The notes: a model not told the origin generated them from the letters alone. DNA of 64,000 nt from Malacoraja senta (GCA_038087875.1 CM075996.1:5458001-5522000); one strand, 5' to 3'. Counted from the first letter of the stretch, positions 1 to 64,000 are shown. Numbers and translations: made by a program.

Positions 1-477
1 AGAACATTTACATTTTAAAAAAAGTTGTGTTCACTAAAAGTTATGGTCACTAACTTCAGAAAGATCTTTCACTGGCACTTCAACCACTTGCCAACCCGTT
101 TCCTAAGTTTAGGACCAATATTACCCCTTCTTGTGTAGGAGGGAACTGTAGATGCTGGTTTACACCGAAGATAGACACAAAATGCTGGGGTAACTCAGCA
201 GGATGGGCGGCATCTCTGGAGAGAAGGAATGGAAGGATAGAAGAAACGTCACCCATTCCTTCTATCCAAAGATGCTGCCTGTCCTGCTGAGTTACTCCAG
301 CATTTTGTGTCTATCTCGCCTTTCTTGGGTCTGACCATCTATGCAGTGGGTCAAAATATCCTCCTGGATGTATTTAAAAAAAAATCCCACTTCCCTCTCT
401 GCCTTTCACACTGAAGCAATCCCACTTAAAACTGGGAAAGTTAGAAATCCCCTGGGATGTAATCCCATTAGTCTAAC

Positions 478-1112
478 ACAAGGTCATAAGTGATAGGAGC
501 AGAATTAGGCTATTCGGCCCAACATTCAATCATGGCTGATCTATCTCTCCCTCCTAACCCCATTCTCCTGCCTTCTCCCTATACCGGTCACCTGTACTAG
601 TCAAGAATCTATCTATCTCTGCCTTAAAAATATCCATTGACTAGGCCTCCACAGCCTTCTGTGGCAAAGAATTCCACAGATTCACCACCGTCTGACTAAA
701 GAAATTCCTCCTCATCTCCTTCTTAAAGGAACGTCCTTTAATTCTGAGGTTATGATCTCTAGCCCTAGACTCTCCCTCTTAGACAATAGACAATAGGTGC
801 AGGAGTAGGCCATTCGGCCCTTCGAGCCAGCACCGCCATTCAATGTGATCATGGCTGATCATCCCCAATCAGTACCGCGTTCCTGCCTTCTCCCCATATC
901 CCCCGACTCCGCTATTTTTAAGAGCTCTATCTAGCTCTCTGTTGAAAGCATCCAGAGAACCTGCCTCCACCGCCCTCTGAGGCAGAGAATTCCACTTCTC
1001 CTCTTGTGGAAACATCCTCTCTATCCAAGCTTTTCATTATTCGTTAAGTTCCAATGAGGTCCCCCCTTCATCCTTCTAAACTCCAGCGAGTACAGGCCCA
1101 GTGACGTCAAAC
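478..1112 (-). mobile_element. CR1 3' fragment containing a nested second CR1 tail (~781-995)
   Basis: Similarity to other CR1 3' ends in the window. The inner copy starts AGACAATAGACAATAGG and is flanked by CTC(C)CTCTT. Confidence 0.8.
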
Positions 1113-2199
1113 ATTTCTCCTTAATGGTCTACATGTCTGTTCTATCTCCTGCAGACTGTATTGTACCAGAGCAAAATGATGGACCTTTTTTCTGTTTCTA
1201 AGATTCACCCACATCATCTCATTCAAAGAGCTTTCTAAGATATTCTCCCTCATTGCTAGTGTCGGACTCAATCAGAATTCCAATGCCACCTCCCCTACAC
1301 ATCCCACATACACCACAAGATTCTATCCCCGGGATTGTTCTGCGTCTTGTCCTGCCTCCAGTGATGTCCCTGGGATAGTAACCTAGAATCGTAGAGCCAC
1401 GCCGCACAGCACAGGCCCTTCGGCCCAAATCCTCCATGCTGACAGTGATGTCTCTCCGCACTAATCCCATTTGCCCGCGTAATGCCAGTATACCTTCAAT
1501 TTCTTTCCTGTCCAAATGCTTTTAAAATGTTGGAATTGTACCTGCCTCTACCACCACCTTTGGGCAGAAACTATAGAGGACCAGGATGAAAATCACAGTG
1601 AAAGGCCAGGAACACTAAATGATGATTCTGTTCCACTCATCATTCTGATACAATGTCATCATGCTGAAGTGATAACTTCAGAGATGCGACCTGGTGTATG
1701 TTTACATACTCTGTTGTGCAGTAGGAATTTCATTGTCCTATCTGGGACACATGACAATAAAACACTCTTGACTCTTGGTGTGCGAAGGATTTGTTATTCT
1801 TATTATTTATTCATATTGAAGGATGTGAACATCACTGGCATTTAGTGCCCATCCCTGAATGTCCTTGCGATTATGTTGTGGCATCTCTACAGTCCCTCTG
1901 GTGAAGGTTCTCCCACGGTGAAGCTGGGGAGCAAGGGCTGTGTACGGTTGCGATGGCTTCTGCCTTGTCTTTAGCACTCACAGGAGTTCACTGCAACTGA
2001 GAATAGGTATTGTCCAGGAGGGTATTCTACCCATCTGCTGTTTAAATGTCCGTGCCTAGATGTGGCAGCAGCTCAAACGAGCTTTGATCTGATCTCTCTC
2101 TCCAATGGTGGTAGAACCTAAGACTGGGCTTAGGTTCTTCCTCACAAAGCCCTTGCGATGGCTCTCCCCACCGGAGCACTTACTCCTGTATCTTGGTAT

Positions 2200-2610
2200 T
2201 TTTGATTCGCTGCCTCAAAAAGGCAGGCAGCATCATCAAGGACCCACACCATCCTGGCCACACACTCATCTCTCCGCTGCCTTCAGGTAGAAGGTACAGG
2301 AGCCTGAAATCTGCAACATCCAGGTTCAGGAACAGCTTCTTCCCCACAGCCATCAGGCTATTAAACTCAACTCAAACAAAAATCTGAACATTAATAGCTT
2401 ATTGCACTTTATCTGCTTATTTATATATATATTATATATATATATATATATATATGTGTGTATGTGTGTGCGTGTGTACATATTCAATGGTATATGGACA
2501 CACTGTTCTGTATTTATTTATGCCTACTATATTCTGTTGTGCTGAAGCAAAGCAAGAATGTCATTGTCCTATCTGGGACACATGACAATAAACTCACTTG
2601 AATCTTGAAT
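2200..2610 (+). mobile_element. Rex1/Babar-like LINE 3' fragment
   Basis: ORF 2193..2387 (IIKDPHHPGH..LPSGRRYRS...RFRNSFFP.AIRLLN). 3'UTR ends GACAATAAAC with CTTGAAT repeats. Confidence 0.85.
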
Positions 2611-5094
2611 GTCAGAAGTATATACCAAGGACTGGAATAATCAGGGGAGCTTGCTTGCTTACAACCTACAGTTAATAATTATTTTTGTGGCACTCTGAAT
2701 CTTCCTATTCCAAGTCTATCCATGGATACAAGGAGTGTAAAAGTTTCCCTTAGCAAAGATCAACTTCCAGGTCACAGCAATGACTTTATCTGATGCGAAG
2801 TCCGTACGATATATAGAAAAACAAAGGCGCTACCTAGCACTTAAAATGGCAGCTGGGGCGGCTTATCACTGGGAGGGGGTGGACTTATATTTTAAGAGAC
2901 CGAAGTCAAAACGGATGAAAGTTTTATTAGCAGCTGCAGCTCAGTTGGGTAAGCTGTTGCCTCTGACTCACAGAGTTCATTCATACTCCATGTCAGAGGG
3001 TGAAGCACAAACAGACACCGTAATTCGTACAGCATCGAGTGGGCACCACACCGTTAAATGAGTTTGTGAGAACGAGGACTGTCTGTCCTCTCAAGTTGAA
3101 CTGAAAGATTCCACGCTGCTATTTTGAGAGTCGGTGCTATGACCCTGGCCAATTCCTGTTTCTAAATAAGCTTTACTGACCTTTGTCACATTGCTGTTTG
3201 CCACAATGACCACACTTCAAATTGATGGCAAAAGCATTCTGCGGCATCGGAACGGGTCAGGAGGGGAGCAATACAAACTCCACTAAAAATACACTATGCC
3301 TTTAATTGAGAGCTATGTTGCAGGGATGTGTGAATTCTACTGTAATCTCCCACCTTCCACCCAGGCCTCTGAAGCACATTGCCTATAAATGCACTGTCAT
3401 CAAACATTAAAACTGCCAACACATAACTGCCCTCTGCAGGAGGGGACGGAGAATGGTTACCAAACTTCTCTCCTGAAGAACTGCAGATGCTGGTTTAAAC
3501 CAAAGGCAGAGACACAAAACGCTGGAGTAACTCAGCGGGTCAGGCAGCGTCTCTGGGGAAAAAGGAATAGGCGACGTTTTCGGGTCAAGAACCTTCTTCA
3601 GACCAGACCCGAATATCACCCACCCATTTTTTCCCAGAGATGCTGCCTGACCCACTGAGTTACTCCAGCATTTTGTTCATTCCCTAAACAGATTCCAATA
3701 CAGAAGCTAATCACTTCTATCTGATTTACCCAATGCCATTACTATTTTTCACTCTGCAACTGGATGAGTAAGTTGCCTTCAATCCACAGACTTCAATTGG
3801 AGCCAAGTTTCTTTTTAACTTCATGTCATTAAAAGGAACTGCAGATGCTCATTTACACCACAGTTAGACACGAAAAGCTGGAGAAACTCAGCGGGTCAGG
3901 CAGCATCCCTGCAGAAAATGGATAGGTCACATTTCGGGTCGGGACCCTCCTTCAGACCCAACCTGAAACATCACCTAGCCATTTCCTCCAGAGATGCTGC
4001 CTGACCCGCTGAGCTATTCCAGCACCTTGTGTCTCTCTTATTAAACCTTACTGAATTACTTCTGGAGGTACTTCAATTATATCTAATAGATACCTCTTGC
4101 ACCACACTGACCATTGCATTTGGTTTGTCATCCAAATGTTAATATAATTCAAGTCAACAACATAAAGTTTAAAAAAATCTTTATTATCGGTGGAAATGGT
4201 AGGTACGCACATTCTTATGAAACAAATTTGTTTCGGGGATAGTTACTGTGCAAAAATTAAAAAGATATTGCATCAAAACACAACTAATGGAACAGTAAGC
4301 AGCAACTGCAATTTAATGCAATTTATTTGAAGCAAAAACAATTTACAAAACAGACATTTAAAACCCGCCTAGTTATACGAGGAAACAAGTTGGAGTGTAC
4401 TGCCTAAATACAAGGAACTTTGTCGCAGAAAGAAAACAATTCCCCACATATTTCTGAAACAAAAAAAGCAGATCACACCCAGTTGAGAGTGATATAGAAT
4501 GTGCTTTGTTTAAAAACACTGCTGTGCAAATGATCAACTATACAAGCACCCATTCAGGGCAAGGCAGAAGGTAAAATCGGTCAGGATGTTGTGGGCAGCT
4601 GGTTAGAGTTTGGCTGAGGCTGCCCTGTCAGGCAGTGAGTTAGCATCCTTTCAGCTGGGAGAATAAAGGACCCGGTGTGGGGTGAGGAGAGCTTTTCTTG
4701 GTCCCCATGATTCTACGAGCATTTTTCAAGTCGTGTAAAAAGGGGTACTTTAAAGCATAGCTGGAGTTTGGGTGGGGAGCCTTGTTTAAACGCTGCTCTA
4801 TGTATGAGCATGAGGGAGAAACAAGAGGACAAATGTGCTGAACTGACAGCAAGTTATGAAGCCAGCTCCACCCATGAGGTGCTGGATCCAATGAGACTGG
4901 GATTGGGAACTAGATTGGAAAATGCCGAGTGGTACATCGACCAAGTGCGAAAGGCGCAGCAAAACAAGACCACAGCTTTGCCCTGTAGAACAGCATTATT
5001 ACATTTCGTCCAACAATGGTAATTGCATTAAAATGGCCAAGTGTGGAAATGACTCATCCACCACCCTAGTTTTCATTCAATGCTCATGGTTTAA

Positions 5095-5479
5095 ACCAAA
5101 GATCCTATAGCAAGCAAGATCGATCACACGACAAAAAAGATGTAGTACGGTCATGGGCAGATTCATGGGTCATTTTCGGCCCCATTTCCCATTTCCGTAA
5201 CCGGCTTCCGTCTCTGCACCAAAGAAGATAACTAGTGCGGAGACGGAAGCCTGTTACGGAAACATCCTCGTAAAAATAAAAGCTCTTTGGTAAAAATCAT
5301 CTCCTCATTTTCAGAATTATAATTTATTAACACAAACTGTTCCCCCCACAACGTTGATTACACTGCGCGTCGGGTCGGGTTACGGAAATGGATGAATAAA
5401 AGGCTCTGTTGCGTACTACACGTCAGCCCATTGCATTTAGCAGGAGTGGTCTACCTTGCTCAGCTATAGGATCTTTGGT
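5095..5479. mobile_element. MITE of unassigned superfamily
   Basis: TIR ACCAAAGATCCTATAGC with TTAA on both sides and an internal 28-bp inverted repeat at about 5192-5262. Confidence 0.8.
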
Positions 5480-6137
5480 TTAAACCCACTTTTGTAAATA
5501 CTAATTTCCCACATAAGTCAAACATGAAAACCAGCAACTGGGTGTGAGATGAAAGAGCTCATGTGAACAAAAGCATGTTTGTTGATATTTTCTCTTTCAG
5601 GTTCTGGTATTATAGCAACATTGGAAATGCAGCGTTGGTAAGGACGTAATGATCAGATCCAGGCTTGTTTTTAGTTCATTCTCAGGATGTGGCCTTTGCT
5701 GGCAAGACCAGCATTAACTGGCCTAATAATGCTTCAACTGAGTAACAAGAAACATTCCAAAAGCACCGATGAAGTTTTAAGAACAATTTTAGTTTTGCTG
5801 ACAATTCAAAATTGCGCCTTCTCCAGCTCCAATCCCCACTCTTAATATTATCTTCATAGTTAGTCTTTATTATGTAATTAGCACCCAAAATTTGACTGAC
5901 AAATTCCTTGAAATATAGTTCTGCTGATGAGCATTTAACTGCGCAGGACTTGATGTAAACCAACACATTCTCTCTCTATACTGTGCCAAAACTAGTAGCT
6001 GTCCCTATCCCCTCTCTAATTTATATACAATCTTCGATCGGCCTACTGCTCTGCCACACTAGAAGATTCAAGAAAATGCAGGAGCAATCCTGTTGGAAGT
6101 TGCCACCTCAGTCTCCAGTGGAAAACAGACCGTGTAA

Positions 6138-6453
6138 AGGGCCTGTCCCACTTACGTGACCTTTACAGGCGACTGCCGACACCCGTGATAGATCGCCGAA
6201 ATTTTCAACATGTTGAAAATTCAGCGGCGACCAGAAAGACGTTACGACTCTTTGGAGACCTCTCACGACCATACAGGCGACCCCTGGCGACATGTCGCGG
6301 GTGACCTCTCACGACCATAGGAGACCTCAAGGTTTCCAAAGAGTCGTAGCGTCTTTCTGGTCGTCGCTGAATTTTCAACATGTGGACAATTTCGCTGGCC
6401 TATCACGGGTGCCGGCAGTCGCCTGTAAAGGTCGCGTAAGTGGGACAGGCCCT
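6138..6453. mobile_element. PIF/Harbinger-type MITE
   Basis: TIR AGGGCCTGTCCCACTTACG with long inverted arms. TAA duplication at 6135-6137 and 6454-6456. Confidence 0.88.
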
Positions 6454-9400
6454 TAACCCTCCAGCAGTTTTATGGAAAGAAGATACAAACTGCAAATGCC
6501 AGTTTATTTAAAAAAAAACACACACAAAGTGCTGGATTAACAGGTCAGGCAGCATCCCCAGAGAACATGGCTAGATGATGTTTTGGGTCAGGACCCTTCT
6601 TCAGATGGCTATAAGGGTCCCGACTCGAAACATCACCTATCCATGTCCTCCAGGGATGCTGCCCGACCTGCTGAGATATAATCAAGCATTTTGTATCGTT
6701 TTTTACATATGGAAAGAAGCTGCAGCCTCTAGTGGCAGAATCAGGGCAGTGCAAGACAGCAACAAGGAGAAGACACATACAAGCCACACGTTGTTCCAGC
6801 TCTAGGCTCATTTGCAGGATGCACCATGGAGAGATGAACTGCATAGGCAATTTCAATGTGCATGTGACCCTGCACAGCTTCAAAATCAGGGCCAGCCATA
6901 TTACTCCAGAGAAGAGGTTCAGGATTGAATTTGGGGTATTCACAAACGACCTTTCACAATTACACTCCAAGTCTGCTCAGATGCCCTCCATGGGGCACGG
7001 TGAAAGAGACACTACTATGCAACAATTGCATAAATTAATCCATAGCTCTGTCAACACCAGATTTGAAAGGCAGCTCCAAATCTACCCCCAGAACACACCA
7101 GGTGTCCCATTTAGCTCCCCGACGACAATATTTTGATACTCATGGATGCAGGTTAAACAATGTCACCTCTGCCAGGAGTACTCCCGAGAACAATACAAGC
7201 AATGTCACAAACCACCTACCCCCTCCCATCAAGTCAATGCAGTTATAGTCATTCAAACCCAGCGACCAAATAAATACAAGAAAAAAACCCCACCAATAAT
7301 TAATCATAAAACCCGGCACCGTTGACTGCAAGTCATGGGCACTGAAAGCTGCTACACCTGACAGCCTGTCGAAGAATCAATACAGCAAGCAACATGGGCT
7401 GATTTACAGCAGTAAGCAGCTTCATAACACGCCAGAGTCATTGGATACAGAGAAATCAGCACTATTTCAAATCAGCCAAAGGAATAGTCCAGGAACATTT
7501 AAAACATATATTAAATAACCATTTAAGTAAAAATGAACACCTATTAGAATCACAAATGCAAAAGATGACAGATTTATAAATTAAGTTTTAATGGGTACTG
7601 ACTAGCCATTCCCCCCATTTTCCAGACAATGCCTCTTTGAAGCAATAAATTAAACTACGTTTTAATAGCTGAGAAAACAGTTTCCCCCTCGTCTTACGAG
7701 TTTGAAGTGCTGTACTGTGAATGGACTTGCAACCTTGTGGTCTGTAACTTTAAGCAGCATTAAATCATTGGTTTGCAAGAGCTGAAATCCACCAAAATAA
7801 GCCACAGAAACCACCAATATTTAGACCACTGTAAACAGAATGTATTAAACGAGAATATTGTGCACAAAACCTATACCAGTAAAGGTTTAAATTGGAATGC
7901 AAGCTACTCTATACAGTTATGGTTATGTTTGACCTTATTGAGATGAAACATTAAATGTTTTTCTCTCTCCACAGATGCTGCATGACTATTTGAGCATTTC
8001 TGGCCTTCCCAGTTTCATGGCTGCCATTGTGGGAGTAATACTGGACAGCAATTCAGACTTTAAACCTTGCCTGATCATTTGTCGTCTTACACGAAGTTCA
8101 GGAACATGAAGGCCAACCTCAACAAGCCCACCTCATACGCACCTCCTCTCCCCTTAACCTGCTGTTGCAGGAGCCCATGAACCCTCTTGGCTTTTCGGAC
8201 CATCTACCCCGTCGATTGCTTTAGACAAATAGTTAAGGGCAAAGAGAAGGGGCTTTATGTCATAGTCTTTCAGTTTACACTGAAATATTCCACTAGAATA
8301 ATAAGGTGGAGCAATCTTGCAGGGCACCAAAAATGCTGCTGATACATTTATATTGATTATGAACTAGGTTATTGGTTTCCAGTGGCAGTTACATATCTAA
8401 CAGTTGCTGAGGCAAAAGTTCAAACTGCAAATTTACACCTGGTCACAGGCTAGACTTAAATAACTCCAAAGTCTCCTTCATAGCTTCATAAAGTGTGGAG
8501 ATCAAGTTTATCCAATTCAAAGCAAGCAAGCATTCAAAGTCAGCTTCCACTGCAGGGTCAAGGCGATTCCCATCATCCGCCCCACTTCACTGACTTTTTC
8601 TGTGCTAAATGGACTGATGTTCTTTTAACTTTGATGGTTGAGGAACAAGGGAATTTGCATTGGGAAAGGTGGAATTGCATCAGTGGCTAGTGACCCGTAA
8701 TGTGATACCAATGCTTGGAAGGAGGAGAGTCAACAGAATGAGATTGAACAATATAACTGATGCAACAAGAAGTGAATTGATAACTGATCATGGAATTCTA
8801 TGATATGCTCAAAACTACCCAGGTTTCCACTCCTTCATTACTCCCATGTTAGGCGGATGCAAAAATGCTTTTCATTTCACGAGGCTGAAAACCGTGCCCC
8901 ACCCAAAGGATTTTTACAATATCCTTAAGAAACAAATCAACCAGTTCCAGATACATCAATGGTTACAAATCCACTGTCAGATGCCAGGGTTCAGTGGCCA
9001 TCATACTGCAGAGTTAGTTGGTATTTTAAGTGGGAGTTCATAGCAGACATCAAGCACCTCCAGTTTAAATTCCATTTGGAATATTTTGGAGGACCAAGAA
9101 ACCAAGAACCAAGAACAGGATATTGGAGCAGACCCACAAACCTACGAAACCAAAAGTATTTTCATCGAAATCATGGTCATGGAAATGATTGTTTTCAACC
9201 TAAAAAGATCAAGAGCATCTATTGGCCGCATAGACCAGGGCCATCCAATAGCTCCAAGTATTCAAAAAAAAACAAACTTGCACACCCTCACCCAATACAC
9301 AAGAATATATTTTGTTCATCAAAACACCTGCTACCATTCAGTTACCAAACCAGTTGATCCAGTCAAAACTAGTTGCAACTCAGTTTACTACTGCAAACTA

Positions 9401-9835
9401 CCGGCAGAGATAACATGACCAACAAACGGGACCCCCAGTTTCTGTTCATTGTTCAGTATTTCTCCTCTGTTCCCAAGTCTTCACTTGGAGAGTGGGCAAT
9501 ATAAATAGACAACTGTGGAATAGACTGGGGAGCGGGCTGTAACATCTCATTACCACCGTCGGGGTCGAGTCGGCATTCTGGTGACTATTGGGCAAGTCTG
9601 GCCCAGATTGTGTCCACAGCTGTAACACCAAATTAACACAGTCCTGGTGAAGTAGGTTTAAAGCCTGGAATCTAGATGACCTGCTGTTGTTCGATCTCAA
9701 CCACAGGAATGATTTCTGGCCTGCTTATTTAAAAGACCCTCAAAAATAAAGGGAATGCTAAACTGTGCAAAACAACTACATCTCACTCCTTGGGATGTGC
9801 TTAAATTGGATGCCCACCAAGAGGATGAATAGTTA

Positions 9836-10193
9836 AGCCCCTGTCCCACTGTACGAGGTAATTCAAGAGTTCTCCCGAGTTTTCCCCTGATTCGAACTCG
9901 GAGAATGTCCGTAGTGGGTCCGAAGGAGTTCGTGGATGTCTCGTAGCGGCTCGTAATGCTAACGGTAGGTACTCGGGAAATCCGGTAAACTCGTGATGTT
10001 TCTTCATCCCTGAAAAAAAAGTCCACGAGTAAAAAAAATACTCGTGATGAAAAAAATGGTTACTTTTTACTCGTACGAGCCGCTACGAGACATCCACGAA
10101 CTCCTACGGACCTGCTACGGACATTCTCCGAGTTCGAATCAGGGGAAAACTCGGGAGAACTCTTGAATTACCTCGTACAGTGGGACAGGGGCT
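9836..10193. mobile_element. PIF/Harbinger-type MITE
   Basis: TIR AGCCCCTGTCCCACTGTACGAGG with about 80 bp of perfect inverted arms and TTA/TAA flanks. Confidence 0.88.
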
Positions 10194-11345
10194 TAAGGGG
10201 AACTTAATAAGGTGGTCAAAGTGCTCACCAACCAACAAGTAGCCAGCTACAAAGGAAAGATTGTTTGTCAACCATGAACCATTCCCCAGTCTTTGCACCA
10301 TATTCTGGACAGCAGAAATAATCGGAGGAAATTGTGGGAACAGTGGTGGTGATGATGAATGGAGAATGAGGTAGTCTGAAACTGGGAAACCTGGCCTGAT
10401 TCCATCCTTCAACCAATATTTATTGGGAAGCAGTACACTCCTGACTTGGTCAGATTAGAAGTCAGTGGAATGAGAGAGTTAACAAACTAGAAACATTTTA
10501 AAATAAGTGCCTATGAAAAAGATTTGAATGAAAAAAGTTAAAGAGTTGTCCAAGTACTAATATTTAGCCCATACTTCATATAGATTTGTGCTGTGAACGT
10601 TAAGATGTCACTGGGATGGAAATAGTTAATGCCGACAAACTGTACCAGAAGGAAAGGCACGCAGTGGCCTGTCTTCAACAAGATGTAAAGGTAGACAAGG
10701 TAAAAAGTCCTGAACTGAAGGGGACATCTGAAACCGGCAGAACAATGGAGTCTAGAACAAATTCCATAAATGGCGCCGTGTCAGAGCAAGATACAAGTGG
10801 TCAGCAAGTTGAGTCAAGCAACTAAGACATGAAAGTGCAATAATGACTGAGATTACATTACCCTCCCCACAATCAGTATTATGGAACACATTTATTCAAT
10901 AATAACTCCAGTGGCAATACTGGAAAGGTTATCCCTTGCATTGGTAATGATACTGGCACTACAGTGGATAAACACCGACAAGTCCAAGGTGCTGGTATAT
11001 TTTAGGAAGAATCCAGAGGACAGGTGATGATAGGGGTAAAAATATTGTATTGCAAGAAAGAATGCAAAGTCACATGAGTGCCTAGTAACATCGTTCACTC
11101 AGACAGCTAACAAAGGGCCATGAAAATTGAAATATTGCACTATATAGTTCAGTAAAGTATGTGTACAATGTATATGCACTTTTCAAACAGATTTTAGAAA
11201 AGAAACTTTCTACCACTTTTCAACATGTTAGGTATGATGAAAGATACTTGAAGAGAAATCTTCATTTTTCTTGAGATCACCGTTTAGTTCTGCGAGGCTG
11301 GTGGCCACGTGGCTTCACGGACAGCAGCTCTCGGAATTGCTTCTA

Positions 11346-11436
11346 TTAGCTCCGATTATTCTCATTGATGCTGGTTCCTGCCACTGGTTGAATCTGAACA
11401 GAGTCGAGGATTGGCTTAATGAGTTGACCAAAAGGA
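11346..11436 (-). CDS. DESI1: DESI1 coding exon 6 to stop
   Basis: Acceptor ttttcag|, then (T)PFGQLIKPILDSVQIQPVAGTSINENNRS and TAA followed by TAG. The six exons sum to 501 nt, i.e. 166 aa plus stop. Confidence 0.94.
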
Positions 11437-12097
11437 CTGAAAACAAAAAGGAGAGAGAGAGAGAGAGCAACACAGAAAAAGTCCAGAGTTAGTTGTTGTT
11501 GTTCATTTTTACTCTTCCATTCAGAGGCACAAATGCCTCACTAGGATACAGGTCTCTTGGGCACAGGTGGTTTAACATTACCATGGCCTAGAGTGAATGC
11601 AGGCAATGCTGCCAGCTACTCAAAGACATGCGGGATTATAGATGAATTGGCCCTTTTTTTGTTAAAATGGCGTGTATGTGTGAGTGAGATAACTTAGAAC
11701 TTATGTGAATGGGTAATCGGTGGTCCGTGTAGTCTCGGTGGGCCGAATGGCCTGCCTCCATGCTGTAGATTAAATTCAACTATAACAAAAGAGGGCCATC
11801 ATAGCACACATACATCCCCAATTTCTAGCGTTGATCATTGTATTGCAGTCAGGATAGTGAATCCACACAGGCAGATAAGTCTACTGCCCCCCTCCCTAGA
11901 CCAGAGACATTTTGCCTGATTGTGTGGAGCCAACAGGCCAAACTCAGGAACTTGGGTCTGCTTAGATCAGATAAATGCTACTTTTGCTCCCTGAGTCTTT
12001 AAAGTCCTGCAGTGCCCCGATAAAAAAGACAGTGCATTCAGAAGTGAACAAAACAAATAGCAGAATAACAAAAAAAACAAGGGCAACAAGTACTCAC

Positions 12098-12220
12098 GTT
12101 GATAAAACCTCAGAAGGCAGGTCTGTGATGTAGGATGGAATCTTCTTTCCAGTGAGAAACTGGGCCACTTCATTACTGAATGTATTGCAGTTATGTTCAA
12201 AAAGTTTGTAGCATTCTCCC
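12098..12220 (-). CDS. DESI1: DESI1 coding exon 5 (catalytic Cys107, HNCN motif)
   Basis: 123 nt between acacag| and |gtgagt, encoding (R)[40 protein letters not shown](T). Confidence 0.97.
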
Positions 12221-12696
12221 CTGTGTGCGGCAAAAAGGCTGAAGTTAAAGTTTCCACAGAACAGTTAATCAGGTAAAGTAGAAGTTAAGATGCCCAGAAA
12301 GAGATCTCTTTGGCAACATTTCAATTGTTATGGTATTCATGTGTAGGAAGGAACTGCAGATGTTGCTTTAAACCATAGACACAAAATGCTGGAGTAACTC
12401 AGCGGGTCTGGTGGCCAAGTGTGAAGAGGAGATGGGTTGTGTAGATTAGTTATTGCATGTGAACCAATCACAGTAGAAATAGCATCACTAACCCCACCTT
12501 ACTGTATGATTCATACTAACACCCACTTCCTACACTGGTCAGCCTTGGAAGCGGTAACGATGAACTAACAGCTAACAACCTGCTGTACCGCTATACTATG
12601 TGTACAGATTAAAGATGACTTTGAACTCCAGATTGTACAGCTTGCTTATTTACAGGTTGGTTGCATCTTTTCATCGTCCTTTGAAGACTAAAGAGC

Positions 12697-13016
12697 GGGC
12701 TGCACGGTGGCACAGCGGTAGAGTTGCTGTCTTACAGCGCTTGCAGCACCAGAGACCCAGGATCGATCCCGTCTACGGGTGCTGTCTGTACGGAGTTTGT
12801 GCGTTCTCCCCGCGACGAACTGGGATTTCTCCGAAATCTTTAATTTTCTGCCACACTCCAAAGATGTACAGGTTTTCTAGGTTAATTGGCTTGGTATAAA
12901 TCTAAAAATTGTCCCTAGTGTGTGTGTGGGATAGTGTTAATGTGCGGGTATCGCTGGTCGGTGCGGACTAGGTGGGCCGAAGGGACTGTTTTTGGCGCTG
13001 TATCTCGAAACTAAAC
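12697..13016 (+). mobile_element. HE1-type tRNA-derived SINE
   Basis: A/B-box head (GGTGGCACAGCGG, GATCGATCCC), central GGAGTTTG..TTCTCCCC domain and CR1-like tail GGGCCGAAGGG..CTAAAC. Confidence 0.85.
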
Positions 13017-13317
13017 AAAACATTAAGAGAGCAAGCGCAATAAATATTTGAAATGGCATATCTACCTGTGTCTCAACATGAGAAATAGAAGTTACAATTA
13101 AAATGGTGCTGGAGAACTTCAGCAGACTGACGGTGACAGGTGGAGGAAATGGCATGTGTTATTCGAAGCCCTGTTTCCCTTCAGTTAATGTAATCAATCA
13201 GAATCTAATTCAATCAATCAAAATCTGCAGCAGATAAAGCAACTCTTGTGGAACTTTCCCATGGCGAGTCAACATTTTCAAGACAAGATTATGATAAAAA
13301 GGCTTTTAATAAAAGCA

Positions 13318-13600
13318 TTTTTTTTTTTTTTTTTTAATATTTTTTATTGGAGATAAGTACACAACCTATTAACATCATTACAGTCTTACATTTTTAAATT
13401 GATAATATTATCAATTATTATTACATTGTCTCCAATACCTTTTGACTTTTTTTTTTAAACTAGATAGAACTAAAAAGATAGATGAAGTAAAGAAAGAAAA
13501 GAGAGAGAAGAAAAAGAGAAAAAAAAACAAAAAAACAAAAAACAAAAAAACAAAACAAAAGGGAAAGATAGTTAAAGAAGAATGGAAAAATTTATTAAAA
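13318..13600 (-). mobile_element. Poly(A)-tailed retroposon 3' end (L1/Tx1-like)
   Basis: Long T run preceded on the minus strand by AATAAA and a T-rich 3'UTR. Confidence 0.45.
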
Positions 13601-14157
13601 TAAAAAACTTCATTCGAAATATATTCGTACATTTCAGAGTATAGCATTTCATCCATTCTTTAGCCCGAGTATTAGTCAGGTTAATCTTCTGTGGCATGCA
13701 ATTCCTCAATGGCAGCAAGGTATAACATTCACATCCGCAGATTCTATATGGATTTATAATGCGGTGGATGGCAAGATGCATGCATAAAACCTAGATTTTT
13801 TGTATTAAATTGTACATTTTGGCACTGTTCATGCTGCTAAAAGACAGTTGGATGTTCTTGTAGAGACACAAGAAACCGCACATGCTGGAAACTTGAGCAA
13901 AACACAAGGTTCTGGAATATCTCAGAGGATAAGGCAGCATCTGTGGAGGAAATAGATAGGCGACGTTTTGGGTCGGGACCCTCCTTCCGTCATTGTGTTA
14001 GGAGGGAAGAAGCTGGAAAAAGACGGGTCCAAAGCCTCGTAAGTAACAGATGGACACCGACAAGAGGGGTAGGTATTATGCCTCTGCTCAAAACAACATG
14101 GTGCTAGGGTATACCACGTCTGTGTTTCGAGAACACAAGAAACAACTAGGGACTAAC

Positions 14158-14267
14158 CTGAAGGACGACTCTCCCAAAGATGTTAAATAGTCCATGATTA
14201 ATTCCTCGGTTACTTCTGTGGTACCAAGATCAACAACAGTGTCTGGTGGTCCAAGCAAGGTCCCTCC
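14158..14267 (-). CDS. DESI1: DESI1 coding exon 4
   Basis: 110 nt between tcccag| and |gttagt, encoding [36 protein letters not shown](R). Visible within ORF 14088..14318. Confidence 0.96.
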
Positions 14268-15240
14268 CTGGGAATCGAATAAAGACAAACTATAAGACAA
14301 CATGGCACAAAGGTGCAATTGGATCCAATAAAGGTACGAATGTTCTGTTTATTACCCTATCCCTGGATATCACCATTAATTTGTGGGAAGAGAAAGAGAC
14401 AACAACACTGGAATCAAATTGTCAAATGATTCTCGACCGGCAGCCACTGCACAGGGGCAGTAAACCTATGCAACAAATGCAAGGTGTGGAGACAACAATG
14501 CAATATTCCTTTCCAAAATAGCGCTCCCTCTGTAGGTCACATGGAACCAAAACGACTCAGAGTCTCACATTACCTCATGACACAGGAGGAAGCCCATGTC
14601 AGCTCTTAGAGCTATCCCATCAATCTCATTACCCCATTTATATTCTGTAATCCACTCTCCATTCTCATGTTTATGCCGAATTAGCTAATCCCAGGAGAGC
14701 TGTCTGCTCAATATCCTGGTCAGGGAAAAGGAAATTGGCTCGGATTCCTGAACTTGATAACTGCACAGTTCTGCCACAGTTGTTTTGAACATTAAAAAAG
14801 AAAGTACAGATAGTTCTGAAATAACGCATGTTGCCATAATGTGAATTTGCACATAACAGGACTGATGACATTTGGAACATTTTTGTATTATGGTTGAATA
14901 TGAAGTGGTTTTGATTGCTAACTGTAGACCCACTTAATAGTCACGTTGGAAATTGTGAGGCAATGAAACATGTCTTGGAAAAAAAAAGTCGCAGTGAAAA
15001 AAAACTATTTCCATAATACCCATGTCTCTTAAGAATACAGTTACCAGTTTCACTGTAGGTGTCTATTGAAATTAACAAAAGATAGACACAATGCTGGATT
15101 AACTCAGCGGGACAGGCAGCAGTTCTGGAGAGAATGGGTGATGTTTCGGGTTGAGACCCTTCTTCAGACTTTAATTCAGTAATTGACAAATCACTTCTAT
15201 TGACACTTGTGCAATGATACACTACTAAACAATGTAACTG

Positions 15241-15535
15241 TTTAGTTTTTAGTTTAGTTTAGTTTAGAGACAAGCCCTTTGGCCCACCAAGTTCATGCCG
15301 ACCTGTGATGACCTATTCACTAGCACTACCCTACACACTAGGAATAATTTACAGAAGACAATTAACTTGCAAACCCACACATCTTTGGAGTGTGGGAGAA
15401 AACCGGAGCACCCGGATGAAACCCATGCGGTCTCAGGGAGAACATGCTAACTCTTTACAAACAACACCCGTAATCAGGATTGAACCCGGATCTGTGGCGC
15501 TATAAAGCAGCAACTCTATTGCTGCGTCGCCCCTT
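15241..15535 (-). mobile_element. HE1-type SINE
   Basis: Reverse-complement similarity to 12697-13016. Confidence 0.8.
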
Positions 15536-15887
15536 TAAGGCCGATTAGTACTTTTAGCTTGCAGTAATAAAGGTAAACCCACAGGTCGTCTGCTGCAATG
15601 TGATAGTTGCATTTCCAAGAAACCTCATGTCATACAAAATAGAAACAAACAACTACAGATGCTGACAGATGCAAAAAATCAGGTTATAAAAACAATTGTT
15701 TCAATGGTGATAAAGGGGGCTTAGGGGCTAGAGTTTAAGGTTCCAATAAGAGTTAATTCTTCCACAGGATTTTCAAAACTAGTTATATTAATAGCTACAG
15801 GCTTATATCTGTTACTGCTAATACTACTAGTTATATTAATAGCTACAGGCTTATATCTGTTACTGCTAATACTACTGCTAATACTAC

Positions 15888-17241
15888 AGATGGGATAGCA
15901 GCACATTTGGAAAGTGGTGAAATCATTGGACAAAGTCAGCATGGATTTACGAAAGGTAAATCGTGTCTGACGAATCTTATAGAATTTTTCGAGGATGTAA
16001 CTAGTAGAGTGGATAGGGGAGAACCAGTGGATGTGTTGTATCTGGACTTTCAGAAGGCTTTCGACAAGGTACCACATAAGAGATTAGGATACAAACTTAA
16101 ATCACACGGTATTGGGGGTTCAGTATTGATGTGGATAGAGAACTGGCTGGCAAACAGGAAGCAAAGAGTAGGAGTAAACGGGTCCTTTTCACAATGGCAG
16201 GCAGTGACTAGTGGGGTACCACAAGGCTCAGTGCTGGGACCCCAGCTATTTACAATTTATATTAATGATCTGGACGAGGGAATTGAAAGCAACATCTCCA
16301 AGTTTGCGGATGACACTAAGCTGGGGGGCAGTGTTAGCTGTGAGGAGGATGCTAGGAGACTGCAAGGTGACTTGGATAGGCTGGGTGAGTGGGCAAATGT
16401 TTGGCAGATGCAGTATAATGTGGATAAATGTGAGGTTATCCACTTTGGTAGCAAAAACGGGAAGGCAGACTATTATCTAAATGGTGGCCGATTAGGAAAT
16501 GGGGAGATGCAGCGAGACCTGGGTGTCATGGTACACCAGTCATTGAAAGTAGGCATGCAGGTGCAGCAGGCAGTGAAGAAAGCGAATGGTATGTTGGCCT
16601 TCATAGCAAGAGGATTTGAGTATAGGAGCAGCGAGGTTCTACTGCAGTTGTACAGGGTCTTGGTGAGACCACACCTGGAGTATTGCGTACAGTTTTGGTC
16701 TCCAAATCTGAGGAAGGACATTATAGCCATAGAGGGAGTGCAGAGAAGGTTCACCAGACTGATTCCTGGGATGTCAGGACTTTCATATGAAGAAAGACTG
16801 GATAGACTTGGCTTATACTCGCTAGAATTTAGGAGATTGAGAGGGGATCTTATAGAAACGTACAAGATTCTTATGGGGATGGACAGGCTAGATGCAGGAA
16901 GATTGTTCCCGATGTTGGGGAAGTCCAGGACAAGGGGTCACAGCTTAAGGATAAGGGGGAAATCCTTTAAGACCGAGATGAGGAAAAACGTTTTCACACA
17001 GAGAGTGGTGAATCTCTGGAACTCTCTGCCACAGAGGGTAGTTGAGGCCAGTTCATTGGCTATATTTAAGAGGGAATTAGATGTGGCCCTTGTGGCTAAA
17101 GGGATCAGGGGGTATGGAGAGAAGGCAGGTACGGGATACTGAGTTGGATGATCAGCCATGATCGTATTGAATGGCGGTGCAGGCTCGAAGGGCCGAATGG
17201 CCTACTCCTGCACCTAATTTCTATGTATCTATGTATCTATG
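15888..17241 (+). mobile_element. 5'-truncated CR1-clade (HER1-like) LINE with uninterrupted RT ORF 15907-17142
   Basis: Motifs QHGF.KGKSC.TNL, YLDFQKAFDKVPH, SGVPQGSVLGP.LF and KFADDTKL. 3' hairpin GCAGG..CCTGC and (TATCTATG)n tail. Confidence 0.95.
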
Positions 17242-18392
17242 TACAGGCTGCGTGTACTTTGCTTAATAGAGTAACATTGCACAAGAGTCAATATAAGTGG
17301 AGTGCTTGTCAATTGTAATGACCACCCGTGGTGCAAGTAGCAGTTGTGTTCTTAAGAGACAATGGTGTCTGCCAAGAGCACTTTTATTCTGCTTGCCAAT
17401 TTCCAACAGTTATAACGATTTAGCCTAGCGTAATGCAAATAGCGTTTCCCAATTCATTGATCGCATTATATCCAATTTGCATTATGGAAGCAGAAATATG
17501 TAGGAAGGAACTGCAGATGATTAAACCGAAGATATAGACACAAAATGATGGAGTAACTCAGTGGGACAGGCAGCATCTCTGGGGAGAAGGAATAGGTGAC
17601 GATTCGGGTCGAGACCCTTCTTCAGACTAGTCGGAATAGCAGAATAGACTAGTCGGAATATTAAACAGGAGCCTTCATTTCTAAAAATCCCGTGGGGGAG
17701 AAAACTGTTATTGAGTCCAAGTCTGAAACCCCGTTCTCTCCATTGACACGACTGTTTTTACAACACGATTTTCTGTAACCCGAGTTTTCTTAAGAATAAA
17801 ACTATCGCATTATAGCAGACCTACCTGGACTGAAAGATGTGGACACAAATTTTAGGCGATGTTGTGTTTGTTGGGTGGAATCAAAGTGGGGAAAGGGGTG
17901 GGGAAACAAGTACCCGTGCATCTATAGAAACAAACAGGGGCAGATGTCACTAGCATTTTGTATTTTACTGATGGGGTAATAGATCACCAGAGCAGAACTC
18001 CATGGTGCAGCACCCCAGTAGTGGAGAAATGGAGACCGTCTCCTTAATTTTCTAAAAGATTTCTTTTAAAAAAGGAAGGTGGAAGTATCAACTACTGGGG
18101 TGCTGATTTTGGATGATCAGCCATAATCGTATTGAATGGCAGTGCTGGCTCGAAGGGCCGAATGGCAAACTCCTGGCACCTATTTTCTATGTTTCTACTA
18201 TCAGAAAATAATGAGTGGTTCAAGGTCATGTTTGCCCACTTGGGCTGGATGGGAGTTTTGTCCAGAGGTGCTGCATTGGCTAGCTGGCAGGATTTCTGCC
18301 TGCAATTGTCTTACACCAACCAGTAAATCAGCTGAAACAGAGCGAGTCTATACCGCAGGAAATATTTCCGTAAAAGATAAGAAAACACTTAC

Positions 18393-18462
18393 CGGCTGAC
18401 AGTTCGCGATTCCACCAGAACCATAGAAGAACTCTTCTCCATTCACAACTATTGCAGTGTGC
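18393..18462 (-). CDS. DESI1: DESI1 coding exon 3 (catalytic His37)
   Basis: 70 nt between tatcag| and |gtaagt, encoding (W)HTAIVVNGEEFFYGSGGIANCQP. Confidence 0.96.
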
Positions 18463-18491
18463 CTGATAGAGGACCAGAAAAAAAAGGTTTT

Positions 18492-18945
18492 TAATATATC
18501 GCCCGGCGCGGGTTAGCGGCCACGGGACTTACCATCGTCCGCCAGGGGCTCTAACATCGGAGCCCCAGTTCGCCTAGACACTGCAGTTGGACTGCGGGTT
18601 GGACTGCTTGAACCGCGGGGTTTAAAGGACACGGAGCCGGGGGCCTAACATCGCCCGGCGTGGCTAAATGGCCACAGGACTTACCATCGTCCGCCGGGGG
18701 CTTTAACATCGGAGCCCCAGTTTGCCTAGACGCTGCAGTTGGACTGCTGGACCGCGGGTGAAGAATAAAGGGAAGAGATAAGACTTTGCCTTCCATCACA
18801 GTAAGGTGTTGTAGACTCACTGTGATGGATGTTTATGTAAACTGTGTTAAGTGTGGGTCTTGGTTTTTTTTTGTAATGTAAAAAACTGTAGTAATGAAAT
18901 TTCGTTCAAGCCTAGGTTTGAATGACAATAAATAGCATTCATTCA
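18492..18945 (+). mobile_element. GC-rich retroposon 3' end filling most of DESI1 intron 2
   Basis: Internal tandem duplication of about 150 bp. Ends GAATGACAATAAA..CATTCATTC like the Rex-type tails in the window. Confidence 0.6.
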
Positions 18946-19019
18946 ATATTAAAATATAGGTTTATAAACAACACTACCACAAATAAAATATTTTGAAAAA
19001 TGAAAATGAATTAACTCAC

Positions 19020-19041
19020 CATATTCCATCAAGTTGTTTTC
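19020..19041 (-). CDS. DESI1: DESI1 coding exon 2 (22-nt microexon)
   Basis: Reads aaacag|GAAAACAACTTGATGGAATATG|gtgagt and encodes (G)KQLDGI(W). Phases fit exons 1 and 3. Confidence 0.95.
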
Positions 19042-21107
19042 CTGTTTAAGACAAGAAAAAAAACAGCGATTGATGAACAGAACTATAAGGCCCTTCTATT
19101 CACCATCTCTCCCCTCAATTTTATATCACAATTATATCTCCCCTCGGCAAACAGTTTCAAATAAAAAAACTCAGGCTTATCCAAACCTTCCCCATGGCTA
19201 CGGATTTTCATTCTCAGCAATGTCATCGTAAATCCCTCACAAAATTAATAATCCCCTTACTAGAAAGTATTGTTGTGGCTGGAACGGTGCACATTTCAAG
19301 TGTAACCTTCACGCGCCTATACTCAGAGCCTTGACTAATAATGGGTATCAGATAATCATCGAATAAAATGTAATACATAGGCATTACTCTTTATTATTGA
19401 TCCATGATTAAAGGATCAAAGCCATTTTGAAGTTAAAGGGAGACAATTAATTAGGTGAAACATAGTATAGGTTTTAATGGGTAGATTATAGTAATAAGAG
19501 TAAGAAAAGTAGATATGGAATTTTAGTGATTCAAGATCCTCGTAAGAAAGGAGCATAGTTCAAGAAGCACTTAATTCTGGTCCCGGCTTAATTAATTTAA
19601 AATGAGAACATTAGGAGGTGAGAAATATCAGATTATATATACTTTTTTAAAGTAAGCTATTTAATATTTATTCTCTTCTACAACAGAGGTACTTGCTGAC
19701 ATGTACTTTTAGCCTCCAAAATATTAACAGTGGCCATTCTGAAGGGAGCTTTAAACTGAAAATGACAGGAGACAAGGCAGATTGACATATGACCTTGATC
19801 CAATCTGTGGTCACTTGCTCTTTACAAATGACCATCAAGGCAAGGTTCTGATGGCTGTAGGTGCCTGTGAACCTCAGCATGGGTGAGATGGGAGAAAAGC
19901 TACTGGTCACCTGAATCTCAAGCTATGTCACTGACTTGAATAGTCATGAATGTGTCCTTATCCTCAACATGTTTTGACCACCCGTGCTTTCCCCTATGGT
20001 GTGCAACCGGCTTGTCAGTTTCATACAGCTGGACAGTTTGCCAGGATATCTTAAAAGGGCAGCTTGGAATCAACAATCGTTGTTCAGTTAGAGCCATGCG
20101 GAAACCATCCCAAGCACAAGAGGCAGGATGAAATTTCAATGGAGATGTATTCGTTGTCACACTTTTTACTTCCTGACATTTTTGTAAAAGATTTTTCAAA
20201 TTCTCAGGTGGCCACAGTGAAACTTCAATTTGAAATCGCCAGATTACTAGTGAAGAATAGATGAATTGTGCAGTAACCATTACTACAGAACTGTACCCAA
20301 TACAGTATTTGTGAATTAGATTCAGGTGAGATTTTGGTTACTGTTGCTTGTAGTGGAGTTATGATTAATACTAATTCATAGCATCATTTTTCAATAGGGC
20401 CTATTACAGCCTGTGTTGCGAACAATGAGAAGCAGACCATAATAACCAGGAAACACATCCAAGAGTAAAACAGGTTAGGTTGAACACAATTGTTCCTCCG
20501 CTTCACTGGTTGCATTACATAATAATACACCCAATGTGCATGCACTTCCTCAACTAATGATCCCCGAATCAAAACTTGCTTATGGATCATACCTCTGGGT
20601 TTATTTTAAATAAATTTGATTTACTGGAGCAACAACTTGTCCCTCACGTTTTCCTCTATACTCAAAATATTCCCTTCGTGATTAAAGGACTGCTATCTTT
20701 ATGTGGACATTAAACTAGATAAAGAAAGTAGGTCCTTCACCCCTGGGCTTGTTCTACCTTTCAATTAGGCCAACAAATTAATTATTCCTCCATGACCCAT
20801 AGATACATAGATACATAGAAAATAGGTGCAGGAGTAGGCCATTCGGCCCTTCGAGCCTGCACCGGTCATGACCCAACAAACATTTATTGATACCTTTACC
20901 CTAGGATCCCCACCTCTTTGGAGAAAGTGCTGCAGATTTTTCCTTCCCTTCGACGAGGACGAAACTGCTTTCCGATTCACTTTAGCAAGACCTAGCTCAT
21001 CTTTTGAAGTGACCCCATTCTTTATTCCCACAGCACATATCCATCCTTCTAAATACCCGTTAACATTTACAGCTTCTCCACCTCCCCAGTCTGCAACACT
21101 CAAGTGA

Positions 21108-21780
21108 ATAGAACATAGAAACATAGAAAAATAGGCCATTCGGCACTTCGAGCCAGCACCGCTATTCAATATGATCATGGCTGATCTAAAATCAGTACCG
21201 CGTTCCTGCTTTTTCCCCCCATATCCCTTGTTTCCTTTAGCCCCAAGAGCTAAATCTAACTCTCTCTTGAAAACATCCATTGAATTGGCCTCCACTGCCT
21301 TATGTGGCAGAAAATTCCAGATTCACAATTCTCTGGGTGAAGACGTTTTTCCTCATCTCAGTCCTAAATGGCCTACCCCTTATTCTTAAACTGTGACCCC
21401 TGGTTCTGGACTCCCCCAACATCAGGAACAAATTTCCTGCATTTAGCCTGTCCAATCCAATTTTAGATGTTTCTATAAGATACCCCCTCATCCTTCTAAA
21501 TTCCAGTGAATACAAGCCAAGTCGACCCATTCTTTCATCATATGTCAGCCCTGCCATCCCGGGAATTAACCTGGTGAACCTACGCTGCACTCCCTCAATA
21601 GCAATAATGTCCTTCCTCAAATTAAGAGACCAAAATGGCACACAATACTCCAGGTCTCACCAGGGCCCAGTACAACTGCAGTAGGACTTCCTTGCTCCTA
21701 AACTCAAATCCTTTCGCAATGAAGGCCAACATGCCATTAGCTTTCTTCACTACCTGCTGTACCTGCATGCTTACTTTCTG
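21108..21780 (-). mobile_element. Degenerate CR1 LINE 3' fragment
   Basis: Frameshifted ORFs 21300..21641 and 21622..21867 match the CR1 C-terminus. Confidence 0.9.
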
Positions 21781-22524
21781 CCAATACAAGCCAAGGTTAT
21801 GCAAACTGCTTTCATAATTCAACCCTCTAGTGCACTTCAGGTTAACTTTTAAATTTGTTTTAATCAACTTCTCTAATTAGAAAATAAGTCTTTAAAGTTA
21901 CCTGGAAAATGAAGTTGACTGTAGCTCTACCAAACCAGCTGTAACCGTGGCATCCCACACAATCTCAAGCTGTTTGCAACTCCACATCCCTTCACACAAA
22001 GGTGGTTCCGTTCAACCGTCATTTGCTTCAGTTTATCACCAAAACTCTCAACTGTGCATTTGTTACCTGAACTGTTCCAATGCTTTCCTGACCAACCTGC
22101 CTCGCTTCTCTTCAAAATGAAATGAAGCCACATTATTGACAACTTCCCTTCTCAACCTCCATGTTACTTAGTATTGACAGTTCTCCGAGAGAGTCCCCTT
22201 TCAAACCTGCCGATATCACCTTCCCCAGGAAAGAATCTGTTTCTAACAGCTACACCCTTTCAAATCGTCCCTTTCCAAGTCCTTGAACAATTAGCAGCCT
22301 CTGAAATCTGCCCTTCTCATTCAGTTCTAATGAATTGCTTTGTCCTGGTTTACACTGTTGCAGTGCCACTGTGTTGACTCTGCTCAATATCAATAATAAC
22401 CTACATGATTGTGACAAAGGCAATCTACAACCCTGTGCCCCTTTCAACATGGCCAGAATTTTGAACAGAAATTCCATCATCACCATGACCTAGATATTAC
22501 CAGACCTACACTTCCATTGTTCTA

Positions 22525-22795
22525 GATAGACACAAAAAGCTGGAGTAACTCAGTGGGACAGGCAGCATCTCTGGAGAGGAATGGGTAGCGTCGAGACCCT
22601 TCTTCAGTCACTCAGCGGGACGGACAGCATCTCTGGGTGACTTTTCGGGTCGAGACCCATCAGTCTGAAGTAGGGGCTCGACCCGAAACGTCACCCATTC
22701 CTTCTCTCCAGAGATGCTGCCTGTCCCGCTGAGTTACTCCAGATCTGTGTCTATTTTTGGTTTAAACCAGCATCTGCAGTTCCTTCCTACGCATC
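22525..22795. mobile_element. Foldback Penelope-derived element (representative of dozens of copies)
   Basis: Inverted arms, one with the extra tail. TSD CTTCCA(T/A)TGTTCTA at 22511-22524 and 22796-22809. Confidence 0.85.
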
Positions 22796-23844
22796 CTTCC
22801 AATGTTCTATCTTGTCGTAGCCCAAAGAATCACAAAGAGTCTCTCCCCCTTTAAACCTCTCCACCTCTCCACCTCTTTTCTCTCTTCTCCATTCCCTTTA
22901 ACATCCCTTTAGTCGATCTATAAATTTGTTGTACTTTTCAGTCATTTGGCCAAGGTTTGGATCACTACCCCAAAAATAGCTTTTAGTGATTACATAATAT
23001 TTCTTAACAACTCTTGTGAGGGGCAATGATAGATCTTTGTTATTTTAAAGATACTAAGAAAATGAATGCAGTTGTTAAAGTTAATATTGTAGGATTTGCA
23101 GATGCCCAACTTGCCCCAGTCCTTCACCCCTCTTGTTCATTTACTCTTCTGAATCTGACCATCTACACAGTCATGATTTTAATCACTTGCCCATCGATTA
23201 ACATTCTCCAGATGGTCTGTGGTCCTAAGCTCTATAATTATCCCGTTAAACTATTTTTCGCGACCCGAAACGTCACCCATTCCTTCTCTCCAGAGATGCT
23301 GCCTGTCCCGCTGAGTTACTCCAGCATTTTGTATCTAGGTTTAAACCAGCATCTGCAGTGCCTTCCTGCACATTCCTTTAAATGTGCCACCATTTCCTTA
23401 ATGGACTCTGTGCTAATAATACAAGAAACTGCACCTTCCTGTTCCTCTCACCCATTTACATTGTTCTGCTCACAATTTGTAATTGGGACGAGAAGTTCAT
23501 TGACAAATAGTGCCTGGCCAGTTCCAGAACAGGGAAATTCCACCTGATGCTATTTGCGTCAGGTTCACTTACACAGGTCAAATGCCAATCCACTGTCATC
23601 ATGCCCTGTCATAGCAGTGATATGAATCTTCAAAAAAAGAGTGCAAGGCCTCCGGCTGATGAGTAAGTAACTAGAAGGTTACTCAGGGAATAATTAAGAG
23701 ATTAAAAAAATTAAAATGGATACATAAAAAAAGTAGAATGCAAGAGCTGTCAAGTTTCTTTTTATGTTTTTTTTTTGTTTTAAACAGTAAGGAAATGTTG
23801 TTGAATGACAACCGATAGCTGCCAGAGACATGAAGGCAGACACA

Positions 23845-24415
23845 AGGGCACACGAGTGCTGAGTAACTCAGCAGGTCAGGCAATATTTCTGGGGAACATG
23901 GATAGGTGATGTTTCAGGAACAGTCCCATCTTCAGACTGATTGTGGGGATGGGGTGAGAGAGAAGAAAGCTGCAAAAAGGGGAGAGGCGGGACAAAGTGT
24001 GGCTGGAAATAGGTTAACACAGGCGGGGGGGGGGGGGCGGGGGGGGGTTGTCAGGCCGATAGGTGGAACAAATGCCAGAGATACGAACAGAAGATGCAAG
24101 ACAAGTTTGAGGAGCTGTGAATTGTGAAGCCAGGAGGGAGGAAAGTATCAGGAGGGGGGAGGAAAGTATCAGCAGGGGAAGGAAAGTATCAGGAGGGGAA
24201 GAAAAGTATCAGGAGAAAGGAAAGTAGGAGGGGAAGGGGTCAGGGGGGGAGGAAAGTAGGAGCGGAAAGGATGCTGTGCAGAGGAGAAATAGGCGGGTGT
24301 CCAGGTGGGGCAAGGGAAAAAAAAGGGTTGGGGATTTGATAAAAATCACCTAAAATTGGTGAATTCAACATTCATGCAGTTGGGTTGTAAGCTACTCAAA
24401 CAGAACATGAGGCCG
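23845..24415 (-). mobile_element. Penelope-like 3' end with internal ~20-22 bp GGAAAGTATCAGGAGGGG minisatellite
   Basis: Encodes LMFCLSSLQPNCMNVEFTNFR* at about 24347-24412. Tandem units at about 24130-24260. Confidence 0.75.
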
Positions 24416-25984
24416 ACCTTATTCTTGTTCTATAAAGTCAATGGTTCAGTCTAATATCTTATTATGTCTTTCAAAATAAGAGACATCTGAAGGAACTTTA
24501 TCCACAAGTTATTCTGAGGTACGGAGACAGTTTTACAGAAGCAATATTGCCTCCAGCGCAATCACACGTGAAGCAGTGAACAATGATTAAGCTACTTTTG
24601 ATGGCTGAAAGGGAAGCGTTGGACTGTTCAAACCGAGATCTCCGTTCATGTTGTTATACGAATACAATGACTATTCTGTAAATGAAAACAACGTAGCTAC
24701 TAATCTATAGTCAGTAATATTGCAATGAGTCACACAAGTAATTTCACACTCTAAGGGGAAAAAAAAATCAGAAAATGCAAATACTGATTAGACAGTTTCT
24801 TTTTGTGTCAAAATTGATTAAGATTTTGGGATCAAACAAACAAAATAGCACTTTAATTACGTGCAGAGTACTACATAGCAAGAGAGTTAGGGGCAGAGTT
24901 CTTTTTAACAGGAAAGCTGTTAATTCCACAATACGTGGCGGTCCTGTTCACATTGGCTTTTGCTTTCCATTTTCAGATAGTAAAGATTTCAGACAAAGTT
25001 GCCAGTATCAGGGATGTCCAAATAATCTTCTGCCAGCTGTTTCGATGGCGATGCCAAGTAGACTAGCAAAGGGGGAAGAGTCATGGAAGAAAGGAAGGAC
25101 AATGACCTCTCACACATGAAATGAACTCCCAATCCTGGTTAAAGGATTGGGACTGCTGGAGTCACTCGGAGAGACAGGCAGCATCTGTGGAGGGGAATGG
25201 ACAGTGTTTTGGGGCAAGGTGTCAGGGGGTGTATATATAGGGAGAAGGCAGCAAAATGGGGCTGAGAGGGAAAGATAGATCAGCCGTGATTGAATGGCGG
25301 AGTAGACTTGAGGGTGCTTAATCTGATTCAGTTAACTTAATCTGATCCTAGAATTTATGATCAGCCTGAAGAAGGGTCTCGACCCGAAACGTCACCCATT
25401 CCTTCGCTCCATAGATGCTGCCTCACCCGCTGAGTTTCTCCAGCATTTTTGTCTACCTAGAATTTATGAATTTATGTTTCCGGTTGGGAACCTTCTTCCT
25501 TCACCTGGTGCGACCATTTGCTCATCATTTAGCACTGACACCTGCCGTGTTAACACCATTTAACGCAGCAATTAAAGAAGGGCTCGATTCCAATACAGTT
25601 CACGTTATATTTTAAAGCAAAACACAAGACGGAAGAAGGGTCTCGACCCGAAACATCACTCATTCCTTCTCTCCAGAGATGCTGCCTGTCCCGCTGAGTT
25701 GCTCCAGCATTGATTATGTGTCTACCTTCGGTGTAAACCAGCACCTGCAGCTCCTTCTTACACACAAGACTGGATCGCTTTCAGTTTTGACAGCTCATCC
25801 TCCACTTGGTCCAGCAACACATGAATATGCCAGGTAGACAAAAATGCTGGAGAAACTCAGCGGGTGCAGCAGCATCTATGGAGCGAGGGAAATAGGCAAC
25901 GTTTCGGGCCGAAACCCTTCTTCAGAATATGCCATATGCGATATAAAAGATGAAACGAAGTGTTTTTTTTTAATGTAAATGCAC

Positions 25985-26960
25985 GTTGCGGCCTAGACTA
26001 GACACGGTAACCGGCTCCCCCGGCCTCGATTTGCGGCGCCGGACGCCCCCCACCCCGCGTCTTGCCGGCGATGACTTACCGAGCATGAAGGGGCTGAACT
26101 GTCGAGCGAGGCCGCGGGAGAGGTCGTAGACGTAGAGTTTGACGGGGTGCGGCGCCGTCTCCATCGCGCCGAGAGCGGGCGGACTCGCTCGGCTGGGAGC
26201 CGGTTTCACTGTGAGCGCGGGGCGGGGCGGGCGGGCGGGCGGGCGGGCGGACTCGCTCGGCGCCGGCGGCGGTTTCACTGTGAGCGCGGGGCGGGCGGGC
26301 GGGCGCTACCGCACCCGGGGGGGGGGGCGGGGGGGCCTCGCAATGAAGCATTTACGGAGACCCACCCCCTTCATGCCGTCACAAACCACTGGCCACGCCT
26401 CTCGTTCATCAGACTTAGCACCGCCCACCGACACTCCCCTCACTGACCATTGGTAATTCCCTCTGTCCGTCAACGGCTTGTCCCGCCCTCCTTCACAGTA
26501 ATCATACTCTATTGGACAGGTATTATGTCCATCAACGACTGATCACACCCCCTTCATGCGTCACAATTGGTCACGCCTCCCATTCATCGATGACTTGGCG
26601 CCGCCCACTGACACTCCCCTCACGGACCATTGATCGGCCTCACTGTCCATCAATGACTTGGACCTGCCCCCTTCATGTCGTCACAAACCAACGGCTATGT
26701 CACTCCTCCTGTCCATCAACGACGGGTCACGCCCCCTTCGTGCGTCAAAAACTATCAGTCCCTCCCTCTGTCCATCGACGACTGGTTACCGCCCACTCTC
26801 ACCACCGTCACAGGCCATTGGTCACCCCTACCGTCAATCAACGGCTTAGACCCGCCCTCTCCACGCCGTCACAAACTGTTGGTCACGCCTATTCTCACTC
26901 CCATCACAAGCCATTGGTCAAGCCTCCCGTCCATTAACTACGTGGAACCGCCCCCTGCAG
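25985..26960 (-). promoter_or_regulatory. DESI1 CpG-island promoter and 5'UTR
   Basis: CpG-dense with multiple GGGCGG boxes at 26175-26305. Several CCAAT (ATTGG on +) and CGTCA motifs at 26370-26940. Confidence 0.8.
26080..26164 (-). CDS. DESI1: DESI1 (desumoylating isopeptidase 1, PPPDE family) coding exon 1
   Basis: ATG at 26164 encodes METAPHPVKLYVYDLSRGLARQFSPFML plus 1 nt (85 nt), followed by a G|GTAAGT donor. Matches the vertebrate DESI1 N-terminus (PVKLYVYDLS). Lies in a CpG island. Confidence 0.96.
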
Positions 26961-27134
26961 GCAAAATCTGTAACAACTTCACGCTGGTTACATCAGAATT
27001 CAATTTTATTCGCCAAGTATGTTTTGCAACATACGAGGAATTACATAAATGGCCCGTTTCACTGATACAAACGTCCAAATGTGAAGGAGGCTGCAGAAAG
27101 TGGTGGATATTGCCCCTGTCCATCAGGGGTACTG

Positions 27135-27775
27135 ATAGAAAACATAGAAACATAGAGAATAGCTGCAGGAGTAGGCCATTCGGCCCTTCGAGCCTGCACC
27201 GCCATTCAATATGATCATGGCTGATCATCCAACTCAGTATCCTGTACCTGCCTTATCTCCATACCCCCTGATCCCTTTAGCCACAAGGGCCACATCTAAC
27301 TCCCTCTTAAATATAGCCAATGAACTGGCCTCAACTACCTTCTGTGGCAGAGAGTTCCAGAGATTCACCACTCTCTGTGTGAAAAATGTTTTCACACCTC
27401 GGTCCTAAAGGATTTCCCCTTAATCCTTAAACTGTGACCCCTTGTCCTGGACTTCCCCAACATCGGGAACAATCTTCCTGCATCTAGCCTGTCCAACCCC
27501 TTAAGAATTTTGTAAGTTTCTATAAGATCCCCCCTCAATCTTATAAATTCTAGCGAGTACAAGCCGAGTCTATCCAGTCTTTCTTCATATGAAAGTCCTG
27601 ACATCCCAGGAATCAATCTGGTGAACCTTCTCTGTACTCCCTCTATGGCAAGAATGTCTTTCCTCAGATTTGGAATGTCTTTCCTCAGATTTGGCTGATC
27701 ATCCAACTCAGTATCCTGTACCTGCCTTCTCTCCATACCCCCTGATCGCTTTAGCCACAAGGGATCAGGGGGTAT
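27135..27775 (-). mobile_element. CR1 LINE 3' fragment with rearranged 5' junction
   Basis: ORF 27392..27760 matches the CR1 C-terminus. Tail ATAGAAACATAG at 27135. Confidence 0.9.
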
Positions 27776-28276
27776 CTGTGCTGGTTTAAATCAAAGATAG
27801 ACACAAAATGTTGGAGTAACTCAGCGGGACAGGCAGCATCTCTGGAGAGAAGGAATGGGTGACGTTTCAGGTCGAGACCCTTCTTCAGACTGGTCTCCCA
27901 CCCCTCCCCTATAAAGGAAATGGTGCCTCAAGAAGGTGGTTATTTCATCAAAGATCCACTCACCACCTTAGTCACCCTCGTAACTCGCTGTTGCCATCGG
28001 GAAGGTGGGGACAGGCATTTGAGAAACATGACCTCAAAAAGCAAAAAACCAACAAAAAGCTTTTCACTGTACCTCGGTACACATGACAATAAACTAAACA
28101 AACTGAACTGAACCTCAATAGTCATCTTCAATGTTTAATGGTTGGTTCAATGGTGTTTTATTGTCATAGGTGCCTATGTACGGTGAGATTCCTATTTTGC
28201 TTCCAGTTCAGTAAAAATCATATTATACATAGGCACAATCATACTCAAGCACAAGTTAGTCAGAACAGTAGATTAG

Positions 28277-29438
28277 TAAAGTCAAGTCACATTTATTTAT
28301 ATAGCACATTTAAAAAACAACTCTCGTTGGCCAAAGTGCTTTACATTTGTTATAAGAATAGCACAAACAAAACAAACTACATACATATATACATGTAGCC
28401 CTCACTCGGAGGACGTCAGGAAAGGCTTGGGAGTATAGATAAGTCTTTAGTCTTGACTTAAAAGAGTCGATGGAGGGGGCAGTTCTGATGGGAAAGGGAA
28501 TGCTGTTCCACAGTCTAGGGGCTGCAACCACAAAGGCGCGGTCGCCCCAGAGCTTATGCCTAGACCGTGGGATATTCAGCAACCCCAAGTCGGCCAATCT
28601 GAGGGGCCTGGAGGTGGAGTGGTGGGTGAGAAGACTTTTGATGTAGGTGGGGGCAAGCCCATTGAGGGCTTTGTAGACATGGAGGAGGATCTTGAAGTTT
28701 ATACGGAACCGCACAGGGAGCCAGTGGAGAGAGGCCAGGATCGGGGTGATGTGGTCCCTTTTTCGGGTGCCCGTCAGGAGTCTCGCTGCGGCATTTTGGA
28801 CCAGTTGCAGGCGGGACAGGGAAGATTGGCTGATGCCAGTGTAAAGGGAGTTGCAGTAATCTAGGCGGGAGTAGATGAATGTGTGGATGATCTTTTCGAG
28901 GTCATCAAACTGGAGAAATTGTTTTATTTTAGCTATCGTCTGAAGCTGAAAGAAGCTAGCTTTTACCACGGCATTGACCTGTTTGTCAAATTTCAGTGCT
29001 GAGTCAAATATCACGCCAAGGTTTATGACGTGAGGTTTGAGTAGTGGGGTAAGGCTTCCAAGGCTGCCTGCTATCATTTTGATTGAGTCCGAGGGGCCGA
29101 GAAGGATGACCTCAGACTTACTCTCATTTAGTTGGAGGAAGTTCTGGGCCATCCAACACTTTATATCCACAAGGCAGTGGGTAAGGTTAAACAGATTTGA
29201 TTGGTTTTGGGGCTTATGGGGCAGATAGAGTTGTGTATCGTCTGCGTAGCAATGGAAGGAAATGCCGTGCCTTTCAATGACTTGGCCTAAGGGGAGCATA
29301 TACAGGGAGAAGAGAATGGGGCCAAAGGATGGAACTTTGTGGAACCCCACAGCAGAGATTAGCTGGGGAGGAGAATGAGTTGCCTATGTTAGTCGCGAAA
29401 CTCCTACCTTTGAGGTAGGAGATGAACCAGCTCAGGGC
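28277..29438 (-). mobile_element. 5'-truncated L2-clade LINE (RT C-terminus)
   Basis: ORF 28310..29350 contains HCYADDTQLY, WM.QNFLQLN.SK, SRLDYCNSL and LHWLP. L2-type tail and a possible AGATTAG duplication at 28270-28276 and 29439-29445. Confidence 0.93.
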
Positions 29439-30117
29439 AGATTAGACCAAGGCAACACACAAGAGTTAATCTCCCCCTACTACAAACAGGCTGAAGAAAG
29501 GCCCTGACTCAAAATGTTGCCTGTCCATTCTCTTCGCAGATGCTGCCTGAGTTACTCCAGGACTTTGTGTTTTGCTCAAGATTCCAGTGTCTGCAGTTCC
29601 ATGTATCTCCACTAATCACCCTTTGCTTCCTGTCGCAGGCGGGACAGGGAAGATCTATGATCTTTGCTTGAAACATTCCCTTCAATCCCATGGGCTTCAT
29701 TGAGGGAGTTTTGCAAACAGACTTTTGCATCTAATTCCTGGCTAGGTTCCAGTGGGTGTCCCTCTTTCTCTGATTCTTTTTCTCACACAGTTGGCAATTT
29801 TTTTTTTATAAGGGTGTACATTTCCTAAGAGTCAGCAAAGTGTTAATCAAAGCCTCCTGCATTATAACGAGCCTTTAAAATTCTGTTTTGAGAAAAGATG
29901 AAAGAACTCTCATGAAAGGCTAAGCAAATATATCCATTGTTTCATGCTGCATCAGCAAAAAGAACAATAACAGATTTATAAACCAGCTGAATATTTCAGG
30001 GCACTTCACAGGGGGGTTAGCAAACACATTTTGTCACAGAGACACATGAGAAGACATAAACAGCAGCACAGTGGAGCAGCAGTTAGTGCAGCTACATCAC
30101 AGCTCAAGTCACCTGAA

Positions 30118-30485
30118 GTAAGACACAAAAAGCTGGAGTAACTCAGCGGGTCAGGCAGCATCTCTGGTGAAAAGGAATAGTTGAAGTTTTGGTCGAGACC
30201 CTTTCTTCAGACTGAGAATCAGGGGAATGGGAAACGAGAGATATAGATGATGATATGGAGAGATATAGAACAAATGAAAGATATGCAAAAAAGTAACGAT
30301 GATCAAGGAAAAGTTCCATTGTTGGCTGTGGGCTAGGAGATAACGTGTATTAAAGATAATGAAAATCACCAAGACAACAGTGAAACTAGTATCACGACTA
30401 GGGTGGGGGTGGGACGGAGAGGGAGGGGATGCAAGGGTTACTTGAAGTTGGAGAAATCAATATTTGCAAGGGTTACTTGAAGTTT
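30118..30485 (-). mobile_element. Penelope-like element 3' end
   Basis: Similar to 34690-35035 and ends at the IDFSNFK* codons. Confidence 0.8.
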
Positions 30486-30529
30486 GACCCTGACCTCTGG
30501 TGCTATCTGTGTGGATTTAGCATCTTTAG

Positions 30530-31080
30530 AGTTTAGACATACATAGTGGAATCAGGCCCTTGCCCGCAGAGTATGCACTGACCAGCGATCACCCTGTAGA
30601 CAAGCACTATCCTACTACACACGAGGGACAATATACAGAAGCTAATTAACCTACAAACCTGTACGTCTTTTGAGTGTGATAGGGACCTGAATCCACAGAA
30701 ATCCCAGGCAGTCACGGGGAGAGCGTACGAACAGCAAGAGTAAGGGGTATGCCATTTAGAACGGAGACGAGGAAACACTTTTTCACACAGAGAGTTGTGA
30801 GTCTGTGGAATTCTCTGCCTCAGAGGGCGGTGGAGGCTGGTTCTCTGGATACTTTCAAGTGAGAGCTAGGTAGGGCTCTTAAGGATAGCAGAGTCAGGGG
30901 GTATGGGGAGAAGGCAGGAATGAGGTACTGATTGGGGATGATCAGCCATGATCACATTGAATGGCGGTGCTGGCTCGAAGGGCCGAATGGCCTACTCCTG
31001 CACCTATTGTCTATTGTCACCCATAGTCAGGATCGAACCTGGGTCTCTTGATGCTGTAAGGCAGGAACTCTACTGCTGTG
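30530..31080 (-). mobile_element. HE1-type SINE interrupted by a plus-strand CR1 tail (~30738-31017)
   Basis: SINE halves flank CR1 3' sequence. Confidence 0.75.
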
Positions 31081-33649
31081 TATAGTTCTGGTCACACTGC
31101 AGCCTGACCTGCTGAGTCTTTTATTTTTAAACCACCATCTCCAGTTCCTTTTCTCTCCAAGTGTTGAAGGATGTTGAGAAGAGTAGATCAGATCTGCGTT
31201 GGCAGCTATCAACTGGATTAGTCGAAAGGTCTCTCACCGTCACCTTAACTGTACCATCCGATACAATCACTCCACTCTTTTAAATCTCTTTCTACCTGTC
31301 GTACTTGTGTTTGGCTTGTGTAGTATTACCTAATTTGATTAGACAGCACACAAACAAAAGCTTTTTACTGAATGTCAGCGCTCGTGACAATAATAAACCT
31401 AAACCGCGGCAACATTTTGCTTAAGTATTCTCCAGGAATGCAATCCTTGTGCAGTCTGCAACAATGAGCATCAAGACAAAGGAGGGCATCAAGTCAGAAG
31501 GCAGGTCCCAAAGATGCTGCCATACAAGCTGAGTTACTCCAGCACTTTGTGTCTTTTTTTTTTATCAAGACAAAAACACACACATTGGTTCTTCCTAAAA
31601 ACATTGAAAAGGCCGCAACTTTTAAATATGCTCCCCCCGCTGGTACCCGTTAACAAATTTGGTGTTTTGCCAACAGCGAGGTCGATTTTTCATACACCAG
31701 TGTTGAACCATGCTGGCAACATTTGCCACTGTCAATGCTTGGCCAGAGTTGGGCACCAGGTATTATGGATAGACACAAAAAGCTGGAGTAACTCAGTGGG
31801 ACAGGCAGCATCTCTGGAGAGAAGGAAAGGATGACGTTTCGGGTCGAGACCCTTCTTCAGGCCCGACCCGACCCGAAATGTCACCCACTCCTTCTCTCCA
31901 GAGATGCTGCCCGTCCTGCTGAGTTACGCCAGCTTTTTGTGTCTATCTTCGGTTGCAAGGGAAAGGTTTTCACCTTGGCAGCAGTTGTGATCTGGAACTC
32001 ATGATCTAGAAGGGTGGGTAAAACAAAAGAGAGTGCTTTCAATAAGTAGCGTACCAGAGAGAATAATTTGCAGACTTTGGGGGAGGAAGTAGAACAATGG
32101 GACTGATTGATTGATTGATACAGCATGGAAACAGGCCATTCAGCCCATCTAGTCCACGCCGACCATCAATCACCCGTTCACACCAGTTCTATGTCATGCC
32201 ACTTTCGCATCCACTTCCTACACATCAGGGGCAATTTACAATTAACCTACAAACCCACATGACTTTGGGATGTGGGAGGAAACTTGAGCACCCGGAGAAA
32301 ACCCGCACGGTCACAGGGAGAACGTGCAAACTCCACACAGAGCGGGTTACGCTACTGGAAACTAGCATTGATTTCCTGAGCGAAATGGTCTTGCTCGGTG
32401 CATTAACAATTCACGCAAAGCTGCAAATCACAAATCCACTTGTGCACCAATAATGTGTAAGAAAGAACTGCAGATGCTGGTTTAAATCGAAGGTAGACAC
32501 AAAACCTGGAGTAACTCAGCGGGTGAGGCAGCATCTCTGGAGCGAAGGAATGGGCGACGTTTTGGGTCGAGACCTAGACTGAAGAAGGGTCTCGACCCGA
32601 AACATCGGCCATTCTTTCTCTCCTGAGATGCTGCCTCATCTGCTGTGTGCACCAATAATGGTGCATTCTAGAACCAGACCAACCAGGCAAGAGGAAAAAA
32701 AGGACACAAAGTGCTGGAGTAAGTCAGCAGAACAGGCAGCCTCACTGGAGAACATGGATAGGTGATGTTTTGGGTTGGGACCCTTCTTCAGATGTCACCT
32801 ATCCAGGTTCTCCAGAGATCCTTGTCTGACCAGCCGAGTTACTCCAGCACTTAGTGTCCCTTGTGTAGGAAGGAACTGCAGATGCTGGTTTACACTGAAG
32901 ATAGACACAAAGAGCTGGAGTAACTCAGCAGTTCAGGCAGCATCTATTGAGAACCTGAAGATCTGTCTGAAGAAGGGTCTCAACCCGAAATGTCACCTAT
33001 TCCATTTCTCCAGAGATGCTTTAAGAGGAAAAAAATGTAGGTCAGAAAAAGGGTTCCCTCATTACTTGCAAAGATATTTGTGACAATTTACAAATGCTAT
33101 TTAAATAAGCAATAGGAAGACTAAGAAGGGAAATACTTCACAATGCAGTATATGGTAGGGCCCTAGGGAGTGTGGAGCCAGTGGAACCTCAATGATCCCA
33201 GGAGGTGGCAGCACAGGCAGACAAGGTAGTGAAGAAGGCACATAGGAAATGTGTAGGAAGGAACTGCAGATGCTGGTTTAAACTGAAGAGAGACACAAAA
33301 AGCTGGAGTAACTCAGCGGGACAGGCAGCATCTCTGGAGAGAAGGAATGCATGACGTTTCGGGTCGAGACCCTTCTTCAGACTGAAAGTCACGGGGAAGG
33401 GAAACGAGAGATAGGCACATGGGATACTTGGCTTCATTAGCTTGGGCCACGGAATATCACGGTAAAACATAGCTGCAGCACTGTATGTAGTTCTGGTCAT
33501 CACCAGAAGAATGCAATTGCAGTCAAATTCACCGATCCACCGGAACGTTGGCCGGGACGGAGCATTTGAAGAGTGAAGAGTGTTTTATTGTCGTATGTTC
33601 CAAGACGGAAAAATGAAATTCTTACTTGCAGCAGCACAACAGATATGTA

Positions 33650-33791
33650 GGGGTGGGAGATTGCAACCTTCACGTAGTCCGCCCTGTTTCGACGACTGGT
33701 GTGCACAATCAAATAAGATCAAATAGAACAAGTTGTCCTACAACTTTAGGCTGTGCACGCCATACGCAAGAAGAAGAAGAAGAAGAAGAAG
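33650..33791 (+). mobile_element. Second copy of the GAA-tailed retroposon (ribozyme damaged)
   Basis: TSD AGATATGTA at 33641-33649 and 33792-33800. Same 5' GGGGTGGGAGATTGC start, but the P2 3' strand is deleted and P3 has a G>A change. Confidence 0.85.
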
Positions 33792-34138
33792 AGATATGTA
33801 AACATGTGTAAGAAAGAATTGCAGATGCTGGATTAAATCAAAAGTCGACATAAAATGCTGGAGTAACTCAGCAGGACAGGCAGCATCTCTGGAGAGAAGG
33901 AATGGGTGACGTTTCGGTTCGAGACCCTTCTCCAGATATGTGAACAAAGTACTCTGTAAAAATAATAAACAACAAATATATATACACATATATACACACA
34001 CACACACACACAAAAGTTCAGTATATTCATTGCATATTTTTTGTGGTATATTATGCTGACAGGAAGAAACTGCAGATGCTGGTTTAAACTGGAGATAGGC
34101 TCAACATGCTGGAGTAACTGCTGGAGTATATATATATA

Positions 34139-34263
34139 CAGCTTTAACTGGCAGCTGTATCATCCATTGGGAAAGTGCTGTTAGTTTAAATTATTTATAT
34201 ATATAAATAATTCAAACTAACATCACTTTCCCAGTGGATGATACCGGTGCCAGTTAAAGCCTG
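34139..34263. repeat. ~120-bp spacerless palindrome (probable tiny MITE)
   Basis: 34141-34200 versus the reverse complement of 34201-34260 shows 5 mismatches in 60. Preceded by (TA)n. Confidence 0.85.
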
Positions 34264-34649
34264 CATGTGTCGGTCAATTGGATAATATCTCCACCTTTAC
34301 GATCAGGGGACAAGATGATAGATGGAGTCTGAAGAAGGGTTCTGACCCGAAATGTCACCTATTCCTTTTTTCCAGAGATTTTGCCTGACCCGCTCAGTTA
34401 CTCCAGCATTTATGTCTATCTTCGACAAAAACAAAGAACTGCAGATGATGGTTCAAAACAAAAGGTCACAAAGTGCTGGAGTAACTCAGCAGGTCACTCA
34501 GGCGACATCTTTGGAGATCTGGAGAACATGTTCTCCAGAGATGCTGCCTGACTGGCTGAGTTACTTTGGTTCCTTTGATGGTAGGGTTGTTGCAATGTCA
34601 ATGAAAATTATTTCCCACCAAATGGTTAAACCACGAGACCACCCTGACT

Positions 34650-35085
34650 GGTGTAGGAAGGAACAGCAGATGCTGGCTTACTCCGAAAATAGACATAAAA
34701 TGCTGGAGTAACTCAGCGGGACAGGCGGCATCTCTGGGGAGAAGGAATGGGTGACGTTTCGGGTCGAGACATTTCTTCAGACTGAGAGTCACGGGAAAGG
34801 GAAACGAGAGATATGCGGAAGGGTAAGGTGTGAAAATGGGAGATCAAAGCAGACGATGGTCAAGGAAATGTAGAATGGTCCATTGTTGGTTGAGGGGAAG
34901 GTAACAGCGAGACATACAAACAGAAAAATTAATCAGGAGGACAGTGAAACTAGTTGGGAGAACTACAGTAGGGGTTGGGGAGGGACAGAGAGAGAGGGAA
35001 TACAAGGGTTACTTGAAGTTAGAGAAATCAATGGTCATCCCACTGGGTTGTAAGCTGCCCAAGCAAAATATGAGGTGCTGTTCCA
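34650..35085 (-). mobile_element. Penelope-like element 3' end
   Basis: Encodes EQHLIFCLGSLQPSGM.IDFSNFK*, then 3'UTR and a terminal repeat with tail. Confidence 0.85.
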
Positions 35086-35179
35086 TAAACCTTCTCTACA
35101 CTCTGATCTCAAGAGGGATACAAACTGTGGTGAACTTTGGAACTGGTTAAACGACCAGGATGGAGGAAGGGAGGTAGAA

Positions 35180-35365
35180 GTTACTTGAAATTAATGAATT
35201 CAACGTTCATACTGCTAGGTTGGAAGCTGCCCAAGTAGAATATGAGGTGCTGTTCCTCCAGTTTGCGCTGGGCTTCACTCTGACAGTGGGGGAGGATAGA
35301 CACAAAAAACTGGCGTAACTCAGCTGGTCGGGCAGGCATCTCCTGGACAGAAGGAATGCAACCAG
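35180..35365 (-). mobile_element. Penelope-like GIY-YIG C-terminal fragment
   Basis: ORF 35181..35456 ends HCQSEAQRKLEEQHLIFYLGSFQPSSMNVEFINFK*. Confidence 0.85.
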
Positions 35366-35384
35366 CTCGATCCTTAATCTCATC

Positions 35385-36285
35385 CATCCCTCTCCTCTCT
35401 CTCTCCTCCACCTTTCCTCTCCCACTTTCTCTGTCCCCTCCCTCCCTCTTCCCCAATTCTCCCCTTTCCCCTCTCCCTTCCCTTCCCCTCTCCTCCCTTC
35501 CCTTCTCCTCCCTTCCCTTCCCTTCCCCTCTCCTCCCTTCCCCTCTCCTCCCTTCCCCTCTCCTCTCCTCCCCTCCCTTCCCCTCTCCTCCCCTCCCTTC
35601 CCCTCTCCTCCCCTCCCTTCCCCCCTCCTCCCCTCCCTTCCCCTCTCATCCCCTCCCTTCCCCTCTCCTCCCTTCCCTTACCCTCTCCTCCCTTCCCTTC
35701 CCTTCTCCTCCCTTCCCTTCCCCTCCCTCCCTTCCCTTCCCCTCTCCTCCCTTCCCCTCTCCTCCCTTCCCGTCTCCTCCCTTCCCCTCTCCTCTCCTCC
35801 CTCCTTCCCCTCTCCTCCCCTCCCTTCCCCTCTCCTCCCCTCCCTTCCCCCTCCTCCCCCCTTCCCCTTCCCTTACCCTCTCCTCCCTTCCCTTACCCCT
35901 CTCCTTCCCTCCCCCTATCTTCCCTCCCCTTCCCCTCTCCTCCCTTCCCTTCCTTCCCTTCCCCTCTCCTCCCTTCCCTTCCCCTCTCCTCCCCGTCTCC
36001 TCCCTTCCCCTCTCCTCTCCTCCCCTCCCTTCCCCTCTCCTCCCCTCCCTTCCCCTCTCCTCCCTTCCCTTCCCCTCTCCTCCCTTCCCCTCTCCTTTCC
36101 TTCACTTCACCTATCTCCCCCCCCTCCCCTCTCCTCCCCTCCCTTCCCTTCCCCTCGCTTCCCTTCTCTTCCCTTCCCTTCCCCTATCTTCCCTTCCCCT
36201 CTCCTCCCTTCCCTTCTCCTTCCCCTCTCCTCACTCTTCACCCTCCCCTTTCTCATCTCTCCCTCTCCCTCTCCTCTCCACCCCA
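35385..36285. repeat. ~900-bp polypyrimidine low-complexity tract
   Basis: Almost exclusively C/T on the plus strand (CCCTTCCCCTCTCCT-like units). Confidence 0.95.
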
Positions 36286-36499
36286 GAATCAGGCCCACAG
36301 ATACTAGTATCTTTGGCCATGCCCTCCCACAATCCGGGTGGAGAGAGATCTTCCCTAGACGGCGTGAAGGAGGGGAGAGGGAGAGGGAGAGGGAGGGGAG
36401 AGGGAGAGGGAGAGGGAGAGGGAGAGGGAGAGGGAGAGGGAGAGGGAGAGGGAGAGGGAAGGAGAGGGAGAGGGAGAGGGGAGAGGGAGAGGGGACTTG

Positions 36500-36720
36500 C
36501 TCCTCTGTCAATCTGGGCGAAAAGGGCGGGTGCTTCCGCCGCCATGTTTCCCGTCTGAAGCAAAGAGGAGCCTGGAGACGGCGGCGGCGGGGCGGGAAGA
36601 GCGGCCCACGGAGGTGAGGGGAGCTGAGGCCCGGGGACAGTCGTCTGTCGGCCGGGGGATAGAAGCGGGGAAAGGGGATCAGACTGTGAGTGGGTGGGTG
36701 CGGGGGTAGAGAGGCGGACT
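36500..36720 (+). promoter_or_regulatory. Small CpG island: promoter and probable non-coding first exon of an unidentified plus-strand gene
   Basis: GC box, ETS-like CTTCCG and YY1-like GCCGCCATGTTT at about 36523-36549. Candidate donors GAG|GTGAGG (36613/36614) and ACT|GTGAGT (~36685). Confidence 0.6.
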
Positions 36721-36724
36721 GAGA

Positions 36725-37745
36725 GAAGAGGAGAGGGGGGGGCGAGGTAGGCCTGGCTCTGGGGTAGGGGAGTGAGGGATGGGGAAGGAGTGAGGGATGG
36801 GGAGGGGAGGGGAGAGGAGGGAGGGGAGAGGAAGGGAGTGAGGGGAGGGGAAGGGAGTGAGGGGTGGGGAGGGAAGGGAGTGAGGGGAGGGAGAGGAGGG
36901 AGGGGAAGGGAGTGAGGGGAGGGGAGGGGAGGGGAGGGAAGGGAGTGAGGGGAGGGGAGAGGAGGGAGGGGAGGGGAAGGGAGTGAGGGGTGGGGAGGGG
37001 AAGGGGGGGAGGGGAGAGGAGGAGGGGAGGGGAAGGGAGTGAGGGGAGGGGAATGAAGGGAGTGTGGGGAGGGGAAGGGAGTGGGGAGGGGAAGGGAGTG
37101 AGGGTGGGGAAGGGAGTGAGGGGAGGGGAGGGGAAGGGAGTGAGGGGTGGGGAAGGGAGTGAGGGGTGGGGAAGGGAGTGAGGGTGGGGAAGGGAGTGAG
37201 GGGAGGGGAATGAAGGGAGTGTGGGGAGGGGAAGGGAGTGGGGAGGGGAAGGGAGTGAGGGAAGGGGGGAGGGGAAGGTGGGGAGGGGAGGGGAAGAGAG
37301 TGAGGGGAGGGGAAGGGAGTGAGGGAAGGGGGAGGGGAAGGTGGGGAGGGGAGGGGAAGAGAGTGAGGGGAGGGGAAGAGTGAGGGGAAGGGAGCGAGGG
37401 GACGGGCAGTGGGAGGTGAGGGGTGGAGATGGTGGGCAGAAGGTAGAGCAGATGGCAGGGGAAGTGGACAGGGCTGGAGAAGAGGGCAGTGGGGTAGGTG
37501 ACGGGGTAGGGTGGTGAATGGCAGGGGCTGGAGGGTAAGGGGGTGGGGAGGACAAGAGGCGAGGGGGTGGGCAGGGGCTGGATGGCATGGCAAAGGCTGG
37601 AGGGGAGTGCAGTGGGCTTGAGTGGAGGGAGAGTAGGGGTTGGGCAGAAGGTGAAGGGCTGGAGAGTAGGGGAGGTGAAGGAGGGGGTAGGGGAGGGCAA
37701 GGGCTAGGCTGGAGGGGAGGGTAGGGGAAGGGCAGGAGGGGAGAT
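36725..37745. repeat. ~1-kb G-rich polypurine tract
   Basis: GGGGAAGGGAGTGAGGG-like units. A (GGGAGA)n run also lies at 36370-36495. Confidence 0.95.
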
Positions 37746-40700
37746 GGGGACTGAAGTGAGATGTCTGATGATTTGGAGTGGCAGCTTTGGGTTGAATGAT
37801 ACTAATACTTGTTGGACATGGAGTAGCAGCCTGGAACTGAGATTGGGGCTTGGCTGTAAGTTGGGTATTGGGGTGTGCCATGGGGCAGGTACAGGTTAGG
37901 AGGCTGGTACTGTGTCTGGGTATACTTAGGGCAGTGCCAGGTTCCCCACTAATTTTGGTGTTTGCATTTTAAGATAAAGGGGTAAGTGACATAAATCCCA
38001 TATCTCTGCTTTGTACAATGCAGGTATTTTCCAATAGTAGTGGTTGTTGGTCATTTGGGACTGAAATCAGTAAGAATGTTATGACTCTGAAATTAAGAAG
38101 GGTCTTGACCCAAAACGTCATCTATTCCTTTTCTCCAGAGATGCTGTCTGGTTGTGTTGAGTTACTCCAGCTTTTTGTGTCGAACCCATAGGGTTATGGG
38201 TGATCAGTCTGTGTATATTAATGACTGAGATAAACAGATTGTTTGAATACTTAATGGATTTGAAGGAAGTGTGGATTGAGTGTGATATTGGAGTGAGAAA
38301 GACAATCAGCTGTGGTCGGCCAGACTCGGGGCACCATTTAGTTGACTGCTTCCATTATGTTCTGACATGAGGCCAATTAAGATAGCTTTTATTTTGCGAG
38401 TGTCTAATGTAGCAGAGGTTGAGCATAAAATCTGGCCGTTTTTATTCATTTTTTATCCGTATGAGATGTAAAGGCAAAGTTACACGTGGGATATTGGAAA
38501 GGTTGTGACAGGAACACGCCCATGTCTCTGCCAGCTGATAGGAATGTTTACCTCATGGAATGTCTACCTCTGAAGAAGGGTCCCGGCCCGAAACGTCACC
38601 TATTCCTTTTCTCCGGAGATGCTGTCTGACCTGCTGAGTTACTCCAGCACATTGTGTCTCTCTTTGGTTATATGTCCATCTCCGACTTGCACAGTGAGGG
38701 GAAAATGGCCACAATTTTCAGACAGCAGATGGTTTAGAGGGAAACGAGCCAAATGCAGACAAATGGGACCAGCTTAAATGGGCGTCTTGGTGGGGCATGG
38801 GCGAGTTGGGCTGAAGGGCCTTTCACACTCTGTCTCTGAAGCTGAGAGAATACTTTAAAAATATATAATTCTCAGCCTTGTTTTCAAAACTCTCTGTGGC
38901 CTTGCACCCTCAGCCCTACAACCTTAGATCCAAGATCTTTCACTGTGTAAGAAGGAACAGCAGATGCTGGTTTACACCGAAGATAGACACAAAATGCTGG
39001 AGTAACTCTGGGAGTAACTGGGAGAGGCAGCCTCTCTGGAGAGAAGGAATGGGTGGCGTTTCGGGTCGAGACCCTTCTTCTGAGCTCTTTCACTTATCGG
39101 GTTCCTGTTGCTCCAGTTTTCATTGCTCCAACATGGTTGACTCTGTCTTCTGTTGTCCAGCTTCCGATTCCCCAACTTTGGAATAACCTCGCTTAAACCC
39201 CTGCCTCTCCACCTGCGTACATTGTCTGTTAACGCTCGGGTGAAGTATCCTGTGCCATTCTGCTGAGTTAAAGCAGACATTGAAATGCAAATGGTTGCTG
39301 TATGTTGGCCTAGATTTCAGAGCTCCTCCTCAGTCACTGGAACTGTTCAGAACAAGGATCAAACTGTGAACAGAGGTTTAAACCAGAACTCTTCTACTAT
39401 AAAAGCTAACCACCGCCTCCAACTACCTCATCCTGCTCCCTCCCTCGCAATCCCTATACTTCTCCCTCGTGCATTAATCAAGCTTTCTTTCAAAGCGCTG
39501 ATGTTATCTCTGCTGAATTGTTGCAGAGTCCACACTCTCAGCACTGTGTGGAAAAATGCCTCCAAATTAGTTTTGATCTTGCATTTTTGCTAATTTGTTT
39601 TGGCTTTTCCAATAAGTGGTTTCTCCTCAACCCACTGTATCAAAGCTTCTCACAACTTTAAGAACTCCGAGCTGCTCTCCTGAGACTTTTGAGGGGAAAT
39701 GACCCTCCAGAGTTGTTTTTCCTGATGATTGCGTTGTTTTGTTTTGGCCAACAGTTTTGTTGAAAATTGCAGCATGTTTTTTGTTTCAAAAGCTTTTTAA
39801 AAAAAAATATTGTTGGAGGAATCTGGATATGGTCCTCGAGCAGTATTTCAGTAAAAGTTCTGTATAATTTAGCATTTCTGTTCTACATCACTGTCTGTAA
39901 TCTCTCGTTTCCCTTACGCCCGACTCGGTGAACAGACAAGCGACGTTTTGAAGATGTAATGCTGTTCATTGCTTTTCACACCTTGCATACTCGTTCTACC
40001 CTTCCATATCACTAGTCTCCTTCTCCCTTGACTCTGAAGAAGGGTCTCGACCCGAAACGTCACCCATTCCTTCTCTCCAGAGAAGCTGCCTGTCCCACTG
40101 AGTTACTCCAGCATTTTGTGTCAACCTTCACCTGCAGTTCCTTCCTACTAATTTACCATCACCTTTACGTTTTTGTCTCTCTTTCCTCCCGAAATAAGCT
40201 CCATTGTTTTGAATAACAATACAATATCAGTTCACTTTGCCATTTTGAGTGTTTTGTGTGCACGTTGCCCCCATACCCAGTAACACCTATTAGTTTCAAG
40301 TCTGAAAGTCTGCTTTCCATTGAATGTTGTTGCAGGTTTTGTTATCAGGATCTGTCTGCTCTCACACTGTGTAATGAGAGTTGAAGGAACTTGGTTTTTA
40401 TATAGGTAGATAAAAATGCTGGAGAAACTCAGTGGGTGAGGCAGTATCTATGGAGCGAAGGAATAGGTGACGTTTTGGGTCGAGACCCTTCTACAGACTT
40501 TTATACAGCGTCTTTTGTTATCTGACGATGCCCTGCAGTCTGAGGTAGGTTTGTGCTGTCGTCTCCTGTGCAATTTAGAATATGTGGCAACTATAATGTG
40601 AAAAGCTCCCATCAAACCGCATTGTGATAATGACATGGTGATCTATTTCAGTGAAGAGGAATAAATATTGACTAGAGCATTGGGTGGAAAGTTCATTGGC

Positions 40701-41559
40701 ACTTTGTCAAAGTAGTTAATCCATGAATATCAATTATAAGTTGCCACACCCTAGGCTACCTGAAGCCTCTAATTCCTTCAACAAAATGGCAGCTGCTGCT
40801 GTCATTGTTTTGCTACCTGGTTGGAACAGCTTGCAGGTGTGTGTACTGAGGCATTGTATAGATTATCAGGGTAACTTGGTTCTCAGTGACTGCAAAGGAG
40901 ATGGTTTCATGCTGATTGAAAGGGGCCTTTCTGAAAGGTATCTCTCTGAATGTTATATGAGGAACTTGGGTGCACACAGATGTGCGGTCTAGGACCCCAC
41001 ATCTGGCAGTGTTTGTAGCTTAGAGATGCATCACGGAAATAGGCCCTTCGGCCCACCCAGTCCGCGTGACTGCATTAGGATATGGCCGTGTAGGAAGGAA
41101 CTGCAGATGCTGGTTTAAACCGAAGATAGACACAAAATGCTGGAATAACTCAGCGGGACAGGCCGCATCTCTGGAGAGAAGGAATGAGTGGGGAGTCGAG
41201 ACCCTTCGGATTGATTAAAATTTGGATAATGTGGGGAAAGTGTGAGATCATACACTCCCTTGAGGAATCAAAAGGCAGATTCTCATCTAAATGGAGGGAG
41301 ACTTCAAATGAGTAAAGTACAGAGGGGGACGCAAAAAGCTGCAAATGCTGGAATCTGGAGCAGAATTCAAAGTGGTGGAGGAAATAAGTGGATCAAGCAG
41401 CTTTTTTGAAGGGATGGCCAGATTACATTTCGGGTGTGGATGTCTGAAGAAGGGTCCTGACCTAAAACGCCGTCTGTCCATTCCCTCCCTAGATGTTGCC
41501 TCACCCGCTGAGTTCCTCCAATACTTTTGTTAAGTGTTCACGGTTCTAGGTGTTCTTGC

Positions 41560-42290
41560 AAACGATAGTGCGTAATTAAGAAGACAATTGCATATTGGCC
41601 TTTATCACAAAGGGATTGGAGTGTAGAAATGGGGAAGTTTTATATAAAGTGTTGGTGAACCAACACCTGGAGTTTAGTGTCGGGAGGAACTGTAGATGCT
41701 GGTTTAAACCGAAGATATGCTGCATTACTAATGCTGTAGTAATGTGCCTGTCCGACTGCAGGCGACTGGCGTAAAATGTTCAACATGGCGGCGACAGTGG
41801 GGACAATTTGGGCTGTCGTGGGTTCTTTCTTCTTTTTCTTAAGCCCCCTTTGCTCCTCTAGGGAGCATAGGCCGTTGGCAAATGTAGGTTGTCGCCAGGT
41901 TAATGCAGGTTGTCACCAGGTTAACGTAGGTTGTCGCCGGTGCTGACATCGGTGAATTCCATTGTCCTGGTCGCTGGCAGTCGCCTAAAAAATCGCCTAT
42001 GTGGGACAGGCCCATAACTCAGCGGGACAGGCAGCATCTCTGGAGAGAAGGAATGGGTGACGTTTTGGGCCGAGACGGTCGGATCAAAACGTCACCCATT
42101 CCTTCTCTCCAGAGATGCTGCCTGTCCCGCTGAGTTACTCCAGCGTTTTTGCGTCTATCCTGGAGTTTAGTGCACAGATTTAGTCCCCCTCACCAAATAA
42201 TGGAGGCATTGCAGAGGAGATTCACCGGACTGATTCCTGGGATGAGAGGATTATCCTATCAAGGGATGCTAAATGGTTTGAATCCTTCCA
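41560..42290 (+). mobile_element. Old CR1 fragment hosting nested Penelope-like and Harbinger-like inserts
   Basis: CR1-like sequence on both sides (GGCCTTTATC..GGGATTGGAGT and GGAGATTCACCGGACTGATTCCTGGGATG), split at the TSD CCTGGAGTTTAGTG. Confidence 0.75.
41743..42014. mobile_element. PIF/Harbinger-type MITE nested in a Penelope-like repeat
   Basis: Termini TGTGCCTGTCCGAC and GTGGGACAGGCCCA. TAA is duplicated within the host motif GAG-TAA-CTCAGC. Confidence 0.82.
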
Positions 42291-42899
42291 AATCCCAAAG
42301 GCTGCTGGGCTAATTGCCACTGTAATTTGCTCATAGTGTGGAGGTGAGTGGTAGAATCTCAGGGACAACTGATGAGAATGTGGAGAGGGTTAAAAATGGA
42401 TGAATAAATGACTTGAGTAAAAGGAGCGCTTGATTTCGGTGGGCTGAAGGGTGTAATCCTGTTCTGCATCTCTCTACTGCTGTCTCTGTATCTCCTAGCT
42501 CTGGCATATTTCACTCCTTTAATGGCATTATTCAGCTACTGTGGTCTGAGTTCTGGAACGTCCTCCTTTAACCTTTGAGCCGTGTAACCCTCTCCTTTCA
42601 TTTCAAGCCGTTCCTAGAAACCTGCAACTTTCTGCAATACTCTCATTTGGCCCGGTGTCAAATTGTGTTGACGTTCCGAGATCCTTTGTATCTTTTTCTC
42701 CTGACTGGGATTAATGTCCGTGAAAAGGGAGTTTTAGAGCAAGATGCGTGGAGCTTTAGAACAAGATTAGCCTTAACCAAGTATCCCTGTGGCCCAACCT
42801 CGATGAATTCTGAACATTTTTAACATTCGCCTGCTGGATCTTGCCATCGTTGAGGATGGGGGATGTTATTGAAGCAGCCATCTCCCATTAGATTTCCAT

Positions 42900-43195
42900 C
42901 TCCAGAACCAGGGGCCACACAGTTTAAGAACAAGGAGTAAGCCATTTAGAACGGAGACGAGGAAACACTTTTTCTCACAGAGAGTGGCGAGTCTGTGGAA
43001 TTCTCTGCCTCAGAGGGCGGTGGAGGCAGGTTCTCTGGATACATTCAAGAGAGAGCTAGATAGGGCTCGTAAAGATAGCGGAGTCAGGGGATATGGGGAG
43101 AAGGCAGGAACAGGGTACTGATTGGGGATGATCAGCCATGATCACATTGAATGGCGGTGCTGGCTCGAAGGGCCGAATGGCCTATTGTCTATTGT
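42900..43195 (+). mobile_element. CR1 3' fragment
   Basis: Similarity to the CR1 3' end with a CTATTGT tail. Confidence 0.85.
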
Positions 43196-43554
43196 CTTGA
43201 TGCACAGAAAGGAACTGCTGATGATGGTGACAGACACAAAGTGGTGGAGGAACTCAGCGGGTCAGGCAGCATCTCTGGAGAAAAAGGATGGGTGGTCTCT
43301 GGCACTGTAAGGCAGCAACTCTGCAGGTGTGCCCCAGTGCCGCCCCTATAGCTCTGTGTGACACAATCTCTACAAAAAGATTTTGTATTTCTCTTCCGTA
43401 GGCTAAGTTTGCACAATGCTTTAAATTTATATTCTGCCTTAACAATCCTGAAATGGACTCTTTGAATGGAAGTTTCCAAGCATTCTAATAGATGATTCAA
43501 AACTTAATTCCAGTCAGACAATGACAGGCTCGTTGATTTAATGATGGCGAGGAA

Positions 43555-43928
43555 TCACAGAAACAGAGAATCGGTGCAGGAGTAGGCCATTCAGCCCTTT
43601 GCACCAGCACCGCCATTCAATATGATCATGGCTGATCATCCAAAACCAGTCCCCGTTCCTGCTTTATCCCCATATCCCTTGATTCCGTTAGCCCTAAGAG
43701 CTAAATCTAACTCTCTCTTGAAAACGTCCAGTGAATCGGCCTCCACTGCCTTCTGTGGCAGAGAATTCCACAAATTCACAACTCTCTGGGTGAAAAAGTT
43801 TTACCTCATCTCTGTCCTAAATGGCCTAGCCTTTATTCTTAAACTGTGTGACCCCTGGTTCTGGATCCCCCAGCATGGGGAACATTTTTCCTGCATCCAG
43901 CCTGTCCAATCCCTTAAGAATTTTATAT
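43555..43928 (-). mobile_element. CR1 3' fragment
   Basis: Similarity to 21108-21480. Confidence 0.85.
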
Positions 43929-44565
43929 GGAACTTAATTTGTTACCTTCCTTTCTCTCCCCGGTTTGACCCGAAGGGCCAGGATCAGAAAGAGTAGCCGA
44001 CAAGAGTCCTGTGCAATCACGATCCTAATATTCTGGCAAATGTGGTTTGAGTTTTGTGCGCAGTGTCCCAGCTGTTGTGCAAGATTTATTTGCTTGTCTG
44101 ACTTCTAATCCTCGGCTATTTTTCAAGCTCGGGGCAATGCTTTGAGCTTGAGTGCGTAGTTGTGGAACCTTTGTACATCACGTGCACCGGCAAACAGTTG
44201 GTAAAGTGCAGGGAAATTTTCCGTATAACTATCTCCTCCACTGACTAGATGTTAGTTTCCAAGGGAAAACATCTCGTTTTATAACTTATTGCACTGCTAA
44301 GGGTTTGGTTTGGAGAGGGATGCCTTTGCTCTGTGTTCATGATTGAGGAACGATTACTGTACTTAGTGGTAGTGACTTCAAGATGTTGTTGTTTGGATAG
44401 CTGTACGAATATTTTCCATGCTGGAGACACCAGGAATACTGTGGAGTATACAGAGCTTGAACTTGCTAGTCAGGATTTTTTTTGTTTTTTTGATTTGGTT
44501 ACTTCTTCCTAGTTGAAATAAACCAATCTCTTGAGATGCAGCAATTTCAGCTTCCATAGGGAACA

Positions 44566-44925
44566 ATTTAGTTTAGTTTAGAGGAACAGTCTGGAAACAG
44601 GCCCTTTTGGGCCACTGAGCCTGCGCCGACCAGCGATCCAGGTACACCAGTGGCATGGTGGTAAAGTTGCTGCCTTACAGCGCCAGATCTCGACTACGGG
44701 TGCTGTCTGTGCGGAGTTTGTATGTTCTCCCCGTGAACGCGTGGATTTTACCACGGGTGCTCTGGTTTCCTCCCACACCCTAAAGACGTGCAGGTTTTGA
44801 AGGTCATTTGGCTTTGGTAAAGGTTGTAAATTGTCCCCAGTGTGTAGGATAGTGCTAGTGTACGGGGTGGTCACTGGTCTGTGTGGACTCAGTGCCAAAA
44901 GGCCTATTTCTGCACTGTATCTCGA
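44566..44925. mobile_element. HE1-type SINE with an inverted tail fragment at its 5' side
   Basis: Minus-strand tail at about 44566-44640 followed by a plus-strand body. Confidence 0.7.
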
Positions 44926-45044
44926 TATAACAGGTAGACAAAAATGCTGGAGAAACTCAGCGAGTGAGGCAGCATCTATGGAGCGAAGGAATAGGTGACA
45001 TTTCGGGTCTTTCTTTTAAACAGAAATGCAAAACAGCCAGTTAC

Positions 45045-45787
45045 CGATTAGGAAAAGGGGAGATGCAACGAGATCTGGGTGTCATGTACACCAGTCATTG
45101 AAAGTAGGCATGCAGGTGCAGCAGGCAGTGAAGAAAGCGAATGGTATGTTAGCATTCATAGCAAAAGGATTTGAGTATAAGAGCAGGGAGGTTCTACTGC
45201 AGTTGTACAGGGTCTTGGTGAGGCCACACCCGGAGTATTGCGTACAGTTTTGGTCACCAAATCTGAGGAAAGACATTCTTGCCATAGAGGGAGTACAGAG
45301 AAGGTTCACCAGACTGATTCCTGGGATGGCAGGACTTTCACATGAAGAAAGACTGGATAGACACGGCTTGTACTCGCTAGAATTTAGAAGATTGAGGGGG
45401 GATCTTATAGAAACTTACAAAATTCTTAAGGGGTTGGACAGGCTAGATGCAGGAAGATTGTTCCCGATGTTGGGGAAGTCCAGAACAAGGGGTCACAGTT
45501 TAAGGATAAGGGGGAAGTCTTTTAGGACCGGGATGAGAAAATCATTTTTCACACAGAGAGTGGTGAATCTGTGGAATTCTCTGCCACAGAAGGTAGTTGA
45601 GGCCAGTTCATTGGCTATATTTAAGAGGGAGTTAGATGTGGCCCTTGTGGCTAAAGGGATCAGGGGGTATGGAGAGAAGGCAGGTACAGGATACTGAGTT
45701 GGATGATCAGCCATGATCATATTGAATGGCGGTGCAGGCTCGAAGGGCCGAATGGCCTACTCCTGCACCTATTTTCTATATTTCTAT
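45045..45787 (+). mobile_element. 5'-truncated CR1 LINE, same family as 15888
   Basis: ORF 45026..45697 is near-identical to the C-terminus of 15907..17142. Flanked by GTTAC duplication, with the empty site at about 47309-47313. Confidence 0.95.
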
Positions 45788-45874
45788 GTTACATTCAGCA
45801 ACATTGTCACAGAGTCAGTAATAAGAAATAAACAGTTCCTATGTTTGAATGATCTTAAGAAACGTTGACTGTAA

Positions 45875-46209
45875 TAGCACTGTCCCACGGTACGAGTTCA
45901 TTCCAAGACCACTCCCGAGTTAAAAAAAAAATCAAACTCTTGGTAAGCACGTAGAATGAACGTAGCGGGTACGTTGGAGCTCGGGGACGTCTCTTAGCGG
46001 CTCGTTACACTAACGGCAGGTACTCGGGAAGACTCGCTAACGGCAGGTAAGCACGGGAAGACTCGTGAAGATTTTTCAACACGTTGAAAAATGTCCACGA
46101 GAGCCCCGAGTACCGACGAGCGGCCATTACCGTAAATCTCCGAGTTCGAATCGGGGCAAACTCGGGAGAGAGAGCTCTTGGAATGAACTCGTACCGTGGG
46201 ACAGGGGTT
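45875..46209. mobile_element. PIF/Harbinger-type MITE
   Basis: CTGTCCCACGGTACGAGTTCATTCCAAGA is inverted at both ends. The paralogous empty site is TTA at 47393-47395. Confidence 0.88.
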
Positions 46210-47021
46210 TTAGCCAGGATATTGTTGAAACTTGTTTGGCTATGTGGAAGTTGCAAGCAATCTTTGAATGTGAGTGGACAAATAACGCCTTTATTCTTGC
46301 CTGAAAGATGGTGGCTCTGAAGAAGGGTCTCGACCCGAAACGTCACCTATTCCTTCGCTCCACAGATGCTGCCTCACCCGCTGAGTTTCTCCAGCATTTT
46401 TGTCTACCGTCAATTTTTCCAGCATCTGCAGTTCTTCCTTAACTATATAACAGTGTTGTTTTTCATGTAAACCCAAAAACGTTTGTTCTGTTGGACTTTT
46501 CCACCATGATTGTACTCCTGCCCAGCACATCCCACATGCACAGGGCTCTTGGCAAAGTGGTTTATATGAACATTTGAAAAGCAAAATGAATGAAAATATA
46601 AATTTTGCATTATGGTTGACATTTACTGTTGGTTATGAGGGGGGGGGGGGGAAAGAATTTATTTTATTTTCCAGTTAGTCTTTCATTGGTGTTTTGCTTT
46701 TATTGTTTAACACTGAGAAACGCAGTCAGGCACGATCTTTGGACACAGAGATACACATATGTTAGAGGTATTTTTGAAGAAAGGTATCAACCAACCTGAA
46801 AATGCCAATTTATTTCCAATTTCCGGCATCTCTCATTTTGTGTCTCTATGGAATTGCGTGGGTTAGATGAAGATTGGCAAGAAGTCATTTGTGTCGAAAG
46901 GCCAGCATAACTTCGCTGAGCCTAATGTTTCTCTGTAATAACAAGGAAATGCCAATGCTGGTTCATACCAATATTATTTACTTCTTTATTTACAAACATT
47001 GCTGAAGAAGGGTCCTGACCC

Positions 47022-47222
47022 GAAACGTCACCTATCTATGTTCTGCAGAGATGCTGCCTGACCCGCTGAGTTACTCCAGCACTCTGTGAAACGTCACCTA
47101 TTCATGTTCTCCAGAGATGCTGCCTGACCCGCTGAGTTACTCCAGCACTCTGTGAAACGTCACCTATCCATGTTCTCCAGAGATGCTGCCTGACCCGCTG
47201 ATTTACTCCAGCATTTTGTGTC
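47022..47222 (+). repeat. Three tandem 66-bp copies of the Penelope-like terminal repeat
   Basis: GAAACGTCACCTAT recurs at 47022, 47088 and 47154. Confidence 0.9.
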
Positions 47223-47975
47223 TGTCTAATGTTTCCCCGTTGTGAATTCTTCAATAATACTTTTATAAATCACTAATTGTTTTTTTAAACAGAAATGCAA
47301 AACAGCCAGTTACATTCAGCAACATTGTCACACAATCGGCAATAAGATATAAACAGTTCCTATGTTTGAATGATCTTAAAAAACGTTGACTGTTAGCCAG
47401 GATATTGTTGCAACTTGTTTGGCTTCTTTGTGGAAGTTGCAAGCAATCTTTGATGTGAATGGACAAATAACGCCTTTATTCTTGCCTGAAAGATGATGGC
47501 TCTGAAGAAGGGTCTCGACCCGAAACGTCACCTATTCCTTCGCTCCACAGATGCTGCCTCACCCGCTGAGTTTCTCCAGCATTTTTGTCTACCTTTGATT
47601 TTTCCAGCATCTGCAGTTCTTCCTTAAGCATGGCTCTGATAACGCCGTGTTGAAACATCAGCCAGTTGAGCTTGTGTGTAAAGGGCACAGAGTGCTGGAG
47701 TAAGGCGGGTCAGGCAGCAGCTCTGGACAACATGGAAAAGTGACGTTTCAGGTTGAGACCCTTCTTCTTCAGCTAGTGTGTACTGTTTTGGAATACAAGT
47801 CCTATAGAACAGCAACTAGGTCATAGACTGTTGCTTCATTTGAGAAAAACAAAATGATGGAGTAATTCTGCGGGTCAGCAGCATCTGTGGAGGGAATGGA
47901 CAGTGGATGTATCGGGCGGGATCCTTACTTCAGACTGCTTCATTTGAGCGATGGATCTTACCATTTCGCACATCG

Positions 47976-48392
47976 TGACAATAGACAATAGGTGCAGGAG
48001 TAGGCCATTTGGCCCTTCGAGCCAGCACCGCCATTCAATGTGATCATGGCTGATCATCCCCAATCAGTACCCCGTTCCTGCCTTCTCCCCATGTCCCTTG
48101 ACTCTGCTATTTTTAAGAGCCCTATCTAGCTCTCTCTTGAAAGCATCCAGAGAACCTGCCTCCACCGCCCTCTGAGGCAGCGAATTGCACAGACTCACCA
48201 CTCTCTGTGAGAAAAAGTGTTTCCTCGTCTCCGTTCTAAATGGCTTACTCCTTATTCTTAAACTGTGTGTGGCCCCTGGTTCTGGACTCCCCCAACATCG
48301 GGAACATGTTTCCTGCCTCTAGCGTGTCTAAGCCCTTAACAATCTTATATGTTTCAATGAAGATCCCCTCTCATCCTTCTAAACTCCAGCCT
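47976..48392 (-). mobile_element. CR1 3' fragment
   Basis: GACAATAGACAATAGG tail and CR1 body. Confidence 0.85.
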
Positions 48393-48914
48393 TCACATCC
48401 TTCACACAGTCCCAGTGTGTGTGTGTGTGTGTTCCAGTGTGAGAGCAGCCCGTGAGCTGTCAGAGTGCAGGGAGCATCACGACACAGTCTGCTGAGCAGC
48501 ACTTGCACTTCAGCCATCGAGAGAACCAGGATAATGCTGTCAGTTTCTTGCTGATGCAGCAATGCTGATGGACTCCGTGCCTTCCTGGCTAAAGCCATCT
48601 TATTTGGCATGGGTCGATGATGAAAGCTGACATTGCCCAGGATACTTTGGCTCTGTTTCAGACTAAGCAGTGGAATTATAAGGGGAGGGAATGCTTTTAT
48701 GAGCTTTTGTTATGATATGGACACACTGTGATGGTAACATAACTAGGGCATTCCATCATATCCATCTGATCAAATATTAAGCTCGGATTATCACTTGTCA
48801 CCTTGAGACATCCAGGGGATAGCTAATCATCTGACTTTAATAGAGTGTATATCTAACCTTGTCACTGTATGGTTTGGGAAGAGATATCTTTGAAAGTATA
48901 ATGCTTTCTTTCTC

Positions 48915-49279
48915 AGGTAGACAAAAGTGCTGGAGAAACTCAGCGGGTGCAGCAGCATCTATGGAGCGAAGGAAATAGGCAACGTTTCGGGCCGAAACGT
49001 TGCCTATTTCCTTCGCTCCATAGATGCTGCTGCACCCGCTGAGTTTCTCCAGCACTTTTGTCTACCTACGATTTTCCAGCATCTGCAGTTCCTTCTTAAA
49101 TGCATTCTTTCTCTGTGTGAGAAAGAACTGCAGATGCCGGATAAAATCGGAGGTTGACACAAAATGCTGGAGTAACTCAGCGGGTGAGGCAGCATCTATG
49201 GAGAGAAGGAATGGGTGATGTTTCGGGTCTCTCCGTAGATACTGCCTCACCCGCTGAGTTACTCCAGCATTTTGTGTCT
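48915..49279. mobile_element. Two adjacent foldback Penelope-derived elements
   Basis: Near-perfect palindrome at 48915-49067. The 14-bp target is present three times. Confidence 0.85.
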
Positions 49280-49395
49280 ATGCTTTCTTTCTCGTCTAGT
49301 TTAGTTTAGAAATACAGCGCGGGAACCGGCCCTGTGGCCCGCGGAGACTGCACACTACACTACACGTGAGGGACAATTTAGACGCGAGGGACAAC

Positions 49396-49891
49396 AGAGA
49401 AGGTTCACCAGACTGATTCCTGGGATGGCAGGACTTTCATATGAAGAAAGACTGGATAGACTCGGCTTGTACTCGCTAGAATTTAGAAAATTGAGGGGGG
49501 ATCTTATAGAAACTTACAAAATTCTTAAGGGGTTGGACAGGCTAGATGCAGAAAGATTGTTCCTGATGTTGGGGAAGTCCAGAACAAGGGGTCACAGTTT
49601 AAGGATAAGGGGGAAGTCTTTTAGGACCGAGATGAGAAAAACATTTTTCACACAGAGAGTGGTGAATCTGTGGAATTCTCTGCCACAGAAGGTAGTTGGG
49701 GCCAGTTCATTGGCTATATTTAAGAGGGAGTTAGATGTGGCCCTTGTGGCTAAAGGGATCAGGGGGTATGGAGAGAAAGCAGGTACAGGATACTGAGTTG
49801 GATGATCAGCCATGATTATATTGAATGGCGGTGCAGGCTCGAAGGGCCGGATGGCCTACTCCTGCACCTAGTTTCTATGTTTCTATGTTTC
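49396..49891 (+). mobile_element. CR1 LINE 3' fragment inserted in an HE1-type SINE
   Basis: ORF 49425..49796 (LSYEERLDRLGLYSLE...) and TTTCTATG tail. Confidence 0.92.
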
Positions 49892-50030
49892 ATAGACTTT
49901 TACCAAGTCAATTAGCCTACAAACCTGTACGTCTTTGGAGTGTGGAAGGAAACCGGAGCAGCTCCCGAAAAAAAAATTAATGGGGAGAACGTACAAACTC
50001 TGTACAGACTGCACCCGTAGTCATGATCGA

Positions 50031-50376
50031 CAGATGGGACGACAGATGGCGCAATGGGCTAAGTGTTCGGCTGGCAACCGGAAGGTAGCCGGTTCGAATC
50101 CCGCTTGGAGTGCATACTGTCGTTGTGTCCTTGGGCAAGACACTTCACCCACCTTTGCCTGTGTGTGAATGTGTGTGAGTGATTGGTGGTGGTCGGAGGG
50201 GGCCGTAGGCGCAAATTAGCAGCCACGCTTCCGTCAGTCTGCCCCAGGGCAGCTGTGGCTACAGAAGTAGCTTACCACCACCGAGTGTGACTGAGGAGTG
50301 AATGAATAATGCGATGTAAAGCGCCCTTGAGTATTAGAAAGGCGCTATATAAATCCAATCCATTATTATTATTATT
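50031..50376 (+). mobile_element. Distinct tRNA-derived SINE with L2-like tail
   Basis: A box TGGCGCAATGG at 50047, B box GGTTCGAATCC at 50091, tail TGTAAAGCG..GCGCTATATAAAT plus (ATT)n, and TSD ATGATCGA at 50023-50030 and 50377-50384. Confidence 0.88.
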
Positions 50377-52317
50377 ATGATCGAACCTGGGTCTCTTTCT
50401 CTGTAAGGCAGCAACTCTACCGCTCCGCTGTGCCACCGTGCCGCCATTTGTAGCTGATTTATTTTTCTGCTAGGCAATTGAGTATTTGAGTGAAGGCACC
50501 ATGGTTATTTCTGAAGCCTGGAAGCTCGACCTATGCCTGTTGGAATCTGCCTGCAAATGCTGCTCTTGGATGGGGTTGGAATTTGAGAAAAGTTATGACC
50601 CCTAGCACTGGTTGGATCAAGCCGGGCCTTCTCTTTATAAATAAACAAGAAAGGCAGCTGTCACAGATGTCATTGCGAGGTGGTGGAGTGCATTCATAAG
50701 TGGAATCGGGCATTGCGTGAGCTGGAGGGAATATCGGAGCAATGAAGCGGAGAAGCCGCTTCACTGTCGACTCCACCTCGCCAGGTGTTCTGGGCTGGGC
50801 AGACAGGGAGTGAGTGAGCAATGGCCGCAGTGGAACCCATTAGAATCTGCCAAACTGGGTTAAAGCCCTGGGTTGAAGTAGCAGCCTTTCCCTCCAGACC
50901 CTGGTTTCCTGACCTGATCCTGAGGAAGGGTCTCTGTACATCAAACAGTGTTGCTGATTTGATCTGTGTCTGGTTTTCCTGCTGATGACCTGATCCATAA
51001 TCCATGTCAGGTTTTCCACACCACCACCTAGCAGCATGCGGGCAGCCATGTAGTTAGTTCAACTACATGTCTGAAGAAGGGTTTCGGCCCGAAATGTTGC
51101 CTATTTCCTTCGCTCCATAGATGCTGCTGCACCCGCTGAGTTTCTCCAGCATTTTTGTATACCTTAGTTAGTTCAACTTATGATTCGGAGCCTACAGTAC
51201 TCATTTTGATGGTCTCTGTATGTATTCTGATTAAAGTACTTGTTATGATATATAATGACCCCGTATCATTAGTACTTTGCACAGTCTCGTCCCAAAATGC
51301 CACCCATTCCTTCTCTCCAGAGATGCTGCCTATCCCGCTGAGTTACTCCAGTATTTTGTGTCTATCTTTTGGGCCCAAACAGTATGTGTAGACATAAGGA
51401 ACTGTAAGTGCTGATTTAGCAAACAACAAAGTGCTGGAGTAACTCAGTAGGCGAGGCAGCATCTCTGGAAGATATGAATAGGCAACGTTTCTGGTCGGGA
51501 CTTTTCGTAGTCTGAAGAAGCACAATATGGACCAATTAATGCATTTTATAAATATACTAGACCAGAACCTGATAAATTCTCTGGGGAAAAAGGTCACCAA
51601 GTGCTGGAGTAACTCAGTGGAGTAACTTGACTTGACTTGACTCAGTGGGTCAGGCAGCATCAGTTATGTTCACAAGTTATAGGAGCAGAATTAGGCAATT
51701 CGGCCCATCAGGTCCACTTGACATTCAATCATGGGCTGATCTATCTTTCCCTCTCAACCCCATTCTCCTGCCTTCTCCCTTTAACCCTTGTTAAGCTTCT
51801 TCAGACTAAGAAAGGTCCCGCCCCAAAACGTCGCCTATCCATGTCTTCCAGAGATGCTGCCTGACCCGCTGAGTTACTCCAGTACTTGGTGTCCTTTTAT
51901 CCTGAGTACGTGTGCCAGGTTCTAGTCTACTATATTAAAAGAAAAAAGCTGCATTCATGGGTTCATGTTGAGCTCAGCTGTGATTGGGTCAGGTTGGAAT
52001 TGGGTGTCAGTTTCACATCTCAGCAGACCTCTGGTTGTCGGCAAAAAGCTTGATATTCATTCAGGATGGCAATGCAGTCACACATCAACCGTGCCTGAAC
52101 TCTCTTTGGAGAGGTTTTATCTTCCCTCTGAGCATTTTTTTTACTTCAATGACTTGGGAAATGGCTGGGAGAGATTGATGTTTCGTTTTTTGGCTCGGGG
52201 ATACAACGCGGAAACAGGTCCGTCGGCCCACCGAGTCCGCGCGGAACCAGCGATTCCCACACACTATTTTCCGCTGGATTTCACTTTTCTTCGTTAAATA
52301 ACCTACATGATATTGAA

Positions 52318-52572
52318 TCAAGTTCAAGAGTTCAAGAGAGTTTATTGTCATGTGTCCCTGATAGGACAATGACATTATTGCTTTGCTTCAGCACAACAGA
52401 ACATAGTAGGCATTGACTACAAAACAGATCAGTGTGTCCATATACCATATACCATAAATAGATACACACATGAATAAATAAACTGATAAAGTGCAAATAA
52501 ATAGATTATGGGCTTATAATATTCAGAGTTTTGTCCAAGCCACGTTTAATAGCCTGATGGCTGTGGGGTAGA
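52318..52572 (-). mobile_element. Rex1-like 3'UTR fragment
   Basis: Reverse-complement similarity to 2340-2610. Confidence 0.7.
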
Positions 52573-53564
52573 AGCCATCATAAAGTAATGAATTTCAGAC
52601 GTGGAATCTTTTGAGCAGTCTTGTCCTACATGGCGATACAAGGAACTGCAGATGCTGGAATCTTGAGGGAAAACACAAAGTACTGCAATAATTCAGTGTT
52701 TAAGAAAGAACTGCAGATGCTGGAAAAATCTAAGGTAGACAAAAAATGCTGGAGAAACTCAGCGGGTGAGGCAGCATCTGTGGAGAGAAGGAGTAGGCGA
52801 CGTTTTGGGTCTCGAAACGTCTATTCCTTCTCTCCATAAATGCTGCCTCACCCGCTGAGTTTCTCCAGCATTTTTTGTCTACCTGCAATAATTCCGTGGG
52901 TCAGGCAGCATCTGTAGAAGGAACAGATGGGTGGCGTTTTGGATCAGGGTACTTCTACAGACTGAAGTAAGTAAAGTACATTTATTTTAATATAGCACTT
53001 TTCAATCAATTTCAATCAAAGAAGCCAAAGTGCTTTACAGAGAAAATTATCCATATAAATAATAAAAAGAGGTAGAAAGAAATGACACAACACACTAAAA
53101 GAGATTCAACACGAACACCCCCCCACAGCAGAATCTACACTCTCCACTGTGAGGGAAGGGACAAAAATGTCCAGTCCTCCTCCTCCGAGTCCACCCGAGG
53201 TCGGGGCCAGTTTGAGGCCACTGCGGCCAGTCGCCGCAACGGCAGCCCGATGATTATAGGCCCACCCGCCGTGAATGTCCCTGGATGGTGATGGGTGGGG
53301 CAGAGGTGGGGCACATTTGTTTAAGTTGGGGACAAGGGGGAAATGCAGAGTAATGAGCAAAGTTTCAATTGCCTCTGGGTGACTAATAGTTTATTGCGAA
53401 TGTCAATGGTGATGGAGTTAGGCCAGGAGTGGTTGTTCTTCCCATCACCCACCATCTTGTTTTCCACTTGCTCAGTTATTCCCACAAGCGATGACCAGAG
53501 TCGAGTCATGCAAAGTACAGCAACATTACTGCAGGACAAGAAGTCTGTAATAGTCTGTAGCAGA

Positions 53565-53930
53565 TCCAGAGCCAACAAGATCGTGGGGGACCCCTTCCAC
53601 CCCAGCAACGGACTGTTCCAGCTGCTACGGTCAGGCAAACGCCCCCGTTGCCATGCTGTGAAAACAGAGGTTGAGAAGGAGTTTCTTCCCAGAGGCCATT
53701 AGGACTGTAAACTCCTATCTCACCAGGGACTAACTTACTGTACCAATTTACTGTTGTGTGGTGTCTTTTTTAAATTGCTGGTTTTCTCTTTTTTTCTCCC
53801 ACAAATATGTAATTACAGATTCTGTTCCATTCTGTTTTGTAGTTTTTTTGCACAACCCGCAAGCATTGCCACTTTTCATTTCACTGCACATCTCGTATGC
53901 CTATGTGACGAATAAACTTGACTTGACTTA
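53565..53930 (+). mobile_element. Rex1/Babar-like LINE 3' fragment
   Basis: Encodes RANKIVGDPFHPSNGLFQLLRSGKR and ends in an (ACTTG)n tail. Confidence 0.8.
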
Positions 53931-54109
53931 GTGTCCTGACCCAAAACTCCACCCATCTGTTCCTTCCACAGATGCTGCCTGACCCACTGAATTGCTCCAG
54001 TAAATTCATAAACAGTCTGTTTCACGAGCCAGCAGTGGATGTTCATCAGTAGAGTCATTGCAGAAACTATCATGCTTAAAGGCTTTATGAAATGACCTCT
54101 CCACCTCCC

Positions 54110-54500
54110 CGCCATTGACGAACTGTACACTGCAAGGGCCAGGAAGTGAGCGGGTAAGATCATCTCTGACCCCTCTCACCCTGGCCACAAACTCTTTGAA
54201 TCACTTCCCTCTGGAAGGCGACTCCGGTCCGTCAAAGCCACCACAGCCAGACATTAAAAAAAAAATTCCACAAGCAGTAGCTCTACTCAATAACCAAGAG
54301 TCTGTAGCCTCCTTTTGCTCTGTATTTTATTTCCTTCACATGTTTAAACTATAATGTTTTATTCTTAATGTTTTAATGTTTTATTCTTAAACGTTGACTG
54401 CATATCGTGTTGTTACTTGCGAGCGGAGCACCAAGGCAAATTCCTTGTATGTGTACGTACTTGGCCAAGAAACCTATTCATTTAACATCATTCATTCATT
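54110..54500 (+). mobile_element. Rex1/Babar-like LINE 3' fragment
   Basis: Encodes KIISDPSHPGHKLFESLPSGRR and ends in a (CATT)n tail. Confidence 0.8.
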
Positions 54501-55433
54501 TTAATATTCCAGAAAAATAAGTATTGAGATGGGGGAATGGTTTCTCCGTGTCATCTTGATTTTATTTGTTTTTAATAAATGCAATTTCTCTTCTGTTCCC
54601 AGTCTGATCTTGCTCTGCGTCGGCTTGTGATTACTGAGGTTTGTTGCGCTGCCTGTGACAAGGGGGAAATGTTTTCCTTTTTTTTTTTGGAATGAATTTG
54701 TTGCAAAACCAGATGTGGGTTGAAGTCTCTTTGGTTCGGTGATGGGGGAGGAACTTGTTCTTGGCCCTGTAAAACCGCCGCAGACTAATGTTTGCATGCA
54801 ATGATGGGAAGCCAGTTGTAGTTGAGGAATGCCCTGATTATCGACATGCTAATGGGTTTGTGTATATATAGAGCTAAAGATTTATAAGTGAGATTGCTTG
54901 CATAAGTTGAATGGGAGCTGTTAAGGAAAGTTTAGACTTAATGTAGATGCTATTGATAGATAACGTCATCCATCATAGGCCTTAGAATGGAGCGTTTATT
55001 TCAGTTTAAAATGGAGAGAGAAGTTTGGAGTACAGTATCTTGCTCATGTGGAAACAAAGAACTGCAGATGCTGGTTTGAACTGAAGATAGACTCAAAAAG
55101 CTGGAGTAACTGAGCGGGCCAGGCAGCATCTCTGGCATAAAGGAATAGGTGACACAAAATGGCGTAGAGTGCTGGAGTAACTCAACGGGTCGGGCAGCAT
55201 ATCTGAGGAACATGGATAGGTGATGTTTCGGGTCTTGACCTGAAACATCGTCTATCCATGTTCTCCAGAGATGATGCCTGACCCGTTGAGTTGCTCCAGC
55301 ACTCTACACACTTTTCCTCATTATGTGGTTGTATGTATTTTCACAGTTTAATTCTGAAGTAATATTCAAACGATCCTTTTTGCATTTAGTCATTTTCAGT
55401 CTGGATAGTTGCCGCTCATGGTAAGCTCCTGGA

Positions 55434-55717
55434 GGGCGGCATGGTGGCGTAGCGGTAGAGTTGCTGTCTTACAGCGCCGGAGATCCAGGTTCGATCCTGT
55501 ATGGGGTTTGCATGTTCTCCCTGTGACCACGTGGGCTTTCTTCGGGTGCTCCAGTTTCCTCCCACACTCCACAGACACCCAGGTTTGTAGGTTAATTGGC
55601 TTTGGTAAAATTGTTAATTTCCCCTAGTATGTAGGATAGTGTTGGCGTACGGGGTGATCGCTGGTTGGCGCAGACTCGGTGGACTGAAGGGTCTGTTTCT
55701 GTACTGTATCTCTAAAG
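55434..55717 (+). mobile_element. HE1-type SINE
   Basis: Same head, body and tail as 12697-13016. Confidence 0.85.
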
Positions 55718-56399
55718 TCTTAATTTTCCTTGAAGAAATATCCTGTGTAAAAGTGATTGTGGTCTGGGATGTGAATTCAGATACACATACAGTCGACTAG
55801 CTGTTTAGGTGCTGTTTAATGTGTCGTCCTAGTCCGTTGACAAGGGTGAACAGCTTGAGTTTGGTGGGAGGCTTCTGTACCATGCTATAGTTTTCATCCT
55901 CTGTCACCCCATGGCTATTCCTCTGATCCCCTCTAAACCTCGTAACCTGTACCTTAAACCTATGCCCATAAGCTTTACATATCTCTGCTATGGGAAAGAA
56001 AAATCCTCCTATCTATGCTCCTCACGATATGAACAGATTGACTGTCGCTAAGCTTGCAGAACCCATTTATTATTTTCTTCCCCTTTCCCAATAAATGTTT
56101 CGAGGTCCAGAAGTTTAAGATTATTTGCTTGTAATCATTTTACACTTGCAAGCTGAATTCAATAAGTGGCTTTGGCCTTTACATCAATTATACTAATGTT
56201 TTCACCGCTTCTTTATGAGTTTGTCAATAAGGATTATTGCCCCATTTGATAAGTTTCCCAAAGGAGATTGAGTAACCAATCTCCCTTCCACTGGGGATGC
56301 AGTCGGAAAACTGTTACATAAAATGCTGCAAGATGTAAAAATTTAAAAGAAACCAAATATTTCTTGTGGCTCCGCTTACAAATTGTGGTGAAGCTTGTG

Positions 56400-56750
56400 C
56401 GGCACAGTGGCGCAGCAATGGAGATGCTGCCCTACAGCGCCAAAGACCCGGGTCCCTGGTTCGATCCTGACTGCAGGCGCATTCTGTACGGAGTTGATAC
56501 GTTCTCCCCGTGACCTGCGATCCTCGGTTTTCTCTCAAACTCCAAAGACGTACAGGTTTGTAGGTTAATTGGCTTTGTATAAATGTCAATTGTCCCTAGT
56601 CAAGTCAAGTTCAAGTTTCCTTTATTGTCAATCAGACCTTTCGGTCTGAACGAAATTGTGATTAGTGTGTGTTAATGTGCGGGATTGCTAGTCCGTGTGG
56701 ACATGGGCCGAAGGGCCTGTTTCCACGCTGTATCTCTAAACTAAACTAAA
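56400..56750 (+). mobile_element. HE1-type SINE with a small internal insert
   Basis: Same family, with a Rex-like tail fragment at about 56600-56660. Confidence 0.8.
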
Positions 56751-57068
56751 AATCATCACATGTGTGTTTAAATTATTTTGTGAGATATTTTAATGAGGGC
56801 ATTGATTTGTCGAAGAAACTGGTTCTGTATGTCTCTTCCCTCTGAATATTTTCTTGCATTTTTTGATAGAAAAATCAAACATTAAACATTATTAAGCTTT
56901 TTTTTAGCTCAATTTATTTGCAGAGTCTTGGACTTTCAGTGGCTTCTCAAGAGGACTCTTATGTGGAGTCATATATTATCCATATCTGTTTCAGTTTAGA
57001 TGAAGGCACATCATTGCACTCGAGCCATTCATGGTGATACTTTTTCCTTTTAGTTACAGGGTGTGTGT

Positions 57069-57268
57069 NNNNNNNNNNNNNNNNNNNNNNNNNNNNNNNN
57101 NNNNNNNNNNNNNNNNNNNNNNNNNNNNNNNNNNNNNNNNNNNNNNNNNNNNNNNNNNNNNNNNNNNNNNNNNNNNNNNNNNNNNNNNNNNNNNNNNNNN
57201 NNNNNNNNNNNNNNNNNNNNNNNNNNNNNNNNNNNNNNNNNNNNNNNNNNNNNNNNNNNNNNNNNNNN
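57069..57268. other. Assembly gap (200 N)
   Basis: Run of N. Confidence 1.
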
Positions 57269-57539
57269 GAAGAAGGGACTCGGCCCGAAACGTCACCTAG
57301 TCCTTCGCTTCATAGATGCTGCCTCACCCGCTGAGTTTCTCCAGCATTTTTGCCTACCTTCGATTTTTCCAGCATCTGCAGTTCCTTCTTAAATAGAATA
57401 TCCGGTTTATGCTTTATTGTGTTGAACACAATATTTCTCAAATCCTACACAATCAGAGCTTGGACAATTGCAGGCTCACGAGCAAAAGTGTGTTTTCATC
57501 TCCCTCTGTCACCGAGGAATCATCTGAACCTCAAAAGGT

Positions 57540-57592
57540 GGGGTGGGAGATTGCAACCTTCACGTGGTCCGCCCTGTTTCGACGAATGCAAT
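57540..57592 (+). ncRNA. Predicted minimal HDV-like self-cleaving ribozyme
   Basis: P1 GGGGUGG/CCGCCCU, P2 AUUGCA/UGCAAU, P3 ACC/GGU, L3 UUCACGU, P1.1 G, mini-P4 U-UUCG-A and J4/2 CGAA, all in canonical nested double-pseudoknot order. Confidence 0.75.
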
Positions 57593-57723
57593 GAACCCGG
57601 TGTGCACAATCAATTAAGATCAAATAGAACAAGTTGTCCTACAACGTTCGGCTGTGCACGCCATACGCAAGAAGAAGAAGAGAAGAAGAAGAAGAAGAAA
57701 AAGAAGAAGAAGAAGAAGTAGAA
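57540..57723 (+). mobile_element. Short non-autonomous retroposon with 5' HDV-like ribozyme fold and (GAA)n tail
   Basis: TSD GAACC(T/C)CAAAAGGT at 57526-57539 and 57724-57737, GAA microsatellite tail, and the same 5' end as the copy at 33650. Confidence 0.85.
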
Positions 57724-59372
57724 GAACCCCAAAAGGTGACTTATCCAACTTGAAACTTTGCTGGAGTAACTCAGCGGGACAGGCAGCATCTCTGGTGAGA
57801 AGGAATGGGTGACGTTTCGGGTCGAGACCCTTCTTCAGACTGAGAGTCAGGGGAGAGGGAAACTAGAGGTACAAAAAGGCACAGAACCAGGTTTGTAGGT
57901 GAACTGGCCTCTAAATTGCCTCGAGTTTGCAGGGAGTGAATGAGAAAGTGAGACAACATTGAACTAGTGTGAATGGGGGGACCAATGGTGGGGGTGGACT
58001 CAAGGGCGTGCTTCCATGCCGTATTTGTCAATCAATTCAATGGTCCATACCATCATTCAGATTTCAATCTTCCATATCGCAATGCTCAGAATGTTAGCGT
58101 GGTCATTTTGGAGAGCAGTTAAGGCACAACCATCTTGCTGTGGGGTTCACATGCAGGTCAAATTAGATAAATTTAGCAGGATTTAATGAATCATGTGGGT
58201 TGTTTTGTTTTTTAACAGAAGTCTGACAGTTACACGGTCACCATGACTGACGTGGGCTTTATCTTCAACATTTGTTTAATTACCCAAATTAATAACCCCC
58301 CCACTGGCACTGTGGCATGCATATCCAGATCATTAGTTCAGACCCAGTCTGAAGAAGGGTTTCGGCCCGAAAACGTTGCCTATTTCCTTCGCTCCATAGA
58401 TGCTGTCGCACCCGCTGAGTTTCTCCAGCACTTTTGTCTACATTAGTTCAGACCCTCTGGGTTTCGCGTTTACACATCTACTGCGACAAACATTCCTGCC
58501 TTCTTGCACCAGTCCTTATCAGAAAGCACGACTAACCTTGTTTTAAACAGCAGTGACCGTGCTGGAGGCTGTCAGTGCAACAGTGCTCTGGCCATGTGCT
58601 CCTTCCAGTGACGGACAGAATCTCGGACAAGACAGATTTAATTGTCCTGCTCTTGTCCAGCATGGTAAAAGGTCGCCACAAAAACAGCTTTTTTCTGGAG
58701 CTAAAAACTGTTTGCCTGCAGTGGTGAACTTTGACAGTGCAGCGAGAACTCCGGCAACTATGGTTTCCAACTCTTGACACTCGATCCCCGGGACCACATT
58801 CACGCTCTGCACAGAAGCCGGCTTCAAAGGAAAAAAAGAGAGCAAATCTCTTTGTTTGTAATCTAACAGCCGAGGAAAGATCGGGAGGAGGTGGGTTAAA
58901 AAAAAAAATCTAAAAAAAAATCACACTGATTAAAATGAGGCCGGACTGTTGTCCAGCAGAAGTAGCCTGCACTTGTATGATGCGGGTTAATATTTGCACG
59001 GTCTGCACTTTACAAGGCAGGCAATGCACAGCAACAACTGACTCCATGAAACCAAAATAGTCAACTTGCAGCTGCTTGCCTTGCTCCAATCGACACATGC
59101 TTCTTAAATTATTATTATATTTTTTTAAGGTTTTTAATATCACAGAATCCATCACGTTCTTTATTTATTTTCTGAGTAACACCACAGGTGTTTGATCTCT
59201 TCATCTTGCAGCCCTCCAGGTCAGTGTTTGATAGGCAACGTTGCATGCCCGCACAAGTAGCTTATCATGTAGGTAAGCATTGCATCATAAAATGATCCCT
59301 CCAAGGTGAACGCCTGTGCTCGATTTAATTGTCCAAAACCATTTTAAAGGCACAACCAGCCTTTATTACTAC

Positions 59373-59768
59373 AGGTAGACAAAAGTGCTGGAGAAACTCA
59401 GCAGGTGCGGCAGCATCTATGGAGCGAAGGAAATAGGCAACGTTTCGGGTCAAACCCATTCTTCAGACTGATGTAGGGTGGGGGGGCGGGGAGAAGAAAG
59501 GAGAAAGGAAGAGGAGGAGCCAGAGGGCCGAGGGAGAGCTGAGAAGGGGAGGAGACAGCAAGGGCTACCGGAAATTGGAGAAGTCAATGTTCATGCCGCT
59601 AGGGTGCAGACTGCCCAAGCGGAATATGAGGTGCTGCTCCTCCAATTTCCGGTGGTGCTCACTCTGGCCATGGAGGAGGCCCAGGACAGAAAGGTCGGAT
59701 TCGGAATGGGAGGGGGAGTTGAAGTGTTGAGCCACAGGGAGATCAGGTTGGTTAATGCGGACCGAGCG
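59373..59768 (-). mobile_element. Penelope-like element 3' end: GIY-YIG C-terminus, 3'UTR and pLTR
   Basis: Minus 59768-59565 reads RSVRINQPDLPVAQHFNSPSHSESDLSVLGLLHGQSEHHRKLEEQHLIFRLGSLHPSGMNIDFSNFR*, followed directly by the ubiquitous short repeat. Confidence 0.88.
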
Positions 59769-60974
59769 GATTTATTACTACAGCATTACTTCAGCCACGG
59801 TGATGATCAGAAATGTGCTCGGGATGGGGGAGGGAATAAAAGGATGGACCAGATTTCTTGGTCCTTCTGTCAGAAGGTGCTCTATAGAGAGAGGGAAGGG
59901 AGTTAATTATGGAATCAGTCTGAAGAAGGGTTTTCGGCCCGAAACGTCGTCTATTTCCTTCGCTCCATAGATGCTGCCTCACCCGCTGAGTTTCTCCAGC
60001 ATTTTTGTCTACCTTCGATTTTCCAGCATCTACAGTTCCTTCTTAAACAGGGTTAATTATGCTGCCTTTACTGCGATATTGCCTCATACTTCCACCCTGA
60101 TGGAACGCAACCGCTGTGCCACCGTAACTGTTAATTTTTCTTTGTAAACGGCGCCAAGATACGGCGACTGCGCATTTGTGGGTTGTGCAAAAGAATGTCA
60201 CCGTGCCGTGCGTACGTCACGATAAAGAACCGACGAACCATTGATAGATTAGCAAACTCAAAGATTCTCCAGAGAGTTACTCCAGCATTTTGTGTGTACC
60301 TCCTCTGGCAGGAAGACCTTTTCGCAAAATGAAGGGAAATAACCACAATTTCCAAAAATGATCTGAACTATTCATTTTCTCTTTCTTGTTTCATCCTCGA
60401 GATGAAAGTCCAGCCACTGCAGACTGGGGGAATAGTAAGCACCGGCCACCTCATCAGATCAGTGGCTTTATGTCTCCAAAGAGATGGATTTGTAGAAGGA
60501 TGATCAGCTGTAAATGCTACAAAAATTGAGCACGTACCCATCTCCTGGGCAGGAGAACAAAAATTAATAAAGGCAAGGCACAAGAAAAATTCAATAGGAT
60601 AAATTTAGCACAAGTGTCAGGATGGCAAAAACTATTATTTAATCTTAGCGCCTCTGCAGGAAATTTTAAAATTGACAAGAAATGGTGCAAAATATAGGAG
60701 GCCTTCTTGAATAATTATCTTACCAGATTTGTCAGTCTCCATATTCCACCAACAGGTGGCAGAAATTTGAGACCTAAGCCTGCTGCCCCGAGCCCAATGG
60801 TTGAGCAAAGGCAGATTCTGTAAAGCAGGATTGTATGGAGATGAAAGGCAGTGCAAGAACAGGAGCGCATATAACAGAGGAGCGCATATATTCTCTGTCA
60901 GATGTCATTCAAGAAATTAGGAAGCAGGTTACACAGATTAGCTGTGATACGAGGCCCAAGCCACAGCATTCAGC

Positions 60975-61552
60975 CAGTCTAAAGTCGTACAGCACAGAAA
61001 GACCCTTCTGCCCAACTCATCCATGCATACCAAGATGCCCCATCTACTCTCGTCCCATTTACCCATATCCCTCTAAACCTTTCTCTTCCATGTACCTGTC
61101 CAAGCATCTCTTATGGAACCTGTCTCAACCACATCCTCTGGCAGTCTGAAGAAGGGTCCCAATGCGAAATATTACCTGTCCACTTTCTCCAAAAATGCTG
61201 CCTGACCTGCTGAGATACTCCAGCATTTTGTGGCGACCTCCTCTGTCAGTTTGGTCCATATATCTACCACCCACTGAATGAAAAAGTTGCCCCTCAAGTT
61301 CCCATCCAATCTTTCCCCACTCACCGTAAACGTATGACCTCTGCTTCTTGATTCCCCTACCCTGGGTAAAGACTCTGTGCATTTACCCTGTCTATTCCCC
61401 TCATGATTTTATACACTTCTAGAAGGTCATTCCTCAGCCTCCTAGACTCCAAGGAATAAGGTCCTAACTTGTCCAACCTTTCCCTATAGCTCGGGTCCTC
61501 AAGTCCTGGCAACATCCTTGTAAATCCTCTCTGCACTCGTTCAAGCTTAAAA
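60975..61552 (-). mobile_element. Older CR1/HER1-like 3' fragment interrupted by a Penelope-like terminus
   Basis: Degenerate CR1 C-terminus similarity, with an insert at about 61143-61232. Confidence 0.65.
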
Positions 61553-61659
61553 TGCCTGTCTACCTTTCCATTATTACTTGCGTTTACTCGAGATCCTTGC
61601 GTTCTTCCTTTACTTCTTGCTTATAAATGGATGCAGGTCGCCTCAAATGGAATAGAATA

Positions 61660-61945
61660 GGGGTGGCACAGTGTAGAGTTGCTGCCTCACCATGCCAGAG
61701 ATCCGGGTTTGATCCTGACTATGGGTGTTGTCTGTACGGAGTTGGTACGTTCTCCCCGTGACCCGCGCTTGTTTTCTCCAGGAGCGCTGGTCTCCTCCGA
61801 CACTCCAAAGACGTACAGGTTTATAGGCTAATTGGCTTTGGTAAAATTGTAAATTGTCCCTAATGTGTATAGGATAGTGCTAGTGTCCGGGATCGCTGGC
61901 CGGTGTGGACTCGGTGGGCCGAAGGGCCTGTATGTCTAAACTAAA
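61660..61945 (+). mobile_element. HE1-type SINE
   Basis: Same family as 12697-13016. Confidence 0.85.
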
Positions 61946-63271
61946 AAAAAACTAATAGTAGGATGTTCTCAAATGCCCATCACCTATCACATGCTCAAAT
62001 CTGTTAAATAAAGGGAAATGAGATAATCCTCGTGCAGATCAGCAATCGATTAGTGCAGCTTGAAAGAGAAAAACATATTTAATTCAGTAATTGGTTAAAC
62101 CAATTCAGACAAAATGGCCTGATTAATCACAGCTTTGGCCTCCATCCGGCTTGCTGTTGAACTGGCTTACAAGTGCCAATTTATTTCCCAACCCTGACTG
62201 CATTGGTCCTTGGAACAAAAAACCCTCAGGAATTGTTTACTTATTAAATAGGATTAGGGAACAATGTAGAGTTCCAGATGCAGCAGATTGCCCAACCATA
62301 TTAGGAGCCCTGAATGCACGTTGAAAGCACTTTATTTATTAAAGGTTTTGTCTCGTAAAAGCTCAAATTCTGTATTAACAAAGCCTCAAAATAAGAAAAC
62401 GAGTGTATTGTAGAACAGGTAACCTCACCCATACCTATTCAGCCAGGTGAGGGACTGGTGGAAACAGGACACCCTGCCCTGTTCTGCATAGACTAGTAAT
62501 CAAGGAAAGAGCGACACAAAATGCTGGAGTAACAGGCAGCATCTCTGGATAGAAGGTGTGGGTGACGTTTCTGGTCGAGACCCTTCTTCAGACTGAGAAT
62601 CAGGGGAGGGGGAGATACAGAGATAAGAAGAAGGGTTTCGGCCCGAAACGTTGCCTATTTCCTTCGCTCCATAGATGCTGCTGCACCCGCTGAGTTTCTC
62701 CAGCACTTTTGTCTACCTTCGATTTTCCAGCATCTGCAGTTCCTTCTTAAACAATATGTTGCTGTTATTTCAATTTGCGTGGGTGGGTGGGTGGGTGGGG
62801 GGGGGAGAAGGTGCGGCAAGTCTGCAATCACGCCAATCCAGTTAGCTCCCCTCCCCATCAGGTTGAATAGGTTCACATGATAGCCACTGCGGGTTCCGTG
62901 AGGCATGTCAATGTGTACAATAGTCACCCAAAGGAACAGCACTCTCTTATCCAGGCTTTCCCCTGCGTCACTAGAGGGCCAAGGAACTGAGGTATTTGGA
63001 GACAAGGAACTGCAGATGCTGGAGTCTTGAGCAAAGCACAAAGTGCCGGAGTAACTCAGCGGGTCAGGCAGCATCTCTGGAGAAAATGGATAGGGGACGT
63101 TTTAGGTCGGGACCCTTCTTCAGATTGAGACTCAGGGGAGAGGGAGATACAGAGATAAGGAAGTGTAAGATGTGGGGGGGGGGGAGGTGGCGGGGAGGGG
63201 GGGAGGCGAAAAAAAAAGTGGAGCAAGATGCTTTTCCTTCTTCCAGTTCACCCTCCACCCACCCCCACCCC

Positions 63272-63495
63272 CATCAATCTCCCATCTTGTTTAGCAGCCT
63301 CATGTGCTGCACCTTATCAATGGCCATCTGAAAATCCAAGTAAACAACATCCACTGTCTCTCCTTTGTCTAACCTGCTTATTATCTCCTCAAAGAATTCC
63401 AACAGATTTCTCAGGTAAGATCTCCCCTTAACAAAACCATGACAGTTTTGGCCTATTTTATTAGGTGCCTCCAAGTACTCCAAATCCTCATCCTT
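63272..63495 (-). mobile_element. Internal CR1 RT fragment
   Basis: ORF 63274..63483: HGFVKGRSYL.NLLEFFEE...VDVVYLDFQ. Confidence 0.85.
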
Positions 63496-64000
63496 CAGTC
63501 TGAAGGATGGCCTCTACCCCGAATCGTCACCCATTCCTTCTCTCCAGAGATGCTGCCTAGTCCCGCTGAGTTACTCCAGCATTTTGTGTCTATCTTCAAC
63601 CCTAACAACCCCATTGAGTCATAGAGAGAAAGGCAACACGGAAACAGGCCGCTCGGCCCACCGAGTCCCTGCCGACCACCAGACTTCCATTTTTACACTA
63701 AGCGCCAGAGTAACTCAGTGGGTCGGGCAGCGTCTCTGGAGAACATGGAGAGAGGACGGCATTTAGTGTCTATCCACCCTCACCCTCTGCATCTGCAGTT
63801 CTTTCCTCCTCCTTACTCTTAGTAACAAACTCAAATCTCATCAACCACGGAAGTCAGGCTAACCGGCCTACAAATTCCTTTTCTTTTGCCTCTCTCCCTT
63901 CTTAAACAGTGGAGTTACATTTGTGATTTTCTAGTCCTGTGGAACCATTCCTTGTGCTTCGATGTCTTCTTTTCCTAAATTCCAGTCGGGATAGGCCGCT

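What the first reader, a model, noticed from the sequence alone, without database searches (positions are those of the whole stretch)
57540..57723. Short retroposon that begins exactly at G1 of a compact HDV-like ribozyme
Seen in sequence: the first 53 nt of this TSD-flanked, GAA-tailed element give every HDV-fold element in order. These are P1 5' GGGGUGG (57540-46), P2 5' AUUGCA (57550-55), P3 ACC (57556-58), L3 UUCACGU (57559-65), P3' GGU (57566-68), P1 3' CCGCCCU (57569-75, giving a G1-U wobble), P1.1 G (57576), P4 reduced to U-UUCG-A (57577-82), J4/2 CGAA with the putative catalytic C at 57583, and P2 3' UGCAAU (57587-92). Both copies in the window start at the same G, which is the predicted cleavage site, and I see no tRNA-type A/B boxes. 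Established: HDV-like ribozymes process the 5' ends of R2, RTE and L1Tc/ingi retrotransposons. Inference: this is a promoterless 'ribozyme SINE' that cuts itself out of read-through transcripts and borrows a LINE reverse transcriptase. I do not recall such a family described in elasmobranchs, but I cannot check that here.
Basis: partly seen in the sequence, partly recalled or inferred. Interest (0 to 1): 0.92.

Follow-up and report, generated by a model that had tools for sequence, protein, structure and literature searches.

The report
Ribozyme-headed short retroposon of an RTE LINE
This is a short, very abundant mobile element whose first 53 bases are a stripped-down self-cutting RNA of the hepatitis-delta type, copied from the front end of a jumping gene in the same genome whose own version closely matches the ribozyme so far known only from the mammalian CPEB3 gene.

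Summary
Window 57540-57723 is a retroposon with target-site duplications and an (AAG)n tail. Its first 53 nt give every HDV-fold element as described.

- **Copy number and 5' end:** the head occurs 5,782 times in the genome at 3 or fewer mismatches. Copies begin at G1.
- **Conservation of the fold:** a second short family (1,772 heads) and an autonomous, roughly 3.2-kb RTE/Rex3-like LINE carry the same ribozyme at their 5' ends. That LINE has copies with frames of 1,008-1,014 aa without stops. L3 (UUCACGU), the G after P1 and the J4/2 C-N-A-A are constant, while P1, P2 and P3 covary completely.
- **Mobilisation:** the LINE also ends in (AAG)n, so it is the likely mobiliser.
- **Link to CPEB3:** the LINE heads, which keep P4, score 51-64 bits on Rfam's "Mammalian CPEB3 ribozyme" model (cut-off 35). 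The P4-less head in the window scores below every Rfam cut-off.

Self-cleavage, lack of a promoter and the taxon were not tested. No raw RNA reads were available.

The kind is known: HDV-like ribozymes on RTE LINEs, and bipartite non-autonomous RTE derivatives. The miniaturised ribozyme, and CPEB3-type ribozymes on a retrotransposon, appear new.

The parts
57526..57539 (+). 5' target-site duplication GAACCTCAAAAGGT
   Evidence: It matches 57724-57737 at 13 of 14 positions.
57540..57592 (+). Minimal (P4-less) HDV-like/CPEB3-type ribozyme head; the predicted cut is immediately 5' of G57540
   Evidence: All pairs are standard. It is the only descriptor hit in the window, with 0 hits in 7.3 Mb of shuffles. 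The best Rfam hit is RF02682 at 57540-57593, full model, 16.1 bits, E 1.3, below the cut-off of 44. The genome holds 5,782 copies at 3 or fewer mismatches.
57540..57546 (+). P1 5' strand GGGGUGG, pairing with 57569-57575 CCGCCCU (G1-U wobble)
   Evidence: P1 covaries across families: GGGGUC/GGCCCU, GGGGGUC/GACCCCU, GGGGAUC/GAUCCCU.
57550..57555 (+). P2 5' strand AUUGCA, pairing with 57587-57592 UGCAAU (pseudoknot)
   Evidence: The other families have GGAAAGA/UCUUUCC and GUAGAA/UUCUAC.
57556..57568 (+). P3 ACC/GGU closing L3 UUCACGU (57559-57565)
   Evidence: L3 is identical in SINE-2, in the LINE heads and in the Rfam CPEB3 consensus printed. P3 covaries: GCG/CGC and GCA/UGC.
57576..57586 (+). 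G for P1.1 (57576), 6-nt linker UUUCGA replacing P4 (57577-57582), and J4/2 CGAA with the putative catalytic C at 57583
   Evidence: J4/2 is CUAA in subfamily B and in the LINE, and CCAA in SINE-2. The C and the AA are constant.
57593..57649 (+). Body of unknown origin; it includes a hairpin-capable stretch, AAGUUGUCCUACAAC(G)UU
   Evidence: The body differs between subfamilies A and B while the head and the last 28 nt are kept.
57650..57668 (+). 3' terminal motif GGCTGTGCACGCCATACGC, just before the tail
   Evidence: It is kept in subfamilies A and B. Only the last 7-9 nt resemble the LINE and SINE-2 ends, AC.CGA.AAGAAG.
57669..57723 (+). Impure (AAG)n/(GAA)n tail
   Evidence: The same tail repeat is found on SINE-2 and on the LINE copy without stops in its frame.
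57724..57737 (+). 3' target-site duplication GAACCCCAAAAGGT
33650..33791 (+). Second copy of the same family, decayed (G>A at 33676 in P3; 12-nt deletion removing part of J4/2 and the P2 3' strand), flanked by TSD AGATATGTA (33641-33649 and 33792-33800)
   Evidence: The deletion junction is unique in the genome.

Best explanation
Window 57540-57723 is one copy of a short (about 130 nt plus tail), ORF-less, non-autonomous retroposon.

**What the head is.** Its first 53 nt are a miniaturised HDV-like ribozyme of the CPEB3 type. P1, P2, P3, L3, P1.1 and J4/2 are kept, and P4 is replaced by a 6-nt linker. The head is homologous to the ribozyme at the 5' terminus of an RTE/Rex3-like LINE in the same genome.

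**Proposed life cycle.**
1. Inferred: a source copy is transcribed as part of a longer host or read-through transcript.
2. Inferred from the fold; not assayed: the ribozyme cuts immediately 5' of G1 and so creates the element's exact 5' end.
3. Inferred: the LINE's APE-RT protein engages the (AAG)n tail and the few bases before it.
4. [quoted passage not shown]
For: **Fold and chance**
- All 17 proposed pairs are standard.
- The strict descriptor gives one hit in the window and none in 7.3 Mb of shuffles.

**5' end at G1**
- Of 50 distinct copies, the TSD abuts G1 exactly in 18. It overlaps the leading Gs by 1-3 nt in 18, stops 1-4 nt short in 12, and is absent in 2.
- By my reading of the printout, 29 of 30 loci retrieved with the 3' half alone reach the GGGG end.
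- In contigs of three runs (9,447, 2,686 and 731 contigs laid), homology ends at 57539/57540 with unrelated sequence before it.

**Conservation with covariation**

| Family | P1 | P2 | P3 | P4 / linker | J4/2 |
|---|---|---|---|---|---|
| SINE-1A | GGGGUGG/CCGCCCU | AUUGCA/UGCAAU | ACC/GGU | linker UUUCGA | CGAA |
| SINE-1B | GGGGUGG/CCACCCU | as 1A | as 1A | as 1A | CUAA |
| SINE-2 | GGGGUC/GGCCCU | GGAAAGA/UCUUUCC | GCG/CGC | linker UUUCCA | CCAA |
| LINE RTE-a | GGGGGUC/GACCCCU | GUAGAA/UUCUAC | GCA/UGC or GCG/CGC | full P4 | CUAA |
| LINE RTE-b | GGGGAUC/GAUCCCU | GUAGAA/UUCUA... (copy cut at the locus end) | GCG/CGC | P4 present | CGAA |

- L3 UUCACGU, the G after P1 and C-N-A-A are constant throughout.
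- A covariance model built from SINE-1 alone finds SINE-2 (20.9 bits, E 2.8e-4) and a LINE head (17.6 bits, E 0.0019).

**Partner LINE**
- A protein search finds 52 matches. They include frames of 1,008 and 1,014 aa without stops. The query protein carries APE and RT Pfam domains.
- 9 of 11 canonical head matches, and 10 of 39 Rfam-passing ribozymes, lie just upstream of ORF matches on the same strand.
- One copy without stops in its frame is about 3,224 bp, TSD-flanked (AGCTCCCTTC) and ends ...ACACGAAAAGAAGAAGAAG.

**Selection on the modules**
- Subfamilies A and B differ in the body but keep the head and the last 28 nt.
- The only copy seen that lacks the P2 3' strand is a private deletion (1 hit).

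**Abundance:** 5,782 heads at 3 or fewer mismatches, against 0 for the reversed control.
Against: - **Catalysis:** not tested. P4 is missing, and I only recall (I did not read it) that P4-less HDV-like ribozymes are active. The theta-ribozyme preprint (10.1101/2023.06.13.544163, abstract and passages) confirms that 'minimal HDV-like' ribozymes cleave in vitro.
- **Rfam:** the window element passes no gathering score. Its best hit is E 1.3.
- **Folding energy:** the nested fold of the head is not more stable than shuffles. The MFE is -12.4 kcal/mol, z +0.92, and 172 of 200 shuffles fold at least as well. For SINE-2 the nested MFE is not the proposed fold. Pseudoknots are not scored there.
- **Within-family covariation is weak:** 2 pairs change on both sides, and 19-26 of 500 shuffles reach the observed values. 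This is expected for young, neutrally decaying copies.
- **No RNA evidence:** no raw RNA reads were available, so the RNA 5' end was not seen.
- **Weak 3' link:** the resemblance between SINE-1 and the LINE is only about 7-9 nt plus the tail. No LINE carries SINE-1's own head (56 hits, all SINE variants).
- **Altered ribozymes that still spread or persist:** a SINE-2 subfamily with a 4-nt insertion beside L3 spread (19 identical 26-mers among 38 hits) and still starts at G1. One LINE copy without stops in its frame has a 27-nt unit repeated about 4 times inside its ribozyme. An altered ribozyme may therefore be tolerated, or may not be strictly needed.
Confidence: 0.75

Rival explanations
1. 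The head is a vestigial ribozyme. It descends from the LINE ribozyme but no longer cuts since P4 was lost. The exact G1 end comes instead from transcription starting there, from an internal promoter in the same bases, as in the dual promoter/ribozyme of L1Tc/NARTc.
For: - P4 is absent and no Rfam cut-off is reached.
- The nested fold is not unusually stable.
- A subfamily with an insertion beside L3 still spread with G1 ends.
- There is precedent for one 77-nt stretch being both promoter and ribozyme in L1Tc and NARTc (PMC3383444, abstract in the search listing).
Against: - Every propagating family or subfamily seen keeps all three helices through compensating changes, together with the J4/2 C. 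That is hard to explain without selection on the fold.
- The only copy seen that lacks the P2 3' strand is a private deletion.
Confidence: 0.15
2. It is an ordinary Pol III SINE. The 5' end is the Pol III start site and the ribozyme-like fold is incidental.
For: - Precise 5' ends and high copy number are typical of Pol III SINEs (established knowledge).
- The stretch GTTTCGA loosely resembles a B box (by eye).
Against: - ARAGORN finds nothing in 57400-57850.
- Rfam gives no tRNA, 5S, 7SL or snRNA match at E up to 10.
- The same head, with P4, sits at the 5' end of a protein-coding LINE, about 70 nt upstream of its ORF. That is not a Pol III context.
Confidence: 0.05
3. The resemblance to the HDV fold is a chance one in a repeat.
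For: HDV-like descriptors are loose. My shuffle test only bounds the rate to below about one per several Mb.
Against: - The cut site coincides with the TSD-defined 5' end.
- P2 and P3 covary fully across three families.
- LINE relatives score 51-64 bits on a curated ribozyme model.
Confidence: 0.01

Closest known systems
HDV-like ribozymes at the 5' ends of RTE-clade (and R2, R4, LOA/Baggins, L1Tc/ingi) non-LTR retrotransposons (Ruminski et al. 2011, not held here; summarised in PMC6765202 and PMC5786205, passages and section 23 read)
   Same: - The ribozyme sits at the very 5' end of the element.
- The cut site equals the element's 5' junction.
- The element is thought to be released from co-transcripts.
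- The partner LINE here is RTE-like: a single roughly 1,000-aa ORF, whose query protein carries APE and RT domains, in about 3.2 kb with almost no UTRs.
   Different: - Here the ribozyme is of the CPEB3 sequence type, scoring 51-64 bits on RF00622.
- It is also carried, in P4-less form, by short non-coding derivatives with thousands of copies.
Bipartite ORF-less non-autonomous LINEs of RTE, Ingi/Vingi and R2 (RTESINE2, WALLSI3, Bov-A, NARTc, R2 SIDEs; Kojima 2018, PMC5786205 section 23; PMC3414825 and PMC3383444 abstracts)
   Same: - No ORF; the LINE's 5' end is joined to a LINE-like 3' end; mobilised in trans.
- Kojima already suggests that the 5' ribozyme explains why such elements keep the LINE's true 5' end.
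- NARTc and the R2 SIDEs keep an HDV-like ribozyme.
   Different: - SINE-1 shares with the LINE only the ribozyme architecture and about 7-9 nt plus the (AAG)n tail.
- Its helices are all re-written and P4 is deleted.
- Its body is of unknown origin.
- No LINE with its exact head was found.
Mammalian CPEB3 ribozyme (Rfam RF00622)
   Same: - Identical L3 UUCACGU.
- Same P3 GCG/CGC in SINE-2 and the LINE.
- Similar P1, J1/2, GU after P1 and J4/2 CGAA or CUAA.
- LINE heads match the full model at 51-64 bits against a cut-off of 35.
   Different: - CPEB3 is a single intronic copy reported only from mammals (PMC8233481, passage read). Here it is a multi-copy retrotransposon head.
- The window element itself gives no RF00622 hit at E up to 10.
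Minimal HDV-like ribozymes (drz-Mtgn, theta ribozymes of gut phages; 10.1101/2023.06.13.544163, abstract and passages; Riccitelli 2014, recalled)
   Same: A very short double-pseudoknot core with P4 reduced or absent. Such cores self-cleave in vitro.
   Different: Those come from phages and metagenomes and process tRNA trailers or messages. This one is in a large (about 1.9 Gb) eukaryotic genome at a retroposon 5' end and derives from a P4-bearing LINE ribozyme.
Rex3 of teleost fishes (RTE-related LINE; PMC6274825, passage read)
   Same: - The stop codon is practically at the tail.
- The tail starts with GAA repeats, GCG(GAA)2(GATG)n.
- It has an EN-RT single ORF and TSDs.
- The best named homologue of the LINE fragment here is a teleost protein at 62% identity.
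   Different: The tail here is pure (AAG)n/(GAA)n without GATG repeats. Clade placement by phylogeny was not done.

Membership tests
HDV-like self-cleaving ribozyme (nested double pseudoknot) | P1 starting at the cleavage-site G, with a G-U wobble at its base | tested here: met
   GGGGUGG/CCGCCCU, 7 of 7 standard pairs with G1-U. G1 equals the TSD-defined 5' end.
HDV-like self-cleaving ribozyme (nested double pseudoknot) | P2 pseudoknot and a 3-bp P3 closing a 7-nt L3 whose C pairs with the G after P1 (P1.1) | tested here: met
   AUUGCA/UGCAAU; ACC/GGU; L3 UUCACGU; G57576. P2 and P3 covary fully across three families.
HDV-like self-cleaving ribozyme (nested double pseudoknot) | Catalytic C in J4/2 | tested here: met
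   C57583 lies in CGAA. The C and the AA are constant in CGAA, CUAA and CCAA across families. Only its presence is shown, not its role.
HDV-like self-cleaving ribozyme (nested double pseudoknot) | P4 helix | tested here: not met
   P4 is replaced by the 6-nt UUUCGA. The LINE relatives have a 10-bp P4. That P4 is dispensable is recalled, not tested.
HDV-like self-cleaving ribozyme (nested double pseudoknot) | Site-specific, Mg2+-dependent self-cleavage | not testable with these tools
   No raw RNA reads were available. This needs a bench assay.
Rfam RF00622 CPEB3_ribozyme | Score at or above the gathering cut-off of 35 bits | tested here: not met
   - Window element: no RF00622 hit at E up to 10.
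- SINE-2 copies: 8-18 bits, although one SINE-2a copy reaches 37.4.
- LINE heads: the test is met, at 59.7, 54.5, 51.1 and 39.9 bits; 39 of 51 listed genome matches are over the cut-off.
Rfam RF02682 HDV-F-prausnitzii | Score at or above the gathering cut-off of 44 bits | tested here: not met
   16.1 bits, E 1.3, although the match covers the full model and spans exactly 57540-57593.
SINE in the strict sense (Pol III head from tRNA, 7SL or 5S) | Head homologous to a Pol III gene with A and B boxes | tested here: not met
   ARAGORN gives 0. Rfam gives no such family at E up to 10.
Bipartite non-autonomous RTE derivative | 5' end homologous to the LINE 5' end | tested here: met
   The SINE-2 head is closely similar to the LINE heads. 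SINE-1 shares the architecture, L3, G and C-N-AA, and its model finds the LINE head at E 0.0019.
Bipartite non-autonomous RTE derivative | 3' end homologous to the LINE 3' end | tested here: inconclusive
   Only AC.CG(A/C) plus (AAG)n is shared. The LINE has practically no 3' UTR. No LINE context was found for the 22-nt SINE-1 tail (17 hits: subfamily B copies, 5'-truncated copies and single chimeras).
RTE clade LINE (the partner) | Single ORF of about 1,000 aa with N-terminal APE and RT, an element of about 3.2 kb, minimal UTRs and a short-repeat tail | tested here: met
   - The query P0001 carries PF03372, PF14529 and PF00078.
- Frames of 1,008 and 1,014 aa are without stops.
- One copy spans about 3,224 bp from TSD to TSD, and its frame stays open into the (AAG)n tail.
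- RT phylogeny was not done.

The most novel reading that the evidence does not exclude
The mammalian CPEB3 ribozyme is not a mammalian invention. It is an exapted 5' head of an RTE/Rex3-type retrotransposon, or of one of its ribozyme-headed short derivatives, that landed in the CPEB3 intron.

The LINE heads in this genome would then be the missing outgroup. They match the curated CPEB3 model end to end at up to 64 bits, with the same L3, P3, J1/2 and J4/2 letters. The P4-less retroposons show that the same lineage can shrink the ribozyme to 53 nt and still spread to thousands of copies.
Probability: 0.45. Interest if true: 0.85.

Novelty: new variant of a known kind. Interest (0 to 1): 0.72.

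Why it matters
**A natural minimal ribozyme on a eukaryotic mobile element.** The 53-nt head appears to be selected in vivo, and it has a built-in series for studying which parts of the fold are needed: the full-P4 LINE version, two P4-less versions and an L3-insertion subfamily.

**An explanation for clean 5' ends.** The ribozyme would account for how a promoter-poor RTE family and its parasites obtain exact 5' ends.

**The origin of the CPEB3 ribozyme becomes testable.** CPEB3-type ribozymes are described in print as absent outside mammals (PMC8233481). My searches found no paper linking CPEB3 to RTE elements. Finding dozens of such ribozymes on an apparently active LINE family therefore opens that question to direct test, and by extension the proposed cellular ancestry of HDV ribozymes.

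Tried and rejected
- **Covariance model on the genome:** I used IUPAC pattern searches instead.
- **Search for a LINE with SINE-1's exact head:** the last 20 nt of the ribozyme followed by non-SINE bases gave 56 hits. All were indel or truncated SINE variants.
- **Search for a LINE with SINE-1's 22-nt tail:** 17 hits. They were subfamily B copies, 5'-truncated copies and single chimeras, with no recurrent LINE 3' end.
- **(AAG)n-tailed repeats in about 360 kb of fetched DNA:** this turned up SINE-2 only.
- **Within-family covariation:** uninformative, because the copies are 95% or more alike.
- **Nested folding energies:** not distinctive.
- **Sequencing runs:** only assembled contigs were served, with no raw RNA reads. 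Neither expression nor the RNA 5' end could be examined. One small RNA run (X21) laid nothing.
- **Earlier findings of this scan:** nothing on this genome or sequence.
- **MAFFT across families:** it misaligned the P4-bearing and P4-less forms. Cross-family pairs were therefore checked by script and not with the count of structure pairs.
- **Ruminski 2011:** could not be read.
- **Taxon:** not determined.

Full report
**Observation**

The sequence at 57540-57723 is as described. A script confirmed that every proposed pair is a standard pair:
- P1 GGGGUGG/CCGCCCU, with G1-U.
- P2 AUUGCA/UGCAAU.
- P3 ACC/GGU around L3 UUCACGU.
- G57576, a 6-nt linker UUUCGA where P4 would be, J4/2 CGAA with C57583, then the P2 3' strand.

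The element is flanked by GAACCTCAAAAGGT and GAACCCCAAAAGGT and ends in an impure (AAG)n tail.

The second window copy (33650-33791) starts at the same G behind the TSD AGATATGTA. It carries a G>A in P3 and a 12-nt deletion that removes part of J4/2 and the P2 3' strand. That deletion junction occurs once in the whole genome, so it is a private, post-insertion lesion.

A strict HDV-like descriptor matched the 128 kb of both window strands exactly once, at 57540-57592. It matched 7.3 Mb of dinucleotide shuffles not at all.

**What speaks against the fold, taken alone**

- Rfam at gathering thresholds finds nothing in the window.
- At E up to 10 the best hit is the F. prausnitzii HDV model. It spans exactly 57540-57593 and the full model, but scores only 16.1 bits against a cut-off of 44, E 1.3.
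- The nested MFE of the head is the proposed P1+P3 fold but is no better than shuffles (z +0.92; 172 of 200 shuffles fold at least as well). For the second family the nested MFE is a different fold. These programs cannot score the P2 pseudoknot.
- Within the family the copies are about 95% alike, so covariation is nearly uninformative: 2 pairs with double changes, and 19-26 of 500 shuffles reach the observed measures.

**The family and its 5' end**

The window lies in a 1.94-Gb genome. The 53-nt head occurs 5,782 times at 3 or fewer mismatches, against 0 for the reversed control.

In 50 distinct copies taken from the best DNA matches:

| Where the TSD ends, relative to G1 | Copies |
|---|---|
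| Abuts G1 exactly | 18 |
| Runs 1-3 nt into the leading Gs (ambiguous) | 18 |
| Stops 1-4 nt short | 12 |
| No TSD found | 2 |

Three further loci (L040, L044, L050) were dropped from that count because an internal deletion or a 5' replacement removed the anchor.

By my reading of the printout, 29 of 30 loci fetched with the 3' half alone (and so unbiased for the 5' end) reach the GGGG end.

Contigs of three public runs from three coded organisms hold the family (9,447, 2,686 and 731 contigs laid). They lose homology at 57539/57540, with unrelated sequence before it. These were assemblies, not raw reads. They say nothing about RNA ends or expression.

**Relatives that make the case**

*Subfamily B.* A search for the element's tail in other contexts revealed a subfamily with a different body. 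It has the same head and the same last 28 nt. Its P1 reads U-A instead of U-G, and its J4/2 is CUAA.

*SINE-2.* By chance, the flanks of two loci held a second family of about 176 nt, also (AAG)n-tailed and also starting at G1 behind clean TSDs. Its head reads:
- P1 GGGGUC/GGCCCU.
- P2 GGAAAGA/UCUUUCC.
- P3 GCG/CGC.
- The same L3 UUCACGU, then G, the linker UUUCCA and J4/2 CCAA.

Its head occurs 1,772 times at 3 or fewer mismatches.

*LINE heads with P4.* A pattern asking for the L3-P1 core without the P4-less linker found low-copy relatives with a full P4. They have P1 GGGGGUC/GACCCCU, P2 GUAGAA/UUCUAC, P3 GCA/UGC or GCG/CGC, a 10-bp P4 and J4/2 CUAA. One of them runs on into a broken APE-type reading frame.

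Across the families P2 and P3 are completely re-written and P1 partly. L3, the G after P1, and the C and AA of J4/2 never change.

A covariance model built from SINE-1 copies alone, with P1+P3 only, finds SINE-2 at 20.9 bits (E 2.8e-4) and a LINE head at 17.6 bits (E 0.0019).

**The autonomous partner**

- The APE fragment, read with X at its one TGA, finds a 996-aa APE+RT protein on a 3.2-kb contig at 66% identity. The best named relative is a teleost protein.
- With that protein the genome gives 52 matches. They include frames of 1,008 and 1,014 aa without stops.
- A canonical head pattern (GGGAUC...GAUCCCU) has 11 matches. Nine of them lie about 110-145 nt, or a proportionate distance, upstream of those ORF matches on the same strand.
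- One copy without stops in its frame (C4) is about 3,224 bp from TSD to TSD (AGCTCCCTTC). It starts AA+GGGGAUC and ends ...ACACGAAAAGAAGAAGAAG, with the frame open into the tail, so it has practically no 3' UTR.
- That copy also has a 27-nt unit of the ribozyme repeated about four times, which I cannot explain.
- The anatomy is that of the RTE clade and is close to what is written of teleost Rex3: a stop codon 3 nt before GAA repeats (PMC6274825, passage read). I did not make an RT tree.
- The 3' ends of the LINE, SINE-2 and SINE-1 share only AC.CG(A/C).(AAG)n. The assignment of this LINE as SINE-1's mobiliser is therefore an inference from the tail, the TSDs and the shared head.

**Mechanism**

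*Shown:*
- The retroposon anatomy.
- A 5' end at G1.
- A conserved and covarying double-pseudoknot head shared with a LINE that has copies with frames free of stops.

*Inferred:*
- The head cleaves read-through transcripts 5' of G1.
- The RTE protein primes on the (AAG)n end.
- The short RNA is copied to its ribozyme-made end.

*Main rival:* the P4-less head no longer cuts and G1 is a transcription start, as in the dual promoter/ribozyme of L1Tc and NARTc (PMC3383444, abstract). Two observations leave room for it:
- A SINE-2 subfamily with a 4-nt insertion beside L3 still spread: 19 identical 26-mers among 38 hits, with G1 ends in both copies read.
- One LINE copy without stops in its frame carries the repeat-bearing head described above.

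A Pol III SINE is unlikely. Chance is excluded by the cross-family comparison.

**Comparison with what is known**

- HDV-like ribozymes at the 5' ends of RTE and other LINE clades are established (Ruminski 2011, which I could not read; summarised in PMC6765202 and PMC5786205).
- ORF-less bipartite derivatives of RTE, Ingi/Vingi and R2 are known. Kojima explicitly suggests that the ribozyme is why they keep the LINE's true 5' end (PMC5786205, section 23).
- NARTc and the R2 SIDEs are ribozyme-bearing non-autonomous elements (abstracts).

Three things appear new:
- The 53-nt P4-less core on a eukaryotic retroposon.
- Its complete helix turnover relative to the LINE.
- Its sequence type, described next.

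**The CPEB3 connection**

The LINE heads match Rfam's 'Mammalian CPEB3 ribozyme' model over its full length at 59.7, 54.5, 51.1 and 39.9 bits, against a cut-off of 35.

A whole-genome family search lists 51 matches, 39 of them over the cut-off, the best at 64.2 bits. Only 59 of about 102,000 first-look candidates were scored. Ten of the 39 lie directly upstream of ORF matches.

The printed alignments show the same L3, P3, GU after P1 and J4/2, and similar P1, J1/2 and P2.

[quoted passage not shown] A 2024 paper says that retrotransposon-related ribozymes other than LINE-1's have not been seen in mammals (PMC11620745, passage read). My searches for a stated CPEB3-RTE link found none. Subscription papers and Rfam's own full hit lists were not visible to me.

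The boldest reading the data allow is that the CPEB3 ribozyme descends from such an RTE head. This rests on sequence similarity alone and on an undetermined host taxon.

**Verdict**

I file it as a new variant of a known kind, with a side finding that could matter more than the element itself.

Noticed in passing
L110:68-156(-), L111:68-156(-), L107:296-384(-), L108:23-97(+); genome places: The 5' heads of an RTE-like LINE pass Rfam's cut-off for the 'Mammalian CPEB3 ribozyme' (up to 64.2 bits against 35). 39 of the 51 listed matches in this genome are over the cut-off.
   Followed up: partly
L113 (G000:C4:35489670-35489830, minus strand): A LINE copy with a 1,008-aa frame without stops has a 27-nt unit repeated about four times in tandem inside its ribozyme. 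The unit runs from the second half of the P1 5' strand through J1/2, P2 5', P3 and L3 to P3'. The cause and the effect on cleavage are unknown.
   Followed up: no
L104:57-113(+), L105:240-296(-); places: A SINE-2 subfamily carries a 4-nt CGAT insertion right after L3. There are 19 identical 26-mers among 38 hits. Many are clustered on contig C2 at 87-90 Mb and 192-196 Mb.
   Followed up: partly
L034-L039: The same SINE-1 insertion, with the same flanks and TSD, appears on six different, mostly unplaced contigs. This could be a segmental or tandem duplication, or assembly redundancy. One of these copies shows a G-C to C-G swap in P1.
   Followed up: no
L092 (G000:C1:40590060-40596100, minus strand, last 100 nt): The last 42 nt of SINE-1 subfamily B, plus the tail, are fused to the 3' end of an unrelated abundant repeat. 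This looks like a template-switch chimera. L100, L101 and L103 show similar one-off fusions.
   Followed up: no
window 57300-57390 and 57762-57850: Inverted copies of an abundant hairpin-like repeat (gctggagtaactcagc...gacgtttcgggtcgagaccc) flank the element. The same repeat recurs in many fetched loci.
   Followed up: no
L108:23-97(+), L109:21-96(+): A further, decayed CPEB3-type ribozyme family ('Fam4') with a short P4 scores 39.9 and 28.5 bits. One copy has U in place of the J4/2 C. What lies downstream was not identified.
   Followed up: no
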